From positions 275,698-339,697 of the forward strand of contig CAWBZP010000003.1 of assembly GCA_963793365.1 (NCBI GenBank): a DNA stretch of 64,000 nt. The letters are read 5' to 3'. Position numbers and translations under genes: made by a program. Under the pieces are notes generated by a model. It was not told the DNA's origin. It worked only from the letters and a program-made list of their open reading frames with translations, and did no database searches. Numbering within the stretch: the stretch's first letter is position 1; each line of letters begins with the position of its first letter. Shown piece after piece: positions 1 through 64,000 of the stretch. Origin of the DNA: an uncultured Flavobacteriaceae bacterium. GTDB lineage: Bacteria > Bacteroidota > Bacteroidia > Flavobacteriales > Flavobacteriaceae.

Positions 1-1008
1 GAAACTCAGACCCCTTTAAGGTGGCAATGACATTGTGGGCGGGCACTAATTTCCAGTCGAATGTGAGTTTTAAATGGACCTTTGCAGGACCGGGCCCAAT
101 ATGGTAGGTTATTGGTAAACCTCCACGCCATGATTCTGGTGCCACGGCACCGTCCAATGCAGCCAATAAGGGTTGCGCATCTTCATAGGATATGGGTAAC
201 ACGGGTATTTTTGTGATGGTAGGGGCATCCTTTCTATCCAAACGTTTTGCATCCTTGGTAGCACCGTATCCCGGGGTTAAAACATCACCGGGGTAGGTAG
301 GCATATCCATTACGGAACCTCGTTGCACACCCGTTTTATTTTTGAAGGCCCCTTTGGGGTATACATCACCTTGTCCGTATCCGTCGTCTTGGGGATCGGA
401 ATAGATAATACACCCAATCGCTCCTTTTTCAGCCGCCAACTTTGGCTTAATTCCCCTCCAAGATCCTGGTATTTTGCGATAACGATTTTGCCTTCAACAC
501 TGATTCCCAATTTTTCAAGTTCCTCGTAGTCCTTGGGAATACCATAGTTTACAAAAACGAGTTCGGCTTCTACATCACCATCGGTAGAGAAAGCATTGTA
601 GCTTGGCAGAAGTGCATCACCTTGAGCCGTAAATGGATCGCCCTCTACGGGTACGGCGGTAAGTTTTGCCGTGTAGCTCGTTGGACCGGTTAACTCCAGC
701 ACCCGTTCCGTAGGATACGGAAATAGAATTTGATAGGTCTCGATTTTAGCATCATAGCCCCAGGACTTGAATAGGCTTTGCATCCATTTGGCATTCTCCG
801 CTCCATATTGGGTACCTACCCAATGCGGCTCGGCAGCCATTCTCTGCATCCATTGGTCCAAGTTTGTGGCAGTTAATTTTTCTTCAAAAGACTTTTCTAA
901 TTGTAGTTGTGCATCAACTTTCTCCTCGGAAAACCCGGTAATGGAGTTTTGGGCGTTCAATGAAATTAAAAATAAGGCAAAAAATAAAGTGGAAAATTTT
1001 CGTAGCAT
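1..1008 (-). pseudogene. M28-family peptidase with PA domain (glutamate carboxypeptidase II / NAALADase-like), frameshifted; 3' end outside window
   Basis: ORF 310..1008 gives a signal peptide and a GCPII-like N-terminus up to ...VEGKIVIAKY, then nonsense and a stop at 310. The same strand read one frame over, from ~466 down to position 1, gives GSWRGIKPKLAAEKGAIGCIIYSDPQDDGYGQGDVYPKGAF...KVHLKLTFDWKLVPAHNVIATLKGSEF with no stop. That is the expected continuation, so one base appears missing near 466-469. Confidence 0.7.
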
Positions 1009-1060
1009 ATAAAGATTTTTGAACAGGAAAGTTACTGATTTATTATTTGAAAAACTGAAC

Positions 1061-1735
1061 TTACATGGCTTCTGAATTCTTCAGCAGAATTTCAATATCG
1101 TTAATCAGTCGATCGATTTCAACATCTTTAGTACCCTCGTAAATTCCTCTAATTTGTTTCTTGGTGTCAACCAAAATAAAATTAGGGGTATGAATAAAAT
1201 CCTGAAGAAGTCCGTCTCCAATATCATTTACTGCGAAATAACTTCTTCTGGCCAGTTCGTAAATATGTTCCTTATCCCCGGTTGTTATATTCCACTTAAA
1301 ATCCTTGGCATTATAGCGCTGCGAGTAGGCCCATAGGAGCGGAACACTATCCATTTCGGGAGTAACGGAAAGCGATAAAAGCTTCACTTTATCCTTTTTT
1401 AGAAAACGTAATTGTAACCTTTCCATATTTCTGGCCATAAGAGGGCATATGCCTGGGCATCGTGTAAAAAAGAAATCGACAACATAAACCTTATCTTTAT
1501 AATCATCTTGTGTTATAGTCTTTCCATTTTGGTTTATTAAATGAAAATCAGATACGGTATGGTTCGCCTCGACACTTTGTTTACTTACGTCCATTAGTGC
1601 CGGATTTAAATCCGTCGGATTATATATGGGTAACTCCTTTTGATGAAACACTATAAAATAAACGATAAAACCTATAGAAATAAGAAAAACGGATAAAGTC
1701 CATCCGATATACTTCCGATTAGGATTGAATTTCAT
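1061..1735 (-). CDS. SCO1/SenC family copper chaperone / thioredoxin-fold protein
   Basis: 224 aa with an N-terminal TM anchor and the motif FFFTRCPGICP (CxxxC) typical of SCO1/SenC. Confidence 0.85.
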   Translation of the reverse strand: MKFNPNRKYIGWTLSVFLISIGFIVYFIVFHQKELPIYNPTDLNPALMDVSKQSVEANHTVSDFHLINQNGKTITQDDYKDKVYVVDFFFTRCPGICPLMARNMERLQLRFLKKDKVKLLSLSVTPEMDSVPLLWAYSQRYNAKDFKWNITTGDKEHIYELARRSYFAVNDIGDGLLQDFIHTPNFILVDTKKQIRGIYEGTKDVEIDRLINDIEILLKNSEAM

Positions 1736-1764
1736 GCAAATTTTGTTTTTACATTATGTATTTT

Positions 1765-3495
1765 CTATAAAATAGAAGTAGTTATAGAAATATCGGCATG
1801 TTCCCAGGCTTTGTCAAACTCTTGTTTAATGGTCTCTGCTTCGTCCATTTTATCCTGTGCCCTTAAACTTTGATATAACCCCATGAGAGACCAGCCGTTT
1901 TGTCGTAAGACCTTCAAATCTTCCTTATAAACTTTTTCGGCTTCCTCGAATTTTTTAGCGGCTACTAGTACTGCCCCTAAATTTTGCCTTGTGGGAATAT
2001 ACCATGCAGCGGGTTCGGTGTAAACCAGGCCATCTTCCAATTCCACGGCTTTCTCTAAGTGCGCTATGGCCTTTGGAAGATTGTCATTTAAACTGGCAAG
2101 CTCTCCTGCAACAACTTCATATGCTAAGTTGGCAATAGCTTTGCTATTATCGAAACCTGCTGCAACTAAATTCTCCATGGCAGGATCATTTATCATTTCT
2201 TGAATGGCCTCTAATTCTTCTTGTGCTTCTTTCGAATTGTTTTTTCTAACAAAAGCAATGCCCCTGGCATAGTGCCAAATTAATTTTAGATATTTTATTT
2301 CGGGATTTGGACTGGGAGTGGTTAGAATCTCGTTCCATTTTCCAAATCGCGTGTAGGCCAATAAGGGCACCGATGCAAAGTTCTGAAGGAAGGGCAAGGT
2401 TATTAATTCTCCCGCAGGCACTTTTTCCGCGGTTTTTTTGGCTGCGTCTATAGCGACCTTACTATCGCCTAATAAAGTTGCAGCGGACCATAGAAAATGT
2501 ATGTTGTGCGGATAGTATCCCAAAGGATACATACCTTGTGAATAACATTGTGAGATATAATCTTCATCGGCTAAAATAGCGGCCTCATTGACTTTTACGG
2601 CATCCAAATACCGTCCTACCCGGATATAAATGTGGGAAGGCATATGCACAATATGGCCCGCTGCAGGCATTAAGCCTCCTAATTTATCGGCGCTTACAAC
2701 GGCTAGGTCCGGATCGGGAAGCTCAACCATATGAATGTAATAATGATGGGCCCCAGGATTTTGAGGATTGAGAATCATGGCTCTTTCCAAGGCTATTTTT
2801 GCTTCCATAATATTCGGAGATGGGTTTCCATCGGAATCCCAATAATTCCATGGCACAGTATTCATTACAGAGGCCGCAAATAAAATTTGTACGTCGGCAT
2901 CCTCTGGAAATTGGTGTGCTACTTTGGTCATTGCACCCATATAGGCCATGTTTAAATCTTTCACATCCTTGGTCAAATCTTCGCTATAGCGATGGGTCAA
3001 TGCTTCAATTAACGCTTGTTCCTTTTTTGACGCATTCTTGGCATATTTTACGGCTTTTGCCAAGGCTTCATTATATTTTTCTTTTCTTTCGTCAAGAGGT
3101 TGGGGGTCGTTGATGTTTGGCCCTAAAACATAGGCTTGTCCCCAATAGGTCATTGGGGCGGTCGGGTCCAGTCTGGAAGCTTCCATGAACGAACGATGTG
3201 CCTCGGCATGGTTAAAGGCATACGTGAGCTTCATCCCTTGATTAAAGAAGGTCTGTGCCAATTTTTCCTTGGTGCTGATGGAAAAATTTAAATCACCAAG
3301 GTTTTCGAACAAGGGAGCAATTTGTTGCGTAGTATCAACATCATTCAACAGAAATTTGGCAACAGTACATTTCATTGAATAAAACGATGCTTTTTGGGTA
3401 TCATCCAAGCTTTTTTCTGCTGGGTTGGGAATCAAAAAAGAAATGACAATTAGCGCGGAAGCGGCGAGAAGGAGAAGTCCTATCCTTGTTTTCAT
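1765..3495 (-). CDS. Secreted TPR-repeat protein, function unknown
   Basis: 576 aa with a signal peptide and helical TPR-like repeats throughout. It sits directly upstream of the SCO1 gene on the same strand. Confidence 0.7.
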   Translation of the reverse strand: MKTRIGLLLLAASALIVISFLIPNPAEKSLDDTQKASFYSMKCTVAKFLLNDVDTTQQIAPLFENLGDLNFSISTKEKLAQTFFNQGMKLTYAFNHAEAHRSFMEASRLDPTAPMTYWGQAYVLGPNINDPQPLDERKEKYNEALAKAVKYAKNASKKEQALIEALTHRYSEDLTKDVKDLNMAYMGAMTKVAHQFPEDADVQILFAASVMNTVPWNYWDSDGNPSPNIMEAKIALERAMILNPQNPGAHHYYIHMVELPDPDLAVVSADKLGGLMPAAGHIVHMPSHIYIRVGRYLDAVKVNEAAILADEDYISQCYSQGMYPLGYYPHNIHFLWSAATLLGDSKVAIDAAKKTAEKVPAGELITLPFLQNFASVPLLAYTRFGKWNEILTTPSPNPEIKYLKLIWHYARGIAFVRKNNSKEAQEELEAIQEMINDPAMENLVAAGFDNSKAIANLAYEVVAGELASLNDNLPKAIAHLEKAVELEDGLVYTEPAAWYIPTRQNLGAVLVAAKKFEEAEKVYKEDLKVLRQNGWSLMGLYQSLRAQDKMDEAETIKQEFDKAWEHADISITTSIL

Positions 3496-3627
3496 TATGT
3501 TATTTTTAGGTTGTTTCTAAACTAAACTAATGAGGGAACAATTTTTTTAACAGGACCTTGATTTTCAGTCAGTTAAATATAAGGAATACAGCAACACTTT
3601 TATGTTTTTAACTGTTAAAAATTAATT

Positions 3628-4725
3628 TTAGTCCAAATGAATCGTTTTTTCTGTTTTTGAGCTTTCTATCGCTGCCTGAAGTATCTCCATAACGATCATA
3701 TTGTTTTCTAGGGAGTATACATTGTAGGGCTCTAATTTTAATTCTCCATTTATTACTGCTGCAAAAACGGAAAAAGGGTCATTAAAAGGTGCCGAGCGCT
3801 CTCCCAAAAATAAGGTCTCTTCCGTAAAATCACTGTATCCTTTGGAGCGCCTTATTCGCAACTGTGTAGGATTATCGGCATATATGGCGCCCTGCGTGCC
3901 GTATAGCTCCATATCCTTCCTGCCGATAGGCCAATTCCAGGAAGGTTCCAAGAGGGCCATTTCATTTTTGTAGGTCAAAATCAAGGTGGCATCATCATCT
4001 ACGTTAGGATTGTTTTCTGCTTGTAACTGTTGCGTGACGGCAGTAACCGTTAAGGGTTTCTCTCCGTTCATGATCCAGGTCATGAGGTTTGCACCATAAC
4101 AACCAAAATCCATAAGCGCCCCGCCACCGTTTAAAACCGGATCGGTAAGCCACTCTAGAAATTCGCTTGATACCCCAATTTTTTTTGGCCCTTTATGTCC
4201 GTCACGTATGATTACCTTTCTAAGGTCACCAATGGTTCCCTTTTCCAATAAGTCAACGGCCTTCACATTAGTCTCATACCAAGAGGTTTCGTAGTTGGTA
4301 AGCACATGAATGGAATGCGTATTGGCCAAGATTTCTATCTTTTGGGCATCGTCCAAGGTTGCGGCCAACGGTTTTTCAACCATTACGTGGATACCTTTAG
4401 GGGCGCAGGTCTCTACTACGTTCAAATGCACCTTGATATCGCCAAATGCCGCCACTGCCTCTGGCTTTGCTTTTTCAATCATTTCCTCTAGGCTATCGAA
4501 AACAATTTCCATTGAAAAACCGTATTCATTTGAAAGTCGTTTTGCTAAAGTTTTGTTTCGTTCCACAATGCCTACAAGTTGAATATCCGTTTGTTTTTCC
4601 CTGCCCAGAATCCAACCTACATGGCCATGAGTTAACCCGGCAACGCCTAATCTTACAGCTTTTCCCTGCGCATGGCTAAAAAGTGCGGAGAGAAAAAGTA
4701 TGATTAAAACAATGAATGTTCTCAT
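3628..4725 (-). CDS. Gfo/Idh/MocA family oxidoreductase (exported)
   Basis: 365 aa with a signal peptide followed by a Rossmann N-terminus (RLGVAGLTHGHV..., EKPLA motif). Confidence 0.85.
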   Translation of the reverse strand: MRTFIVLIILFLSALFSHAQGKAVRLGVAGLTHGHVGWILGREKQTDIQLVGIVERNKTLAKRLSNEYGFSMEIVFDSLEEMIEKAKPEAVAAFGDIKVHLNVVETCAPKGIHVMVEKPLAATLDDAQKIEILANTHSIHVLTNYETSWYETNVKAVDLLEKGTIGDLRKVIIRDGHKGPKKIGVSSEFLEWLTDPVLNGGGALMDFGCYGANLMTWIMNGEKPLTVTAVTQQLQAENNPNVDDDATLILTYKNEMALLEPSWNWPIGRKDMELYGTQGAIYADNPTQLRIRRSKGYSDFTEETLFLGERSAPFNDPFSVFAAVINGELKLEPYNVYSLENNMIVMEILQAAIESSKTEKTIHLD

Positions 4726-5103
4726 AGCGTTTTTTGGATTTCAATTGGTGCAGTAGATCATATACACAATATAGGGACTTTTAAAGCGGCTGTAGTACCC
4801 ATACTGGTATAAAAGGTAGTATATTTTTAATCCCAAACCAACCTCAAGTAGGGCTAATCACTATCCACCTGAAAAACAGTGTAATAACTTGGATGAAGTA
4901 TCAGGATATTTGTTCTTAGTGTTGCAAAAGATGGAGTTTGGTTTAAGCGCTATTAAGAATTGAAACCACTGTAAAGGATAATTTTTTAACTTTTGTTCAA
5001 TAGTATTAAAATAGGAATACGCCTAAGTAGAGATACTTTATTTCCTTTCCTTGTATTGACCAAGGCGCCGGATTTTGCCGATATTTAATTTTGAATACGA
5101 TAC

Positions 5104-5817
5104 TTATAAGCGCATTGGTACTTCCATCACCAGCACCTTGGCCGCTTTTGTAGCTTTAATAGTGAATGCATTGGTTTCCCAAATACCAAAACCGTCCCTT
5201 TTCTTTAAGGATTGATCGTTTACTTCCATTTCACCTTCCAACAAAAAAATATACACCCCATTTTTTTCTTTCTTCAACGTGTAGGTATCAATCTTACCAG
5301 CTTCATAATTCCCCATATGAAACCAAGCGTCTTGGTGAATCCAAACACCTTGATCAGTTGGGTTGGGCGACACTATTTGGTACAGGCCGTTTTTTGTTGC
5401 CATATCCCTTATAGAAATTTGGTCATACCTTGGTGTTACATTTTTCTTATTTGGAAAAATCCAAATTTGTAGAAATTTCACAGGTTCATCCTTGTTTTTA
5501 TTGTATTCGCTATGTGAAACTCCTGTGCCGGCACTCATTACCTGTAAATCTCCTTCTTTAATAACGGTGGAGTTGCCCATATTGTCCATATGCTGAAGAT
5601 CTCCTTCTAACGGAATGGAAATAATTTCCATGTTGTTGTGGGGATGGGTGCCGAAACCGCGCCCAGCAGTTACTACGTCGTCATTAAGAACTCTCAGAAC
5701 CCCAAAATTCATTCGATCCGGATCATGGTAATTTGCAAAACTGAAACTATGGTATGAATTTAACCAGCCATGATTTGCATGACCCCTCGTATTTGCTTTA
5801 TGTAAAACGGTTTTCAT
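5104..5817 (-). CDS. Pirin family protein
   Basis: 237 aa bicupin with metal-site motif GFGTHPHNNMEIISIPLEGDLQH. Confidence 0.9.
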   Translation of the reverse strand: MKTVLHKANTRGHANHGWLNSYHSFSFANYHDPDRMNFGVLRVLNDDVVTAGRGFGTHPHNNMEIISIPLEGDLQHMDNMGNSTVIKEGDLQVMSAGTGVSHSEYNKNKDEPVKFLQIWIFPNKKNVTPRYDQISIRDMATKNGLYQIVSPNPTDQGVWIHQDAWFHMGNYEAGKIDTYTLKKEKNGVYIFLLEGEMEVNDQSLKKRDGFGIWETNAFTIKATKAAKVLVMEVPMRL

Positions 5818-6005
5818 AGCTACTTTTAGATTTTTTCTTTGTCGAACACAATACTATAAAATTACAGATGTAGTTTTTCAGTAAGCTACCGCACTGCAAT
5901 TACGAACAAGTAGGGTTTATCTGTTTTGAATTGTTAGTATATCAATCCTTACTAGATACTTTTAAGTTGAATTAAACGTTTAGTCAAGCAATAACCCGTG
6001 GTATA

Positions 6006-6473
6006 ATGAAATTACCTTTCTTTTTAATAATAGCCGTCTTTTATTTAGGAGTTTACGGTCAAAATACCGCGGATGCCGCAAAGCATTTTGGAGCTGGAAT
6101 TGTGATTGGCGGAGCAGGCGGTTATGCAGCCCACAAGCTATTCAATGGACAACGTGGTTGGACTTGGGCCGGAGCCGTGGGCAGCAGTCTAGCGGCAAGT
6201 TTAGCAAAAGAGGCCCTTTACGACCAGCCAAGGGGCGCAGAGTGGGAATCGAGGGATGTATTTTTTACGACCCTGGGCGGTGTAGCTTCCGGTTTGGTTT
6301 TGGACTTGCTTCTAAAGAATAACAGAAGAAGAGGGGGTGGTGGTAAAGGAAGGAATTGCGGTTGCTTGGTAGCCGTTAATGGAACACCACCAACTGGCCA
6401 AACCATGTTGTACTTTGAGAACGGCTCCCGGAGCATCGCATCGGTGTTGGAGGCATCCTATTTGTTGCAGTAG
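6006..6473 (+). CDS. Hypothetical exported glycine-zipper protein
   Basis: 155 aa with a signal peptide, Gly/Ala-rich zipper segments (GAGIVIGGAGGYAA, GAVGSSLAASLA) and an RRRGGGGKGRNCGC patch. I recognise no family. Confidence 0.5.
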   Translation: MKLPFFLIIAVFYLGVYGQNTADAAKHFGAGIVIGGAGGYAAHKLFNGQRGWTWAGAVGSSLAASLAKEALYDQPRGAEWESRDVFFTTLGGVASGLVLDLLLKNNRRRGGGGKGRNCGCLVAVNGTPPTGQTMLYFENGSRSIASVLEASYLLQ

Positions 6474-6474
6474 T

Positions 6475-7809
6475 TTAAAGCAGCCCTTTCGCCTTAATTT
6501 CTAGATATTTATTGATGGTATTTAAGGTTAAGTCCTCTGGTTTGGTAAGAATGGTCTGTATCCCATAGTTACGCAATTCATTAACGACCAATTGCTTTTC
6601 GAAAATAAATTTTTCCGCAATGGTCTGCTCAAAAATTCCTTGCGTATTGGTTACGGTCTTTTTGGCAAATGTAGTCAGCTCCGTATTTTCGAAGAAAATG
6701 ACAACCAGCAAATGGTATTTGGCAATGGCTTGCAAATAAGGCAATTGTCTATGCAGCGCATCCAAGGTCTCAAAATTGGTATAAAGAAGCAAGAGGCTTC
6801 TTTGAGGCAAGTTGCGTTTCACATCAACATACAATCTGCTAAAATCGCTTTCTACAAAATTAGTCCTAAGATTATAGAGGGTCTCCAGAATAAGGTTCAT
6901 TTGCGAGCTTCGGCGTTCTGCAGCTACCCTATTCTCAATTTTATTGCTAAACGAAAACATGCCGGCCTTATCATTCTTTCTAAGGGCCACGTTACTAATG
7001 ACCAAGGTTGCGTTTATGGCATAATCCAAAAGGCTTAGGCCGTTAAAAGGCATTTTCATGACCCTACCTTTATCGATTATCGAGTAGACCGGTTGCGATT
7101 TCTCATCTTGAAATTGGTTTACCATAAGCTGCCCTTTTTTGGCAGTGGCCTTCCAGTTAATATTTCTGATATCATCTCCTTGGATATAGTCCTTGATCTG
7201 CTCAAACTCCATCGTGTGGCCAATACGTCTAATTTTTTTTATACCATATTCAAAAAGGCGGTTGCTTAAAGCAAACAGGTCGTATTTTCTAAGTTGCAGG
7301 AAAGAGGGGTAGACCGGTACGCTCTTCCCATGCTCAAAACTATATTTTCGCGAAAGTAAACCCACAGGGGAGGAGATAAATATGTTGAGATTTCCAAAGT
7401 TATATAGCCCTCTTTCCGTAGGTCGTATATGATAACTAAAGGATTTTTGTTCACCGCTTTTTAAAGTACTGACCAAGTTGAGGTCGCGTTTCTGGAATTG
7501 AAAGGGTAGCTCATCTATTATTTTTATTCGGATTTCAAAGAGGTGTTGATTTGTAACCGTTATTTTTATTGGGTTTTCATCACCGTTTGATAGCTTGTCC
7601 GTAACCATTCTTTGCGCAATGATGTCCCCTTTTGAGACAAAAAGGAGCAAACAATCCAATACCGTGAAAATCAGAAGGAGGTAAAACAGCGCTTTGGAGA
7701 AAATAAATACATTTTCAAGAATGAAAGATACCATAAAACAGAGAATTACCCCTGTTAGAACGAGGAAGAAACGTTGTTGAAAATAGAGGGGTCTAAACAC
7801 CTTTTTCAT
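6475..7809 (-). CDS. DUF58 domain protein (vWA-like, MoxR partner)
   Basis: 444 aa with two N-terminal TM helices and the motif NWKATAKKGQLMVNQF typical of DUF58. It lies immediately downstream of the MoxR ATPase gene. Confidence 0.8.
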   Translation of the reverse strand: MKKVFRPLYFQQRFFLVLTGVILCFMVSFILENVFIFSKALFYLLLIFTVLDCLLLFVSKGDIIAQRMVTDKLSNGDENPIKITVTNQHLFEIRIKIIDELPFQFQKRDLNLVSTLKSGEQKSFSYHIRPTERGLYNFGNLNIFISSPVGLLSRKYSFEHGKSVPVYPSFLQLRKYDLFALSNRLFEYGIKKIRRIGHTMEFEQIKDYIQGDDIRNINWKATAKKGQLMVNQFQDEKSQPVYSIIDKGRVMKMPFNGLSLLDYAINATLVISNVALRKNDKAGMFSFSNKIENRVAAERRSSQMNLILETLYNLRTNFVESDFSRLYVDVKRNLPQRSLLLLYTNFETLDALHRQLPYLQAIAKYHLLVVIFFENTELTTFAKKTVTNTQGIFEQTIAEKFIFEKQLVVNELRNYGIQTILTKPEDLTLNTINKYLEIKAKGLL

Positions 7810-7815
7810 TACGGA

Positions 7816-8814
7816 CTATCTTGGTATTTCTATGGTTTGGATTAAATCTTGAACTACTTTTTCAGCTGTGAAGCCCTCCATTTCCCGTTCTGGGGTCAAA
7901 ATTATTCTATGGCAAAGAATCGGGCCCACCACTTTTTTAATATCGTCTGGGGTAATAAAGTCCCTACCATTAATGGCCGCTACAGCTTTTGAAGCGTCTA
8001 AAATAGCGATAGATGCCCTGGGAGAGGCGCCTAGGTACAAATTGGCATTTGTTCTCGTATTGTTTACGATGGCCGCAATATACTTGAGTAAATTATCCTC
8101 CACGATAATATCTTTAATGATACGTTGGTATTCTGCTATTTGCGCAGCGGATAGAACGGAATTTATAAGCTCCTCAACAGCCGTGGTTTTTTGTTGGTGT
8201 TTGTGTTCCAAAATTTGTATTTCCTCATCCAGTGAGGGGTAGTTAACCTTAATTTTGAACAAAAACCGGTCTAACTGTGCTTCGGGCAGTCTATAGGTTC
8301 CTTCCTGCTCAATAGGGTTCTGCGTTGCAAAGACTAAAAATGGGGGCTGCATTCCATATTCCTTTCCGTCTATGGTAATTTGGCGCTCCGCCATTGCCTC
8401 AAACAATGCGGCTTGGGTTTTTGCAGGGGCCCTATTTATCTCATCGATCAATATAATATTTGAAAAAATAGGGCCTTTTTTGAACTCAAATTCAGACGTT
8501 TTGACATTAAAGATGGAAGTTCCCAAAATATCACTTGGCATTAGATCCGGGGTAAATTGAATTCTGCTGAAGTCAACGTTCATCGTCTTTGCCAATAATT
8601 TTGCCGTAACCGTCTTGGCGACTCCCGGCACTCCTTCGATCAACGAATGGCCATTGGCCAAAATGGAAACGATTAGTAAATCTATCATTTCTTGTTGACC
8701 GATAATTACTTTTCCCAATTCTGATTTTACGGTGGCTACGGATTCCTGAAGCTTTGAAAGGTCTACCCGTGCACTAAATTCTAAATTATCGTTATCTTGA
8801 ATGTTATCTTCCAT
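7816..8814 (-). CDS. MoxR family AAA+ ATPase
   Basis: 332 aa with Walker A GVPGVAKT and Walker B LIDEINRA; length and architecture are MoxR-like. Confidence 0.92.
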   Translation of the reverse strand: MEDNIQDNDNLEFSARVDLSKLQESVATVKSELGKVIIGQQEMIDLLIVSILANGHSLIEGVPGVAKTVTAKLLAKTMNVDFSRIQFTPDLMPSDILGTSIFNVKTSEFEFKKGPIFSNIILIDEINRAPAKTQAALFEAMAERQITIDGKEYGMQPPFLVFATQNPIEQEGTYRLPEAQLDRFLFKIKVNYPSLDEEIQILEHKHQQKTTAVEELINSVLSAAQIAEYQRIIKDIIVEDNLLKYIAAIVNNTRTNANLYLGASPRASIAILDASKAVAAINGRDFITPDDIKKVVGPILCHRIILTPEREMEGFTAEKVVQDLIQTIEIPR

Positions 8815-10024
8815 ATATAGGTGTAAAGGTTTTTAATTTCTCTGTTAGGGTTATTGTATCCTGTTCCGTATGTACTTGTTTTTGATTAAGTGCAACTATA
8901 AATTCTACCAATTGCTTGGCTTCCTGAATAGACTTGCCCGTTTTGATTGCTAATTGTTGCATAAACCGCTCATTTAGCAGGGAAGTATCCAAGTAATAGT
9001 TTTGACGTACATCAGATAAAAAGAAAGTAATCTTTTTTCTGTTCAGGTTGGTGTAATCTTTGTTTTGATGGTACAAGGAACCCACCGTACGTGCAAATTC
9101 TACCGAGGAATTTTCCAGGGGTTTAATAATCGGCATGATGCGTTGTTCCCGTTTGGCTTTGAATACGACAAATAGCAGTAATCCGCTTAAGGCAAGGTAA
9201 TAGCTCCATTTTAAGGCCGATTGGTTTAGAACAAAGCGAAGTGGCGATGTAATGATGACACGCCCACTTTTTTTATAATCGTCCCAATACAAGAATTCGT
9301 CTTTTAGGTACGAAAAGGTGTAGGCCACATAGTTGTTAGCATCGCTTAAAAGATAATAATTGGTATAGGCCACAGGTAGGGCGTTCACCAGAATATTCCC
9401 TTTACCGAATTCGGTCTTTATAAAATTAGGAGCCCTTTTTTTGACCGCCTTATCCTCTTGAATGAACTTTTTTTCCTCAAAGTTTATGTAACCAAGAATT
9501 TGAGTTTTCGCTGTGTCTATACTGGAAAAATAAGCAGGATAAACACCTCTATGATAATTGAAATAAGTGTTTTTATAGCGGTTGTTCGTGAGTTCAACCG
9601 AGACGGTATCCTCGCTAAAGTCATACCTTCGATCTATGGTAATGTTCAAGGTATCGGCTAAAAATCCGCCCAGATCACTGGTAGCAATAAAAACATCGTT
9701 TCCTTTGGCCACATAGTCTAACAGCTGGTTCGTTTCTTGTTTGTCCAACGAAACAAAATCATCAATGATCATATAGCTTGAGGTTATGGATGAATCCCTT
9801 CTTATTAAAAAGTCGTAAACACTTTCTTCGACTATTTCTATTTCAGTATTCGGAAAAATGGTGGAGAGTTCATTGAAAAGTATAAAGCACCCAAAAGGAA
9901 TTTTTGAACTTGCAGTATAGGAAGGACGCCAATTTAAAGGCCTGGGACGAACGATTTCAGTAACAATGATTCCAATGAGTACCGCGGCCAGGACACCTAA
10001 TAGAATTTTTGAACGCCTTTCCAA
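8804..10024 (-). CDS. DUF4350-like membrane-anchored protein
   Basis: 406 aa with one N-terminal TM and one late TM (YYLALSGLLLFVVF). Its position between the DUF4129-like and MoxR genes matches the conserved module. It overlaps the MoxR start by 11 nt. Confidence 0.65.
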   Translation of the reverse strand: MERRSKILLGVLAAVLIGIIVTEIVRPRPLNWRPSYTASSKIPFGCFILFNELSTIFPNTEIEIVEESVYDFLIRRDSSITSSYMIIDDFVSLDKQETNQLLDYVAKGNDVFIATSDLGGFLADTLNITIDRRYDFSEDTVSVELTNNRYKNTYFNYHRGVYPAYFSSIDTAKTQILGYINFEEKKFIQEDKAVKKRAPNFIKTEFGKGNILVNALPVAYTNYYLLSDANNYVAYTFSYLKDEFLYWDDYKKSGRVIITSPLRFVLNQSALKWSYYLALSGLLLFVVFKAKREQRIMPIIKPLENSSVEFARTVGSLYHQNKDYTNLNRKKITFFLSDVRQNYYLDTSLLNERFMQQLAIKTGKSIQEAKQLVEFIVALNQKQVHTEQDTITLTEKLKTFTPIYGR

Positions 10025-10025
10025 A

Positions 10026-10748
10026 TTATTGTGGTATTTGTTGGTTTAGGGAATCAAATTCCGATAATGATTTGTTGTAACGAACTGCATCGATGGTTTG
10101 TTCCCCATACCAGATATAGTCATATAAATAAGCTATTTTTTTAAAACCGGACTGTAGTGCCGGCGGCCTTATTTCGTTCAAATAGTCCGCGTTGGTTTTA
10201 TCAAAATGCCACGCAATGATATCCTTTTTTGAAAGCAGTTGTAGGCTTATCAAAAATTGATATCGAATGGCCAAGCGATAATTTTTTTCATCAATAGCAG
10301 CGTTTAACAGCTGGTTAATGTCAATTGCTTCTATATGCTCCTCACCCAGTTCAATAGTACTAATTGTTTTGGCCTTCTTGGAGAAAAGTGAATTGAAACT
10401 TTCGTTGGTAAATAATCTTACCAAAAGATAAATGGCCAATAGGGCCATGAGAAGGTATATCAGGAGCTCTAGGAATTGGAGTGCTTCAGGAGCCATTTGT
10501 ACCCCGAAAATTTGTTCCAGTCCTTGGCCTATCCAATTAAGAAAACGGGCCAAAAGATTTTGTGATTCCCCCGTTTTGGTTTCGTAGTTAAATTCTTCAC
10601 CTGTATACCTCTTGAAAAGATCATCGCCTAGTGATCGGTCAACCACGGTAGTCGTAGTATCGATTCTAATAATACTATCATTGCTCTGCTGCGAAAATGC
10701 AAAACATCCCATCACTGAAAATACTAAAAGCGCCGTTCTTTTTTTCAA
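10026..10748 (-). CDS. DUF4129-like protein
   Basis: 240 aa with a signal peptide, a central TM (LELLIYLLMALLAIYLLV) and a C-terminal helical domain. The assignment comes from gene context and overall shape. Confidence 0.6.
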   Translation of the reverse strand: MKKRTALLVFSVMGCFAFSQQSNDSIIRIDTTTTVVDRSLGDDLFKRYTGEEFNYETKTGESQNLLARFLNWIGQGLEQIFGVQMAPEALQFLELLIYLLMALLAIYLLVRLFTNESFNSLFSKKAKTISTIELGEEHIEAIDINQLLNAAIDEKNYRLAIRYQFLISLQLLSKKDIIAWHFDKTNADYLNEIRPPALQSGFKKIAYLYDYIWYGEQTIDAVRYNKSLSEFDSLNQQIPQ

Positions 10749-10749
10749 G

Positions 10750-11688
10750 TTATTCGTTTAACCCTATTTGTTCTATTCTTGCCCTAGCACTTTCGTTATA
10801 CGTTTTCTCATGCAAGGCGTAATACAAGATACCGTTTACAAACTGACTTAGGCATTGGCCATAAACCAATATTATAAGAACCAGACAAGTAGAAAGCGTG
10901 TAAATAACCGTGGCAACAACAGAGTGGCTGTAATCCACATTGTTTTCAACGATATGAAAGGTGTAAACACCAACAATAATGCCGGGCACTATTAAAGTTA
11001 TCATGAGCAGGATGCCCAACAATAGGCCTAAAACAAAATTGACACCAACCGATTTCCAAAAGCTACCGGAAACCAATTTCCAGCCTTCGCCCAGTGCTTC
11101 GGTGACCCCTTTCTTATTTTCCAACATGTCAAAAAATGAAACCCCAACCCATGCGGTTACAAAAAACTGTAAAGTGTATTGTGCGAAAATGCCCAAGATG
11201 GGAATGATCATCAATATAATTGCTACAATAAAGAAGACCAAATAAAGCGGAATCAATAGCAAGATGAAAAGAACGATAGCACCAAATTGCCCCTTAACAT
11301 AATCCCAGACCTCCTTTTTATTGAACCTATTCGTTTTTGTTTCAACATATTTGATCATATAGCCACTGGCCAAGGAATAGTTTAAAATGGCTATAAAAAT
11401 GAAAATGACGAAAAAAAGAATGCCACCAGTGATCAAGTATAGGTAATAGTTTTGGTCTATAGCGGTATCTCCGGTAAACGAATTTGGGTTAGATTCAAAA
11501 GCGATAAGGCCTATAAATCCAGAAACCAATAAATAGCTAGTAATCAAAAGGCCTACTAAGAATATGCCATTATAGCTCACAAAAACATTTGTAAAATTTT
11601 TGATGTTCTGTTTAAAAAAATCAAAATAAACGGAAATAATTTCTCCAAAATCACGGTTTACCCGCAGAGGTATGTAAGTTTCTTTCAT
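10750..11688 (-). CDS. Polytopic membrane protein, unknown function
   Basis: 312 aa with at least 6 hydrophobic helices. It overlaps the upstream SpoIIM-like gene by 38 nt and is followed 1 nt later by the next gene. Confidence 0.6.
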   Translation of the reverse strand: MKETYIPLRVNRDFGEIISVYFDFFKQNIKNFTNVFVSYNGIFLVGLLITSYLLVSGFIGLIAFESNPNSFTGDTAIDQNYYLYLITGGILFFVIFIFIAILNYSLASGYMIKYVETKTNRFNKKEVWDYVKGQFGAIVLFILLLIPLYLVFFIVAIILMIIPILGIFAQYTLQFFVTAWVGVSFFDMLENKKGVTEALGEGWKLVSGSFWKSVGVNFVLGLLLGILLMITLIVPGIIVGVYTFHIVENNVDYSHSVVATVIYTLSTCLVLIILVYGQCLSQFVNGILYYALHEKTYNESARARIEQIGLNE

Positions 11689-12637
11689 AGTTCTTGTTCA
11701 ACAAAATGGGGTATGCCCAATAATAAAATATTATGAGTACTAAAGAAGCTCCAATTATTAGGAAAGCCAACCAATTGGGCATGTTGGTATACCGTGTTAT
11801 AAAACCTTCAATAAACCCGGCTATAATAAAAAATGGGAGGGTACTTACCACTACTTTTAAACCGTCTTTAGCTCCTTTCATAAACGATACTCGTCTAGAA
11901 TATGTTTTGGGGAAAAGAATACTGTTTCCCATAATAAGACCGGCACAACCAGCAATAATGATTACGGAAATTTCAATAGTACCATGAAGCCAAATCTGTT
12001 TGTTCGCTTCAAAGAATACCCCCTTGGTATAAAAAAAAGTAATGAAGGCGCCTAGCATGATCCCATTGCTAAACAGGATATAGGCCGTTCCCAGACTGGT
12101 AATGACGCCAAAGGAAAAGGCTAGAAAAGCCACCCTTATGTTATTGATCGTGATTCCTAGGAAACTTCCTATTTCACTCCCCCCTTTATAGATTGCTGCC
12201 GGATCGCCATTGGCAATGTTGTTAAGGGTCTCATTTACATAGGCATCGCCCAATAAGAGGCGTACAAAGGTAGCATCGTTGAGTGCGGAAAGGGCTCCTA
12301 TAGCGGTTGCCGCACCAAAAATCAGGAATGCGATTCCTAAGGTATTGTGATACTGTTTAAAAAACAGGGGAAATTCCGTCAACCAGAAATGTAGCACCCG
12401 GTTTTTACTCTCCTTTTTGTTTCTATATATTTTCTGGTGGGCCTGTGAAGCCAATCCGTTTAAGTACAATAAAGTCTTACTTTCTGCGTAATAAGTTTGC
12501 GCGTAGGCCAAATCGTTGGTAAGCTGAATGTAGCCGTTGGCGAGTTCATCCGGATTTGTTTGGGAGCCAAGGGTAATGGCCTTTTCAAATGCTATCCATT
12601 TTTCCTTATTTTGCCTAACAAATGCAGCTTCGCGCAT
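11651..12637 (-). CDS. Stage II sporulation protein M-like (SpoIIM family) membrane protein
   Basis: 328 aa with a soluble N-terminal helical region followed by multiple TM helices, which is the SpoIIM-like architecture. It is the first gene of the minus-strand module. Confidence 0.65.
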   Translation of the reverse strand: MREAAFVRQNKEKWIAFEKAITLGSQTNPDELANGYIQLTNDLAYAQTYYAESKTLLYLNGLASQAHQKIYRNKKESKNRVLHFWLTEFPLFFKQYHNTLGIAFLIFGAATAIGALSALNDATFVRLLLGDAYVNETLNNIANGDPAAIYKGGSEIGSFLGITINNIRVAFLAFSFGVITSLGTAYILFSNGIMLGAFITFFYTKGVFFEANKQIWLHGTIEISVIIIAGCAGLIMGNSILFPKTYSRRVSFMKGAKDGLKVVVSTLPFFIIAGFIEGFITRYTNMPNWLAFLIIGASLVLIIFYYWAYPILLNKNYERNLHTSAGKP

Positions 12638-12670
12638 AAATACTATTTACCTTGTTAAATTTAAGACTTA

Positions 12671-13396
12671 ATGAATAACCTTCAAATCAATACAACGCAA
12701 AATGTCAATCTTAATTATACAATTGTAAGTATAGGGGAGCGGATCGTAGCATTTTTTATTGATCTTTTTATTTTATATCTCTACAGTATTTTGGTCAACC
12801 TTGTAGGTGACGCCATTGGTTACGTTTATGATGACCGTTGGACACAGCGGGGACTTGTAGCCTTAATTTTTTTGCCCGCCATGTTTTACACGCTCTTGAT
12901 GCACATTATTTTTAATGGCCGGACGGTGGGTAAAATGCTTCTGAAAATGCGGGTGGTGAAAGTTGATGGATCTCCCGTACATTGGAGTAATTATTTGGTT
13001 CGATGGATGTTGAGGTTGGTCGATATTTGGTTGTTTGTTGGCTCAATAGGACTTTTAACGATTTTGTTTTCTGAAAAAAGGCAACGTCTGGGAGATGCGG
13101 CAGCCGGCACGGTGGTTATAAGCACAAAAAATAGAACTACGGTATCCCACACAATTTTGGAAGAACTGGATGTTACCTACGTACCAAAATTTACCAATGT
13201 AACCCTTTTGACGGATAAGGATGTTCGTTTAATTAAAGAAACCTTTACTATTGCAAAAGGAAGTAGTGATTTTAGAACCTTGAAAGCATTGCGCGAGAAG
13301 GTAGAAAGCATATTAAAAACCAATTCTGAATTGTACGATATTCAATACTTGGATACCGTTTTAAAGGATTATAATTACTTCACACAACAGGTATAA
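12671..13396 (+). CDS. RDD family membrane protein
   Basis: 241 aa with an RDD-type TM core (RIVAFFIDLFILY...RQRLGDAAAGTVVI) and a C-terminal soluble tail. It is divergent from the SpoIIM-like gene. Confidence 0.8.
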   Translation: MNNLQINTTQNVNLNYTIVSIGERIVAFFIDLFILYLYSILVNLVGDAIGYVYDDRWTQRGLVALIFLPAMFYTLLMHIIFNGRTVGKMLLKMRVVKVDGSPVHWSNYLVRWMLRLVDIWLFVGSIGLLTILFSEKRQRLGDAAAGTVVISTKNRTTVSHTILEELDVTYVPKFTNVTLLTDKDVRLIKETFTIAKGSSDFRTLKALREKVESILKTNSELYDIQYLDTVLKDYNYFTQQV

Positions 13397-13399
13397 GCT

Positions 13400-14011
13400 A
13401 TGTTTTATTTCATCGTTGATATTTTAGGAACCATAGCCTTTGCAATTTCTGGAGTCTTGGTTGCCATGGATAAAAAACTGGATGTTTTTGGTGTCTTGAT
13501 TATCGCTTTTGTGACCGCTGTGGGCGGGGGTACCTTACGTGATCTTTTAATAGGAATACGACCTGTAGGCTGGTTAATGGCACCTATGCATTTACTTATT
13601 ATAATAACAACGGTGATTCTGGCCATAGCCTTCGTAAAACAATTGAAGTATTTTAGAAAATCACTTTTCCTTTTTGATACGATCGGTATTGGATTATACA
13701 CCATGGTAGGTGTGGAGAAAGGGTTGGCAGCGAGCCTTTCCCCAATTATGTGTATAGCGTTGGGTACCATTACCGCATGCTTTGGTGGCGTTATACGAGA
13801 TATTCTTTGTAATGAAATACCGGTGATTTTTAGAAAGGAAATTTACGCAACGGTCTGTATCCTTGGTGCTATGGTGTATTTTTTGTTGATACAGTTCCCG
13901 ATCAACGATACCATAGCCCATAGTTTGGCAATTTTAACGATTATCGTTACCAGAATTTTGGCCGTTAGATTCAAGATTTCCTTACCCAATATTTACGCGA
14001 GAGGTTCATAA
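13400..14011 (+). CDS. Trimeric intracellular cation channel (UPF0126/YadS) family protein
   Basis: 203 aa with the duplicated UPF0126 motif GGGTLRDLL / FGGVIRDIL. Confidence 0.8.
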   Translation: MFYFIVDILGTIAFAISGVLVAMDKKLDVFGVLIIAFVTAVGGGTLRDLLIGIRPVGWLMAPMHLLIIITTVILAIAFVKQLKYFRKSLFLFDTIGIGLYTMVGVEKGLAASLSPIMCIALGTITACFGGVIRDILCNEIPVIFRKEIYATVCILGAMVYFLLIQFPINDTIAHSLAILTIIVTRILAVRFKISLPNIYARGS

Positions 14012-14106
14012 ATCATCGAGTAATACCTCTTTAAAATGGGAAAAACCTGGCGTTTAATTGGTATCAAAAAAAAGGAATTCTTTGGCTGGTAAACTTTAAC
14101 TAAATA

Positions 14107-14829
14107 CTACTCAATGACCTCCGCTTTTTCTATATAAATGTTTTGCATGGGCCAATCACCTTCCCCAATAGGCTGGTTATTAATCTTATCCACGACATCC
14201 ATACCTTCTATAACCTTACCAAAAGGGGTGTATTCACCATCTAGGTGGTATGACCCTGGATCGGTTACCACGATAAAAAATTCATACGGGGAAGCCAGCA
14301 TATGCGGATTGTCACGTTCACTACTTGGCATAGAAATAGTGCCACGGTCATGCCTATGCCCTTTACGGGTATCAGGGGGTAAGAGGTACCTGCCTATATC
14401 ACTTCTCTTTTTTCCGGTTTTGGCGTCATCCGAATTACCTCCTTGAATAATGAAATTCCTTACGACCCTATGGAATTGGGTGTAATCAAAATAGCCTTTG
14501 CGCGTTAAATAAATAAAATTGGCTCTGTGGTAGGGAACGTTTTCATAAAGTTCTATGACAAAACTTCCTAAATTGGTAGTAATTTTCACCTTGTTCGCTT
14601 CAAGGGTCTTTTCATAGTTGAAAAAGAAATCGATGGCATTATCCTCTGTCAGTTCAAATTCCTCCTCCTCCTCCTGAATTTTTTTTTCTTCCGAGGTTGC
14701 TATTTCTGCTGAATCTATGGTTTGCGTTGGTTGAGATGTTGTACTTTCAATGTTGTTAGAAGTATCTTTGCAGCTTACGGCAAATAAAACTGTAATTAAA
14801 AAATACAAAGCGCATTTACGTAATTTCAT
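14107..14829 (-). CDS. Cyclophilin-type peptidyl-prolyl cis-trans isomerase (lipoprotein)
   Basis: Start chosen at MKLRKCALYFLITVLFAVSCKD (lipobox) rather than the longer track ORF. The cyclophilin core is FHRVVRNFIIQGG...GTISMPSS. Confidence 0.88.
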   Translation of the reverse strand: MKLRKCALYFLITVLFAVSCKDTSNNIESTTSQPTQTIDSAEIATSEEKKIQEEEEEFELTEDNAIDFFFNYEKTLEANKVKITTNLGSFVIELYENVPYHRANFIYLTRKGYFDYTQFHRVVRNFIIQGGNSDDAKTGKKRSDIGRYLLPPDTRKGHRHDRGTISMPSSERDNPHMLASPYEFFIVVTDPGSYHLDGEYTPFGKVIEGMDVVDKINNQPIGEGDWPMQNIYIEKAEVIE

Positions 14830-15469
14830 GGATTTCGAGTTTTTTGAACAACGAATATCAAAAATAAAAAATCTACCGCTACCGGGAGAGGCCTCACAGT
14901 ATAAAATGGCGCCAGAAGGTCGCTTACATGAATTGAAGCAACTGGATTTGCATAAGAAAAATCCGAGAAGTGCAGCGGTCATGGCCTTATTTTATCCATC
15001 TTTAAATCAAGGTACGAACCTTCTGTTGATACTGCGAAAAACCTATAAAGGGATTCATTCCAATCAAGTAGGATTTCCGGGGGGCAAAGCAGAAAAGGCC
15101 GATGACGGACTCCTAACAACAGCCCTAAGGGAAACCCATGAGGAGGTTGGGGTAGTGCCAAAGGATATAACGGTGGTTAAAAAAATCACTGAAATTTTCA
15201 TTCCCCCCAGTAATTTCATAGTGCATCCGTTTATCGGTCTCTATAAGGATCCAAAGCCATTTGTTAAACAGGATACGGAGGTGGAAATGATTTTGGAGAT
15301 TCCTATTTTGGATTTTATGGATGAAAAGAGCATTGTGCTAAAAAGGTTAAGCACGTCTTATGCAATCGATATAGAGGTACCGGCCTTTGAATTAAATGGT
15401 TATATTGTTTGGGGAGCCACTGCAATGATGTTGAACGAGATTAAAGAATTGATAAAGCAAGTGTTGTAA
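14828..15469 (+). CDS. NUDIX hydrolase, CoA pyrophosphatase type
   Basis: Start chosen at MDFEFFEQRISKIKNLPLPGE. The NUDIX box is GGKAEKADDGLLTTALRETHEEVGV. Confidence 0.85.
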   Translation: MDFEFFEQRISKIKNLPLPGEASQYKMAPEGRLHELKQLDLHKKNPRSAAVMALFYPSLNQGTNLLLILRKTYKGIHSNQVGFPGGKAEKADDGLLTTALRETHEEVGVVPKDITVVKKITEIFIPPSNFIVHPFIGLYKDPKPFVKQDTEVEMILEIPILDFMDEKSIVLKRLSTSYAIDIEVPAFELNGYIVWGATAMMLNEIKELIKQVL

Positions 15470-15494
15470 TTCATATTTATTTATTTTAGCATTT

Positions 15495-16304
15495 ATGGGA
15501 TTATTTAAAACAAACCCTTTTGGGCATAACCTCTTTTTGAAAAAATGGCTAATCCGTATTTTGGCCGTTCTTTCGCATCAACGCTACAAGCGTTTTAATA
15601 CCTTAGAAATAGACGGATCTGAAATCATTAGGGCCTTACCGGATAGAAATGTTTTGTTTGTAAGTAATCACCAAACCTATTTTGCGGACGTGGTGGCTAT
15701 GTTCCATGTTTTTAATGCCAGTTTAAGCGGTAGGGAGGATTCCATTAAAAACCTGGGGTATATATGGCAGCCCAAATTGAATATGTATTATGTGGCAGCT
15801 GCGGAAACCATGAAAAAAAGTCTTTTGACCAAAATTATGGCTTATGCAGGTTCTGTTAGCGTAGAACGTACATGGCGCGCGCAGGGCCAAGAAGTAAATA
15901 GGCAGGTAAAGATGAGTGATATTTCAAATATCGGAAAAGCATTGAATGATGGTTGGGTCATCACCTTTCCTCAGGGAACTACAACGCCTTGGAAACCATT
16001 GCGAAAAGGCACGGCCCACATAATCAAAAAATACAGACCTGTTGTTGTACCTGTCGTAATCGATGGCTTTAGGCGTTCGTTCGATAAAAAGGGTCTACGG
16101 ATCAAGAAAAAAGGAATACTACAATCAATGGTGATAAAGGAACCCTTGGATATAGATTATGATAATGAATCCACAGAATCAATCATAGAAAAGTTGGAAT
16201 ACGCCATTGAGCAGCACCCTTCGTTTTTAAAAGTTATCTCCAAAGAAGACTTATTGGCCTATGAAGAGGAAAATAAACAACGTAAATTTAGAAAGCCGTC
16301 TTAA
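15495..16304 (+). CDS. Lysophospholipid (1-acyl-sn-glycerol-3-phosphate) acyltransferase family protein
   Basis: 269 aa with HX4D motif NHQTYFAD and FPQGT motif. Confidence 0.8.
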   Translation: MGLFKTNPFGHNLFLKKWLIRILAVLSHQRYKRFNTLEIDGSEIIRALPDRNVLFVSNHQTYFADVVAMFHVFNASLSGREDSIKNLGYIWQPKLNMYYVAAAETMKKSLLTKIMAYAGSVSVERTWRAQGQEVNRQVKMSDISNIGKALNDGWVITFPQGTTTPWKPLRKGTAHIIKKYRPVVVPVVIDGFRRSFDKKGLRIKKKGILQSMVIKEPLDIDYDNESTESIIEKLEYAIEQHPSFLKVISKEDLLAYEEENKQRKFRKPS

Positions 16305-16951
16305 ATCTGCAAATTTCTTAATTCCCTATAATTTCTATTTAACTTTCGCAGTAAGAGTCCGTAAATAAGGAAGTAAAACAAGGATAAAAAGGCAACAAAG
16401 CCCAAACCAAAAAGCCCGATTCCAATAATTAGGGATATTTTTAATTTCTCTGGTGAAATATCACTAAGTTGGTCGCTCATCTCTGGGAAAGCACCTATAA
16501 TATCATCATTTAAATAAATCCCCAGTATTATGATAAGGAAAATGAGGACCGCCATACCAAGGGAAAAGATAATGTAGTGCTTTACCGTTCTGCGGGTCTT
16601 TATGATTTTGCGCATTAGGTTTTTCGTATTTTCCAAAACGGAAATTTCCTTAAACCTCAGGTAGAATTGATAGATGAAATACAGGACCACTAGGTAATAG
16701 AAAATTGAGATTCCAAAAAAATAATTGGAAACACCCATATCCTCATACACCTTCATAGTATCTGACATACCTGGAAGTAGATAGAGTAACTGTGGCAGCA
16801 CAAATTCGAGGATACTTATAATCAAAATCCATTTTACAATGGAAGATGATTTTTTCCAAATCATTTTATGGATTTCCTCATAGCTTAATTTAGGAACATC
16901 AAATTCCTTTTTTTGCCAGTCTTTTTTCAATAATTCCAATTCATCCGTCAT
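16301..16951 (-). CDS. Polytopic membrane protein co-transcribed with an ECF sigma factor
   Basis: 216 aa with 4 predicted TM helices. It starts 4 nt after the sigma-factor stop. Confidence 0.55.
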   Translation of the reverse strand: MTDELELLKKDWQKKEFDVPKLSYEEIHKMIWKKSSSIVKWILIISILEFVLPQLLYLLPGMSDTMKVYEDMGVSNYFFGISIFYYLVVLYFIYQFYLRFKEISVLENTKNLMRKIIKTRRTVKHYIIFSLGMAVLIFLIIILGIYLNDDIIGAFPEMSDQLSDISPEKLKISLIIGIGLFGLGFVAFLSLFYFLIYGLLLRKLNRNYRELRNLQI

Positions 16952-16955
16952 AAGA

Positions 16956-17450
16956 TCAAGGATTCAATATGGTTCTTAATTTTGTTTTGATACGATTCAT
17001 CTTTACACGGGCGTTCACCTCTGTTATACCCAAGGTGTCTGCTATTTCCGTGTAGTTCTTGTCTTCAAGGTACAAGAATACCAGGGCCTTGTCCACATCT
17101 CCCAATTGTTTTACCGCCGTGTACATAAGTTTAAGTTGCACCTCTTCCGTTTCATCATATTCATCTGCCTTTATCTTGAAAATGACCGAATCATAATCGA
17201 CCGTGTCCAATCTTTTTTTGTTCTTTCGATACAGGGTAATTGCCGTGTTCAGCGCTACACGGTACATCCAGGTACTAAATTTTGCCTCGCCCCTAAATTT
17301 TGGATAAGCTTTCCACAATTGTATTGTAATCTCCTGAAAAAGGTCATTGTGCGAGTCGCGGTCATTGGTATATAATGTACACACCTTGTGGACAATGTTT
17401 TGATTGTCCTGCAGCTCCGTCACAAATTTGTGTTCCAGGTCCTTGTTCAC
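16956..17450 (-). CDS. RNA polymerase ECF-type sigma-70 factor
   Basis: 164 aa with region 2 (DLFQEITIQLWKAYPKF) and a region 4 HTH (YTEIADTLGITEVNARVKMNRIK). Confidence 0.88.
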   Translation of the reverse strand: MNKDLEHKFVTELQDNQNIVHKVCTLYTNDRDSHNDLFQEITIQLWKAYPKFRGEAKFSTWMYRVALNTAITLYRKNKKRLDTVDYDSVIFKIKADEYDETEEVQLKLMYTAVKQLGDVDKALVFLYLEDKNYTEIADTLGITEVNARVKMNRIKTKLRTILNP

Positions 17451-17520
17451 TCGTGGTTGGTATTCTTACGTTGTTAGTCTTGGGATCGTTCTTTTTGTTA
17501 CAAAAAAGTTTCCCAGAAAT

Positions 17521-17549
17521 GAAAAAGTGCTCAAGATTGTCTTGGCACT
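17521..17549 (-). terminator. Rho-independent terminator downstream of the M20 peptidase gene
   Basis: The inverted repeat AGTGC-T-CAAGA/TCTTG-GCACT is flanked by an A run on the + strand, which is a T run on the - strand. It begins 25 nt past the stop at 17574. Confidence 0.5.
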
Positions 17550-17573
17550 TTTCTAAATGGTTCGCAGTATTGA

Positions 17574-19001
17574 TTATTTGCGGTAATCCAAGGCGGGGGC
17601 CCGATCACCCAGAAGTGGAACGTATTTAAAATTCGCTCCTCTTTTCTCCAAAAATTCGGCTTTTGCGTCCGCTATCATTTTCTTATCCTTAAATAAATCG
17701 ATGGCGGTCATGGTAAGGGTTTTGGCCGCTACCATCATTCCCTTTCTACCAATAGAAGTTCCGCCGGCAGCAACGGCCTGCCAACTGTGAGCCGGTGTTC
17801 CAGGTACCCATGTTGCGGTTCCAAAGCCCACGGTAGGCACGGTAAAACTAACGTCGCCAACATCGGTAGATCCATAGGCCCTCGCTTCTGTTTGGTACGA
17901 TTGTACATTTTTTGCCACATCCAAGTCTGCTTTTTCCATACCTAGGGTTTTCGCTATTTTATCCGCAAAGACTTTTTCCTCATCGGTATAGGTTATTCCA
18001 CCTACCTCACTTAGATTCTCGTGCATTAATTTTTGAAGGGTAAGGTTGGGTAGTAGTTCGTGAGTACCTCCTATCATTTCAAAATCCATTGTAGTTCCTG
18101 TACCTAAAGCAGCACCTTCGGCCGCTTTGACCATACGATCAAATATGTCGATAACTACATCGCGATTATTATGGCGGGCATAGTAATACACTTCCGCAAA
18201 ATCAGGAACAACATTGGGCGCTTTACCACCAGCAGTAATCACATAGTGTATTCTTGCCTCTTGGGGTACATGTTCGCGCATCATGTTCACCATCATATTC
18301 ATCGCTTCTACACCATCAAGGGCAGAACGCCCTTTTTCAGGTGATCCGGCCGCATGGGCAGAAATACCGTGAAACCTGAACTTGGCAGATTTATTGGCCA
18401 ATGCCGCACCGGCACTAGCCGCATTTTGGGCTCCCGGATGCCAGTGCAAAGCAACATCGACATCATCAAAAAGACCCTCACGCACCATATATACTTTTCC
18501 AGAGCCTCCTTCTTCTGCGGGAGTGCCATAAAACCGTATCGTGCCTTGCATCTTGTTAGCGGCCAACCAATCTTTTGTAGCTATGGCGGCAGCGGTTGAT
18601 GCAGTTCCAAAAAGGTGATGTCCGCAAGCATGCCCCGCTGCCTTACCGGCCGATTCTTTTTCGGCAACGGCTTTCTGCGACAGACCGGGTAGGGCATCGT
18701 ATTCGCCCATTATGGCAATAACCGGAGTGCCGTTGCCGTATTCCGCAATAAACGCGGTCGGTATTCCAGCAACGCCTTTTTTAATCGAGAAACCGGCATC
18801 TTGAAGCGTTTTTTGTAACAAACCTGAACTTTGGTTCTCTTGATACCCCATTTCTGCAAACTCCCATATATTTTGGGCTATAGTTCCGTAGGTCTCACTT
18901 TTCTGTTCAAGATTTTTTATAATTTCCTTTTCACTTTTTTGCGCTTGCATCGAAACAAGGCATGTGCTAAGTACAGCACATAAAATATAGAATTTTTGCA
19001 T
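17574..19001 (-). CDS. M20 family amidohydrolase (AbgB-like), exported
   Basis: 475 aa with a signal peptide and metal-site motifs HACGHH and GTPAEEGGSGK. Confidence 0.88.
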   Translation of the reverse strand: MQKFYILCAVLSTCLVSMQAQKSEKEIIKNLEQKSETYGTIAQNIWEFAEMGYQENQSSGLLQKTLQDAGFSIKKGVAGIPTAFIAEYGNGTPVIAIMGEYDALPGLSQKAVAEKESAGKAAGHACGHHLFGTASTAAAIATKDWLAANKMQGTIRFYGTPAEEGGSGKVYMVREGLFDDVDVALHWHPGAQNAASAGAALANKSAKFRFHGISAHAAGSPEKGRSALDGVEAMNMMVNMMREHVPQEARIHYVITAGGKAPNVVPDFAEVYYYARHNNRDVVIDIFDRMVKAAEGAALGTGTTMDFEMIGGTHELLPNLTLQKLMHENLSEVGGITYTDEEKVFADKIAKTLGMEKADLDVAKNVQSYQTEARAYGSTDVGDVSFTVPTVGFGTATWVPGTPAHSWQAVAAGGTSIGRKGMMVAAKTLTMTAIDLFKDKKMIADAKAEFLEKRGANFKYVPLLGDRAPALDYRK

Positions 19002-19100
19002 GTTTGTTCCATTATGGGTTAGGTGCTAAAGATACTAAAAACACCATGTTGTTTTAAAGTAGGTTATCATTTGTTTAAATTTGCGGCTTACCTAGTAACT

Positions 19101-20393
19101 ATGAACATACCCCTTTCAAGTTATCCACGAATCGTAATTATTGGTGGTGGCTTCGGCGGAATATCCCTGGCAAGGCGCATGCGTAAAAAAGAAGTGCAGG
19201 TGGTGCTGCTCGATAGGAATAATTACCACACATTTCAACCTTTGTTGTATCAAGTTTCCACCGGCGGATTGGAGCCTGACTCCATAGCCTACCCCCTGCG
19301 AAAGGTATTGATTGGCTATGATAACTTTTATTTCAGGTTGGCAGAAGTGAATGAGGTGATGCCCGATAAAAAGGTACTGAAGACCAATATAGGTGAACTT
19401 AAGTACGATTATCTTGTGATTGCAACGGGCTCGGAAACCAATTTCTTTGGCAATACGGAAATTGAAAAATATGCCATGGCAATGAAATCCATTCCGCAAT
19501 CCCTTAATTTAAGAAGCCTGATTCTCGAAAATTTCGAACAGGCCTTATTGACGGATGATTATCATGAACGGGACGCCCTAATGAATTTCGTAATCGTAGG
19601 AGGCGGCCCTACTGGAGTTGAATTGGCCGGAGCACTGGCAGAAATTAAAAAAGGCATTTTACCCAAGGATTATCCAGACCTGGATACGCGCAGGGCACAA
19701 ATTAACCTTATCCAAGGTGGGGATAAGCTCTTGGACGGTATGAGTGAGCAAGCTTCTAAAAAAGCAGAGGATTTTTTGGAGGAATTAGGAGTACAGGTTT
19801 GGAAGGGAGTAAGGGTTACTGGATATAATGGTAAAACCGTAACCACAAAAACAGATTTGGCTTTTGAATCTGCGGCCGTAGTTTGGGCGGCAGGTGTAAA
19901 AGGGGCCAATGTAAAGGGACTGGACGCAGTGGAATTGTTGGCTGCGGGGAATAGGATCAATGTCAATGAATTTAACCAACTCAAGGCATATCCTGAAATA
20001 TTTGCCATAGGTGATATTGCTTGTATGGCCAGTGTGGAAAACCCCAGGGGTCATCCAATGGTAGCGCAACCAGCAATGCAACAGGGAAGGCTCCTGGGTG
20101 AAAACTTAATTAACCTGATCGAGAACAAGCCCATGAAACCCTTTCAATATGTAGACAAGGGTAGTATGGCTACGGTAGGTAGAAATAAAGCAGTATGCGA
20201 TATAAAAGGCTTCCGATTCCAAGGGGTTTTTGCTTGGTTCGTTTGGATGTTCGTCCATCTGTTTTTTCTCATCGGATTCAGGAATAGAATGGTAGTGTTT
20301 ATTAATTGGGTCTATAATTATATTAAGTTCGATAGGGAAGCCAGACTAATCATTAGGCCCTTCAAAAGGGATTATAGTCAGTTCAAGGACTAA
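19101..20393 (+). CDS. ndh: Type II NADH:quinone oxidoreductase (NDH-2)
   Basis: Start chosen at MNIPLSSYPRIVIIGGGFGG. There is a second dinucleotide motif VIVGGGPTGVELAG and a C-terminal membrane-association segment. Confidence 0.9.
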   Translation: MNIPLSSYPRIVIIGGGFGGISLARRMRKKEVQVVLLDRNNYHTFQPLLYQVSTGGLEPDSIAYPLRKVLIGYDNFYFRLAEVNEVMPDKKVLKTNIGELKYDYLVIATGSETNFFGNTEIEKYAMAMKSIPQSLNLRSLILENFEQALLTDDYHERDALMNFVIVGGGPTGVELAGALAEIKKGILPKDYPDLDTRRAQINLIQGGDKLLDGMSEQASKKAEDFLEELGVQVWKGVRVTGYNGKTVTTKTDLAFESAAVVWAAGVKGANVKGLDAVELLAAGNRINVNEFNQLKAYPEIFAIGDIACMASVENPRGHPMVAQPAMQQGRLLGENLINLIENKPMKPFQYVDKGSMATVGRNKAVCDIKGFRFQGVFAWFVWMFVHLFFLIGFRNRMVVFINWVYNYIKFDREARLIIRPFKRDYSQFKD

Positions 20394-20395
20394 AC

Positions 20396-20414
20396 CAAGA
20401 CGGTCGTCTTTTTG
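20396..20414 (+). terminator. Weak hairpin plus T run after ndh
   Basis: CAAGACGGTCGTCTTTTTG forms a 5-bp stem followed by TTTTT, 3 nt after the stop codon. Confidence 0.35.
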
Positions 20415-20545
20415 TGTCCTATAATTTTGGACTTCATTTGATAGTGGGTTTCTGTATAAGGCTGGTAGTTAAAGTCTTGCCAAGTATTTCTTTGGATAGA
20501 TTTTTTCAAATATCTTAAGAAGAATATTATTTACCGGAACCCTTT

Positions 20546-21064
20546 ATGAAACTTCTTATTGTTGTTTTATGGTTTATGTGTGCTACCACGTTGATGGCCC
20601 AAAAAATTGAGGAACAACCCAAAACACTCCCGTCTTCCTTGCTTGGTTTGTCCATGTCCGGTCATTCGTATCCCGTTTCTTTAAATGGGGATATACATAA
20701 ATCATTTCTGGTTGTTTATGGCATTTCTACAAACACAAAAGTGGAGCTTCAGGGTTTTTATGATACTTATTTATTAACCGAACGGTTTAGAACCAATTTT
20801 GGGGGTAAGTATTATCTCAATGAGCAACTCTATGTTTTTTCTGGAATGGAAATGGAAAGGGCAACAGGAAACTTTATACGTTTACCCGTACCTGATTCGT
20901 ATCGTGTAGGTGTGGTGGCAGGTGCCGGGTACGATGTTAGTGAAAATTTTATGATAGAGATTAAAAGCAATATACAGGTAAATAATGCTACGATTGGGCT
21001 CTATGGAGAATCTTTGATTAAAATGCCCGCAGTATATACTATTGGCAGCAAGCTAAAATTCTAA
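20546..21064 (+). CDS. Hypothetical outer-membrane beta-barrel protein
   Basis: 172 aa with a signal peptide, alternating hydrophobic beta pattern and C-terminal ...GSKLKF (terminal Phe). Confidence 0.55.
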   Translation: MKLLIVVLWFMCATTLMAQKIEEQPKTLPSSLLGLSMSGHSYPVSLNGDIHKSFLVVYGISTNTKVELQGFYDTYLLTERFRTNFGGKYYLNEQLYVFSGMEMERATGNFIRLPVPDSYRVGVVAGAGYDVSENFMIEIKSNIQVNNATIGLYGESLIKMPAVYTIGSKLKF

Positions 21065-21963
21065 CTACTTTTCCTTGGATGGTAGGTATTCATGACCTGC
21101 GCCAGGTGCGATCGGTCTACGTGCATGTAAATTTCAGTGGTCGTAATGCTTTCATGTCCAAGCATTTGTTGAATCGCCCTTAAATCCGCACCATTTTCCA
21201 AAAGATGTGTTGCAAAGGAGTGTCTAAACGTATGTGGACTAATATTTTTATTTAGGTTTATTTGGGTAGCAAGATTTTTAACAATAGTAAAGATCATAGC
21301 TCGGGTAAGCTGCCTCCCACGTCGGTTCAAAAATAGGATATCTTGAAACCCTTCTTTTATATCCAAATGAACCCTAATCTCGTTACGGTAAATACCAATA
21401 TACTTTTTGTTCACCTTGCTAATTGGAACAAACCTTTGTTTGTCCCCTTTACCGGTAACCTTAATAAAATCCTCTTCAAAAAATAGATCGGATATTTTTA
21501 AATCCAAAAGTTCTGAAACCCGCAGTCCACAGCCGTATAAGGTTTCCAGCATTGCACGGTTACGCTCCCCTTCGGGAGCGCTCAAGTCTATGGCAGCAAT
21601 CAATTTATTTATTTCGTTTACGGATAGGGTATCTGGTAATTTTCGCCCAATTTTTGGCGACTCAATCAAATCTAAGGGATTGTCCTTTCGGTAATCCTCA
21701 AAAATCAGATAGTTGAAAAAACTTTTTAGACCAGAAATAATCCGTGCCTGCGAGCGTGGATTTACGACCTTGGCCACTTCATAAATGAATTGTTGTACCG
21801 TATCCTTCTGTAGCTGTATGGGCCCATCAGATACCGAGTGGCGCTCCAAAAAAGACATCAGTTTTTCAATATCCCTGGTGTAACTTTGAATGGAATTTTT
21901 GGACAGCCCCCGTTCCAATTTAAGATAAACCTTATAATCTGCAAGTGCTTGGGTCCAGTTCAT
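21061..21963 (-). CDS. xerD: Site-specific tyrosine recombinase XerD
   Basis: 300 aa with catalytic motifs GLRVSEL, HTFRHSFATHLL and GHESITTTEIYMHV. Confidence 0.9.
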   Translation of the reverse strand: MNWTQALADYKVYLKLERGLSKNSIQSYTRDIEKLMSFLERHSVSDGPIQLQKDTVQQFIYEVAKVVNPRSQARIISGLKSFFNYLIFEDYRKDNPLDLIESPKIGRKLPDTLSVNEINKLIAAIDLSAPEGERNRAMLETLYGCGLRVSELLDLKISDLFFEEDFIKVTGKGDKQRFVPISKVNKKYIGIYRNEIRVHLDIKEGFQDILFLNRRGRQLTRAMIFTIVKNLATQINLNKNISPHTFRHSFATHLLENGADLRAIQQMLGHESITTTEIYMHVDRSHLAQVMNTYHPRKSS

Positions 21964-21999
21964 TCCATTAAATTTAAAAAATTTTAATCTAAATAATTT

Positions 22000-22159
22000 C
22001 CCGATGGCTCTGCCACGGGGTTTCCGAACTTACCTCCCCTTGGGGAAGGTCGGAATTGCCTTTTTGCAATTTCGGGTGGGGTAAAATACAAAATTTCGGT
22101 TTTTGGCCCTTTTTGGCCAAAATGAAACTGGCGAAATACTCCTGTGGCTTGCCCCGGGG
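22000..22159 (-). ncRNA. Candidate structured small RNA (6S-like / flavobacterial 6S-type?), unverified
   Basis: A GC-rich island in an otherwise AT-rich 720-bp intergenic region. The ends are imperfectly complementary (CCCCGGGGCAAGCCACAGG ... CCCCGUGGCAGAGCCAUCGGG on the - strand). It holds three internal hairpins (22024..22053, 22054..22071, 22101..22122), two of which have the same AAAAAG loop. One G-U pair in hairpin 1 becomes a C-A mismatch on the + strand, which favours the - strand. Confidence 0.3.
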
Positions 22160-22683
22160 ATAGTCAGTTTCAAGAAATTTTTTATTTCCTTTCAAAGGTA
22201 TTTAAAATACCTAGATTCTGGATTTAAAGAAGGGTATTGCAACTCCTTAACATGGATTTTTTATTGAATAAACTAGTGTTGATTGGGCATGGAACTTCTA
22301 GAAAATAGTAACCATCTTAGTTTCCAATTCTTCGTATACTATATGTAGATAGCGCTTTTCCAATTTTACAGCAGTATAATTCTTTGTAACCGTTTTATAT
22401 CGGCTTAAAATTCAATGAATGTGTTATTTAGTAACTAACACTACATTGGATATTTTGGATAAACCTTTCCTTCGGCCCATGAAGAGTATAAATATCACAT
22501 TTATAATAATCCTGGTTGAATTGCGTTAAAGACCTACAAAACTTTAAACAAAAATCATGCACAAAAAGAGGATAAGTAATTGAGCGCGAATTTTTGTAAC
22601 CTTCAATTCGCATTGATTTTAAGCAATACACTTTACTGAATTGATTAGATGAAACTATCTTCTAAGTAAAACAACCCAAACCA

Positions 22684-23223
22684 ATGAAAATAACATTCTT
22701 TTTTAAAGCTTTACCTCTAGTTTTAATTTTTTCTCTTTTTAATCTCACGGATAGTAAGGCCCAAGAGGGTTTTAAGATGGGAATTCAAGCTGGCTTACCC
22801 TTCAACGATTTTAACGAGGCATTGAGTGTAGTGGTAGGCGCTGATGTATCCTACATGTATCCCTTGGGAGAAATTGTGGATATAGGTCCATCCGTTGGTT
22901 TCATTCATGGCTTTGCGGAAACATTTCAGTCAGAAATTGTTAGAAATGATTTAAAATCCATCCAATTTGTACCACTTTCCGCGGGACTCCGTTTATGGAC
23001 TTCCAATGAATTTTCTTTTGGCGGTAATGCCGGATACGCCCTTGGTATTTCTGATGGAAATGAAGGCGGTTTGTATTACCGGCCTACGATTGCCTATTTG
23101 ATGAGCTCCAGTGTGGAGGTTAATTTTTCCTATACGGGGATTGAACTCGAGGAAGCTACTTGGAGTACTTTGACCTTGGGCATCGTGTATAATTTTGAGC
23201 CCAAATACCGTACGCGCAGGTAA
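22684..23223 (+). CDS. Outer-membrane beta-barrel (OmpA-barrel/porin-like) protein
   Basis: 179 aa with a signal peptide and alternating beta-strand pattern ending ...LTLGIVYNF. Confidence 0.65.
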   Translation: MKITFFFKALPLVLIFSLFNLTDSKAQEGFKMGIQAGLPFNDFNEALSVVVGADVSYMYPLGEIVDIGPSVGFIHGFAETFQSEIVRNDLKSIQFVPLSAGLRLWTSNEFSFGGNAGYALGISDGNEGGLYYRPTIAYLMSSSVEVNFSYTGIELEEATWSTLTLGIVYNFEPKYRTRR

Positions 23224-23302
23224 TTGAGGTCAGTCTAGCCTCCCCAATTCCACTCCCATAGTTTCCGTTCCAAATTAAACCAACATTTGTTACTTTTACC
23301 AA

Positions 23303-23719
23303 ATGAAGATTATTATAATCAATGGTCCTAACTTGAACCTACTTGGTAAAAGGGAACCTGAAATTTACGGGAGCCAATCTTTTGAAGATTACTTTTCAAA
23401 ACTTCAATTCAAGTTCAAGGCCATTGAATTGGAATATTATCAATCCAATATAGAGGGTGATATCATTTCCAAACTTCAGGAAACCGGGTTTTCCTACGAT
23501 GGCATAGTACTGAATGCAGCGGCATATACGCACACTTCCGTTGGCATTGGCGATGCCATAAAAGCCATAAAGACTCCCGTAGTGGAAGTTCATATTTCCA
23601 ATACACATCAGCGCGAGGCATTTCGGCACAATTCGTATATCTCTCCCGTAGCTGTGGGCGTTATTCTAGGGTTTGGCCTAAAAAGTTACGACTTGGCCAT
23701 TGAAAGCTTTAAGAAGTAA
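23303..23719 (+). CDS. aroQ: Type II 3-dehydroquinate dehydratase
   Basis: 138 aa; IIIINGPNLNLLGKREPEIYG and VEVHISNTHQREAFRH are diagnostic. Confidence 0.95.
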   Translation: MKIIIINGPNLNLLGKREPEIYGSQSFEDYFSKLQFKFKAIELEYYQSNIEGDIISKLQETGFSYDGIVLNAAAYTHTSVGIGDAIKAIKTPVVEVHISNTHQREAFRHNSYISPVAVGVILGFGLKSYDLAIESFKK

Positions 23720-23882
23720 GCTTTTCTGGATTATCGCTATTGCAATGCATCTATCCACGTCTAACTATGGATTATAGGCCCTGATCAATGACTATTGGCT
23801 TGCCTTGTTTCTAACTTCGTTAAAAATTTTTAACATCTGCGCCACCCCAATTTAGCGTACATAGTAAAAACTCCCGTTTACT

Positions 23883-25040
23883 ATGAAAAAAATAGGCTAC
23901 TTTTTAGGTGTTGCAATATTTTTACTAAGTTTTTCATGCTCAGATGATACTGATGTGGCCCTACCACCGGTACCGGATAATTCCATCTCTATTACCAATG
24001 CATTTTCCGGTTTAAGTTTTGCACGGCCCTTAGATTTACAGAGCCCGGCAGATGGCACGAACCGTATTTTCGTAGGAGAGCAAGGTGGAGTAATAAAGGT
24101 TTTTACAAACGACAGCACTGTCACCACAACCCAAATTTTTTTAGATATTACCAATAGAACGGTTAGTACAAGCGAACTCGGGCTACTAGGTTTTGCATTT
24201 CACCCAGATTATAATACAAACGGACTCCTATATGTAACCTACACCCCACGGGAGAATGTATCCGTTATTTCGCAATTTAGGGTGTCCGATACTGATGCAA
24301 ATAGTGCGGACCTTTCCAGTGAGCTCGTATTGCTCGAAATTCCACAACCGGCTACCAATCATAACGGAGGACAACTGGCATTTGGTCCTGATGGATTCCT
24401 GTACATTGCGTCAGGAGATGGGGGAGGTGCGGGTGATCCAAATGGGAATGCCCAAAACCTAGGCAATCTGCTGGGTAAAATTTTACGAATTGATGTAAAC
24501 AACCGGGAGAATGGGCTTAATTACGCAATTCCATCAGATAATCCTTTCGTTGACAATACAACCACGCGTCCTGAAATCTATGCCTACGGATTACGAAACC
24601 CATGGCGGTTCAGTTTCGATGTCCCTACGAATACCCTCTACACCGGGGATGTGGGACAAGGGGAGCTCGAGGAAATAAATCGCATTGAAAAAGGGGGCAA
24701 TTATGGCTGGAATATCTTGGAAGGTACCTCCTGTTATTTGCAGAGCGATTGTGATAGGGCAGGGACCATTGTTCCTATTTTTGAGTATAACCATAGTGCC
24801 AACGATAGGTCCATAACTGGTGGTTATGTGTATAGGGGAAGTGAATTGCCAGCGCTACGTGGCTATTATATTTATGCTGACTTTATATCTGGGCGTATTT
24901 GGGCATTGGACCAGGCCGGGAACAATCAATTGCTGTTAGAAACCGGTTTACCCATAGCATCTTTTGGAACGGACGCCGCAAACGAATTGTATATCTGTAG
25001 TTTTGACGGAAAAATTTACAAATTTTCCGATGCCGATTAA
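23883..25040 (+). CDS. PQQ-dependent sugar (glucose/sorbosone) dehydrogenase family lipoprotein
   Basis: 385 aa with a lipobox (LLSFSCSDD) and beta-propeller motifs NHNGGQLAFGPDGFLYIASGDGG and YGLRNPWRFSFD. Confidence 0.85.
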   Translation: MKKIGYFLGVAIFLLSFSCSDDTDVALPPVPDNSISITNAFSGLSFARPLDLQSPADGTNRIFVGEQGGVIKVFTNDSTVTTTQIFLDITNRTVSTSELGLLGFAFHPDYNTNGLLYVTYTPRENVSVISQFRVSDTDANSADLSSELVLLEIPQPATNHNGGQLAFGPDGFLYIASGDGGGAGDPNGNAQNLGNLLGKILRIDVNNRENGLNYAIPSDNPFVDNTTTRPEIYAYGLRNPWRFSFDVPTNTLYTGDVGQGELEEINRIEKGGNYGWNILEGTSCYLQSDCDRAGTIVPIFEYNHSANDRSITGGYVYRGSELPALRGYYIYADFISGRIWALDQAGNNQLLLETGLPIASFGTDAANELYICSFDGKIYKFSDAD

Positions 25041-25327
25041 GCTGGTTCCGTTGCAGGCCGGAGGTATTTTTCCTCCACATAAAATGTCGCAAAAGGTAGA
25101 AGCGAGGCTATAAAGAAGACCATCATCCTTTTTAATCCCCATTTTTTGCTATAGCAAACTAGAATTGCCAATACAATAAAAGCAATAAACAACACCCCGT
25201 GTGCGTAGCCTACAATCTTATTGGGACCCGGAATATCCGCCCAATATTTTAAGGGCATGGTTACCCCGAACAACGCCAAATAAGAAATACCTTCCAGAAT
25301 TGCCGTTGCTCGAAATAATTTTATCAT
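25037..25327 (-). CDS. DUF3817 family small membrane protein
   Basis: Start chosen at MIKLFRATAILEGISYLALF (96 aa, 3 TM). The longer track ORF would overlap lpdA. Confidence 0.7.
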   Translation of the reverse strand: MIKLFRATAILEGISYLALFGVTMPLKYWADIPGPNKIVGYAHGVLFIAFIVLAILVCYSKKWGLKRMMVFFIASLLPFATFYVEEKYLRPATEPA

Positions 25328-25349
25328 ACCAGTACGTCTTTTGAAGTTT

Positions 25350-26741
25350 TTATAAATGGATAACCTCGTCATAGGCAGCTGCAACTGCCTCCATAACTGC
25401 TTCGCTCATGGTTGGGTGGGGGTGAACCGCTTTCAATACCTCGTGGCCCGTGGTTTCCAATTTACGGCCCAAAACCGCCTCAGCAATCATATCCGTTACT
25501 CCGGCACCGATCATATGGCAACCTAGCCATTCACCATATTTGGCATCGAAGATCACTTTTACGAATCCGTCAGATGCTCCAGAAGCTTTGGCCTTTCCAC
25601 TCGCGGAAAACGGAAATTTACCAACTTTAATATCAAACCCTTTTTCCCTGGCCTGTTTTTCGGTTAAACCAACAGACGCTATTTCAGGAGAGCAGTAGGT
25701 ACAACCCGGTATGTTCCCATAATCCAAAGGCTCTACATGCATGTCCGCAATCTTTTCGACACATAAAATACCCTCTGCGGAGGCTACGTGTGCCAATGCC
25801 TGTCCTGGGGTTACATCACCAATGGCATAATAACCCGGTATATTGGTCTGGTAATAATCGTTAACCAGAATTTTATCCCGATCTGTGGCAATACCAACGT
25901 CCTCGAGTCCTATGTTTTCGATATTCGATTTTATACCTACGGCAGATAGAACAATATCGGCTTCCAGGATTTCCTCTCCTTTGGCTGTTTTTACCGTTGC
26001 CTTGACCCCATCGCCAGACGTGTCCACCGAAGTAACTTCGGCCGAAGTCATTATTTTAATACCGGTCTTTTTAAAACTACGTTCCAATTGCTTGCTCACA
26101 TCCTCATCCTCTACCGGTACAATGTTGGGTAAATATTCTACTACGGTAACCTCCGTACCCATAGCATTGTAGAAATACGCAAACTCAATACCAATGGCCC
26201 CACTACCTACAACAATTAGCTTTTTGGGCTGTTTTTCCAAGGTCATGGCCTTACGGTATCCAATTATTTTTTTGCCGTCTTGGGGTAAGCTTGGCAATTC
26301 CCTACTCCGTGCTCCGGTCGCAATAATGATATGTTGGGCACTGTATTCCGTTTCTTGCCCGTCTTCCGATTTTACGGATACTTTCTTCCCAGATTTTAGG
26401 GTGCCGTAGCCATTTATTACTTCAATCTTGTTCTTTTTCATCAAGAATTGGACCCCTTTGCTCATACCATCCGCTACTCCACGGCTGCGTTTGACCACGG
26501 CATCAAAATCCTTATCCGCCCCGTCAACTTTTAAACCATAATCCTCTGCATGTTTAAGATATTCAAAGACCTGAGCAGATTTCAACAAGGCTTTTGTAGG
26601 AATACATCCCCAATTTAAGCAGACCCCACCAAGACTTTCCTTTTCTATAATGGCAGTTTTAAAACCCAATTGTGATGCCCTTATTGCGGTTACATATCCT
26701 CCAGGACCACTCCCTAAAACAATGATGTCAAAATTGCTCAT
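25350..26741 (-). CDS. lpdA: Dihydrolipoyl dehydrogenase
   Basis: 463 aa with FAD motif VLGSGPGGY and redox-active disulfide GGVCLNWGCIPTK. Confidence 0.95.
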   Translation of the reverse strand: MSNFDIIVLGSGPGGYVTAIRASQLGFKTAIIEKESLGGVCLNWGCIPTKALLKSAQVFEYLKHAEDYGLKVDGADKDFDAVVKRSRGVADGMSKGVQFLMKKNKIEVINGYGTLKSGKKVSVKSEDGQETEYSAQHIIIATGARSRELPSLPQDGKKIIGYRKAMTLEKQPKKLIVVGSGAIGIEFAYFYNAMGTEVTVVEYLPNIVPVEDEDVSKQLERSFKKTGIKIMTSAEVTSVDTSGDGVKATVKTAKGEEILEADIVLSAVGIKSNIENIGLEDVGIATDRDKILVNDYYQTNIPGYYAIGDVTPGQALAHVASAEGILCVEKIADMHVEPLDYGNIPGCTYCSPEIASVGLTEKQAREKGFDIKVGKFPFSASGKAKASGASDGFVKVIFDAKYGEWLGCHMIGAGVTDMIAEAVLGRKLETTGHEVLKAVHPHPTMSEAVMEAVAAAYDEVIHL

Positions 26742-26913
26742 ATCTTGATGTTTTTCGATTTAAAATGAGGTGCAAAAATACAAAACCTAATCGGAATTGA
26801 TAAAGGGATTTCAAAATATGAAGCTATTGTTTTGCAACTTATTGAAATTGGGCTTAGTAAAGTTTTGGGAACTTGTTGTAGGGTATAAAGATAAGGATGT
26901 CTAAAAATCCATC

Positions 26914-26987
26914 TGCTTCGTCTTTGCGAGGAACGAAGCAATCTGTAAAATGTTGGTAACCAACAGACAGATTACTTCACTTCGTTC
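26914..26987. repeat. REP-like compound palindrome with mutually exclusive hairpins
   Basis: GAACGAAGCAATCTGT...TGTTGGT-A-ACCAACA...ACAGATT...CTTCGTTC forms a long imperfect hairpin (26931..26987). TGCTTCGT (26914..26921) can alternatively pair with ACGAAGCA (26933..26940). Confidence 0.55.
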
Positions 26988-27044
26988 GTAATGACCTCTA
27001 AAACAGACTATTTATACAGCCTATTTGAAAAAATAGAACCTTTT

Positions 27045-27545
27045 TTATTTATCCGCAGGAACGAAATCTAAGGCTACGCCGTTTATACAGTGCCTTAAGC
27101 CAGTAGGTGCCGGTCCGTCCTCAAAAACGTGACCCAAATGTCCGCCACAGGTAGCACAATGTTCCTCGGTTCTTTTATACCCTATTTTATAGTCTACATC
27201 GTAAGCTACATTGCCTTCAATTTCTTGATAGAAACTGGGCCAACCCGTACCGGATTCAAATTTGGTTTCACTTTTGAATAAAGGCGTTGCGCATGCTGCG
27301 CAAACATAAGTTCCTTTCTTTTTGTTATCCAACAATTCACTGGTAAAAGGATTTTCTGTGGCCGCTTCACGCAATACATAATACTCGGCATCGGTCAACT
27401 CCTTTTTCCATTCTTCTTTGGTCTTTTGAACCGGGAATTCCTTCGTTTCGCTTGTTTGTTCGGCGTTAGCCATTTCTTTTTCCTGTGATGTACCTTTACA
27501 GCTTGCAAAAAGTACCAACAATACGATTCCAATTTTTATTTTCAT
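27045..27545 (-). CDS. msrB: Peptide-methionine (R)-S-oxide reductase MsrB, lipoprotein form
   Basis: 166 aa with lipobox LFASCKG, zinc cysteines CAACATP / CATCGGHLGHVF and catalytic RHCING. Confidence 0.92.
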   Translation of the reverse strand: MKIKIGIVLLVLFASCKGTSQEKEMANAEQTSETKEFPVQKTKEEWKKELTDAEYYVLREAATENPFTSELLDNKKKGTYVCAACATPLFKSETKFESGTGWPSFYQEIEGNVAYDVDYKIGYKRTEEHCATCGGHLGHVFEDGPAPTGLRHCINGVALDFVPADK

Positions 27546-27628
27546 TTTCCAATTTTTGTTTTAGACGATATTTGTCTGGTTTTCTATCAATATATTCTAT
27601 TTACGGAAGAATTAAGGTTAAGGTTTTC

Positions 27629-27666
27629 AAAAAAAAATAAACCCTTGAAAACATTTCAAGGGTTTT
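27629..27666 (-). terminator. Rho-independent terminator of the collagen-like lipoprotein gene
   Basis: On the - strand, AAACCCTTGAAA/TTTCAAGGGTTT forms a 12-bp stem followed by a T9 run, 25 nt after the stop. Confidence 0.65.
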
Positions 27667-27690
27667 GATAGTTAATTGGATGAAAACTTA

Positions 27691-28245
27691 TTAATCCAAT
27701 TTTATTTTTTGAATATCATTTTCAGATATCCCTAAGTGAGACATAATCGAATTGATGTTGGATGTGTCGACCTTAGAAGTATTTCCTAAGTTTGCTGGAA
27801 CTATCACAATTCTAAAAATCTGATTTTGAGTTAGATTTAAAGGTAAAAGACTTGCATCAAAATCAGGCTCCGCAAAAAGAGTATAATCACCACTTGTAAA
27901 ATCAAAATTATAATAAAACAATCCTTCATCTGTAAAGAAAGGCTGAGGTAATTGACGCCATACGTCTAAGTTGTCAACTACATCTTCAAGTCTATAAACA
28001 AGAATTACATCATCAGGGATTAATGTAATATCTGACGGGTACATTTCAGGTCCGAACTCATAGGTATTTGTACTATTGTTCAATAATAAATCAATTTCTA
28101 TTTCAAAAGCTGCCGCTTCAAACAAATCACCATCCAGTCCATCCAGTCCATCAAATCCGTTTAATCCTGGAGGGCCCTGGGGTCCTTCGCAGGAAATAAA
28201 TAAAATGGTAACAAGTGCTCCTAAAAGTAAGTTCAGTTTTTTCAT
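27691..28245 (-). CDS. Hypothetical lipoprotein with short collagen-like G-X-Y tract
   Basis: 184 aa with lipobox LFISCEG, immediately followed by GPQGPPGLNGFDGLDGLDGD (7 G-X-Y triplets) and then an acidic beta-rich domain. Confidence 0.55.
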   Translation of the reverse strand: MKKLNLLLGALVTILFISCEGPQGPPGLNGFDGLDGLDGDLFEAAAFEIEIDLLLNNSTNTYEFGPEMYPSDITLIPDDVILVYRLEDVVDNLDVWRQLPQPFFTDEGLFYYNFDFTSGDYTLFAEPDFDASLLPLNLTQNQIFRIVIVPANLGNTSKVDTSNINSIMSHLGISENDIQKIKLD

Positions 28246-28419
28246 AAGTTTATAATTATTCAGTTTGTGTATTTATTTTGGTTTATTGGTTCAAAAAGCG
28301 TTCCACTTTTGGTAATTCAATATATAAATCGGATATTAACTGCTGTATTTTTAACAAAAAGCAAGCATTGTCTAAGGTCATTTAAAGATGTTTAGCTTTG
28401 CTTAAAATTAATCCAAAAT

Positions 28420-30315
28420 ATGTCTAACGTAAAAGTTCACTCCCTATTCTCCGATTTTGATATCAGCCTGTTTAAAAGTGGCAAACACTATCGCCTTTAT
28501 GATAAGTTGGGGTCGCACCTCGTTGACGTAGACGGTGTAAAGGGAACCTATTTTGCAGTTTGGGCACCCACGGCAAAATCAGTAGCGGTTATTGGCAATT
28601 TTAATGGATGGAACGTAGATGAACATCGGCTCAATGTACGGTGGGATTCCAGTGGTATCTGGGAAGGTTTCATACCTGATATAGGCAAAGGCGAAGTGTA
28701 TAAATATAAGATTCAGTCTAACAATAACGATATATGGACCGAAAAAGCAGATCCCTTTGCCCGCTATTGCGAGCAGCCTCCTAAAACGGCATCGATCGTT
28801 TGGACTGCTGATCACAAATGGAAAGATAAGGACTGGATGGGCTACAGGAAAGAAAAGAATGGCTTGGACAAACCCTATTCCGTTTACGAAGTCCATTTAG
28901 GTTCTTGGAAAAAAAAGGCAGGAAACACCTTTATGACCTACAAGGAATTTGCGGAGGACCTTGTGGCCTATGTAAAGGAAATGGGGTATACGCACGTTGA
29001 ATTTATGCCTATTATGGAATATCCCTATGATCCGTCATGGGGGTATCAATTAACCGGTTATTTTGCACCAACCTCTAGATTTGGGTCGCCCGAGGAATTT
29101 AAATTATTGGTGGATACCTTCCACCAGAACGATATTGGGGTAATCTTAGATTGGGTTCCTTCACACTTTCCGGAAGACGCCCATGGTCTTGGCTTTTTTG
29201 ACGGGTCTAACTTATATGAGCATCCAGACAGAAGAAAAGGATACCATACAGATTGGAAAAGCCTAATTTTTAATTATGGTAGAAATGAAGTGCGGGCATT
29301 TCTTATTAGCAATGCCCTGTTTTGGTTAGACCAATACCATGTGGATGGCCTAAGGGTAGACGCCGTGGCCTCTATGCTGTACTTGGATTATTCTAGGGAA
29401 GATGGGGAGTGGGAGCCAAATATTTATGGGAACAATGAAAATTTGGATGCCATTTCCTTTATCCGAGAACTCAACGAGGCGGTTTATTCCAATTTTGAAG
29501 GAGTACAAACCATTGCGGAAGAATCTACCGCATTTTCCGGTGTCTCACGATCGGTTGAATTTGGAGGATTGGGTTTTGGAATGAAATGGATGATGGGCTG
29601 GATGCACGATACCCTTCAATTTTTTCAAAAGGAATCCATTTATAGAAGGCACCACCAAAACGACCTTACTTTTAGCATGACCTATGCGTTCACGGAACAT
29701 TTTATGTTGCCTTTTTCCCATGACGAGGTCGTTTATGGCAAACAATCCCTGGTCTATAGAATGCCGGGCGATGAATGGCAGCGATTCGCAAATTTGAGAC
29801 TACTTTTTGGTTACATGTTTACGCACCCCGGTACAAAGCTCATGTTTATGGGGGGTGAGTTTGGGCAAACTTCCGAATGGAATTTTGAAGAAAGTTTGGA
29901 GTGGCATTTATTGCAATATGATGGGCATTTGGGAATACAGACATTCGTGAAGGAATTGAATCATCTGTATAAAAATTCCCCTGCTTTATATGAAAAGCAA
30001 TTTAGCCCGGCAGGATTTGAATGGATCGATTACAGTGACCATGAAAATTCCATCCTCACGTATGTGCGAAAAGGTCACGATGCGGAGAATGATTTGATTA
30101 TCGCTTGTAATTTCACACCGGTTCCCAGAGAAAATTACAGGATTGGCATGCCCAAAAAAGGAAAATTAAAGGAAATTCTGAACAGTGACGATAAAAAGTA
30201 TGGCGGGGGCGGAAACTTGAATAAAACCATTAAAACTGTGGCGACCCCTTCACATGGGCATAAAAAATCGATTGAAATTACGATTCCACCTTTGGGAATC
30301 GTAATCCTAAAATAG
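28420..30315 (+). CDS. glgB: 1,4-alpha-glucan branching enzyme
   Basis: 631 aa with GH13 motifs DWVPSHF, DGLRVDAVASM, GGEFGQ and FSHDEVV. Confidence 0.95.
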   Translation: MSNVKVHSLFSDFDISLFKSGKHYRLYDKLGSHLVDVDGVKGTYFAVWAPTAKSVAVIGNFNGWNVDEHRLNVRWDSSGIWEGFIPDIGKGEVYKYKIQSNNNDIWTEKADPFARYCEQPPKTASIVWTADHKWKDKDWMGYRKEKNGLDKPYSVYEVHLGSWKKKAGNTFMTYKEFAEDLVAYVKEMGYTHVEFMPIMEYPYDPSWGYQLTGYFAPTSRFGSPEEFKLLVDTFHQNDIGVILDWVPSHFPEDAHGLGFFDGSNLYEHPDRRKGYHTDWKSLIFNYGRNEVRAFLISNALFWLDQYHVDGLRVDAVASMLYLDYSREDGEWEPNIYGNNENLDAISFIRELNEAVYSNFEGVQTIAEESTAFSGVSRSVEFGGLGFGMKWMMGWMHDTLQFFQKESIYRRHHQNDLTFSMTYAFTEHFMLPFSHDEVVYGKQSLVYRMPGDEWQRFANLRLLFGYMFTHPGTKLMFMGGEFGQTSEWNFEESLEWHLLQYDGHLGIQTFVKELNHLYKNSPALYEKQFSPAGFEWIDYSDHENSILTYVRKGHDAENDLIIACNFTPVPRENYRIGMPKKGKLKEILNSDDKKYGGGGNLNKTIKTVATPSHGHKKSIEITIPPLGIVILK

Positions 30316-30413
30316 CATCAGGATTTATAGATATAGTGTTCAAGAGGAGTTATTTTACTTTTTTGAGTTCAGTGTTTTTAGTTTTAATTTGATGTATTAA
30401 AAAAAGCAGTTTA

Positions 30414-32813
30414 ATGATTACAAATACAGAGCTTGAATATAAGGGGAACCTTTATCCCAATCATATTGTAGAATTTACCCAGGATACGGACAAGCTTTAT
30501 TTTACGACAGATAACGGAGTGGTATTACAAGTAACCATTCTCAGGGGCAGCGTTATTCGGTTTAGATATGCTACCAACTATAATTTTCAGCCTGACTTTT
30601 CATACGCTATAGACCCAGAGGGTACCGTGGGCTACAGCAAGTTAGAAGTGGAGGAAAACGATACTGAATATGTAATCATCACCGCACGGGTAAAGGTTTT
30701 GGTCGATAAAAAGACACTACGAACACAAATCTCCGACTTGGAAGGTACAATTATCAACGAGGATGAGTTGGGCTTCCATTGGGAGGAAAATTATCAATAC
30801 GGTGGCAATACCGTAAAAATGAGCAAAATTACCCAAATCGGTGAGAGTTTTTATGGAATGGGCGATAAGGCAATGCACAGTAACCTTAAAGGCAAGAAAG
30901 TAGAAAACTGGGTAACCGATCAATTTGCTTTCTCAAAGGAACAGGACCCACTTTATAAAGCGATACCATTTTATATAGGACTTAGTAAAGGAAAAGCCTA
31001 CGGCATCTTTTTTGACAACAGTTTTAAGACCCAATTCGATTTTTCGTTCGAGCGCAGAAATACCACTAGCTTTTGGGCAGATGGTGGGGAAATGAACTAC
31101 TATTTTATTTATGGTCCGGATATGGCCCGGGTCGTAAGTTCTTATTCAAATCTAACGGGTACACCAGAACTGCCACCATTATGGGCTTTGGGCTTCCATC
31201 AATCAAAATGGAGTTATTATCCTGAAAGCAATGTTAAGGAAATTGCAAACGAATTTAGAAAACAAAGAATACCCTGTGACGCCATCTATCTTGATATTGA
31301 TTATATGGATGGTTTCAGATGCTTTACTTGGGACAAGAGTCATTTTCCCGATCCCAAAAGGATGATTGCCGAGCTGGAGGAAGATGGATTTAAGACCGTG
31401 GTAATGATTGATCCCGGTATTAAGATCGATCGCGACTATTGGGTCTATAACGAAGCATTGGAAAATGACTACTTCTGCAAACGGGGAGATGGACCCCTGA
31501 TGCACGGGAAGGTTTGGCCGGGGGAATGTAATTTTCCAGACTTTACCAATCCTGAGGTAAGGGAATGGTGGGCCGAACTTTACAAGGAATTCATGACCGA
31601 AATAGGGGTACATGCCGTATGGAACGATATGAACGAACCTGCCGTAATGGAGGTGCCATCAAAAACGGCCCCGCTGGATACGAGGCATGATTATGACGGC
31701 CACCCCTGTACGCACAGAAAGGCGCATAATGTATATGGCATGCAAATGGTGCGGGCCACCTACGAAGGTGTAAAGAAATATGTGTATCCAAAACGACCGT
31801 TCGTAATTACTAGAGCGGCTTTTGCGGGTACGCAAAGGTATGCTTCCACTTGGACTGGTGATAACGTCGCCACTTGGGAGCATTTATGGATTGCAAACGT
31901 ACAGATGCAACGCATGTGCCTTAGCGGCTATTCGTTTGTAGGATCGGATATTGGCGGATTCGCTGAGCAGCCCGATGGTGAACTCTTTGCCCGATGGATT
32001 CAATTAGGAATTTTTCACCCGTTTTGCAGGGTGCATTCCAGTGGAGATCACGGGGAGCAAGAACCTTGGTCTTTTGGGAACGAAATAACGGATATTGTTA
32101 GAAAATTTATTGAATTAAGGTACCAGCTCCTCCCTTACATCTATACCATGTTCCATAAGTATACCAAGGAAAACCAGCCTATGATACAATCACTGGTATT
32201 CTTTGATCAGGAGGATTCGCAGACCCATTTTAGGACCGATGAATTTATTTTTGGCGAAAAGATATTGGTCTGCCCTATACAGGAGCCTAACGCCCAGGGT
32301 CGCAGAATGTATATTCCACGAGGTAAATGGTATGATTTTTGGACCCATGAGTCAGTAACGGGCGGTAAGGAGAAATGGGTGGCAGCAGGTTTGGATACCT
32401 TACCCATTTTTATAAAGGAAGGAGCCATTATACCGAAGTATCCAATTCAACAATATGTAGGAGAAAAGAAGATAGAAGAGTTGCTTTTGGAGGTTTATTT
32501 TAAGGAGGGTACAGAGACTTCGGAGGTGTATGAAGACGCCAATAACGGCTACAATTATAAAAAAGGGCGGTATGCGCTCAGTAATTTTAAACTTACGGGA
32601 AAAGAAAAGTCGCTGACCATTCAATTGTTCAAGGATGGTACTTTTGAGACCGAATATGAAAAAATTAGGCTCAATTTCCACGGTCTGCCGTTTAAAATCA
32701 ATAAAGTGATGCTTGATAATGAGGAAATTTCCTCAAAAAGTCTATTGTCGAACGGAGAAAATGTTTTGCAAATAGACAAAAACTTTACGCTATTGCATAT
32801 AACAGGAAAGTGA
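30414..32813 (+). CDS. Glycoside hydrolase family 31 alpha-glucosidase
   Basis: 799 aa with the nucleophile region VWNDMNEP and the acid/base region GSDIGGF. Confidence 0.9.
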   Translation: MITNTELEYKGNLYPNHIVEFTQDTDKLYFTTDNGVVLQVTILRGSVIRFRYATNYNFQPDFSYAIDPEGTVGYSKLEVEENDTEYVIITARVKVLVDKKTLRTQISDLEGTIINEDELGFHWEENYQYGGNTVKMSKITQIGESFYGMGDKAMHSNLKGKKVENWVTDQFAFSKEQDPLYKAIPFYIGLSKGKAYGIFFDNSFKTQFDFSFERRNTTSFWADGGEMNYYFIYGPDMARVVSSYSNLTGTPELPPLWALGFHQSKWSYYPESNVKEIANEFRKQRIPCDAIYLDIDYMDGFRCFTWDKSHFPDPKRMIAELEEDGFKTVVMIDPGIKIDRDYWVYNEALENDYFCKRGDGPLMHGKVWPGECNFPDFTNPEVREWWAELYKEFMTEIGVHAVWNDMNEPAVMEVPSKTAPLDTRHDYDGHPCTHRKAHNVYGMQMVRATYEGVKKYVYPKRPFVITRAAFAGTQRYASTWTGDNVATWEHLWIANVQMQRMCLSGYSFVGSDIGGFAEQPDGELFARWIQLGIFHPFCRVHSSGDHGEQEPWSFGNEITDIVRKFIELRYQLLPYIYTMFHKYTKENQPMIQSLVFFDQEDSQTHFRTDEFIFGEKILVCPIQEPNAQGRRMYIPRGKWYDFWTHESVTGGKEKWVAAGLDTLPIFIKEGAIIPKYPIQQYVGEKKIEELLLEVYFKEGTETSEVYEDANNGYNYKKGRYALSNFKLTGKEKSLTIQLFKDGTFETEYEKIRLNFHGLPFKINKVMLDNEEISSKSLLSNGENVLQIDKNFTLLHITGK

Positions 32814-32829
32814 TAACTTTGTACTTTAG

Positions 32830-33663
32830 ATGGATAAAATCGAAAACTTGAAAATGAAAAAATTAATACTATTTTTCGCCATATTTATAGGGGTATCAGC
32901 CTGTAAGGTTAATCCATTTACGGGACAAAAAACATTGAATTTTTACCCCAATAGTCAAATTTTCCCAACCGCTTTTGCGCAATACGACCAATTTTTGAAT
33001 GAAAATAAGGTCGTTACCGGAACTTCGGAATCACAGATGATAACGAAGGTAGGGCAGCGCATTTCTGCGGCTGCGGAGCGTTGGTTGGCGGCCAATGGGT
33101 ACCCGGGTTATCTTAAGGATTACAAGTGGGAATATAATTTGGTTAAGGACGAGACCGTAAACGCTTGGTGTATGCCTGGGGGGAAAATTGTTTTTTACAC
33201 CGGTATTTTGCCTATATGCCAAGGTGAGACCGGAGTAGCTGTGGTTATGGGGCATGAAGTGGCCCATGCTCTGGCGGATCATGGTGCACAGCGTATGAGT
33301 GCTGGCACCTTGCAACAGGCGGGCGCAGTGGCTGGGAATGTTATTATCAACGATCCGGAAAAGAGAAACATTTTCAACCAAGCCTATGGTATTGGGACCC
33401 AAGTAGGGGGAATGTTGCCTTTTAGCAGAAGCCACGAAACGGAAGCGGACCGTATAGGACTGCAGATAATGGCCATTGCAGGTTATGATCCCTATGAGGC
33501 TGCGGAACTTTGGAAACGCATGAAAGCAAATAGTGGTGGAGCGGCACCGCCAGAATTTATGAGTACCCATCCCTCAAACGATACGCGTATCAACAACCTT
33601 ACGGCATGGGCACCATTGGCTGCCGAAGAGGCTGCTAAATTTGGGGTTACCAAGTTCAACTAG
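32830..33663 (+). CDS. M48 family zinc metallopeptidase (lipoprotein)
   Basis: 277 aa with HEVAHAL plus downstream ETEAD. The alternative start at 32854 (MKKLILFF...GVSACK) is equally plausible. Confidence 0.85.
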   Translation: MDKIENLKMKKLILFFAIFIGVSACKVNPFTGQKTLNFYPNSQIFPTAFAQYDQFLNENKVVTGTSESQMITKVGQRISAAAERWLAANGYPGYLKDYKWEYNLVKDETVNAWCMPGGKIVFYTGILPICQGETGVAVVMGHEVAHALADHGAQRMSAGTLQQAGAVAGNVIINDPEKRNIFNQAYGIGTQVGGMLPFSRSHETEADRIGLQIMAIAGYDPYEAAELWKRMKANSGGAAPPEFMSTHPSNDTRINNLTAWAPLAAEEAAKFGVTKFN

Positions 33664-33688
33664 AATTTAAAGGTTTATTGTATATTCG

Positions 33689-33722
33689 AGCCGTTCCGAA
33701 AGGAGCGGCTTTATTTTTTTTC
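33689..33722 (+). terminator. Rho-independent terminator after the M48 peptidase gene
   Basis: AGCCGTTCC-GAAA-GGAGCGGCT (9-bp stem with one G-U) followed by TTATTTTTTTT. Confidence 0.75.
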
Positions 33723-35054
33723 ATGGGGAAATCATTGGCTTTAAAAGGAAGTAAAAAATTATTGAATGCTTGGGCATTTTATGATTGGGCCAATTCCGTT
33801 TACAGCCTCGTGATATCCTCTGCCGTATTCCCCATATTTTATGGAGCCTTGTTTCGTGTAGCCGGCATTGAAAAAGTATCTGTGTTTGGAGGTGAAATTG
33901 CTAGGGCGCCATTAATAAGTTATACGACTTCATTGGCCTTTGTTTTTATCGCGCTTATTACGCCCTTTGTTTCAGGTGTTGCGGATTACCTGGGCAATAA
34001 GAAGATTTTCATGAAATTTTTCTGCTATTTGGGAGGCTTATCCTGCATAGGTCTGTATTGGTTTTCCCTAGAAAATATCTACGTTGGTCTGGGTTGTTAT
34101 TTTTTCGGTTTGGTAGGATTTTGGGTGAGCTTTGCTATCAATAATTCGTATTTGCCAGATGTGGCATTTCCAAAACAACAGGATTCGATTAGTGCAAAGG
34201 GTTTTTCTTTGGGCTATGTGGGCAGTGTACTACTATTACTATTTAATTTGGCCATGGTCATGCGTCCAGAGGTGTTTGGAATTGTTTCGGACGAAAGCGG
34301 TGCGGCAGAAATTGAGGCGATGAAATATTCATTTGTGACCGTAGGTATTTGGTGGATTCTTTTTGCGCAGTATAGTTTTTATTATTTGCCCGCGGGCTAT
34401 AAAAGGGAGGGCGAACGTACTAACGTCTTGCTCAACGGCTTTAAGGAGCTAAAGCTTGTATGGCACCAATTGGGCGACCAGCTTAAACTAAAAAGGTATT
34501 TAGTGGCATTTTTTGTTTATAGTATGGCCGTACAGACGGTAATGCTTATAGCCACCTACTTTGGAGAGGAAGAAATTGCTTGGGGTACGGATACTGAGCG
34601 CACCACCGGCCTAATAATTAGTATTTTGGTGATACAGATCGTAGCAATTTTTGGTGCTACCCTTACAGCAAAAGCTTCCAAAAATTTCGGAAATGTTCGA
34701 ACCCTTATAGTGGTAAATGCCTTATGGGTCGTAATCTGTATCTATGCGTATTTTCTTGACACACCAATTGATTTTTACGTAGCCGCGGGATGTGTTGGTT
34801 TGGTAATGGGGGGCATTCAAGCGCTTTCCCGGTCTACCTATTCCAAATTTTTACCGGAAACCAAGGATACCACTTCTTTTTTCAGTTTTTATGATGTAGC
34901 GGAGAAAATTGGAATCGTCATAGGAACGTTTTTTTATGGTTTTATTGCCCAATACACAGGCAGTATGCGTAGCTCCATTATATTTTTAGGACTTTTCTTT
35001 TTAGTAGGGATGTTATTGCTTGTACGGGTAAAGGAATCAAAAAAGGCCCTCTAA
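33723..35054 (+). CDS. MFS transporter, UMF1 family
   Basis: Start chosen at MGKSLALKGSKKLLNAWAFYDWANS, a UMF1-type N-terminus. There are about 12 TM helices. Confidence 0.8.
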   Translation: MGKSLALKGSKKLLNAWAFYDWANSVYSLVISSAVFPIFYGALFRVAGIEKVSVFGGEIARAPLISYTTSLAFVFIALITPFVSGVADYLGNKKIFMKFFCYLGGLSCIGLYWFSLENIYVGLGCYFFGLVGFWVSFAINNSYLPDVAFPKQQDSISAKGFSLGYVGSVLLLLFNLAMVMRPEVFGIVSDESGAAEIEAMKYSFVTVGIWWILFAQYSFYYLPAGYKREGERTNVLLNGFKELKLVWHQLGDQLKLKRYLVAFFVYSMAVQTVMLIATYFGEEEIAWGTDTERTTGLIISILVIQIVAIFGATLTAKASKNFGNVRTLIVVNALWVVICIYAYFLDTPIDFYVAAGCVGLVMGGIQALSRSTYSKFLPETKDTTSFFSFYDVAEKIGIVIGTFFYGFIAQYTGSMRSSIIFLGLFFLVGMLLLVRVKESKKAL

Positions 35055-35104
35055 ACGTTCTGCTCTTAGCGGGCCTTAGTTGGGTTTGAGTGCTTTCTTA
35101 ATGA

Positions 35105-35839
35105 TTACCCTTTGGAAATATCGCCTGATCCAGACGTTTTGGTATCAATTTTTTCAGGATTACCGCGGTAAGAAATATCTCCTGATCCAGATACTCTGGC
35201 TTTAATGGATTTATTGGCCCTTACTTGAATATCGGCACTCCCGGATACGGTAGCATTTACATGATCAGCTTCCAGGTCGTAGGCCTCAATGTCCCCACTG
35301 CCGGAAACCGTTGCTTCAAAATCTGTTGTACTACCGCTAAGCGTAATGTCTCCAGAACCGGACATACTGGCCGATAAGGAATTTGTTTCTATATCCAAGG
35401 TTATGTCGCCGGAGCCTGACATGGCAGTACTGAAATTATCGGATTTTAGCTTTGTCTTACCAACGATATCGCCAGAACCGGACATGGAGACCGTGTTTAT
35501 GGATTCTACGGGTACGGTAATTCGAATGCCCGATTTCCAATTGCTTGTTTTTAAATTAACGCCCTTTTCGGTCTTTATCACCAATTTGCCATTCTTTACT
35601 TCCGTAATAATATATTCCAATAAGTTTTCTTCGCCTTCTAGCGTTAGCGTTCCTTCACTACCGGCTACCAGGTCAACATCAAACCAACCAGAAACGGAAA
35701 CACCGTCATAATCCCCAGTATTTCTTTCAATCGTTACATTGTTACCATTCCCTTTTATGGTCTTTCCCCACTGTGCGGAACAGGATAAGGAGATAATACC
35801 GATGCATACCAATAGACTTAATTTTTTCATGTTTTTCAT
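35105..35839 (-). CDS. Head GIN-domain (DUF2807) putative adhesin-like lipoprotein
   Basis: 244 aa with lipobox SLSCSAQ and six to seven ~20-aa repeats, each starting (M/V)SGSGDI. Confidence 0.7.
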   Translation of the reverse strand: MKNMKKLSLLVCIGIISLSCSAQWGKTIKGNGNNVTIERNTGDYDGVSVSGWFDVDLVAGSEGTLTLEGEENLLEYIITEVKNGKLVIKTEKGVNLKTSNWKSGIRITVPVESINTVSMSGSGDIVGKTKLKSDNFSTAMSGSGDITLDIETNSLSASMSGSGDITLSGSTTDFEATVSGSGDIEAYDLEADHVNATVSGSADIQVRANKSIKARVSGSGDISYRGNPEKIDTKTSGSGDISKG

Positions 35840-35855
35840 TTTTAGATTGATTGAT

Positions 35856-36944
35856 TTATTTTTTTGTAAAACTTATTCCTCCATAATCACTGGTGAGGGT
35901 TACCATGTTACCGCTATCTTTTGATCCATAATAACCCTCATAGTGTTTATCGGATGATTTTTCTGTACGCACGTTTATGGTAAAGTCATCTTTGCCGCTT
36001 ACACCTGCATAACTTGTGGTAATGTCAAAATTAAAATGGTATTGTGCGTTATAGCCAATTTTGATGCCCGTGTAATCCGTTCGTATACTTACATTGCCGG
36101 CGTCCGCCGCCAATTCTTCAATCTTTACGGCTCCGTAATCTGCATTAATAGCAACATTGCCATGAACAGTGCCCATGGTAACCGTTATATAATCACCGTT
36201 ACCGTTGATATTGTTCACTTCTTTTATGTCCATATTCCCATAATCACTAGCGTAATCCAAATTTTCCATTTTTCCTATGTTCGCATTGGTGTAGTCCGCA
36301 TTGACTTTTAAGTTGCCCGCGGTATTAATGGTAAAGCCAGAATAATCTGCCCTTATTTCACCGCTATTAATATACCCAATGGTAGATTTAGAGGTATAAT
36401 CAAAATTTAACTGATTATTTCTACCGTGCAACTCACCAAGTTCTAACCTACCGTAGTCACAGCTTATTTTGGCATGACCATCAATTCTATCCAAGATAAT
36501 ACTACCGTAGTCATTGTTGAGGTCCACGTTGTTCTTGATCGGTACTTTTATGGTGTAGTTGATCTGCATGTTCACATTATTGTTATTGCCCCAGCTCCAG
36601 CCCCAGCCATTATTGTTTTTGTTGAAAATGGTCTTCGCCGATACCCTGTCGCTATTGGCTTCAAAATCTACAGAAATCTCATCCAATTTCTTTTGAACCT
36701 TTTCCTCATTATTACCATTCGTTTTTATATGTACTTCAATAACCACCCTGTTTTCTTTCCAAGAGGTAATGTTGAGGTTACCGTAAGAATTACGCACTTG
36801 CAATAAGGCATTGGGGTTAACGGTGAACTCTTTCTTAATTGTTTTCTCCTTGGTATGCTTTCCGCTAAGATCACGGTCATGGGCCGTTGAAACGGTAGTT
36901 ACTAGCAGTAGTAGTAATGTTGCCCTAAATAGTATAGTTCTCAT
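35856..36944 (-). CDS. DUF4097 family beta-strand repeat protein
   Basis: 362 aa with a signal peptide and repetitive beta-rich units with DYG/DYT motifs (NDYGSIILD, CDYGRLELG, ADYGAVKIE, SDYGGISF). Confidence 0.7.
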   Translation of the reverse strand: MRTILFRATLLLLLVTTVSTAHDRDLSGKHTKEKTIKKEFTVNPNALLQVRNSYGNLNITSWKENRVVIEVHIKTNGNNEEKVQKKLDEISVDFEANSDRVSAKTIFNKNNNGWGWSWGNNNNVNMQINYTIKVPIKNNVDLNNDYGSIILDRIDGHAKISCDYGRLELGELHGRNNQLNFDYTSKSTIGYINSGEIRADYSGFTINTAGNLKVNADYTNANIGKMENLDYASDYGNMDIKEVNNINGNGDYITVTMGTVHGNVAINADYGAVKIEELAADAGNVSIRTDYTGIKIGYNAQYHFNFDITTSYAGVSGKDDFTINVRTEKSSDKHYEGYYGSKDSGNMVTLTSDYGGISFTKK

Positions 36945-37491
36945 TATTTGTATTTTTTAAATTTTTAATCGTTTCTATTTGGATCATTACCTCATTGAGT
37001 AAATCGATCCGTGTTTGGAAATTCGTTATCATGGCGCTTAAAATAAGCTTGCTGTTGCCGCCGTTCACTAAATCCTGTTCCATTTTGGCATAGTTCAATT
37101 CCAGTTTTTTTAATTGGGCCATGGTATCGTTGATAATCTTTTCCGTTTCTGGAGTTGCCTCGGAATGTAGTTCTTTCACTTGCTCCTCTATGAGGCTGGC
37201 AAAATAAAATTCTGTCCTTGAAGCTTCCGGGGATATTTTCGCAACCTGCTCATCTACGGTATCGGGCGTGTTTAGTTGTAAGTAACCCACACTAAGCAGT
37301 AGTGCTACTACAGCTGCTACGGCACCATATTTTAGCCAGGTCTTATTTTTTCTTGGGGCCAGATTAACCACCCCTCTAGAGGCATTCAACTTGTCTAGAA
37401 AGCGCTGCTCATGGCCCTGTTCCGGCTCTTGGGTGTCAAATCCTCCCTGTAGTTGCTTAAATAGCTTTTCTATAGTATCTTCTTTCATCAA
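36925..37491 (-). CDS. Putative single-pass anti-sigma factor
   Basis: 188 aa with a central TM (YGAVAAVVALLLSVGYL). It overlaps the ECF sigma stop by 4 nt. The call rests on position and topology only. Confidence 0.5.
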   Translation of the reverse strand: MMKEDTIEKLFKQLQGGFDTQEPEQGHEQRFLDKLNASRGVVNLAPRKNKTWLKYGAVAAVVALLLSVGYLQLNTPDTVDEQVAKISPEASRTEFYFASLIEEQVKELHSEATPETEKIINDTMAQLKKLELNYAKMEQDLVNGGNSKLILSAMITNFQTRIDLLNEVMIQIETIKNLKNTNNENYTI

Positions 37492-38042
37492 TTTACATGT
37501 ATTAATTTTTGCCGTAGACTTTCTTTAGCCCTTGAAACGGTAGTTCTGCAGTTGGCATAACTAATATTCATAATCTCACTGATCTCGTCATAATCATAAC
37601 CTTCTATTAAATGTAAGGTCAAAGAAATTCTGTAATTGTCCTTTAATCCTTTCATGGTCTCCATCACTTTTTGAGCCTTTAGTTCTGTGAACACATGATC
37701 GGAGGCAATTCCATCATTATCTTCGACCTTGTATAGTACTTCATCCAATGCAACTTCATTTTTTTTACGTTGCTTTCTATAATGATAAATGCTGTTGTTG
37801 ATTACAATTCGTTTCAACCAGGATCCAAAGGTTACTTCACCCTTGAACGTATGCAATTTCGTGAAAGCGCTTAGAAACGATTCTTGCATAATGTCCTCCG
37901 CTAGTGCGGTATCCTTTACAATCCTGATTGCCGTATTGAACATGGCCCTGTAATACCTGTTGTACACTTCTAGCTGCGCACGTTGCTCACCGGCCATGCA
38001 TAACTGCAATAGCTCATCAATATGTTCTCTTTGTTGGCTCAA
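37488..38042 (-). CDS. RNA polymerase ECF-type sigma-70 factor
   Basis: 184 aa with region 2 (AEDIMQESFLSAFTKLHTF) and a region 4 HTH (YDEISEIMNISYANCRTTVSRAK). Confidence 0.88.
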   Translation of the reverse strand: MSQQREHIDELLQLCMAGEQRAQLEVYNRYYRAMFNTAIRIVKDTALAEDIMQESFLSAFTKLHTFKGEVTFGSWLKRIVINNSIYHYRKQRKKNEVALDEVLYKVEDNDGIASDHVFTELKAQKVMETMKGLKDNYRISLTLHLIEGYDYDEISEIMNISYANCRTTVSRAKESLRQKLIHVN

Positions 38043-38295
38043 AAAGTGATTGGTTTGTATAATGATGATTCAATTTACGGTTTGTTACAGTTTCAGAAAT
38101 TAAATATTATTTTTTGTAGGATGTAATACGGGTATAATATTTTGATTAAAAAGTTTGGTTGGCATAAGAATTGAAATAATAGAAAGTAAAAGAAACCGAA
38201 GTTGCTGTGAACCTTATACTTTAAAGGCCCTTACAGTGTATTTTAATAAATTTTAAAAATTAATTTCTGTACTTTAATGACAGAATGACCGATAT

Positions 38296-40752
38296 ATGAG
38301 CATGGAAGATTCTAAATTTTCAAATTTTGACAATATGTCCTTACAGGGAATCGATCAGGATTCCGAATTAATACCCTTGTTGACCCCTGAGGATGAAGAG
38401 CAAATGAATAGTGAGACCTTACCGGAAACCTTGCCTATTTTGCCCTTACGTAATACCGTACTATTTCCTGGCGTTGTGATACCTATTACGGCGGGTAGGG
38501 ATAAAAGCATCCGCTTGATTAAGGATGCCAACAATGGTTCTAAGGTTATTGGGGTCGTTTCGCAGAAAGACGAGGAAACCGAAAACCCGGATGTAAAGGA
38601 TATAAACACCTTGGGTACCGTTGCCAGAATACTGCGGGTATTGCAAATGCCAGACGGTAATACCACGGTAATCATTCAAGGTAAGAAGCGTTTTGAGATT
38701 GCCGAGGTATTGACCAAAAAACCGTACATCACCGCCACTGTTAGGGAGACAGAGGAAATTAGACCAGAGAAAAGCAATAAGGAGTTTCTTGCAATAATAG
38801 AATCCATTAAGGATTTAGCCTTAAAAATTATACGGGACAATCCAAATATACCGAGTGAGGCGTCCTTTGCCATAAAGAATATCCAGAGTGATTCGTTCCT
38901 AATCAATTTTGTGTCTTCCAACCTAAATTTGGATGTAAAGGCAAAGCAAGAACTACTTGAAATTGGAAGTTTACAGGAAAGGGCGTTGGCTACCTTGAAA
39001 TATATGAATGTAGAGCTACAGAAGTTGGAGCTTAAAAATGACATTCAGTCCAAAGTTAGAAGTGATTTGGATCAGCAGCAGCGAGAGTATTTCCTGCACC
39101 AGCAAATGAAAACCATCCAAGAAGAATTGGGAGGTGTTTCCTATGACGAGGAACTGGAGGAAATGCGTGCACGTTCCAAAAAGAAAAAATGGGGTAAAAA
39201 GGTAAAGGACCACTTTGCCAAGGAGCTTTCCAAAATGCAGCGCATGAATCCGCAGGTAGCGGAGTATTCCATTCAGCGCAATTATTTGGACCTGCTGTTA
39301 GATTTACCTTGGAAAGAGTATTCGAAGGATAAGTTCGATCTAAAGCGTGCCCAACGTATTTTGGATAGAGACCATTACGGACTGGAAGATGTGAAGCGCC
39401 GTATTATTGAATATTTGGCAGTTTTAAAACTACGTAATGACATGAAGTCTCCTATTCTATGTCTTTATGGACCTCCTGGGGTAGGAAAAACCTCTTTAGG
39501 AAAGTCCGTGGCAGAAGCCTTGGGCAGGGAGTACGTGAGAATGTCCTTGGGTGGATTGCGTGACGAAGCCGAGATAAGGGGGCATCGTAAAACCTATATC
39601 GGTGCCATGCCCGGTAGAATTATACAGAGCTTAAAGAAAGCCGGGACCTCAAACCCAGTGTTTATTTTGGATGAAATCGATAAATTATCGAACAGCCACC
39701 AGGGAGATCCGTCTTCGGCCATGCTGGAGGTTCTTGATCCTGAGCAGAATAGTGATTTTCATGACAACTTCTTGGAGATGGGTTATGACCTGTCTAAAGT
39801 AATGTTCGTGGCAACCGCCAATAATCTTGGCAATATACAACCTGCGCTCCGTGACCGTATGGAAATTATTCATGTAAGCGGGTACACCATTGAGGAAAAA
39901 GTAGAGATAGCCAAAAAACACTTGCTGCCCAAGCAATTAAAGGAACACGGACTGGATAATAGTCATTTAAAAATAGGAAAACCGCAATTAGAGAAAATCG
40001 TTGAGGGATACACGCGAGAGTCTGGTGTTCGTTCCTTGGAGAAGCAGATAGCCAAAATGGTGCGCTATGCCGCAAAATCTATTGCCACGGAAGAGGAGTA
40101 TGATATTAAGGTGAGCAATAAGGATGTTGTAAAGGTATTGGGTGCCCCTAAGATGGAGCGCGATAAATATGAAAACAATGAAGTTGCGGGTGTAGTTACG
40201 GGATTGGCCTGGACCAGCGTTGGGGGAGATATTCTTTTTATAGAATCTATCCTATCCAAGGGTAAGGGAACCATGAATATTACCGGTAATCTAGGAAAGG
40301 TGATGAAGGAGTCGGCTACCATCGCTATGGAATACATTAAATCCAATGCAGATCGTTTTGGAATAGACTCGGCAATTTTCGAAAATTACAATGTACACAT
40401 TCACGTTCCTGAGGGAGCTACTCCTAAGGATGGCCCAAGTGCAGGTATAACGATGTTGACTTCGTTGGTTTCCCTATTTACCCAGAAACGTATAAAGAAA
40501 AGCATTGCGATGACGGGGGAGATTACGTTGCGGGGAAAAGTCTTGCCTGTAGGCGGAATTAAAGAGAAAATTCTAGCGGCAAAACGTGCCCGTATAAAGG
40601 AAGTAATACTTTGTGCAGATAATGAACGGGATATCAAGGAAATAAAGGAATCGTACTTAAAGGGACTTACGTTTCATTACGTTAAGGAAATGTCTGAAGT
40701 AATCGATATTGCCTTGACCGATCAAGATGTAAAAAATCCAAAGGCACTCTAA
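38296..40752 (+). CDS. lon: ATP-dependent Lon protease (endopeptidase La)
   Basis: 818 aa with Walker [10 protein letters not shown] and the catalytic serine region [11 protein letters not shown]. Confidence 0.96.
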
Positions 40753-40781
40753 GCTCTATTTTTCTGTGTACTTTTAGGTAA

Positions 40782-41483
40782 ATGAAAGAAATTACGATAG
40801 CGGTAGACGGTCTGTCCTCCACAGGTAAAAGCACCTTGGCCAAGCAATTGGCCAGGCAGTTGCAGTATGTCTATGTGGACACGGGTGCGATGTACCGCAC
40901 GGTAACACTTTTTGCAATGCGCAATGGTTGGATTGATAATGGAGTTGTGGACGAAGAGGCTATTGGCAATGGATTGGACGACCTTGAAATGAAATTTAAG
41001 TTTAATCCTGATGCTGGCTTTGCCGAAATGTTTTTGAACGGCGAGAATGTAGAAAAGGAAATCAGAACCTTGGCGGTTTCCAAAAATGTGAGTCAGGTTG
41101 CGGAATTGGAGCAGGTACGTACCAAATTAGTGGCGATGCAGCGGCAGATGGGTGCGGACAAAGGGGTTGTGATGGATGGCAGGGATATTGGTACCGTTGT
41201 TTTCCCCGATGCTGAACTTAAAGTATTTATGACCGCATCACCCGAAAAAAGAGCCGTAAGAAGGTATAAGGAGTTGTTGGATAGGGGAGAGGACGTGAAC
41301 TATGCGGATATTTTGGAAAATGTCCAGAAAAGGGATTTTATAGATTCTAACCGTGCCATATCTCCTTTGGTCAAGGCAGCCGATGCCATTGAATTTGATA
41401 ACAGCGATATTGGTTTGGAGGACCAGTTCCATCGAATTTATGAACATGCCCTTCGTATAATAGAAAAGGCAAGTGCTAAATAA
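40782..41483 (+). CDS. cmk: (d)CMP kinase
   Basis: 233 aa with P-loop DGLSSTGKST and DGRDIGTVVFPDA. Confidence 0.93.
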   Translation: MKEITIAVDGLSSTGKSTLAKQLARQLQYVYVDTGAMYRTVTLFAMRNGWIDNGVVDEEAIGNGLDDLEMKFKFNPDAGFAEMFLNGENVEKEIRTLAVSKNVSQVAELEQVRTKLVAMQRQMGADKGVVMDGRDIGTVVFPDAELKVFMTASPEKRAVRRYKELLDRGEDVNYADILENVQKRDFIDSNRAISPLVKAADAIEFDNSDIGLEDQFHRIYEHALRIIEKASAK

Positions 41484-41484
41484 T

Positions 41485-41514
41485 AAAGAGGGTCGCCAAC
41501 TGCCGACCCTCTTT
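41485..41514. terminator. Bidirectional hairpin terminator between cmk and the LysM gene
   Basis: AAAGAGGGTCG-(8 nt loop)-CGACCCTCTTT, flanked by A and T runs, lies between convergent genes. Confidence 0.65.
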
Positions 41515-41570
41515 AGTTACTTCTAAAAATTTCCTAAAGGCAGAAGCGCCTATTAGATAACCTTTACGAA

Positions 41571-41951
41571 TTATTTTTTTGGTATGACCAAAACCTGATC
41601 TGGATGGATGACATCCGGATTTTTCAAAATATTCGTATTGGCATCAAAAATGGCCTTGTACTTCATGGCGTCCCCATAATAGTGCTTGGCTATTTTACTT
41701 AGCGATTCACCGCTTTTTACAATATGCCGGTGGTAAACAGAATCATCACCAACGGTAATGTTCGCTTTAATATCGGATGGACTTTCACCACCAATTGACT
41801 TTATTTTATCCCAAATTAAATCCTTTTCAAATGGAGTTTTTGCTTCCCCTTTAATTTTAAGGATATTCCCTTCAACACTTACGTTTCCGTCCTTTATCCC
41901 TAATTGCTCGCCTAGGTCCAAAACACCTTGGTACTTTGCTTTAACACTCAT
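41571..41951 (-). CDS. BON/LysM domain peptidoglycan-binding protein (YgaU/Kbp-like)
   Basis: 126 aa with a C-terminal LysM domain (HIVKSGESLSKIAKHYYGDAMKYKAIFDANTNILKNPDVIHPDQVLVIP). Confidence 0.8.
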   Translation of the reverse strand: MSVKAKYQGVLDLGEQLGIKDGNVSVEGNILKIKGEAKTPFEKDLIWDKIKSIGGESPSDIKANITVGDDSVYHRHIVKSGESLSKIAKHYYGDAMKYKAIFDANTNILKNPDVIHPDQVLVIPKK

Positions 41952-42061
41952 AATCGTACTTTTTTTAATGGTTATTTTAAGAATTCAAGATACTCATATT
42001 AAAGGTATCCCGCCTTAATAAAAGGTTATTATTTTTAAAGGGGAACTATAGCGGGCTTTGG

Positions 42062-42093
42062 TTTGTCTGTTTTAGAAAAAAGATGTATTTTTG
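42062..42093 (+). promoter_or_regulatory. Candidate Bacteroidota-type promoter of rpsA
   Basis: TTTG at 42062..42065 and TATTTTTG (TAnnTTTG -7 box) at 42086..42093 are separated by a 20-nt spacer, ~120 nt upstream of the rpsA ATG. Confidence 0.35.
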
Positions 42094-42211
42094 CACACCT
42101 TTTTTGCAAGGAATTCAAGAGAAAAAGGGTTGGAAACAAATAAGATAACTACTTTCATAGTCGTTGCCTAAGTCTTGATAAGGGTATGGAATACAAATTA
42201 ATAATCAGCAA

Positions 42212-44056
42212 ATGGCTGAAGAAAAAACAACAGTAGAAGTAGAAGAAACTACGGAAGCTACACAACAAGAAGCTGCTGAGACTCCGCAGCAAGATCCACA
42301 AGAATTTTTGGAAAACTTTAATTGGGACAAATACGAGCAAGGTATTGAGCGTGTTGACGATGCCAAATTAAAGGAATTTGAAGAATTGGTTGCTGAAAAT
42401 TTCGTTGACACTGCCGATGAGGAAGTGGTTGAAGGAACCGTAGTATATATTACGGATAGAGAAGCGATCATTGATATCAATGCAAAATCCGAGGGAGTTA
42501 TTTCCTTGAACGAATTTCGGTACAACCCAGGTTTAAAGGTTGGCGATAAAGTAGAGGTATTGATCGATATTCGTGAAGATAAAAGTGGTCAGTTAGTTTT
42601 ATCGCACAGAAAGGCAAGAACGATTATGGCTTGGGACCGTGTAAATGCGGCCCATGACAAGGAAGAAATCGTTAGTGGTTTTGTGAAGTGCAGAACTAAA
42701 GGGGGTATGATCGTTGACGTTTTTGGAATTGAGGCATTCTTGCCAGGTTCACAGATTGATGTGAAACCAATTCGTGATTACGATCAGTACGTAAACAAAA
42801 CAATGGAATTTAAGGTCGTGAAAATTAATCACGAGTTTAAAAACGTTGTAGTTTCCCATAAAGCGCTTATTGAAGCGGATATTGAAGAGCAGAAAAAAGA
42901 AATCATCAGTCAACTTGAAAAAGGACAAGTACTGGAAGGCGTTGTTAAAAACATTACTTCTTACGGTGTCTTTATCGATCTTGGGGGCGTTGATGGTCTG
43001 GTGCACATTACCGATCTTTCTTGGAGCAGGATTAACCACCCGAACGAGGTTGTTGATCTAGACCAGAAATTGAACGTTGTAATTCTTGATTTTGATGAAA
43101 ACAAATCTAGAATCCAATTAGGTCTTAAGCAATTGGAGAAGCATCCTTGGGAAGCTTTGAGCGATGAAATCAAGATTGGTGACAAAGTTAAAGGTAAAGT
43201 AGTTGTAATTGCTGATTACGGTGCATTTATTGAAGTAGTTGAAGGTGTTGAAGGATTGATTCACGTTTCTGAAATGTCTTGGTCAACGCATTTGCGTTCA
43301 GCCCAGGACTTTGTAAATGTTGGGGATGAAGTTGATGCTGTTGTATTGACATTGGATCGTGAAGACCGTAAGATGTCATTAGGTATCAAGCAATTGACTC
43401 CGGATCCTTGGACCGATATCACTACGAAATACCCTGTTGGCTCTAAGCACAAGGGTATTGTACGTAACTTCACAAACTTTGGGGTATTCGTAGAATTGGA
43501 AGAAGGGATTGACGGGCTTATCTATATTTCCGATCTTTCTTGGACCAAGAAAATCAAGCATCCATCAGAATTCACCAACGTTGGTGATACCTTGGAAGTT
43601 GAAGTATTGGAACTGGATGTTGATGGACGCAAGTTAAGCTTGGGCCACAAACAAACTACCGAGAATCCTTGGGATAAGTACGAAACCGAATTCGCAGTTG
43701 GTACGGTACATAAAGCTGCCATATCCGATATCGTTGATAAAGGTGCTACCATTGATTTCAATGAGGATATCACTGCATTTGTTCCACAACGTCATCTTGA
43801 AAAAGAGGATGGTAAGAAATTGGGCAAAGGCGAAGAGGCGGAATTCCAGATTATCGAGTTCAACAAGGACTTTAAGCGTGTAGTGGCAAGCCATACCGCT
43901 ATCTTCCGTGAAGAAGAGCAGCGTAATGTAAAAGCGGCCGTTAAAAGGCAAGCTGCCAGTGCAGATGAAGCGAAACCTACATTAGGTGATGCTAACGATG
44001 CATTACAAGCGTTGAAGGATAAAATGGAAGCTGCAGATTCTAAAAAGAAGAAGTAA
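42212..44056 (+). CDS. rpsA: 30S ribosomal protein S1
   Basis: 614 aa with an acidic N-terminus followed by six S1 OB-fold repeats (e.g. GVVKNITSYGVFIDLGGVDGLVHITDLSW). Confidence 0.96.
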   Translation: MAEEKTTVEVEETTEATQQEAAETPQQDPQEFLENFNWDKYEQGIERVDDAKLKEFEELVAENFVDTADEEVVEGTVVYITDREAIIDINAKSEGVISLNEFRYNPGLKVGDKVEVLIDIREDKSGQLVLSHRKARTIMAWDRVNAAHDKEEIVSGFVKCRTKGGMIVDVFGIEAFLPGSQIDVKPIRDYDQYVNKTMEFKVVKINHEFKNVVVSHKALIEADIEEQKKEIISQLEKGQVLEGVVKNITSYGVFIDLGGVDGLVHITDLSWSRINHPNEVVDLDQKLNVVILDFDENKSRIQLGLKQLEKHPWEALSDEIKIGDKVKGKVVVIADYGAFIEVVEGVEGLIHVSEMSWSTHLRSAQDFVNVGDEVDAVVLTLDREDRKMSLGIKQLTPDPWTDITTKYPVGSKHKGIVRNFTNFGVFVELEEGIDGLIYISDLSWTKKIKHPSEFTNVGDTLEVEVLELDVDGRKLSLGHKQTTENPWDKYETEFAVGTVHKAAISDIVDKGATIDFNEDITAFVPQRHLEKEDGKKLGKGEEAEFQIIEFNKDFKRVVASHTAIFREEEQRNVKAAVKRQAASADEAKPTLGDANDALQALKDKMEAADSKKKK

Positions 44057-44080
44057 GTAGTATATTTCATAAACTAATGA

Positions 44081-44112
44081 AGCCCTGTCCATATTGGACG
44101 GGGCTTTTTTTA
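44081..44112 (+). terminator. Rho-independent terminator of rpsA
   Basis: AGCCCTGTCC-ATATT-GGACGGGGCT followed by TTTTTTT. Confidence 0.8.
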
Positions 44113-44455
44113 TAATCTGGTTCCTGGTTTTTGAAACTTCTCGGATTAATCATTAAAAATTTGATTTTATCAAAGGTATTTAGAGAAGCTACTAAGAGAA
44201 ATCACGAATGGAACTTTTAAGGGAAGAATTTTTACCTTTTCAATACGTCCTATTAAACGGCTTTTTAAAAGGACAGGTGTTTTGGAAACTAAATTTAATA
44301 TAAGAGCTTCTTAGGGCTATCCTTTAACATTTGAATACTTTTTTGTCCATGTTTACAAAAGGCGTTCGCGACCGGACAATTTTTGAAACCTACTCATGTG
44401 TTGAGTAATGCTAACAGATTGAAATATTAGGAACTATGGGTTGGCTCCTTAGAAA

Positions 44456-45397
44456 CTAGCGATTAAAATAATGACTCGATTTAAGAAATAGCTCAGCATC
44501 CTCCATCTTTAAAATATCTATAAGGGCTGCGGTCTTGTTGGGCGCTTCTTCGTAATATTGCTTACAAATTTTATATCCGATTGCATAGCCCAAGAGTTTG
44601 GTGTATGTCTCGTGCTCCAGTGAGGGCCAAAACCAGAAATCCTTGTTTTGGGCCTTCGAGTCGTTCAAAAATTGTTTTTTTAATCGACTTTCATTCTTCT
44701 CTAGATATTCTAGGGCTCCAATTTGGGTAATGTTGCCCAGAACCTGTGCCGTAACAAATTCCGCTCCTCCTTCCCTAAGAGACATACCGAGCATATTATC
44801 GGGAGAAGCGTATAGCGCTGCATATTTCTGACCACCCATGGATATGGCCTGTTGGAAATGAGCTAGTTCATGAACCATCATTTTTTTCATTTTATCCATG
44901 TTGTCAACAATACGGGTTACCGTAATTAATTGTCCCACCATGGATGCTTGTCCGATACCACGGTTTGCGCCTACGATGAGGTAAGTGGGAGGATACATTG
45001 CGTTAGGAACAACTTTGTGGAAATCATCAAGTACAAAGGTATAGAGTTCTTGTACCTCCCCAATTTTAGTGACAAAATCGGGAAGAAGTGCATAACGCTC
45101 CGGATTTTCTCTTATTGCTTCCTTTAATCGTTCCGGGGTTAATTGATGGCGACGAACAAATTCCTTTAGACCATCTGATCCGCGTTCGAAATAGAACGTT
45201 TGTAGTACTCGTATGGTGTCGGTATTTTTAGAAAGTTCTTTATAAGCGTCCATAAAATGATTAAGATCACTGAAGATAATCTGAGCCTTTTTTGGATTTC
45301 GGGGATAAGCTGGTTGCGCATACGCTTGATTGAATAGCAATAAGTTTAAAACGCCTAGAATTATTAATACTTTTCTGAATGAAAATGATGCAGTCAT
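44456..45397 (-). CDS. Secreted putative zinc-dependent protease (DUF2268-like)
   Basis: 313 aa with a signal peptide and HExxH (MVHELAHFQQ). The family assignment is tentative. Confidence 0.55.
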   Translation of the reverse strand: MTASFSFRKVLIILGVLNLLLFNQAYAQPAYPRNPKKAQIIFSDLNHFMDAYKELSKNTDTIRVLQTFYFERGSDGLKEFVRRHQLTPERLKEAIRENPERYALLPDFVTKIGEVQELYTFVLDDFHKVVPNAMYPPTYLIVGANRGIGQASMVGQLITVTRIVDNMDKMKKMMVHELAHFQQAISMGGQKYAALYASPDNMLGMSLREGGAEFVTAQVLGNITQIGALEYLEKNESRLKKQFLNDSKAQNKDFWFWPSLEHETYTKLLGYAIGYKICKQYYEEAPNKTAALIDILKMEDAELFLKSSHYFNR

Positions 45398-45752
45398 GGT
45401 AGAACTGATATAGGTTATATAAAAAAGGACTACCCGACTTCGGTTTTGTTACAGTCTATTTCGTAATTTTAAATAGCTTTTTGTTTTTTTAGAATTGCAT
45501 TATTTAGTTCATAAATAAGAACTTCATTTTTTTTTTGCTGTAGAGGGTAAAAGGAATATTGTTTAACAGTTTCAGAAAATTAACAATTTATTGGACTTTT
45601 TTTTTCTTGTCTACATGTTATATGTTGGCTGTTTTTCGATCAACTAGTTCAAGCAATTGAAATAAGTTGTACAAATCATATCTATTATTCACTAAATTTA
45701 TTGAGTAAAGGGCAGCTGTTCCTAATGGCTATGTGGATAGTGATTTTTAATT

Positions 45753-46976
45753 ATGAACGAAAAACTTACTCTTCTGGAATTAGAAACTCAAATTGTTGAA
45801 CTCAAAAAACAAATTGAAGTTTTGAAATTGGATTCTCCATTTCATAACGAGGAAGAACAAAAGACAGAATTGTTTAATGAAAAAGAAAGTTGGAAAGACA
45901 TCAATGCTATCATTAACAATATGGGCGACTCAATATTCGTAAAGGATAATCAAAGCAAGCTATTGCTCATTAATGATGCTTTTTGTAAAATCTTTGAACT
46001 TTCAAGGGCTGAAATAATCGGCAAAACGCTTGCTGAAGATGTACCTCTTGATGAGCGAGAAAGTTTTTTAAAAATTGATAAGCAGGTACTTGCGAACGGA
46101 TTGGAAAATATAAATGAGGAGTCGCTTACGGTAAGAGGAAATGAAACCATATTTATTTCTACCCGAAAGACGCGGTTTATAAATTCTAAAGGGGAAAAGT
46201 TTCTAGTGGGGGTGATTCGTGATATTACCGACCGCAAAAAAACAGAACAAGCATTAATAGAAAGCGAAGCACAACTTAGAGAACTCAATGCCACTAAAGA
46301 CATACTATTTTCAATAATCGGTCATGATTTAAGAGGGCCGTTTGGTAATATTTTGGTGTTGTCTGAGCTCTTAATTGAAGCCTTAAAAGATGTAGATTTG
46401 GTCGAATCAGAACAGTATTTAGGAATGATAAATACAACTGCCAAAAACTCGCTTAGTTTACTTGATAATTTATTAAAATGGGCGAAATGTCAAACTGGGC
46501 AATTTAATTTTAAATCAGAAAAAATAAATATAGCGTCGAGTATCCAAGAAGTTTTAGAACTTTCAAATGCACATGCGAAAACTAAAAACATATCATTGAG
46601 TCTGATTAAATCAGATAAAATTGAATTAAAGTCCGATGAAGAAATTTTTAAAACGATTTTAAGAAACCTTATTTCAAATGCAATCAAATTCACTAATCCA
46701 GGGGGTGCTATAGATCTATTCGTAACTTCAAAACAACATGAAGTTGAAGTTACGATATCTGATAATGGCATCGGGATAAATAAAGAAACGTGTAAAAAGT
46801 TATTCAGCATATCTTCAAATATATCCTCTCTAGGAACGGCAAACGAAGTAGGTTCTGGCTTTGGATTATTCCTATGTAAAGAATTTGTTGAGAAACTCGG
46901 CGGAAGGATATGGGTTGAAAGCGAGGAGGGAAAAGGGAGCGATTTCAAGTTTACTTTACCGTTAAAAAAATCGTAA
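45753..46976 (+). CDS. PAS-domain sensor histidine kinase (cytoplasmic, orphan)
   Basis: 407 aa with an N-terminal coiled coil, a PAS domain, H-box GHDLRGP, N-box LISNAIKFT and G-box GSGFGLFLCK. There is no adjacent response regulator. Confidence 0.88.
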   Translation: MNEKLTLLELETQIVELKKQIEVLKLDSPFHNEEEQKTELFNEKESWKDINAIINNMGDSIFVKDNQSKLLLINDAFCKIFELSRAEIIGKTLAEDVPLDERESFLKIDKQVLANGLENINEESLTVRGNETIFISTRKTRFINSKGEKFLVGVIRDITDRKKTEQALIESEAQLRELNATKDILFSIIGHDLRGPFGNILVLSELLIEALKDVDLVESEQYLGMINTTAKNSLSLLDNLLKWAKCQTGQFNFKSEKINIASSIQEVLELSNAHAKTKNISLSLIKSDKIELKSDEEIFKTILRNLISNAIKFTNPGGAIDLFVTSKQHEVEVTISDNGIGINKETCKKLFSISSNISSLGTANEVGSGFGLFLCKEFVEKLGGRIWVESEEGKGSDFKFTLPLKKS

Positions 46977-47129
46977 CTAAAAAATCCTAACAATTGCTTA
47001 GAAAAAGTACAGACTAAAATCTCGAAATTAATCTTACCCGTAACCTTTTTCTAGTTTTTTAAGCCCAACTTTTCAGGAAGCTGATTTTTGAATTTTTCGA
47101 CCTATTTTAAAAGTATCTTCCTAATTGAC

Positions 47130-47194
47130 CCAGTCAAAATCTATCAAAGATTATTTAGTAGAATTCCCTATTTTTGTCCAGTCAAAAAGTCTGG
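47130..47194 (+). promoter_or_regulatory. pyrR-pyrB leader with duplicated CCAGTCAAAA box and a TAnnTTTG box
   Basis: CCAGTCAAAA occurs at 47130..47139 and 47178..47187, and TATTTTTG at 47169..47176. The second box sits in a weak hairpin CCAGTC-AAAAA-GTCTGG and contains GUCCAG, which resembles the start of the Bacillus PyrR-binding loop motif. Confidence 0.25.
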
Positions 47195-47204
47195 GTGGTC
47201 TATT

Positions 47205-47744
47205 ATGAGTCAAAAAGTCTTACTCTCTTCCAAAGAAATCAATATCATCCTCCATCGTTTGGCTTGTCAACTCCTTGAAAATCATCTTACTTTTGAAAAT
47301 ACGGTACTCATTGGAATACAACCTAGGGGTAAGTTCGTGGCACAGCGATTGAACAAAATTTTAAAGGAGGAATACAAGGTAAAGCACATTGATCTCGGTT
47401 TTCTTGACATCACTTTCTATAGGGATGATTTTAGGCGTGGGGACAAAACATTGGAAGCTACAAAAACCAATATAAATTTCTTGGTCGAGGATAAAAATGT
47501 GGTGCTTATTGACGATGTCCTGTATACGGGGAGAAGTATTAATGCTGCCTTAACGGCCTTACAGTCTTTTGGCAGGCCAAAGGATGTGGAACTACTATGT
47601 TTGATAGACCGAAGGTTTAGTAGACACTTACCTATACAGCCCAACTATAGGGGTAGACAGGTAGATGCAATCAATGAGGAGAAAGTCAAGGTAATGTGGG
47701 AGGAGAATGATGGAGAGGATATCATCTATTTAGTAAACAGGTAA
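47205..47744 (+). CDS. pyrR: Bifunctional pyr operon regulator / uracil phosphoribosyltransferase PyrR
   Basis: Start chosen at the ATG (MSQKVLLSSKEINIILHRLA); the track ORF begins at an upstream TTG. The PRPP motif is VVLIDDVLYTGRS. Confidence 0.9.
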   Translation: MSQKVLLSSKEINIILHRLACQLLENHLTFENTVLIGIQPRGKFVAQRLNKILKEEYKVKHIDLGFLDITFYRDDFRRGDKTLEATKTNINFLVEDKNVVLIDDVLYTGRSINAALTALQSFGRPKDVELLCLIDRRFSRHLPIQPNYRGRQVDAINEEKVKVMWEENDGEDIIYLVNR

Positions 47745-47753
47745 AAGAACAAA

Positions 47754-48680
47754 ATGAGCGAACTGAGTGTAAAACACTTACTGGGAATTAAGTATCTTAA
47801 GGAAACCGATATTCAGCTTATTTTTGAAACCGCAGATCATTTTAAGGAAGTCATCAACCGATCTATTAAAAAGGTTCCTTCGTTACGTGATATCACCATT
47901 GCCAACATTTTTTTCGAGAACAGTACACGTACCAAGTTATCCTTTGAGCTCGCAGAAAAACGATTGTCCGCAGATGTGCTCAATTTCTCCGCAAGTCAGT
48001 CTTCCGTAAACAAAGGGGAGACACTCATCGATACCGTCAATAATATACTTTCCATGAAGGTAGATATGGTGGTCATGCGACACCCCAATCCCGGAGCGGG
48101 TATATTTTTATCCAAACATGTAAAGGCATCGATTGTCAATGCTGGTGATGGTGCTCACGAGCACCCCACCCAAGCCTTATTGGATTCGTACTCCATTCGT
48201 GAAAAGTTGGGAGATGTTGCCGGTAAGAATGTTGTTATCGTTGGGGATATATTACACTCTAGAGTGGCACTCTCCAATATTTTTGCCCTTAAACTACAAG
48301 GAGCAAATATTAAGGTTTGTGGGCCTAAAACCTTATTGCCCAAATATATAGATTCCTTAGGGGTGGGTGTGGAAATGGATTTGCGCAAGGCTTTGGAATG
48401 GTGCGATGTGGCCAATATGCTACGGATACAGAACGAGCGCTTAGACATAAGCTACTTTCCTACGACACGGGAATACACCCAACAATTTGGTGTTAATAAA
48501 AAGTTGTTGGACAGTTTGGATAAGGAAATAGTAATCATGCACCCCGGACCCATAAATAGAGGGGTAGAGATTACTAGCGATGTAGCGGATTCCAAACAGT
48601 CCATTATATTGAACCAAGTTGAGAACGGTGTGGCCATACGCATGGCCGTAATTTATTTATTGGCTTCTAAAATTAAATAA
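47754..48680 (+). CDS. pyrB: Aspartate carbamoyltransferase catalytic subunit
   Basis: 308 aa with motifs STRTKLSFE, HPTQALLD and HPGPINRG. Confidence 0.95.
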   Translation: MSELSVKHLLGIKYLKETDIQLIFETADHFKEVINRSIKKVPSLRDITIANIFFENSTRTKLSFELAEKRLSADVLNFSASQSSVNKGETLIDTVNNILSMKVDMVVMRHPNPGAGIFLSKHVKASIVNAGDGAHEHPTQALLDSYSIREKLGDVAGKNVVIVGDILHSRVALSNIFALKLQGANIKVCGPKTLLPKYIDSLGVGVEMDLRKALEWCDVANMLRIQNERLDISYFPTTREYTQQFGVNKKLLDSLDKEIVIMHPGPINRGVEITSDVADSKQSIILNQVENGVAIRMAVIYLLASKIK

Positions 48681-48681
48681 T

Positions 48682-49014
48682 ATGGTTTTTGACAAAGACG
48701 AAATGTTGACGATCATCTCTCAGGAAAACCCATCCATAGATCGGTTTTTAGAGCATTTGGAAAGGGAATACCCGAAATTGAAAAATGATAATTTGGTATT
48801 AGATCTTTTGGGTTTTACAAAGTTGACGCCCTATAATGTATTGGCTTTTCTTGAAATTTCAAGGAAGCACCGTAAAAATGGGAAATCATTTGTAATCGTA
48901 TCCCAAGAAATATCCTTCGAGGATGTACCGGAAGAGATAAATCTTGTGCCAACACTTCAAGAGGCGAAGGATATTGTGGAAATGGAAGAAATTGAACGGG
49001 ATTTGGGTCTATAG
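48682..49014 (+). CDS. Small acidic hypothetical protein between pyrB and rnz
   Basis: 110 aa. The ATG lies 1 nt after the pyrB stop and no motifs are recognised. Coding is supported only by the tight coupling and ORF integrity. Confidence 0.55.
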   Translation: MVFDKDEMLTIISQENPSIDRFLEHLEREYPKLKNDNLVLDLLGFTKLTPYNVLAFLEISRKHRKNGKSFVIVSQEISFEDVPEEINLVPTLQEAKDIVEMEEIERDLGL

Positions 49015-49087
49015 GCAGTACGAACGAAATGAAACAAACTTTAGGTCTAGTGAATTTAGTTTGCAAGCGCATTAATACCGCTAAGGT

Positions 49088-49993
49088 ATGCGGATAACCA
49101 TCTTGGGTTGTTATGCAGCAACACCACGTACATTGACCAATCCTACAGCCCAAGTTCTTGAGATAAAGAACCATATGTTTTTGATCGATTGTGGGGAAGG
49201 GACCCAGGTTCAATTGCGAAAGCACAAGATTAAATTTTCACGCATCAACCATATCTTTATATCACACCTTCACGGAGATCATTTTTTTGGACTACCGGGT
49301 TTTATTTCTACTATGCGCCTATTGGGCAGGGAGAAGGAATTGCATATTTATGGTCCCAAAGGGATAAAGGAAGCGATTACGCTATTGTTAAAACTGGGAG
49401 ACTCCTGGACCAACTATCCGCTCTTGTTCCATGAACTTACGAGTAAGGAGCCAGAAATGGTTTTTGAGGATAAAAATGTATCTGTTTCAACCTTACCGCT
49501 AGACCATAGGATTTATACCAACGGTTTTCTATTCCAAGAAGAGCCAGGGGATAGAAAACTCAATATCGAGGCAGCAGAAGCTTACGGTATTGATAAGGCC
49601 TATTTTAGAAACATTAAAAAGGGTAAGGATGTGGTTAAGGAGGATGGGAGTAAGGTAGCCAACAATATACTGACCTTTGACCCGCCAAGACCTAAAGCCT
49701 ATGCTTTTTGCAGTGATACGGGTTACCTTCCGGCATTGACCAACCTCATTAAGGAGGTGGATGTGCTCTATCATGAGTCCACTTTCTTGGAATCTGAACT
49801 GCATTTGGCTGTTAAAACCAAACACTCTACAGCAATCCAAGCGGCCAAGATAGCAAAAGTAGCAAATGCCAAAAATTTGATTCTTGGGCATTATTCAACG
49901 CGATATAAATCAATTGAACTTTTTAGGGAAGAGGCCTTGACTGAATTCAATAATGTTCACCTTGCCGATGACGGTAAAACTTTTGAATTTTAG
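49088..49993 (+). CDS. rnz: Ribonuclease Z
   Basis: 301 aa metallo-beta-lactamase fold with HLHGDHFFGLPG. Confidence 0.92.
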   Translation: MRITILGCYAATPRTLTNPTAQVLEIKNHMFLIDCGEGTQVQLRKHKIKFSRINHIFISHLHGDHFFGLPGFISTMRLLGREKELHIYGPKGIKEAITLLLKLGDSWTNYPLLFHELTSKEPEMVFEDKNVSVSTLPLDHRIYTNGFLFQEEPGDRKLNIEAAEAYGIDKAYFRNIKKGKDVVKEDGSKVANNILTFDPPRPKAYAFCSDTGYLPALTNLIKEVDVLYHESTFLESELHLAVKTKHSTAIQAAKIAKVANAKNLILGHYSTRYKSIELFREEALTEFNNVHLADDGKTFEF

Positions 49994-50188
49994 TTTCTTG
50001 CAAGAAATTGATCCCATAGCCACCTATCATTTTCTTGGGAAACAATACCTATGGAATAGTGATTTTTTTAAATCTTCTTTTCCCTAAATACTCTTGGTGA
50101 GGGTTGGCTTTGATTTTATTCGGATTTAATTGCGCTTATTTTCCTTTCTTTTTAGAACTTTGTTTATCTTGTTTTTAAGATGTAAAAG

Positions 50189-50836
50189 ATGGAGAAAGAC
50201 TTAGGCGAGTACCGAAAGAGTTATGAGAAAAGTGCACTCATGGAGGGTAGTATTTCAGACAACCCCTTACAGTTATTCCAAACCTGGTTTTATGAAGTTG
50301 AAAAATCGGACGGTATTGATGAGCCTAATGCAATGACCGTTTCTACGGTAGGTGTGGACGGGTTTCCAAAGAGCAGGGTAGTATTGCTTAAAAAGTATAC
50401 TCATGAAGGCTTTATTTTTTACACCAACTACACGAGTGAAAAAGGAAGGGCCATTGCAGAAAATCCAAATGTATGTATTTCCTTTTTTTGGCCGAATTTA
50501 GAGCGACAGGTGATTATAAAGGGAGTGGCGGAGAAGCTGGCTGAAAACTTATCCGATGGCTACTTTGATTCTCGACCGGATGGCAGCAAATTGGGCGCTA
50601 TAGTTTCCGACCAGAGCAGTGTCATTGAATCCAGAAAAGTGTTGGAAGACAGTTTGAAGGAATTGGAAAAAGAATACCGTAATAAGGATATTGAGCGTCC
50701 AGCCTACTGGGGAGGTTATTTGGTAAAACCGGTATCCATGGAATTTTGGCAGGGGAGACCCAATAGGTTGCATGATCGCATTAGATATACCTTGACACCG
50801 GAATTTGATTGGAAAATGGAGCGGTTGGCACCATAA
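50189..50836 (+). CDS. pdxH: Pyridoxamine 5'-phosphate oxidase
   Basis: 215 aa with RVVLLK, the FWQGRPNRLHDRIRY motif and a C-terminal ERLAP. Confidence 0.95.
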   Translation: MEKDLGEYRKSYEKSALMEGSISDNPLQLFQTWFYEVEKSDGIDEPNAMTVSTVGVDGFPKSRVVLLKKYTHEGFIFYTNYTSEKGRAIAENPNVCISFFWPNLERQVIIKGVAEKLAENLSDGYFDSRPDGSKLGAIVSDQSSVIESRKVLEDSLKELEKEYRNKDIERPAYWGGYLVKPVSMEFWQGRPNRLHDRIRYTLTPEFDWKMERLAP

Positions 50837-50849
50837 AAAAATATAAAAC

Positions 50850-51341
50850 ATGAAGACTTTATTATTAATGCGGCACGGGAAATCTTCTTGGGAGTTGAAC
50901 GTGGATGATAGGGATAGGCCGCTGCAGCAAAGGGGGGTAGACGATGCCCATTTGGTGGGAGCAAAAATAGCGACCAAGCAATTGACTATAGATCGTGCTT
51001 TTTCTAGCCCTGCAAACAGGGCTTTGCATACGTCGATGATTTGCCTTCGCGAATTAAAATTTTCTTTAAATAAAATGAGTATCGAGCCGGAATTATATGA
51101 TTTTTCCGGAGAAAAAGTGATTAATTTCATTAGGGCTACGTCTAATGACTTGGATACGATTCTTCTCTTTGGCCATAATAACGCTTTTACCTACATAGCA
51201 AATGCCATGGGAGATTCTTATATTGACAATGTACCTACGAGCGGTTTTGTACACCTACAATTTAAAGAGAACGATTGGTCCTCGATTACCCAGGGATCAA
51301 CACAACAAACACTATTTCCAAAGGAATTGAAAAAATGGTAA
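50850..51341 (+). CDS. Histidine phosphatase family protein (SixA-like)
   Basis: 163 aa with catalytic LLMRHGKS and LFGHNNAF motifs. Confidence 0.8.
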   Translation: MKTLLLMRHGKSSWELNVDDRDRPLQQRGVDDAHLVGAKIATKQLTIDRAFSSPANRALHTSMICLRELKFSLNKMSIEPELYDFSGEKVINFIRATSNDLDTILLFGHNNAFTYIANAMGDSYIDNVPTSGFVHLQFKENDWSSITQGSTQQTLFPKELKKW

Positions 51342-53404
51342 AAAGTAATAATCAGTATGTAAATAGGGAAATAAGTTGGTTGTGGTTCAATGAACGCGTG
51401 TTGCAGGAAAGTGCGGATAAAAATGTACCGTTGATTGAACGGCTCCGTTTTTTGGGAATTTTCTCGAACAACTTGGACGAGTTTTTTAAGGTACGTTATG
51501 CAACGGTAAAGCGCATTGTAGAGGCAGGTAGAAGTGGCAAAAGCGTATTGGGCGGCGAGAAAGCCAAAGACCTTCTGGAAGAAATCACCAAAATCGTAAT
51601 TAACCAGCAGACCAAGAGTTTGGTCATATTGAAGCAGATCGAACATGAGCTTGAAGGCAAGAATATATTTATTCTCAAGGAAACGGAATTAAATGATAGT
51701 CAGAAAGAATTTGTAAAGGAATACTTCCTAAAAGAAGTTAGTCCTCAATTAATGACCATCATTTTAAATGAACTTACCCAGTTTCCTACCTTAAAGGATA
51801 CAGCGGCTTATCTAGCCGTAAGAATGGTCATAAAAAGTGATTCTAGTAAAAAGGAGAAACGCTATGCACTCATCGAAATTCCAAAAGGTATAGACCGTTT
51901 TGTAGTCTTGCCGGTAGAGGGTGATAAGAGCTTCATTATTCTGTTGGATGATTTAATTCGCTATTGTCTGGATAATATATTTACCATGTTCGAGTATGAG
52001 TCCATTACAGCACATATGATCAAGATTACAAGAGATGCTGAGCTGGACATGGATAATGACCTTAGTAAAAGCTTTATCGAAAAAATATCCTCAAGTGTCG
52101 AGCATAGAAAAATTAGTGACCCTGTTAGGTTTGTCTACGACAAGAGTATCGGCAAGGATACCTTGGCTTTTTTAAAGGATAAGATGAAAATTGAGGATAC
52201 AGATAGTGTCATACCCGGAGGTAGGTACCATAACCGGCGCGATTATATGGGATTTCCAAGCTTGGGAAGACAGGATTTACTGTATGAGAAAATAACACCG
52301 TTACCTGTTAAGGGGCTAAGTGTAGAGGGAAGTATTTTGGGCAGTATTGCCAAAAAGGATTACTTGCAGTACACCCCATACCATACTTTCGCCTATATTT
52401 TAAAATTTTTACGTGAGGCCGCCTTAGATCCTAAGGTGCGTTCCATCAAAATAACGGTGTATAGACTGGCAAGCAACTCACAGGTTGCCGCATCTTTGAT
52501 CAATGCGGTCAAAAATGGCAAACAAGTCACCGTACAGATAGAACTGCAAGCGCGTTTTGACGAACAAGCGAATATCGAGTACGCAGAACAGCTGCAAGCA
52601 GAGGGGGTTAAACTAATTTTTGGGGTCCCAGGGCTAAAGGTACATAGCAAAATCTGTATCATAGAGCGGGAGGAAGGGGATGCCCTAAAACGTTACGGAT
52701 TCATCAGTACCGGTAATTTTAATGAATCTACGGCAAGAATCTACACGGATTATACTTTGTTTACGGCCCACGACCCAATTTTAAAGGAGTTGAACAAGGT
52801 GTTTGATTTTTTTGAGACTACCTATAAAATTAATAAGTATAAACACCTAATCGTTTCACCACACTATACAAAAAACGTCTTTCAGAAATTGATCGATGTG
52901 GAAATAGCGAACGCCATTTTGGGTAAGGAAGCCTACATCAAAATAAAGATGAACAGCTTTACGTCTTACAAGATGGTGGATAAACTGTATGAGGCCAGTC
53001 GGGCAGGCGTAAAGATTCAATTGATTGTTAGGGGTATCTGCTGTTTAGTGCCGGGTGTAAAAGGTATGAGCGAAAACATTGAGGCCATTAGTATCGTGGA
53101 TAAATTTTTGGAGCATACGCGGTTGTTCGCTTTCGCCAATGGAGGTAATCCTAAAGTATACATTTCATCTGCGGACTGGATGACCAGAAATTTAGATTAT
53201 AGAGTTGAGGTTGGCTGTCCTATCTATGACCAGGACATCAAAAAGGAATTGATGGATACCTTTGAGATTTGTTGGAAAGACAATACCAAAGCACGTGTTT
53301 TTACGGAAAAACAGGATAATGCATACCGCAAGACAAAACCACCAAAAATAAGGTCACAATTTGCGACCTATGATTATTACGAAAAGAACTTAAAAAAGAA
53401 ATAG
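51335..53404 (+). CDS. ppk1: Polyphosphate kinase 1
   Basis: Start chosen at MVKSNNQYVNREISWLWFNERVLQE, a PPK1 N-terminal signature. It is 689 aa and overlaps the phosphatase gene by 7 nt. Confidence 0.95.
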   Translation: MVKSNNQYVNREISWLWFNERVLQESADKNVPLIERLRFLGIFSNNLDEFFKVRYATVKRIVEAGRSGKSVLGGEKAKDLLEEITKIVINQQTKSLVILKQIEHELEGKNIFILKETELNDSQKEFVKEYFLKEVSPQLMTIILNELTQFPTLKDTAAYLAVRMVIKSDSSKKEKRYALIEIPKGIDRFVVLPVEGDKSFIILLDDLIRYCLDNIFTMFEYESITAHMIKITRDAELDMDNDLSKSFIEKISSSVEHRKISDPVRFVYDKSIGKDTLAFLKDKMKIEDTDSVIPGGRYHNRRDYMGFPSLGRQDLLYEKITPLPVKGLSVEGSILGSIAKKDYLQYTPYHTFAYILKFLREAALDPKVRSIKITVYRLASNSQVAASLINAVKNGKQVTVQIELQARFDEQANIEYAEQLQAEGVKLIFGVPGLKVHSKICIIEREEGDALKRYGFISTGNFNESTARIYTDYTLFTAHDPILKELNKVFDFFETTYKINKYKHLIVSPHYTKNVFQKLIDVEIANAILGKEAYIKIKMNSFTSYKMVDKLYEASRAGVKIQLIVRGICCLVPGVKGMSENIEAISIVDKFLEHTRLFAFANGGNPKVYISSADWMTRNLDYRVEVGCPIYDQDIKKELMDTFEICWKDNTKARVFTEKQDNAYRKTKPPKIRSQFATYDYYEKNLKKK

Positions 53405-53408
53405 GCGC

Positions 53409-53990
53409 TTAACCGTGAATGCTTTCTTTGGTACCTAGGTCTTTCATTATTTTGGCCTCGTAGGCCAATAAATCTTGCCATTTTTTATTGACTTCCTCCA
53501 CGTCCCCATATTTACGGGCAAATTTAAGGAACATGGTATAATGGCCTGCTTCACTTATCATGAGTTTATGGTAGAAATCTGCAAGTTTTTTGTCCTGCAA
53601 TTCCTCAGATAGAAGGCGAAAACGTTCACAGCTTCGCGCTTCTATTAATGCAGCATATAAAAGCCGATGTACCAGTTGGGTAGTACGGCTCCCTCCCTTG
53701 GGAAAGAATTTCAATAGTTCTATCACATAATCGTCCTTACGATCCCGCCCTAAGCTTTTACCACGTTCAAGGATAAGTTCGTGGACCATTTTAAAGTGCC
53801 CCATTTCCTCCCTCGAAAGCGCGATCATTTCATCTACAAGCGCAGTATATTCAGGAAAAGAAACGATTAGGGAAATTGCCGTACTGGCAGCCTTTTGCTC
53901 GCAGTAGGCATGGTCGGTCAATATTTCATCGATATTTTTTTCTACAATGTTCACCCACCTAGGATCGGTAGGTAATTTTAAGCCCAACAT
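53409..53990 (-). CDS. miaE: tRNA-(ms2io6A37)-hydroxylase MiaE
   Basis: 193 aa ferritin-like di-iron protein with TDHAYCEQKAAS, EEMGHF and SEAGHY helices. Confidence 0.8.
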   Translation of the reverse strand: MLGLKLPTDPRWVNIVEKNIDEILTDHAYCEQKAASTAISLIVSFPEYTALVDEMIALSREEMGHFKMVHELILERGKSLGRDRKDDYVIELLKFFPKGGSRTTQLVHRLLYAALIEARSCERFRLLSEELQDKKLADFYHKLMISEAGHYTMFLKFARKYGDVEEVNKKWQDLLAYEAKIMKDLGTKESIHG

Positions 53991-54081
53991 ATATCTATTT
54001 TGAACAAAATTAAAAAGATTTTGATGACCGCCCTAATTATAATTTGTCTGTAATCTAAGCGACTTACTAGTTAATAATATT

Positions 54082-54089
54082 TATTTTTG
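54082..54089 (+). promoter_or_regulatory. Candidate -7 box (TATTTTTG) for the ebo operon
   Basis: Matches TAnnTTTG 28 nt upstream of the eboA ATG. No convincing -33 TTTG lies at canonical spacing. Confidence 0.3.
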
Positions 54090-54116
54090 AGGTAATGGAT
54101 AACTTCAGCAGGGAAA

Positions 54117-54965
54117 ATGCAGGAAACTAGTGAGATTAAGGATATTTTAAAAGAATATGGTCAACCCGAGAGTTTGGTTTGGCTGAACGGAAAAATTGCA
54201 AAATTGGCAGAAAATAAATCGACTAAGGATTTATACATGACCTATAGTTTGTTGAGTGCCAAGTTTGATGGTTCCAAACCGGTTTCCTTTGGACAGGATG
54301 GGGGTAAAAAATCAATGTATTTTAAGCTGCATGATGCCAATTTACTTCAAATAGCACGCATTTATTTACTCTCGGAAGTATTGCGGCAAGATCAATCCTT
54401 CTACACTCCAAAAGTTGCCAATATTATTCAAGTTGCGGATACCGGCGAGTTGGAAACGTTTTTGAAATATTTAGTGCTGTTGCCCAATCCGGAGGCTTAC
54501 AAACAGACTGCGGTAGAAGCGCTGAGAACGAATATCGCTACGATTTTTGACGCCATAACCTTGAATAATCCGTACCCGGCAAAATACTTCAATGACCAAC
54601 AATGGAACCAGATGTACTTGAAAGCTGCTTTTATGGAGCGCGATTTATCGCAAATAGAATCTGTAGATGAACGTGCAAATGCCGATTTGACCCGTATTAT
54701 CTCTGATTATGCGCACGAACGCTGGGCGGCCTCAAGAAAAATAGATCCCTTGTTTTGGAGACCGGTTTCAAAATTTTTGAACGAAGTCCTATTGGCGGAT
54801 ATGAAAAGATTGTTAAACAGTGGGGATAAGTCAGAAAATTATGCGGGAGCACTCTGCTGTTTTCATTCAAAAAACGATACAGCAAAGCAGCTATTGAATA
54901 ACTATCCAGATTTAAAGGAAAAAGTTGCCTCAAAAGAAATACGTTGGAAGACGCTTAAACAATAA
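54117..54965 (+). CDS. eboA: EboA-like protein
   Basis: 282 aa helical protein with no enzymatic motif. It is assigned by its position as the first gene of an eboB-F-type cluster. Confidence 0.7.
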   Translation: MQETSEIKDILKEYGQPESLVWLNGKIAKLAENKSTKDLYMTYSLLSAKFDGSKPVSFGQDGGKKSMYFKLHDANLLQIARIYLLSEVLRQDQSFYTPKVANIIQVADTGELETFLKYLVLLPNPEAYKQTAVEALRTNIATIFDAITLNNPYPAKYFNDQQWNQMYLKAAFMERDLSQIESVDERANADLTRIISDYAHERWAASRKIDPLFWRPVSKFLNEVLLADMKRLLNSGDKSENYAGALCCFHSKNDTAKQLLNNYPDLKEKVASKEIRWKTLKQ

Positions 54966-54970
54966 AAAGA

Positions 54971-55879
54971 ATGGATGAAACAATGATGATTATAGACCCA
55001 CACGTTCATATGACCTCTAGGACGACGGATGATTACGAGGCCATGGCCGCGGCTGGGGTAGTTGCAATTATAGAACCTTCCTTTTGGTTGGGACAGCCAA
55101 GGACACAAGTAGGTTCCTTTCAAGATTATTTTAGCAGTCTCGTCGGCTGGGAACCGTTTAGGGCCAGCCAATTTGGGATTAAACATTATTGTACGATTGG
55201 CCTTAATTCAAAGGAAGCCAATAATGAGGCATTGGCGGAACAGGTAATTGAGCTATTGCCACTTTATTTACATAAAGAAAATGTGGTAGCCATAGGTGAA
55301 ATAGGATATGATGACCAGACTCCGGCAGAGGATAAGTATTTTAGAATGCAGTTGGAGATGGCCAAGGAGTTGGGCATGACCGTGCAGGTGCACACGCCTC
55401 ATCGCGATAAAAAGGCAGGTACCATTAAAAGTATGGAAGTTTGTATGGAGCATGGTCTAGATCCGGGGAACGTAATCATAGATCATAATAATGAAGAGAC
55501 CGTTAAGGAGGTTTTAGACCGCGGATTTATTGCGGCCTTTACGATTTACCCAAAAACGAAAATGGGTAATGAGCGAATGGTGGAGGTAGTCAAGAAATTT
55601 GGGAGCACCAATATTATCGTTGATAGTTCTGCGGATTGGGGAGTTAGTGATCCTTTGGCGGTCCCTAAGACTGCGGCCCTAATGTTAAAGCGGGGAATCG
55701 ATAGGGAGGATGTTAGGAAAACCTGTTACCAGAATGCATTGGACGCTTTTGGTAAAAACGGAAAAATGAAGGAGTCCCATTGGTTAAAGCCCACGGGCAT
55801 CAATCAATCCAAGCTCTATAACGAGAACAGTGTCTTAAGAGGGCAGGCGCCAAGAATTGACGAAGATCAAATCACCTAG
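54971..55879 (+). CDS. eboB: TatD-family metal-dependent hydrolase (EboB)
   Basis: 302 aa amidohydrolase-fold with signatures DPHVHM, GEIGYD and QVHTPH. Confidence 0.85.
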   Translation: MDETMMIIDPHVHMTSRTTDDYEAMAAAGVVAIIEPSFWLGQPRTQVGSFQDYFSSLVGWEPFRASQFGIKHYCTIGLNSKEANNEALAEQVIELLPLYLHKENVVAIGEIGYDDQTPAEDKYFRMQLEMAKELGMTVQVHTPHRDKKAGTIKSMEVCMEHGLDPGNVIIDHNNEETVKEVLDRGFIAAFTIYPKTKMGNERMVEVVKKFGSTNIIVDSSADWGVSDPLAVPKTAALMLKRGIDREDVRKTCYQNALDAFGKNGKMKESHWLKPTGINQSKLYNENSVLRGQAPRIDEDQIT

Positions 55880-55880
55880 A

Positions 55881-56780
55881 ATGAAGGAGAAGCTGATGGG
55901 TTTTGCAAGATTGGCAAGACCCGCCAATTTACCTACGGCCGCCGCGGATATATGTGCAGGTATAGCCATTGGGCTCTACGTGCAATCCATTGATGCGGAT
56001 TTATTTCTACCGCAGCATATAGGAATGGTCTTATCGTTGGTATGCGCATCCATCTTTCTATATGCAGGTGGTGTGGTCTTTAATGATGTATTTGATGCAG
56101 AGCTGGATGCTGTTGAGCGTCCCGAACGCGCTATTCCCAGTGGAATTGTAACAAAAGGCGAGGCTAAAATTTGGGGTGCTTTATTACTCGTATCCGGAGT
56201 TTTACTGGCTTTTACTTGTACGATTTTGTCCGGTGTAATCTCGGTACTATTGGCAATGGCTATCCTAATCTACGATGCTTACAGTAAACATCATGCATTT
56301 TTTGGCCCCTTGAACATGGGAGTTTGTAGGGGATTGAACCTACTCCTAGGCGTATCTATCTTGGGGTCTGTGGTACCGTGGTGGATTTCTATCGTACCCA
56401 TAGTCTACATTTTTGCAATTACTATGATCAGTAGGGGTGAAGTACATGGCAACAATAAGAATCATATCCTTTTGGCAGGTATTCTGTATGCAATAGTTGT
56501 AGTGGCAATTGCGTTAGTAATAGGATTAAAGACCAATGCTTTATTGATTGTGCTGCCTTTTTTGATGTTGTTCGCTGTTTTGATCTTTGTACCCTTGTCC
56601 AAGGCCTACCAAGAAAATTCGCCTAAGAATATCAAAAAAGCCGTAATTTCAGGAGTATTGTCGCTAATTGTAATGAACGCTTGCTGGGTGGCCGGTTTTT
56701 CAAGTTGGTATCTGGCGCTAGGGGTACTATTGTTATTCCCCTTATCCATAGTTTTGTCTAAATTATTTGCTGTAACCTAA
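55881..56780 (+). CDS. eboC: UbiA-family membrane prenyltransferase (EboC)
   Basis: The ATG lies 1 nt after the eboB stop; the track ORF starts at an upstream TTG. The first Asp-rich motif is NDVFDAELDAVERPERAIPSG, with ~8-9 TM helices. Confidence 0.88.
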   Translation: MKEKLMGFARLARPANLPTAAADICAGIAIGLYVQSIDADLFLPQHIGMVLSLVCASIFLYAGGVVFNDVFDAELDAVERPERAIPSGIVTKGEAKIWGALLLVSGVLLAFTCTILSGVISVLLAMAILIYDAYSKHHAFFGPLNMGVCRGLNLLLGVSILGSVVPWWISIVPIVYIFAITMISRGEVHGNNKNHILLAGILYAIVVVAIALVIGLKTNALLIVLPFLMLFAVLIFVPLSKAYQENSPKNIKKAVISGVLSLIVMNACWVAGFSSWYLALGVLLLFPLSIVLSKLFAVT

Positions 56781-56787
56781 GAATTTT

Positions 56788-57948
56788 ATGCAATTACAAT
56801 CTATAAAACAGTCTTTTAAAGTACACTATGAGTATCAATTGTATTTTACAAACGGGCTATTTACTCTTGACAATCCCTTATTTTCGAATTTAATAGCTGA
56901 GTATCAGGGACTGGAACCAGTGAAATTATTTTTCGTAGTTGATGACGGGGTACAAAAACACCATCCTGATCTATGTTCCCAAATTGAGACCTACTGCAAG
57001 CATTTTAAGGACATAGTAAGGCACACGGCAACCCTTGTTGTTCCTGGCGGGGAACAATCGAAAAATAGCGAGGCCGCTGTTGAAGCAGTACTGAAAGGTG
57101 TGAATGATCATAAAATTTGTCGTCACTCATTCGTAATTGTAGTTGGTGGGGGCGCTGTTATAGATATGGTGGGCTACGCTGCGGCCATAGCACATAGGGG
57201 CGTAAAATTAATCCGTATACCAACAACCGTGCTTTCGCAGAATGATTCTGCTGTGGGCGTTAAGAACAGTATAAACGCATTTCAAAAAAAGAATTTTTTA
57301 GGAACATTTGCGCCACCTTACGCTATAATCAACGATAGCGATTTTCTACGAACTTTAGAACAACGTGATTGGATTTCTGGAATTGCGGAGGCTATAAAAG
57401 TAGCGTTAATCAAGGACAATGACTTTTTTCAATATATCGCTCAAAATGCAGAAGCCTTGAAAAATAGGGAAATGGAACCAATGCACGATGTTATTTATAA
57501 ATGCGCGGAAATGCATATGGAGCATATTGCCCAAGGTGGGGACCCGTTTGAATCTGGTTCCTCCAGACCCTTGGATTTTGGCCATTGGGCCGCCCACAAA
57601 ATGGAATTTATGTCCAATTACCAAATGCGCCATGGGGAAGCGGTGGCCAAGGGTATCGCATTGGATGTTACTTATGCCCAACTCTGTGGACTGATTACGG
57701 AGACCGAATTACATCAAATTTTGGATGTCATGAAAAAGATTGGCTTTGACTTGGCGATACCCATGAATACTCCAGAGGAAATTGATATTTTACTTAAAGG
57801 GATAGAGGAGTTTAGGGAGCATCTTGGTGGCCAGCTTACCATAACCTTACTATCTGGATTAGGCATAAAGCATGATGTACATACCATTGATATGAAACGC
57901 ATGAAAGATGCGGTAATGAAGTTGAACCATCAAATGGCCTTAAATTAA
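56788..57948 (+). CDS. eboD: 3-dehydroquinate synthase superfamily sugar-phosphate cyclase (EboD)
   Basis: 386 aa with motifs PGGEQSKN, VVGGGAVIDMVGYAAA and RIPTTVLSQNDSAVGVKN. Confidence 0.85.
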   Translation: MQLQSIKQSFKVHYEYQLYFTNGLFTLDNPLFSNLIAEYQGLEPVKLFFVVDDGVQKHHPDLCSQIETYCKHFKDIVRHTATLVVPGGEQSKNSEAAVEAVLKGVNDHKICRHSFVIVVGGGAVIDMVGYAAAIAHRGVKLIRIPTTVLSQNDSAVGVKNSINAFQKKNFLGTFAPPYAIINDSDFLRTLEQRDWISGIAEAIKVALIKDNDFFQYIAQNAEALKNREMEPMHDVIYKCAEMHMEHIAQGGDPFESGSSRPLDFGHWAAHKMEFMSNYQMRHGEAVAKGIALDVTYAQLCGLITETELHQILDVMKKIGFDLAIPMNTPEEIDILLKGIEEFREHLGGQLTITLLSGLGIKHDVHTIDMKRMKDAVMKLNHQMALN

Positions 57949-57952
57949 AAGT

Positions 57953-59146
57953 ATGCAGGTAAAACAGGACCTTCATTTAACCTATTGCACCAACATTCAC
58001 CCAGGGCAGGACTGGAAAAGTACGTTCGATAGTATAAAAGCGAATGTACCTGTTATCAAGAAATCTACCTGTGGGGAAGAAAACTTTGGTTTGGGTCTTC
58101 GCTTGTCCAATAAGGCCAGTGAGGAATTAGATCATGGAAATAATTTTTCCGAGTTCCAAAAATGGCTAAAGGACAACGCTGTTTATGTCTTTACCATGAA
58201 CGGCTTTCCATATGGTAATTTTCATGATGAACGGGTAAAGGATTTGGTCCATGCCCCAGATTGGACCACCCCAGAACGGCTAGGCTACTCAAAAAGGCTG
58301 TTTCGTCAGCTTTCAGAATTATTGCCAGAGGGAATGGCCGGTGGCATATCAACTTCACCTATTTCTTATAAGTATTGGCATAAAAGTAAAGAAGATGCCA
58401 AAAGAGCCTTTGAAACCGGGGCGCGGCAACTCGTACAATTGGTCAATTATTTGGTGTACTTGGAGGAAACTACAGGGAAATACATGCATCTGGATATAGA
58501 GCCTGAACCCGACGGCCTTTTGGAGAACAGTGATGAGGTCTTGTCTTTTTTCTCGGATTATCTGCTGCCGATCGGCATTCCGTTTCTTGAGAAACAGTTA
58601 GGTTCTACCAGTTTAGAGGCAGAAGCCTTACTTAAAAAATACATAACGGTTTGTTATGACATCTGTCATTTTTCCCTTGCCTATGAAGAGCCCAGGGATA
58701 CCTTTTTAAAGTTTAAAGCCAAAGACATCCTCATTGGTAAAATTCAAGTAAGTGCCGCGTTGAAAATAATATTTAATGGCGCTAATGATGAAGTTGTTTG
58801 GGAGGAACTTTCAAAATTCAATGAGCCTACCTATCTGCACCAGGTAACAGAAGAAATAGGCGGTTCCGTCAAGACCTATAGCGATTTGCCCGAAGTCCTA
58901 AACAATAGGGGTACCCATAGGGAGTTAAGGGCGCATTACCATGTGCCCATTTTTTTGGAAAAGTATGGTTCATTATTTTCCACACAGGATCATATTCTAA
59001 AAACCATAAATTACATTCAAGAACATCCTGTTTGCGAGCATTTGGAAATTGAAACGTATACTTGGGATGTGCTGCCTTCCGATTTGAAACAGGATTTGTC
59101 AGAATCCATCGTTCGGGAAATTGAATGGTTGAAAATACGCTTATAG
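57953..59146 (+). CDS. eboE: Xylose-isomerase-like TIM-barrel protein (EboE)
   Basis: 397 aa alpha/beta-barrel-type sequence (HLDIEPEPDG...). Position and size match EboE. Confidence 0.75.
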   Translation: MQVKQDLHLTYCTNIHPGQDWKSTFDSIKANVPVIKKSTCGEENFGLGLRLSNKASEELDHGNNFSEFQKWLKDNAVYVFTMNGFPYGNFHDERVKDLVHAPDWTTPERLGYSKRLFRQLSELLPEGMAGGISTSPISYKYWHKSKEDAKRAFETGARQLVQLVNYLVYLEETTGKYMHLDIEPEPDGLLENSDEVLSFFSDYLLPIGIPFLEKQLGSTSLEAEALLKKYITVCYDICHFSLAYEEPRDTFLKFKAKDILIGKIQVSAALKIIFNGANDEVVWEELSKFNEPTYLHQVTEEIGGSVKTYSDLPEVLNNRGTHRELRAHYHVPIFLEKYGSLFSTQDHILKTINYIQEHPVCEHLEIETYTWDVLPSDLKQDLSESIVREIEWLKIRL

Positions 59147-59147
59147 C

Positions 59148-60521
59148 ATGAAGAAGACGGTTGTAATCAATGTAGTGGGGCTTACGAAACGATTGATAGG
59201 TGAACACACACCCTTCATTTCATCATTTTTGGAAAGGGGAAAGGCAACCTACATTAAGCCTATGTTACCTGCGGTTACCTGTGCGGTTCAATCAACTTAC
59301 GTTACGGGAAAGTGGCCTTCAGGACACGGTATCGTTGGCAATGGCTGGTATTTTAAGGAGGAGTGTGAGGTGAAATTTTGGAGGCAATCCAATAAGTTGG
59401 TACAGCAACCAAAAATTTGGGATGATTTAAAGGAACAGTATCCAGATTTTACCTGTGCCAATCATTTTTGGTGGTATAATATGTACTCCAATGTGGATTA
59501 TAGTATGACCCCGCGCCCCAATTATTTGGCAGATGGAAGAAAAATTCCGGATATCTATTCCCATCCCGCCGCGTTGCGCGATCAGATGCAGAAAGAGCTG
59601 GGCACTTTCCCGCTTTTTGAGTTCTGGGGGCCTAAAACGACCATAAATTCATCGAATTGGATCGCCAATGCCGCATTATTGACAGATAAAGAACACAATC
59701 CTGATCTTACGCTAATTTATCTGCCGCATTTAGATTATAATCTGCAACGCTATGGAATCGATTTTAATATCATTTCAAAGGATTTATCTGAAATAGATGC
59801 GGTAGTAAGGAAACTGGTAGCGCATTACGAACAAAAGGATACCCGGGTAATTTTACTTTCGGAATATGGAATTACAAATGTAAACAGACCTGTACATCTT
59901 AATCGATTATTGCGAAAGAACGGATTTATAAGTATTCGTGAAGAACGTGGATTGGAATTATTGGATGCGGGAGCGAGCGCTGCCTTTGCCGTTGCGGATC
60001 ATCAAGTGGCCCATGTTTATTGTAAGGATAAGACTAAAATAGAAGCTGTTGCAAGCCTTATCAAAAAAGAAAAGGGTGTGGAAAAAGTAGTGTACGGGGA
60101 AGATTTGAAGGCGGCTCATTTACAACACGAACGTTGTGGAGATATTGTCGTGGTTGCGGACAAGGATTCTTGGTTTACCTATTATTTTTGGTTGGATGAT
60201 TCCAAAGCACCGGATTACGCTAGGATGGTGGATATTCACAAGAAGCCCGGTTACGATCCCGTAGAAATGATGACAGATCCCAAAGACAAACTGGTAATGG
60301 CAAAAGTTGTTGGAAAATTATTGAAAAAGAAAGTAGGTTTTAGGACCGTTATGGATATTATTCCGCTGGATGCAAACTTAATAAAAGGTTCCCATGGCCG
60401 GTTGACAGAAGATCAAGATGACCATCCTATCCTTATAAGTAATTTTGGAGAGGGCATCAATAGCCCATCAATCGAAGCTACCGATGTGCGGGCTATTATA
60501 GAAAATCATCTGGTAAACTAA
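59148..60521 (+). CDS. eboF: Alkaline phosphatase / nucleotide pyrophosphatase superfamily protein (EboF)
   Basis: 457 aa; N-terminal VVINVVGLT...PAVTCAVQSTYVTG (nucleophile Thr region) and later HLDY and SHG metal-site-like motifs. Confidence 0.8.
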   Translation: MKKTVVINVVGLTKRLIGEHTPFISSFLERGKATYIKPMLPAVTCAVQSTYVTGKWPSGHGIVGNGWYFKEECEVKFWRQSNKLVQQPKIWDDLKEQYPDFTCANHFWWYNMYSNVDYSMTPRPNYLADGRKIPDIYSHPAALRDQMQKELGTFPLFEFWGPKTTINSSNWIANAALLTDKEHNPDLTLIYLPHLDYNLQRYGIDFNIISKDLSEIDAVVRKLVAHYEQKDTRVILLSEYGITNVNRPVHLNRLLRKNGFISIREERGLELLDAGASAAFAVADHQVAHVYCKDKTKIEAVASLIKKEKGVEKVVYGEDLKAAHLQHERCGDIVVVADKDSWFTYYFWLDDSKAPDYARMVDIHKKPGYDPVEMMTDPKDKLVMAKVVGKLLKKKVGFRTVMDIIPLDANLIKGSHGRLTEDQDDHPILISNFGEGINSPSIEATDVRAIIENHLVN

Positions 60522-60527
60522 GGCCTA

Positions 60528-60875
60528 ATGAATCAATTCTTTAAAGTTATAGGTTACGTGTTCGCCCTTTTGTTTGCAGTGGGCGCTGCGGTACAGTATA
60601 ATGATCCAGATTCCATGCTATGGATACTGATTTATTTGCTTGCAGCCCTAATCTCGCTAGTATTCGCCTTGGGTAGGCTAAAAGCTGCAATTCCGCTCAT
60701 TTTTGGGGTTTTGGCTTTGGTTGGTTTTTTGTTTCTCTACCCGACCGATTTTCAGGGTTTCGATTTAAATGATGGTGACATTGAAACGGTAGAGTTGGGA
60801 AGGGAAGCCTTTGGGCTTTTAATTATCGGTTTGGTCCTGTTGATTTTCGGTTTACGGTTAAAGCGAAAATCATAG
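60528..60875 (+). CDS. Small 4-TM membrane protein (TMEM220-like)
   Basis: 115 aa with four hydrophobic helices. It starts 6 nt after the eboF stop on the same strand. Confidence 0.6.
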   Translation: MNQFFKVIGYVFALLFAVGAAVQYNDPDSMLWILIYLLAALISLVFALGRLKAAIPLIFGVLALVGFLFLYPTDFQGFDLNDGDIETVELGREAFGLLIIGLVLLIFGLRLKRKS

Positions 60876-62705
60876 GTCCAGATCAAACTCCTTTCGAAGT
60901 AAATCGATAACTGGATTTTTTTCCCTTAATTTCTGATATTTCTCTTCCGGGGTAAATGCGAATTTTTTCGCACTTTCTTCATTTACCGTAATACTCAATT
61001 GAATGAAGTGGTTGTTCAATTTGGAACGTAAATATTCCATCAGTTCATACTGTTCCCGCTCTATTTCTTTTTTCATGGTGCCATTGGGCAGCTCAATATG
61101 AATGGTGAAATCATCTTTTAGTTTCGGAAGATCGGTATTGAGGTTTGAAGCAAGAATCTTTTGGCCGTTATCATCGATACGATTTACAAATGCGGCCCAA
61201 TGCAGTCGTAGTTCTTCTTGGGTAAACTTGGATTTAGGTAAATTATCCTCATCAATTACTACCTCAATTTTATTGAATTCATGTTCTTTCTTCGCTTTTA
61301 AACTTGAAATAGACAGCCCTGAAACACGCTTGTTGGCCACATTGATATTTATTTTTTTAGCGGTTTCTGGCGTACTAGGAGAGCTCTTTTCCTCTTGTTG
61401 CTGATTCTTAGGAGGTAGTGAGCTCTCAGGTATTGGTTCAACTGTAGGCTCCTTTTGGGTTTTTATTTCGATGGAGGGTTCAACGTGTTGGTTTACCTCA
61501 AGCCTACTTTTGTTTTGTTCAACTGGCTCCTTTGCGGGTGCAGTTTCTTTCAGCGGTACTTTGGGAAAGTCCTTGTAAAAGGACGCTGGAGCGATAAAAT
61601 CTATAGTTCTGTTATGAAGCGCTACCGATTCGGGATTTTTTTTTTCTCCATCAAAATCGATAGAGGCAAGTTTCATCAAGGTAAGTTCAACCAATAGCCG
61701 TTGATTTTTACTGGTCTTATACTTAAGGTCACAGTCATTTGAAATATCAAGGCCGCGTAATAAAAAGGAAGCAGAGGTCCGTGTGCTTTGGTCCCTGTAG
61801 AGCTGTTGTGCTGCTTCGCCAACCTCTAAAAGAAGTATAGTGTCAGGATGTTGACATACCATCAAATCCCGGAAATGCGATGCGAGACCAGAAATAAAAT
61901 GGTGCCCATCAAAACCTAAGGACAAGGTTCTATTGAAGAGCAGCAAAAGATTGGGAATATTGTGTTCCAAGATAAGATCGGTAGCTTCGAAATAGGTGTC
62001 ATAATCCAACACGTTCAAATTCTCCGTTACTGCCTTGCGGGTTAGTTCCTTTCCAGAAAAACTTACCACTCTATCAAAGATGGATAGCGCGTCGCGCATG
62101 GCACCATCCGCTTTTTGCGCAATAATGTGCAGTGCATCCTCTTCTGCATCAACACCTTGGTTTTCAGCGATATATTTTAAATATTCCGCAGCATCTTTTA
62201 CCGTAATACGCTTGAAATCAAATATTTGACACCTTGAGAGAATCGTAGGTATGATTTTATGCTTTTCAGTGGTTGCCAAAATAAAAATGGCGTGCTTTGG
62301 AGGCTCCTCCAAGGTCTTTAAAAATGCATTGAACGCAGATTGGGATAGCATGTGTACCTCATCGATAATGTACACCTTATACTTGCCAACCTGTGGGGGT
62401 ATGCGAACTTGATCGATTAGGTTTCTAATGTCGTCTACCGAGTTGTTGGATGCTGCATCCAACTCAAAAATATTGAATGCAAAATCCTCGTCCTCCCGTT
62501 CCGTACCATCTGCATTTATTTGTTTGGCCAAAATACGGGCACAGGTCGTTTTTCCTACACCCCTGGGTCCACAGAATAGGAGTGCTTGGGCCAAGTGGTT
62601 CTGGTCGATAGCATTTTGCAACGTATTCGTAATGGCCTGTTGGCCCACAACATCCTTAAATGTTTGGGGTCTATATTTTCGTGCCGATACAATGAATGGT
62701 TCCAA
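60870..62705 (-). CDS. dnaX: DNA polymerase III subunit gamma/tau
   Basis: 611 aa with Walker A GPRGVGKTT, Walker B IIDEVHML and sensor SRCQIF, followed by a Pro/Glu/Gln-rich linker and a C-terminal tau-type region. Confidence 0.95.
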   Translation of the reverse strand: MEPFIVSARKYRPQTFKDVVGQQAITNTLQNAIDQNHLAQALLFCGPRGVGKTTCARILAKQINADGTEREDEDFAFNIFELDAASNNSVDDIRNLIDQVRIPPQVGKYKVYIIDEVHMLSQSAFNAFLKTLEEPPKHAIFILATTEKHKIIPTILSRCQIFDFKRITVKDAAEYLKYIAENQGVDAEEDALHIIAQKADGAMRDALSIFDRVVSFSGKELTRKAVTENLNVLDYDTYFEATDLILEHNIPNLLLLFNRTLSLGFDGHHFISGLASHFRDLMVCQHPDTILLLEVGEAAQQLYRDQSTRTSASFLLRGLDISNDCDLKYKTSKNQRLLVELTLMKLASIDFDGEKKNPESVALHNRTIDFIAPASFYKDFPKVPLKETAPAKEPVEQNKSRLEVNQHVEPSIEIKTQKEPTVEPIPESSLPPKNQQQEEKSSPSTPETAKKININVANKRVSGLSISSLKAKKEHEFNKIEVVIDEDNLPKSKFTQEELRLHWAAFVNRIDDNGQKILASNLNTDLPKLKDDFTIHIELPNGTMKKEIEREQYELMEYLRSKLNNHFIQLSITVNEESAKKFAFTPEEKYQKLREKNPVIDLLRKEFDLDL

Positions 62706-62801
62706 AATTTGCTACAATTAGACAGATACAAATATAAATATAGCGCTTATTTTCTGAGCGATTTAAAAATAGAGATCATCCTTAGTTATCAACAATTGCA
62801 G

Positions 62802-62809
62802 TACATTTG
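62802..62809 (+). promoter_or_regulatory. Candidate -7 box (TACATTTG) of rnpB
   Basis: Matches TAnnTTTG and ends 3-5 nt before the first base of the P1 stem. Confidence 0.4.
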
Positions 62810-62811
62810 CG

Positions 62812-63108
62812 GCAGCAGGCCACCTTATCGCTCCCGTTAGTGGGAGAGGAAAGTCCGGACACCATAGTGCGGTATAGCGGGTAACGCCCGTCCACTGAAA
62901 AGTGAGGACAAGTGCAACAGAAAGCAAGTACAGTTAGGCTGTAGTGAAACCAGGTAAACTCTATACGGTGAAACGTCATGTAAATCGGTGTTTGAGGGCT
63001 GCACGCCCAAGCCGAAGGGTAGGCGGTTAGAGCATTGGGGCAACCCTTTGCCTAGATAAATGATAAGGGTCCGTGTTACGGAAACAGAATCCGGCTTACG
63101 GCCTGCTT
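62812..63108 (+). ncRNA. rnpB: RNase P RNA, bacterial type A
   Basis: Universal motifs GAGGAAAGTCCGGAC (62846-62860) and ACAGAATCCGGCTTA are present. The P1 stem pairs AGCAGGCC (62814..62821) with GGCCTGCT (63100..63107), followed by a T run. Confidence 0.9.
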
Positions 63109-63125
63109 TTTTTAATGAGGTAGCA

Positions 63126-63252
63126 ATTTCAAGTAAATTGCGTCCCCAAATTAACCCTGAGCGTAGCCGAAGGGTACTTTCAATTGCATCTTCTCAAATT
63201 TGATTTCAAGGAAATTGCGTCCCCGAATTAGCCCTGGGCTATGTCGAAAGGT
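63126..63252. repeat. Two ~50-nt direct repeats (REP-like) downstream of rnpB
   Basis: 63126..63175 and 63203..63252 match at 41 of 50 positions (ATTTCAAG-N-AAATTGCGTCCCC-N-AATTA-N-CCCTG...CGAA-N-GGT). A degenerate third copy lies near 63281..63330. Confidence 0.6.
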
Positions 63253-63407
63253 TTCGTAAATGCGCCTCTGGTAAGTTTGTTTCTCAAGGAAATGAGGGTA
63301 TCCCATAAAGTTAATCCTTACAAGAACCATATGGTATTGATTTCATAAAGTGGTATACAAACCAATTTGGCAAACCGTTCCGTAAATTAAGAAAGTAATA
63401 ATTTTAA

Positions 63408-63944
63408 CTAGCGTTTAAAAAAGCTAAAAACACTACCTCCATATTTTCGCGAGTTGTTGAAATGCGGGAGGTGTTCAAGCCCCGTTTTATTTGAGTGTTC
63501 TATAATTAAAACCCCATCCTCCAAAAGAAGGTCCTTTTCGAATACCAATTGGGGCAATTTTTCAAAATCCACCAAATCCATATCATAGAAAGGGTCTGCG
63601 AAAATGATATCGAATTGTGCTGTGTTTTGTTGTAAAAAGGTAAAAACATCGCTTTTCAGCGTACGAATATCCATGTCTAGCAGCGCTACCGTTTTGTCTA
63701 TAAATTGAATGCAACCCGCATGGGCATCAATGGCTAAAATAGACCCTACGCCCCTAGAAGAAAATTCATAACTGATATTTCCGGTACCGGCAAAAAGGTC
63801 AAGGACTTTTAAATCTGGGAAATAATACGTGTTATGGAGAATATTGAACAAGCCCTCCTTGGCCATGTCCTTGGTTGGCCTTACAGGTAGATTTTTGGGC
63901 GCAAGTAAGTTTCGCCCTTTATGTTTCCCCGAGATTATGCGCAT
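63408..63944 (-). CDS. rsmD: 16S rRNA (guanine966-N2)-methyltransferase RsmD
   Basis: 178 aa; RIISGKHKGRNL, SAM motif DLFAGTGNISYE and ADPFY. Confidence 0.9.
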   Translation of the reverse strand: MRIISGKHKGRNLLAPKNLPVRPTKDMAKEGLFNILHNTYYFPDLKVLDLFAGTGNISYEFSSRGVGSILAIDAHAGCIQFIDKTVALLDMDIRTLKSDVFTFLQQNTAQFDIIFADPFYDMDLVDFEKLPQLVFEKDLLLEDGVLIIEHSNKTGLEHLPHFNNSRKYGGSVFSFFKR

Positions 63945-64000
63945 TATATGGTGTTTATTAGTGTAAAATCTATAGTGTTGGAAATTGATTCCCCCAATTT

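Follow-up and report, generated by a model that had tools for sequence, protein, structure and literature searches.

A conserved eboABCDEF operon of a Maribacter-like marine flavobacterium and its predicted role in thallusin-type meroterpenoid biosynthesis

Ebo systems described so far

In Nostoc punctiforme, eboA, B, C, E and F together with eboD were all needed for one phenotype (Klicki et al. 2018), which is on record as a failure of scytonemin monomer export. The eboC- and eboD-type genes of the EDB cluster in Pseudomonas fluorescens NZI7 were required for indole-dependent nematode repellence (Burlinson 2013; Zhou 2022), and the product of this cluster was still undetermined as of February 2026. 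In 2022, the EboC homologues (UbiA-297) of Maribacter, Zobellia and Algoriphagus were found to farnesylate hydroxyquinoline-2-carboxylates (PMC9235831).

A preprint of May 2026, not peer-reviewed (Kallscheuer et al. 2026; 10.64898/2026.05.21.724671), tied the ebo genes to thallusin, a morphogen of Ulva, using Maribacter as the model genus for comparative genomics. The genes were present in 27/27 thallusin producers and 0/8 non-producers, and a Maribacter pangenome of 8 ebo-carrying producers versus 1 non-producer without ebo singled out eboC. In addition, 15N,13C4-aspartate labelled the quinoline core, with aspartate incorporation seen in Maribacter sp. MS6; EboC from three phyla farnesylated a 6,7,8-trihydroxyquinaldate ester; and deleting eboB, C, E or F in the planctomycete Stieleria maiorica abolished both thallusin and the Ulva phenotype. 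No flavobacterium was used for the deletions; the Maribacter evidence consists of correlation, isotope labelling and in vitro EboC assays.

The initial annotation of the present locus had described a pathway with no known product, no enzyme-level biochemistry and no phenotype in flavobacteria. The first statement has been overtaken by the preprint, which proposes thallusin with substantial evidence; peer-reviewed work published in February and in July 2026 (including PMC12904256) still gives the final ebo product as unknown, and thallusin is named by the preprint only. The second is contradicted by the EboC farnesylation (PMC9235831) and by an EboD activity from a 2024 study, as cited in PMC12904256. 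As to the third, the Maribacter pangenome supplies a flavobacterial phenotype in the form of a correlation. The ebo operon is real, already known and largely explained by prior work.

The operon in the window and its predicted proteins

The 64-kb stretch of DNA analysed here (the window) carries six intact genes on the + strand, namely eboA (54117-54965, 282 aa), eboB (54971-55879, 302 aa), eboC (55881-56780, 299 aa counted from ATG, with an alternative TTG start at 55857), eboD (56788-57948, 386 aa), eboE (57953-59146, 397 aa) and eboF (59148-60521, 457 aa), separated from eboA to eboF by gaps of 5, 1, 7, 4 and 1 nt, within the 1-7 nt first reported. Since the ORF lengths agree with those of aligned orthologues, the ebo ORFs contain no frameshifts, and the motifs quoted initially (DPHVHM, NDVFDAELDAVERPERAIPSG, GGGAVIDMVGYAAA and RIPTTVLSQNDSAVGVKN) were all found in the translations. 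The order A-B-C-D-E-F on one strand was kept in 80/80 related Flavobacteriaceae loci wherever the contig was long enough, an arrangement far beyond chance, and the claim of a complete operon in canonical Bacteroidota order is right; 12 loci with differing flanks had only the six ebo genes in common. The operon is surrounded by housekeeping genes and resembles the adjacent ones in GC and GC3. The nearest named relatives belong to Maribacter (EboD identity 77-80%, about 78%), and the closest genome, a MAG of an uncultured Flavobacteriaceae member, reaches 94-99% identity. The locus is most likely native to the chromosome of a Maribacter-like marine flavobacterium and functional as an eboABCDEF operon, with its function predicted from sequence.

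The Bacteroidetes -7 consensus is TAnnTTTG, and a matching candidate box, TATTTTTG, lies at 54082..54089 (+ strand), 28 nt upstream of the eboA ATG. Across 12 Maribacter-type loci, TAATAAT.TTA.TTTTG was the sole strongly conserved block of the miaE-eboA intergenic region. The -7-like box is a candidate that may act as a promoter element, and one predicted promoter upstream of eboA probably serves all six genes.

The six family assignments made initially agree with the profiles NF035938, PF01026, NF035940, NF004852, NF035939 and PF01663, and curated Ebo models identify EboA, EboC and EboE. Sequence prediction gave no signal peptide in any of the six proteins, among which EboC is the sole membrane-embedded one. 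EboA matched the NF035938 EboA domain in the curated profile search (153 bits, cut-off 50) and nothing in the local Pfam copy; its AF2 model (pLDDT 79.8) contains 17 helices, the Foldseek matches, to ARM/HEAT repeats, were all weak (E >= 0.016, TM <= 0.36), and neither a TM segment nor a signal peptide was found. The model suggests that EboA is probably a soluble, all-alpha helical-repeat protein of non-catalytic nature. EboB, the most conserved Ebo protein (77-99% identity, 80 loci), matched TatD_DNase PF01026 at 1.7e-18, has the uncharacterised AF_1765 (3guw, 8.9e-19) as its closest solved structure and carries DPHVHM as its HxH motif; it is a predicted TatD-type metal-dependent hydrolase of the amidohydrolase superfamily.

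EboE scored 476 bits against the NF035939 equivalog (cut-off 250) and had no Pfam or PDB match by sequence. Its AF2 model (pLDDT 86.7, pTM 0.89) matched xylose-isomerase-like TIM barrels, with 106 PDB matches at E <= 0.001, in line with the fold first assigned; the best by Foldseek were Art22, UlaE and SCO6571, followed by the AsbF 3-dehydroshikimate dehydratase, IolI and IolE, and these fold neighbours include enzymes with carbocyclic ketone substrates. EboE is, as modelled, a xylose-isomerase-like TIM-barrel enzyme of the isomerase/epimerase/dehydratase class. EboF matched Phosphodiest PF01663 at 1.4e-66 over residues 4-370, with a weak ENPP7 match in the PDB near residues 21-77 and neither a signal peptide nor a TM segment found, and is predicted to be a cytoplasmic phosphohydrolase of the NPP/alkaline-phosphatase superfamily.

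EboC scored 368 bits on the NF035940 equivalog (cut-off 250), has multiple TM segments and reads NDVFDAELD from N68 to D76. The substrate-pocket Tyr and Arg of UbiA-297 highlighted in PMC9235831 are both present in the window protein as Y61 and R150, each shifted by +5 relative to Y56 and R145 of UbiA-297, and neither residue varies among 10 orthologues. By these features and by analogy with its homologues, EboC is a predicted integral-membrane UbiA-like aromatic farnesyltransferase.

Predicted pathway and alternative readings

The operon most likely encodes a conserved route to saccharoquinoline and thallusin, meroterpenoids of the drimane-quinoline type, a function predicted for the present strain by analogy with the described systems. 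A cyclitol carbocycle and L-aspartate, the latter giving its nitrogen and every one of its four carbons, would be assembled into a fused, aromatised polyhydroxy-quinoline-2-carboxylate. Judged by fold only, EboE may be a dehydratase or isomerase of the AsbF/IolE kind that works on an inosose ring, EboB may be a ring-closing or hydrolytic enzyme of amidohydrolase type, EboF may take off a phosphate ester, and EboA may serve as a non-catalytic helical scaffold. Membrane-bound EboC would move the farnesyl group from FPP to the hydroxyquinaldate, with an in vitro precedent in its homologues, and possibly also cyclises the farnesyl chain to the drimane skeleton, as raised by the preprint (Kallscheuer et al. 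2026). An oxidative ring cleavage, possibly non-enzymatic and iron-assisted, would then lead to secreted thallusin. To our knowledge, no enzyme is known for the quinoline ring assembly or the oxidative ring opening.

A reading in terms of primary metabolism, with shikimate-pathway AroB at 56788-57948 and a quinone MenA/UbiA prenyltransferase at 55881-56780 as chance neighbours, could appeal to the name '3-dehydroquinate synthase' carried by NF004852, the best EboD match, and likewise by public orthologue annotations. EboD nevertheless scored 558 bits on this DHQS-like model (cut-off 333) and 234.7 on TIGR01357 aroB, under the cut-off of 305, and the fragment controls ran in opposite directions: a genuine V. 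cholerae AroB fragment gave 376 on TIGR01357 (passing) and 213 versus 333 on NF004852 (failing), whereas the equivalent EboD fragment gave 226 and 470, respectively. EboD shares with AroB (TIGR01357) the sugar-phosphate-cyclase fold, the NAD-binding GGG motif and aligned conserved residues, but differs at two substrate-pocket positions, K to H (IKAEVV/MHMEHI) and N to D (LLNLGH/PLDFGH), both invariant in aligned orthologues, and also in its substrate, according to PMC12904256. Moreover, the 12 profile matches of EboC at E <= 0.001 include no MenA/UbiA quinone model, and eboD is fixed within the six-gene unit in 80/80 loci. EboD is assigned by sequence to a family distinct from genuine AroB, and the AroB/quinone-prenyltransferase reading, an objection raised in the initial annotation itself, is effectively already refuted, its probability being close to nil. 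Very improbable, too, is an operon that is intact yet silent or non-productive in the present organism. Promoter-like sites were marginally enriched (33 vs 23.9 +/- 4.4 in shuffles) and terminator-like sites were not enriched over shuffles in a scan of the window that does not cover Bacteroidetes promoters; against silence stand the six full-length ORFs in agreement with orthologues, the unbroken catalytic motifs, the -7-like box kept upstream of eboA, the 77-99% identity of EboB across 80 loci, which implies purifying selection, and the finding that every ebo-carrying strain tested made thallusin (Kallscheuer et al. 2026).

Two further readings concern the product and its role. The initial annotation had suggested a membrane-anchored polyprenyl-cyclitol(-phosphate), possibly a carrier lipid for envelope traffic; in substance this is the view of Yurchenko 2016 and Klicki 2018, in which such a lipid would take metabolites through the cytoplasmic membrane. 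In its favour, EboC is predicted to be a prenyltransferase of the integral membrane type, its closest relative of solved structure being an archaeal lipid synthase (DGGGPS, 6m31), and the NCBI product names of EboA and EboE still say 'metabolite traffic' proteins. However, EboC homologues take C15 FPP and an aromatic hydroxyquinaldate acceptor, not a cyclitol (PMC9235831; Kallscheuer et al. 2026), a lipid-conjugated intermediate was not found by Klicki et al., and spent medium and culture supernatants contain thallusin; according to the preprint, the head group incorporates aspartate and N. punctiforme itself makes thallusin, the scytonemin effect being possibly indirect. With these findings, and with identities of 62-93% between the window proteins and those of Maribacter strains that the preprint tested for thallusin, such a carrier lipid is unlikely. 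As a minor possibility, the same chemistry may have its conserved role on the producer side, with a prenylated polyhydroxyquinaldate or thallusin as a metabolite for iron binding or redox chemistry and the Ulva effect secondary. This would suit the stable Fe(III)-thallusin complexes, the preprint's suggestion of iron-assisted chemistry with no conserved ring-cleavage enzyme found, the ebo core genes of soil and freshwater taxa and eustigmatophyte plastids with no Ulva link, the pleiotropic ebo phenotypes of other organisms, and the native composition of the window operon amid housekeeping genes. The picomolar activity of thallusin on Ulva argues instead for a dedicated signal, no producer-side ebo phenotype is reported from flavobacteria, and the 64-kb window showed no sign of iron uptake, such as a TonB receptor or iron regulator beside the operon.

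Relation to known ebo loci

The saccharoquinoline/thallusin locus of Saccharomonospora sp. CNQ-490 (Actinomycetota type) shares the core eboB, C, E and F with the window, and its EboC homologue farnesylates hydroxyquinaldates in a strain that makes saccharoquinoline and thallusin (Kallscheuer et al. 2026). It differs in gene order, in lacking the eboD that the window has, and in its flanking ino1-3, a proposed alternative cyclitol supply, whereas the window has no ino genes. Nostoc punctiforme, also a thallusin-making strain according to the preprint, carries homologues of eboA, B, C, E and F, and eboD as well, but in Nostoc they are found in association with the scytonemin locus, with eboD separated or duplicated, and the window is devoid of scy genes. 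Six ebo homologues are likewise found in the P. fluorescens NZI7 EDB cluster (Burlinson 2013; Zhou 2022). Neither the Nostoc scytonemin-monomer export phenotype nor the P. fluorescens nematode-repellence phenotype is obviously explained by thallusin.

The window was further compared with M. stanieri DSM 19891, M. ulvicola DSM 15366, M. sedimenticola DSM 19840 and M. chungangensis, all of which figure in the tested-strain table of the preprint, and identities ranged over 62-75% for EboA, 85-93% for EboB, 62-71% for EboC, 72-78% for EboD, 66-73% for EboE and 76-82% for EboF. In structure and architecture the window operon showed no difference from the Maribacter ebo operon (Maribacter sp. MS6 and type strains), which shares with it the set of six genes, their order on one strand and their tight spacing, and in which the EboC pocket residues are identical. 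The window operon belongs to another species-level lineage than named Maribacter, and the closest Maribacter loci share even its flanks, with ppk1 and miaE upstream and a TMEM220-like ORF and dnaX downstream.

Architecture, conservation and extent of the ebo operon

The ebo operon consists of six intact open reading frames on the plus strand, eboA (54117-54965, 282 aa), eboB (54971-55879, 302 aa), eboC (55881-56780, 299 aa), eboD (56788-57948, 386 aa), eboE (57953-59146, 397 aa), and eboF (59148-60521, 457 aa), clustered in the co-directional ABCDEF order of the Bacteroidota/cyanobacterial type (Yurchenko et al. 2016). The initial annotation had placed all six genes exactly, and every peptide motif that it quoted was found in the translations. 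Since the gaps between successive genes from eboA to eboF are only 1-7 nt (5, 1, 7, 4, and 1 nt), a single transcript covering the six genes is the natural reading. EboC is the only membrane protein of the set, and a signal peptide was detected in none of the six proteins. In the spacer between miaE and eboA, the sole strongly conserved block is TAATAAT.TTA.TTTTG, which ends 28 nt before the eboA ATG and includes the sequence TAnnTTTG (54082-54089), presumably a Bacteroidetes-type -7 box. A sigma-70 scan returned 33 promoter-like sites versus 23.9 ± 4.4 in shuffled sequences, Bacteroidetes promoters being outside the coverage of the tool, and terminator-like sites stayed at background level in the terminator scan. 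A signal of horizontal transfer was looked for in the composition of the operon and rejected, as its GC and GC3 values are those of the adjoining genes.

The window proteins were compared by tblastn with 80 related Flavobacteriaceae loci. Genes A-F were colinear on one strand in 80/80 loci, with the few missing genes all located at contig ends, and the conserved six-gene synteny on which the initial annotation depended was thereby established. The closest named relatives of EboD belong to Maribacter (77-80% identity), and the closest genome is an uncultured Flavobacteriaceae MAG whose Ebo proteins are 94-99% identical and whose flanking ppk1 and miaE products are 99% identical to those of the window. 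The operon lies in a housekeeping context, with rpsA, pyrR, pyrB, RNase Z, pdxH, ppk1, and the divergent miaE upstream and the convergent dnaX downstream. No pathway-related gene was found within about 25 kb upstream of ebo, where only housekeeping and carbohydrate genes occur. Elsewhere in the window, a minus-strand region (35856-38042) encodes an ECF-type sigma factor (Sigma70_r2/r4_2), followed by 188-aa and 362-aa ORFs that have no Pfam match and by a DUF2807 adhesin-head-like protein, possibly forming a sigma/anti-sigma module. A 313-aa ORF (44456-45397, minus strand), flanked by rpsA and by the gene of a PAS sensor histidine kinase, gave no NCBIfam match at E <= 1e-5.

Two neighboring ORFs were examined as potential additional members of the pathway. 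A 115-aa TMEM220-like ORF with three transmembrane segments (60528-60875, plus strand; PF15071, 4.7e-20) starts 6 nt after eboF and shares 6 nt with the end of the convergent dnaX. The ORF is confined to loci with the dnaX flank and is missing from full-length loci in which ebo has another context, and in one locus (L072) it adjoins dnaX at about 3 kb from eboF. This ORF therefore travels with dnaX instead of ebo, and it was rejected both as an exporter and as a seventh gene of the operon; it had been taken into the expression construct suggested in the initial annotation. The other is a MiaE-like di-iron tRNA hydroxylase in a short 193-aa form (53409-53990, minus strand; PF06175, 1.5e-41), which is divergent, lies 126 bp upstream of eboA, and scores 96.9 against a cut-off of 320 for the NCBIfam equivalog. 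It is conserved beside ebo in the Maribacter-type context only and unlinked elsewhere; being a local housekeeping flank missing from alternative-context loci, it was discarded as the missing oxidative enzyme. When all ORFs of 12 alternative-context loci were clustered to find genes that travel with ebo, only the six ebo genes proved common to them, and no other gene was shared by at least 4 of the 12. The ORF clustering and the distribution of the flanks thus define a module of six genes, without TMEM220 or MiaE.

Maribacter-like ebo genes were also present in MAG bins labeled Gemmatimonadales (L024), Saprospiraceae (L047), and Chitinophagaceae (L071), whose EboD proteins are 68-80% identical to that of the window. 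L024 and L071 additionally carry Maribacter-type flanking genes, and the three are probably mis-binned flavobacterial contigs.

Family assignments and active-site features of the Ebo proteins

EboD belongs to a sugar-phosphate cyclase lineage distinct from AroB. It scored 558 bits against a cut-off of 333 with the DHQS-like model NF004852 but no more than 234.7 with the canonical aroB model TIGR01357, whose cut-off is 305. As a control, a fragment of genuine Vibrio cholerae AroB, taken from the alignment with PDB 3okf, was scanned beside the matching EboD fragment. The AroB fragment passed TIGR01357 (376) and failed NF004852 (213 vs 333), whereas the EboD fragment passed NF004852 (470) and failed TIGR01357 (226), indicating that NF004852 represents an EboD-type family under a legacy name. 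Compared with 3okf, EboD keeps the conserved core, while MHMEHI stands in place of IKAEVV (K to H) and PLDFGH in place of LLNLGH (N to D), both changes being invariant in the aligned orthologues; these sites presumably correspond to substrate-pocket positions in DHQS. NF004852 (PRK06203), the equivalog to which EboD belongs, retains the name "3-dehydroquinate synthase", and for this reason public Maribacter genomes list their ebo-linked EboD proteins as AroB, which appears to be a systematic misannotation.

EboC was assigned to its own clade by the equivalog NF035940 (368 bits vs 250). The second-best model was the SCO3242 family (135 vs 260), and every other model also fell below its cut-off. 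Among its 12 NCBIfam matches at E <= 0.001 there was none to MenA or to UbiA (4-hydroxybenzoate polyprenyltransferase), and its DxxDxxxD motif differs from the MenA-type DxxDxxxxxD. Two of the outcomes that the initial annotation had named as fatal to its reading, a grouping of EboD with genuine AroB and of EboC with the quinone prenyltransferases, were consequently not observed.

The EboC homologues of Maribacter sp. MS6, Zobellia uliginosa, and Algoriphagus machipongonensis, known as UbiA-297, have been expressed and use FPP to farnesylate hydroxyquinoline-2-carboxylates, and their sequence features were described in the same study (Amiri Moghaddam et al. 2022, PMC9235831). Three features were used for comparison, namely a first Asp-rich motif of the DxxDxxxD type, a Tyr replacing the pocket Arg of UbiA/COQ2 (Y56), and an Arg on the neighboring helix (R145). 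The window EboC contains NDVFDAELD (NDxxDxxxD) at N68-D76, Y61 seven residues ahead of this motif, and R150 within CRGLNLL. By the UbiA-297 numbering, Y61 corresponds to Y56 and R150 to R145 with a constant offset of +5, and the motif and both residues are invariant in 10 orthologues. At residues of about 176-195 (window 56400-56470), ISRGEVHGNNK lies opposite the acidic KDFEDMEGD of the DGGGPS structure 6m31 and has none of its acidic residues. The pattern SRGEVHG.NK.H is invariant across the aligned orthologues, and this stretch is presumably the position of the second Asp-rich motif of UbiA-type enzymes. The absence of these acidic residues may bear on the farnesyl-chain cyclization by EboC suggested in a recent preprint (Kallscheuer et al. 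2026, 10.64898/2026.05.21.724671).

EboE was placed in its clade by the equivalog NF035939 (476 bits vs 250). Because it gave no sequence match in Pfam or PDB, its label as a xylose-isomerase-like TIM barrel was checked by structure with an AlphaFold model and Foldseek. The AF2 model (pLDDT 86.7, pTM 0.89) yielded 106 PDB matches at E <= 0.001, of which the best 50 were all xylose-isomerase-like barrels, supporting the fold given in the initial annotation; the neighbors among the matches listed include Art22, UlaE, SCO6571, AsbF, IolI, IolE, and xylose isomerases.

PF01026 (1.7e-18) places EboB among the hydrolases of the TatD/amidohydrolase type, an assignment for which PDB neighbors were also compared, and the HxH metal motif of EboB is intact. 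It is the most conserved Ebo protein, with 77-99% identity across the 80 loci, in which EboA and EboC show 51-95%, suggesting an unusually strong constraint on this predicted hydrolase. Its conservation equals that of the housekeeping flanks ppk1, miaE, and dnaX. EboF matched the phosphodiesterase family PF01663 (1.4e-66) and is predicted to be a cytoplasmic NPP-type phosphohydrolase.

EboA carries the family-specific EboA_domain (NF035938, 153 bits vs a cut-off of 50) with no other recognizable domain. No match was found in the local copy of Pfam-A, and its homologues are precomputed members of PF28008, named "EboA domain-containing protein". It remains below the full-length subfamily model NF035937 (169.8 bits vs 320); the flavobacterial 282-aa protein has a C-terminal extension past the 219 positions of this model, which is a narrower one and does not define the operon. 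The model of EboA adopts an all-alpha helical-repeat fold, and the structure search found weak helical-repeat similarity only, with neither a significant fold match nor an enzyme-like one, so that no enzymatic role could be assigned from structure. EboA is missing in most planctomycete producers of thallusin (10.64898/2026.05.21.724671), and actinobacterial EboA is fused to a xylose-isomerase-like domain. EboA is probably a non-catalytic partner, perhaps of EboE.

Proposed pathway roles and comparison with known ebo systems

The initial annotation regarded the operon as lacking any known product or enzyme-level biochemistry, which is outdated. The operon received its name in 2016, two of the enzymes that it encodes are now characterized, and a product has been put forward for it in the genus that the window resembles. 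The activity of EboD was reported by Tanoeyadi et al. 2024, as cited in PMC12904256 and in the preprint 10.64898/2026.05.21.724671, and the enzyme makes a cyclitol according to these citing papers. As an ebo-operon gene product with non-AroB pocket substitutions, the window EboD has a sequence consistent with this activity. The same preprint found ebo in 27/27 producers of thallusin and in 0/8 non-producers, and a Maribacter pangenome comparison of eight producers with one non-producer led to eboC within eboABCDEF. Labeling with 15N,13C4-aspartate marked the quinoline core, aspartate providing the nitrogen and four carbons, and EboC from three phyla farnesylated a 6,7,8-trihydroxyquinaldate ester. 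In the non-flavobacterium Stieleria maiorica, thallusin and the Ulva phenotype were abolished when eboB, C, E, or F was deleted singly, and N. punctiforme was identified as a thallusin maker too. The thallusin link comes from a preprint, and in peer-reviewed papers of February and July 2026 the product is still described as unknown.

Roles for the other enzymes may be proposed. EboE would plausibly serve as a dehydratase or isomerase that processes or aromatizes the inosose ring, since its fold neighbors AsbF (3-dehydroshikimate dehydratase), IolI, and IolE act on carbocyclic ketones. EboB might perform a chemically demanding central step, which fits its intact HxH motif and the highest conservation of the set. 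EboF would contribute a cytoplasmic phosphohydrolase step, and EboC would add the farnesyl group, as seen for its homologues.

A primary-metabolism reading, combining a shikimate AroB with a quinone prenyltransferase, is excluded by the failure of EboD against TIGR01357 and the reciprocal outcome of the AroB/EboD control. The polyprenyl-cyclitol carrier lipid put forward in the initial annotation retains one supporting observation, the export phenotype in Nostoc, but conflicts with the prenyl acceptor, the prenyl donor, and the secreted nature of the product. A producer-side iron or redox role of the ebo product is possible, given that thallusin binds Fe(III) and that ebo genes occur widely in settings remote from seaweeds. 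Extending this idea, the ancestral and conserved job of ebo might have been to make a farnesylated polyhydroxyquinaldate as an iron-binding or redox metabolite of the producer, with EboE as the aromatizing dehydratase, EboB as the aspartate-cyclitol ring closer, thallusin arising through non-enzymatic, iron-assisted ring opening, and the effect on Ulva being a later co-option. This full scenario is speculative and rather unlikely; if true, one chemistry might connect ebo phenotypes that otherwise appear unrelated, the export of scytonemin in Nostoc and, in Pseudomonas, the catabolism of indole and the repellence of nematodes, and might also account for the persistence of ebo in plastids of eustigmatophytes.

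Returning to the thallusin pathway, the window carries the gene set that the preprint (Kallscheuer et al. 2026) associates with production. Thallusin is a picomolar bacterial signal required by seaweeds such as Ulva for normal development, and the operon, as read from its sequence, makes it probable that the uncultured, Maribacter-like lineage of the window produces this signal. It also supports the calling of producers from genomes and metagenomes, with modest practical value. The loci compared here include those of four strains from the preprint's table of tested strains, M. stanieri DSM 19891, M. ulvicola DSM 15366, M. sedimenticola DSM 19840, and M. chungangensis, and the window Ebo proteins share 62-93% identity with these four. 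We infer that all four strains are producers, as the preprint states that non-producers are without ebo and gives M. aestuarii as the non-producer within Maribacter. The feature in the window is real, complete, and correctly named. It is an orthologue of an operon that has already been investigated in this genus, and most of the mystery claimed for it is resolved.
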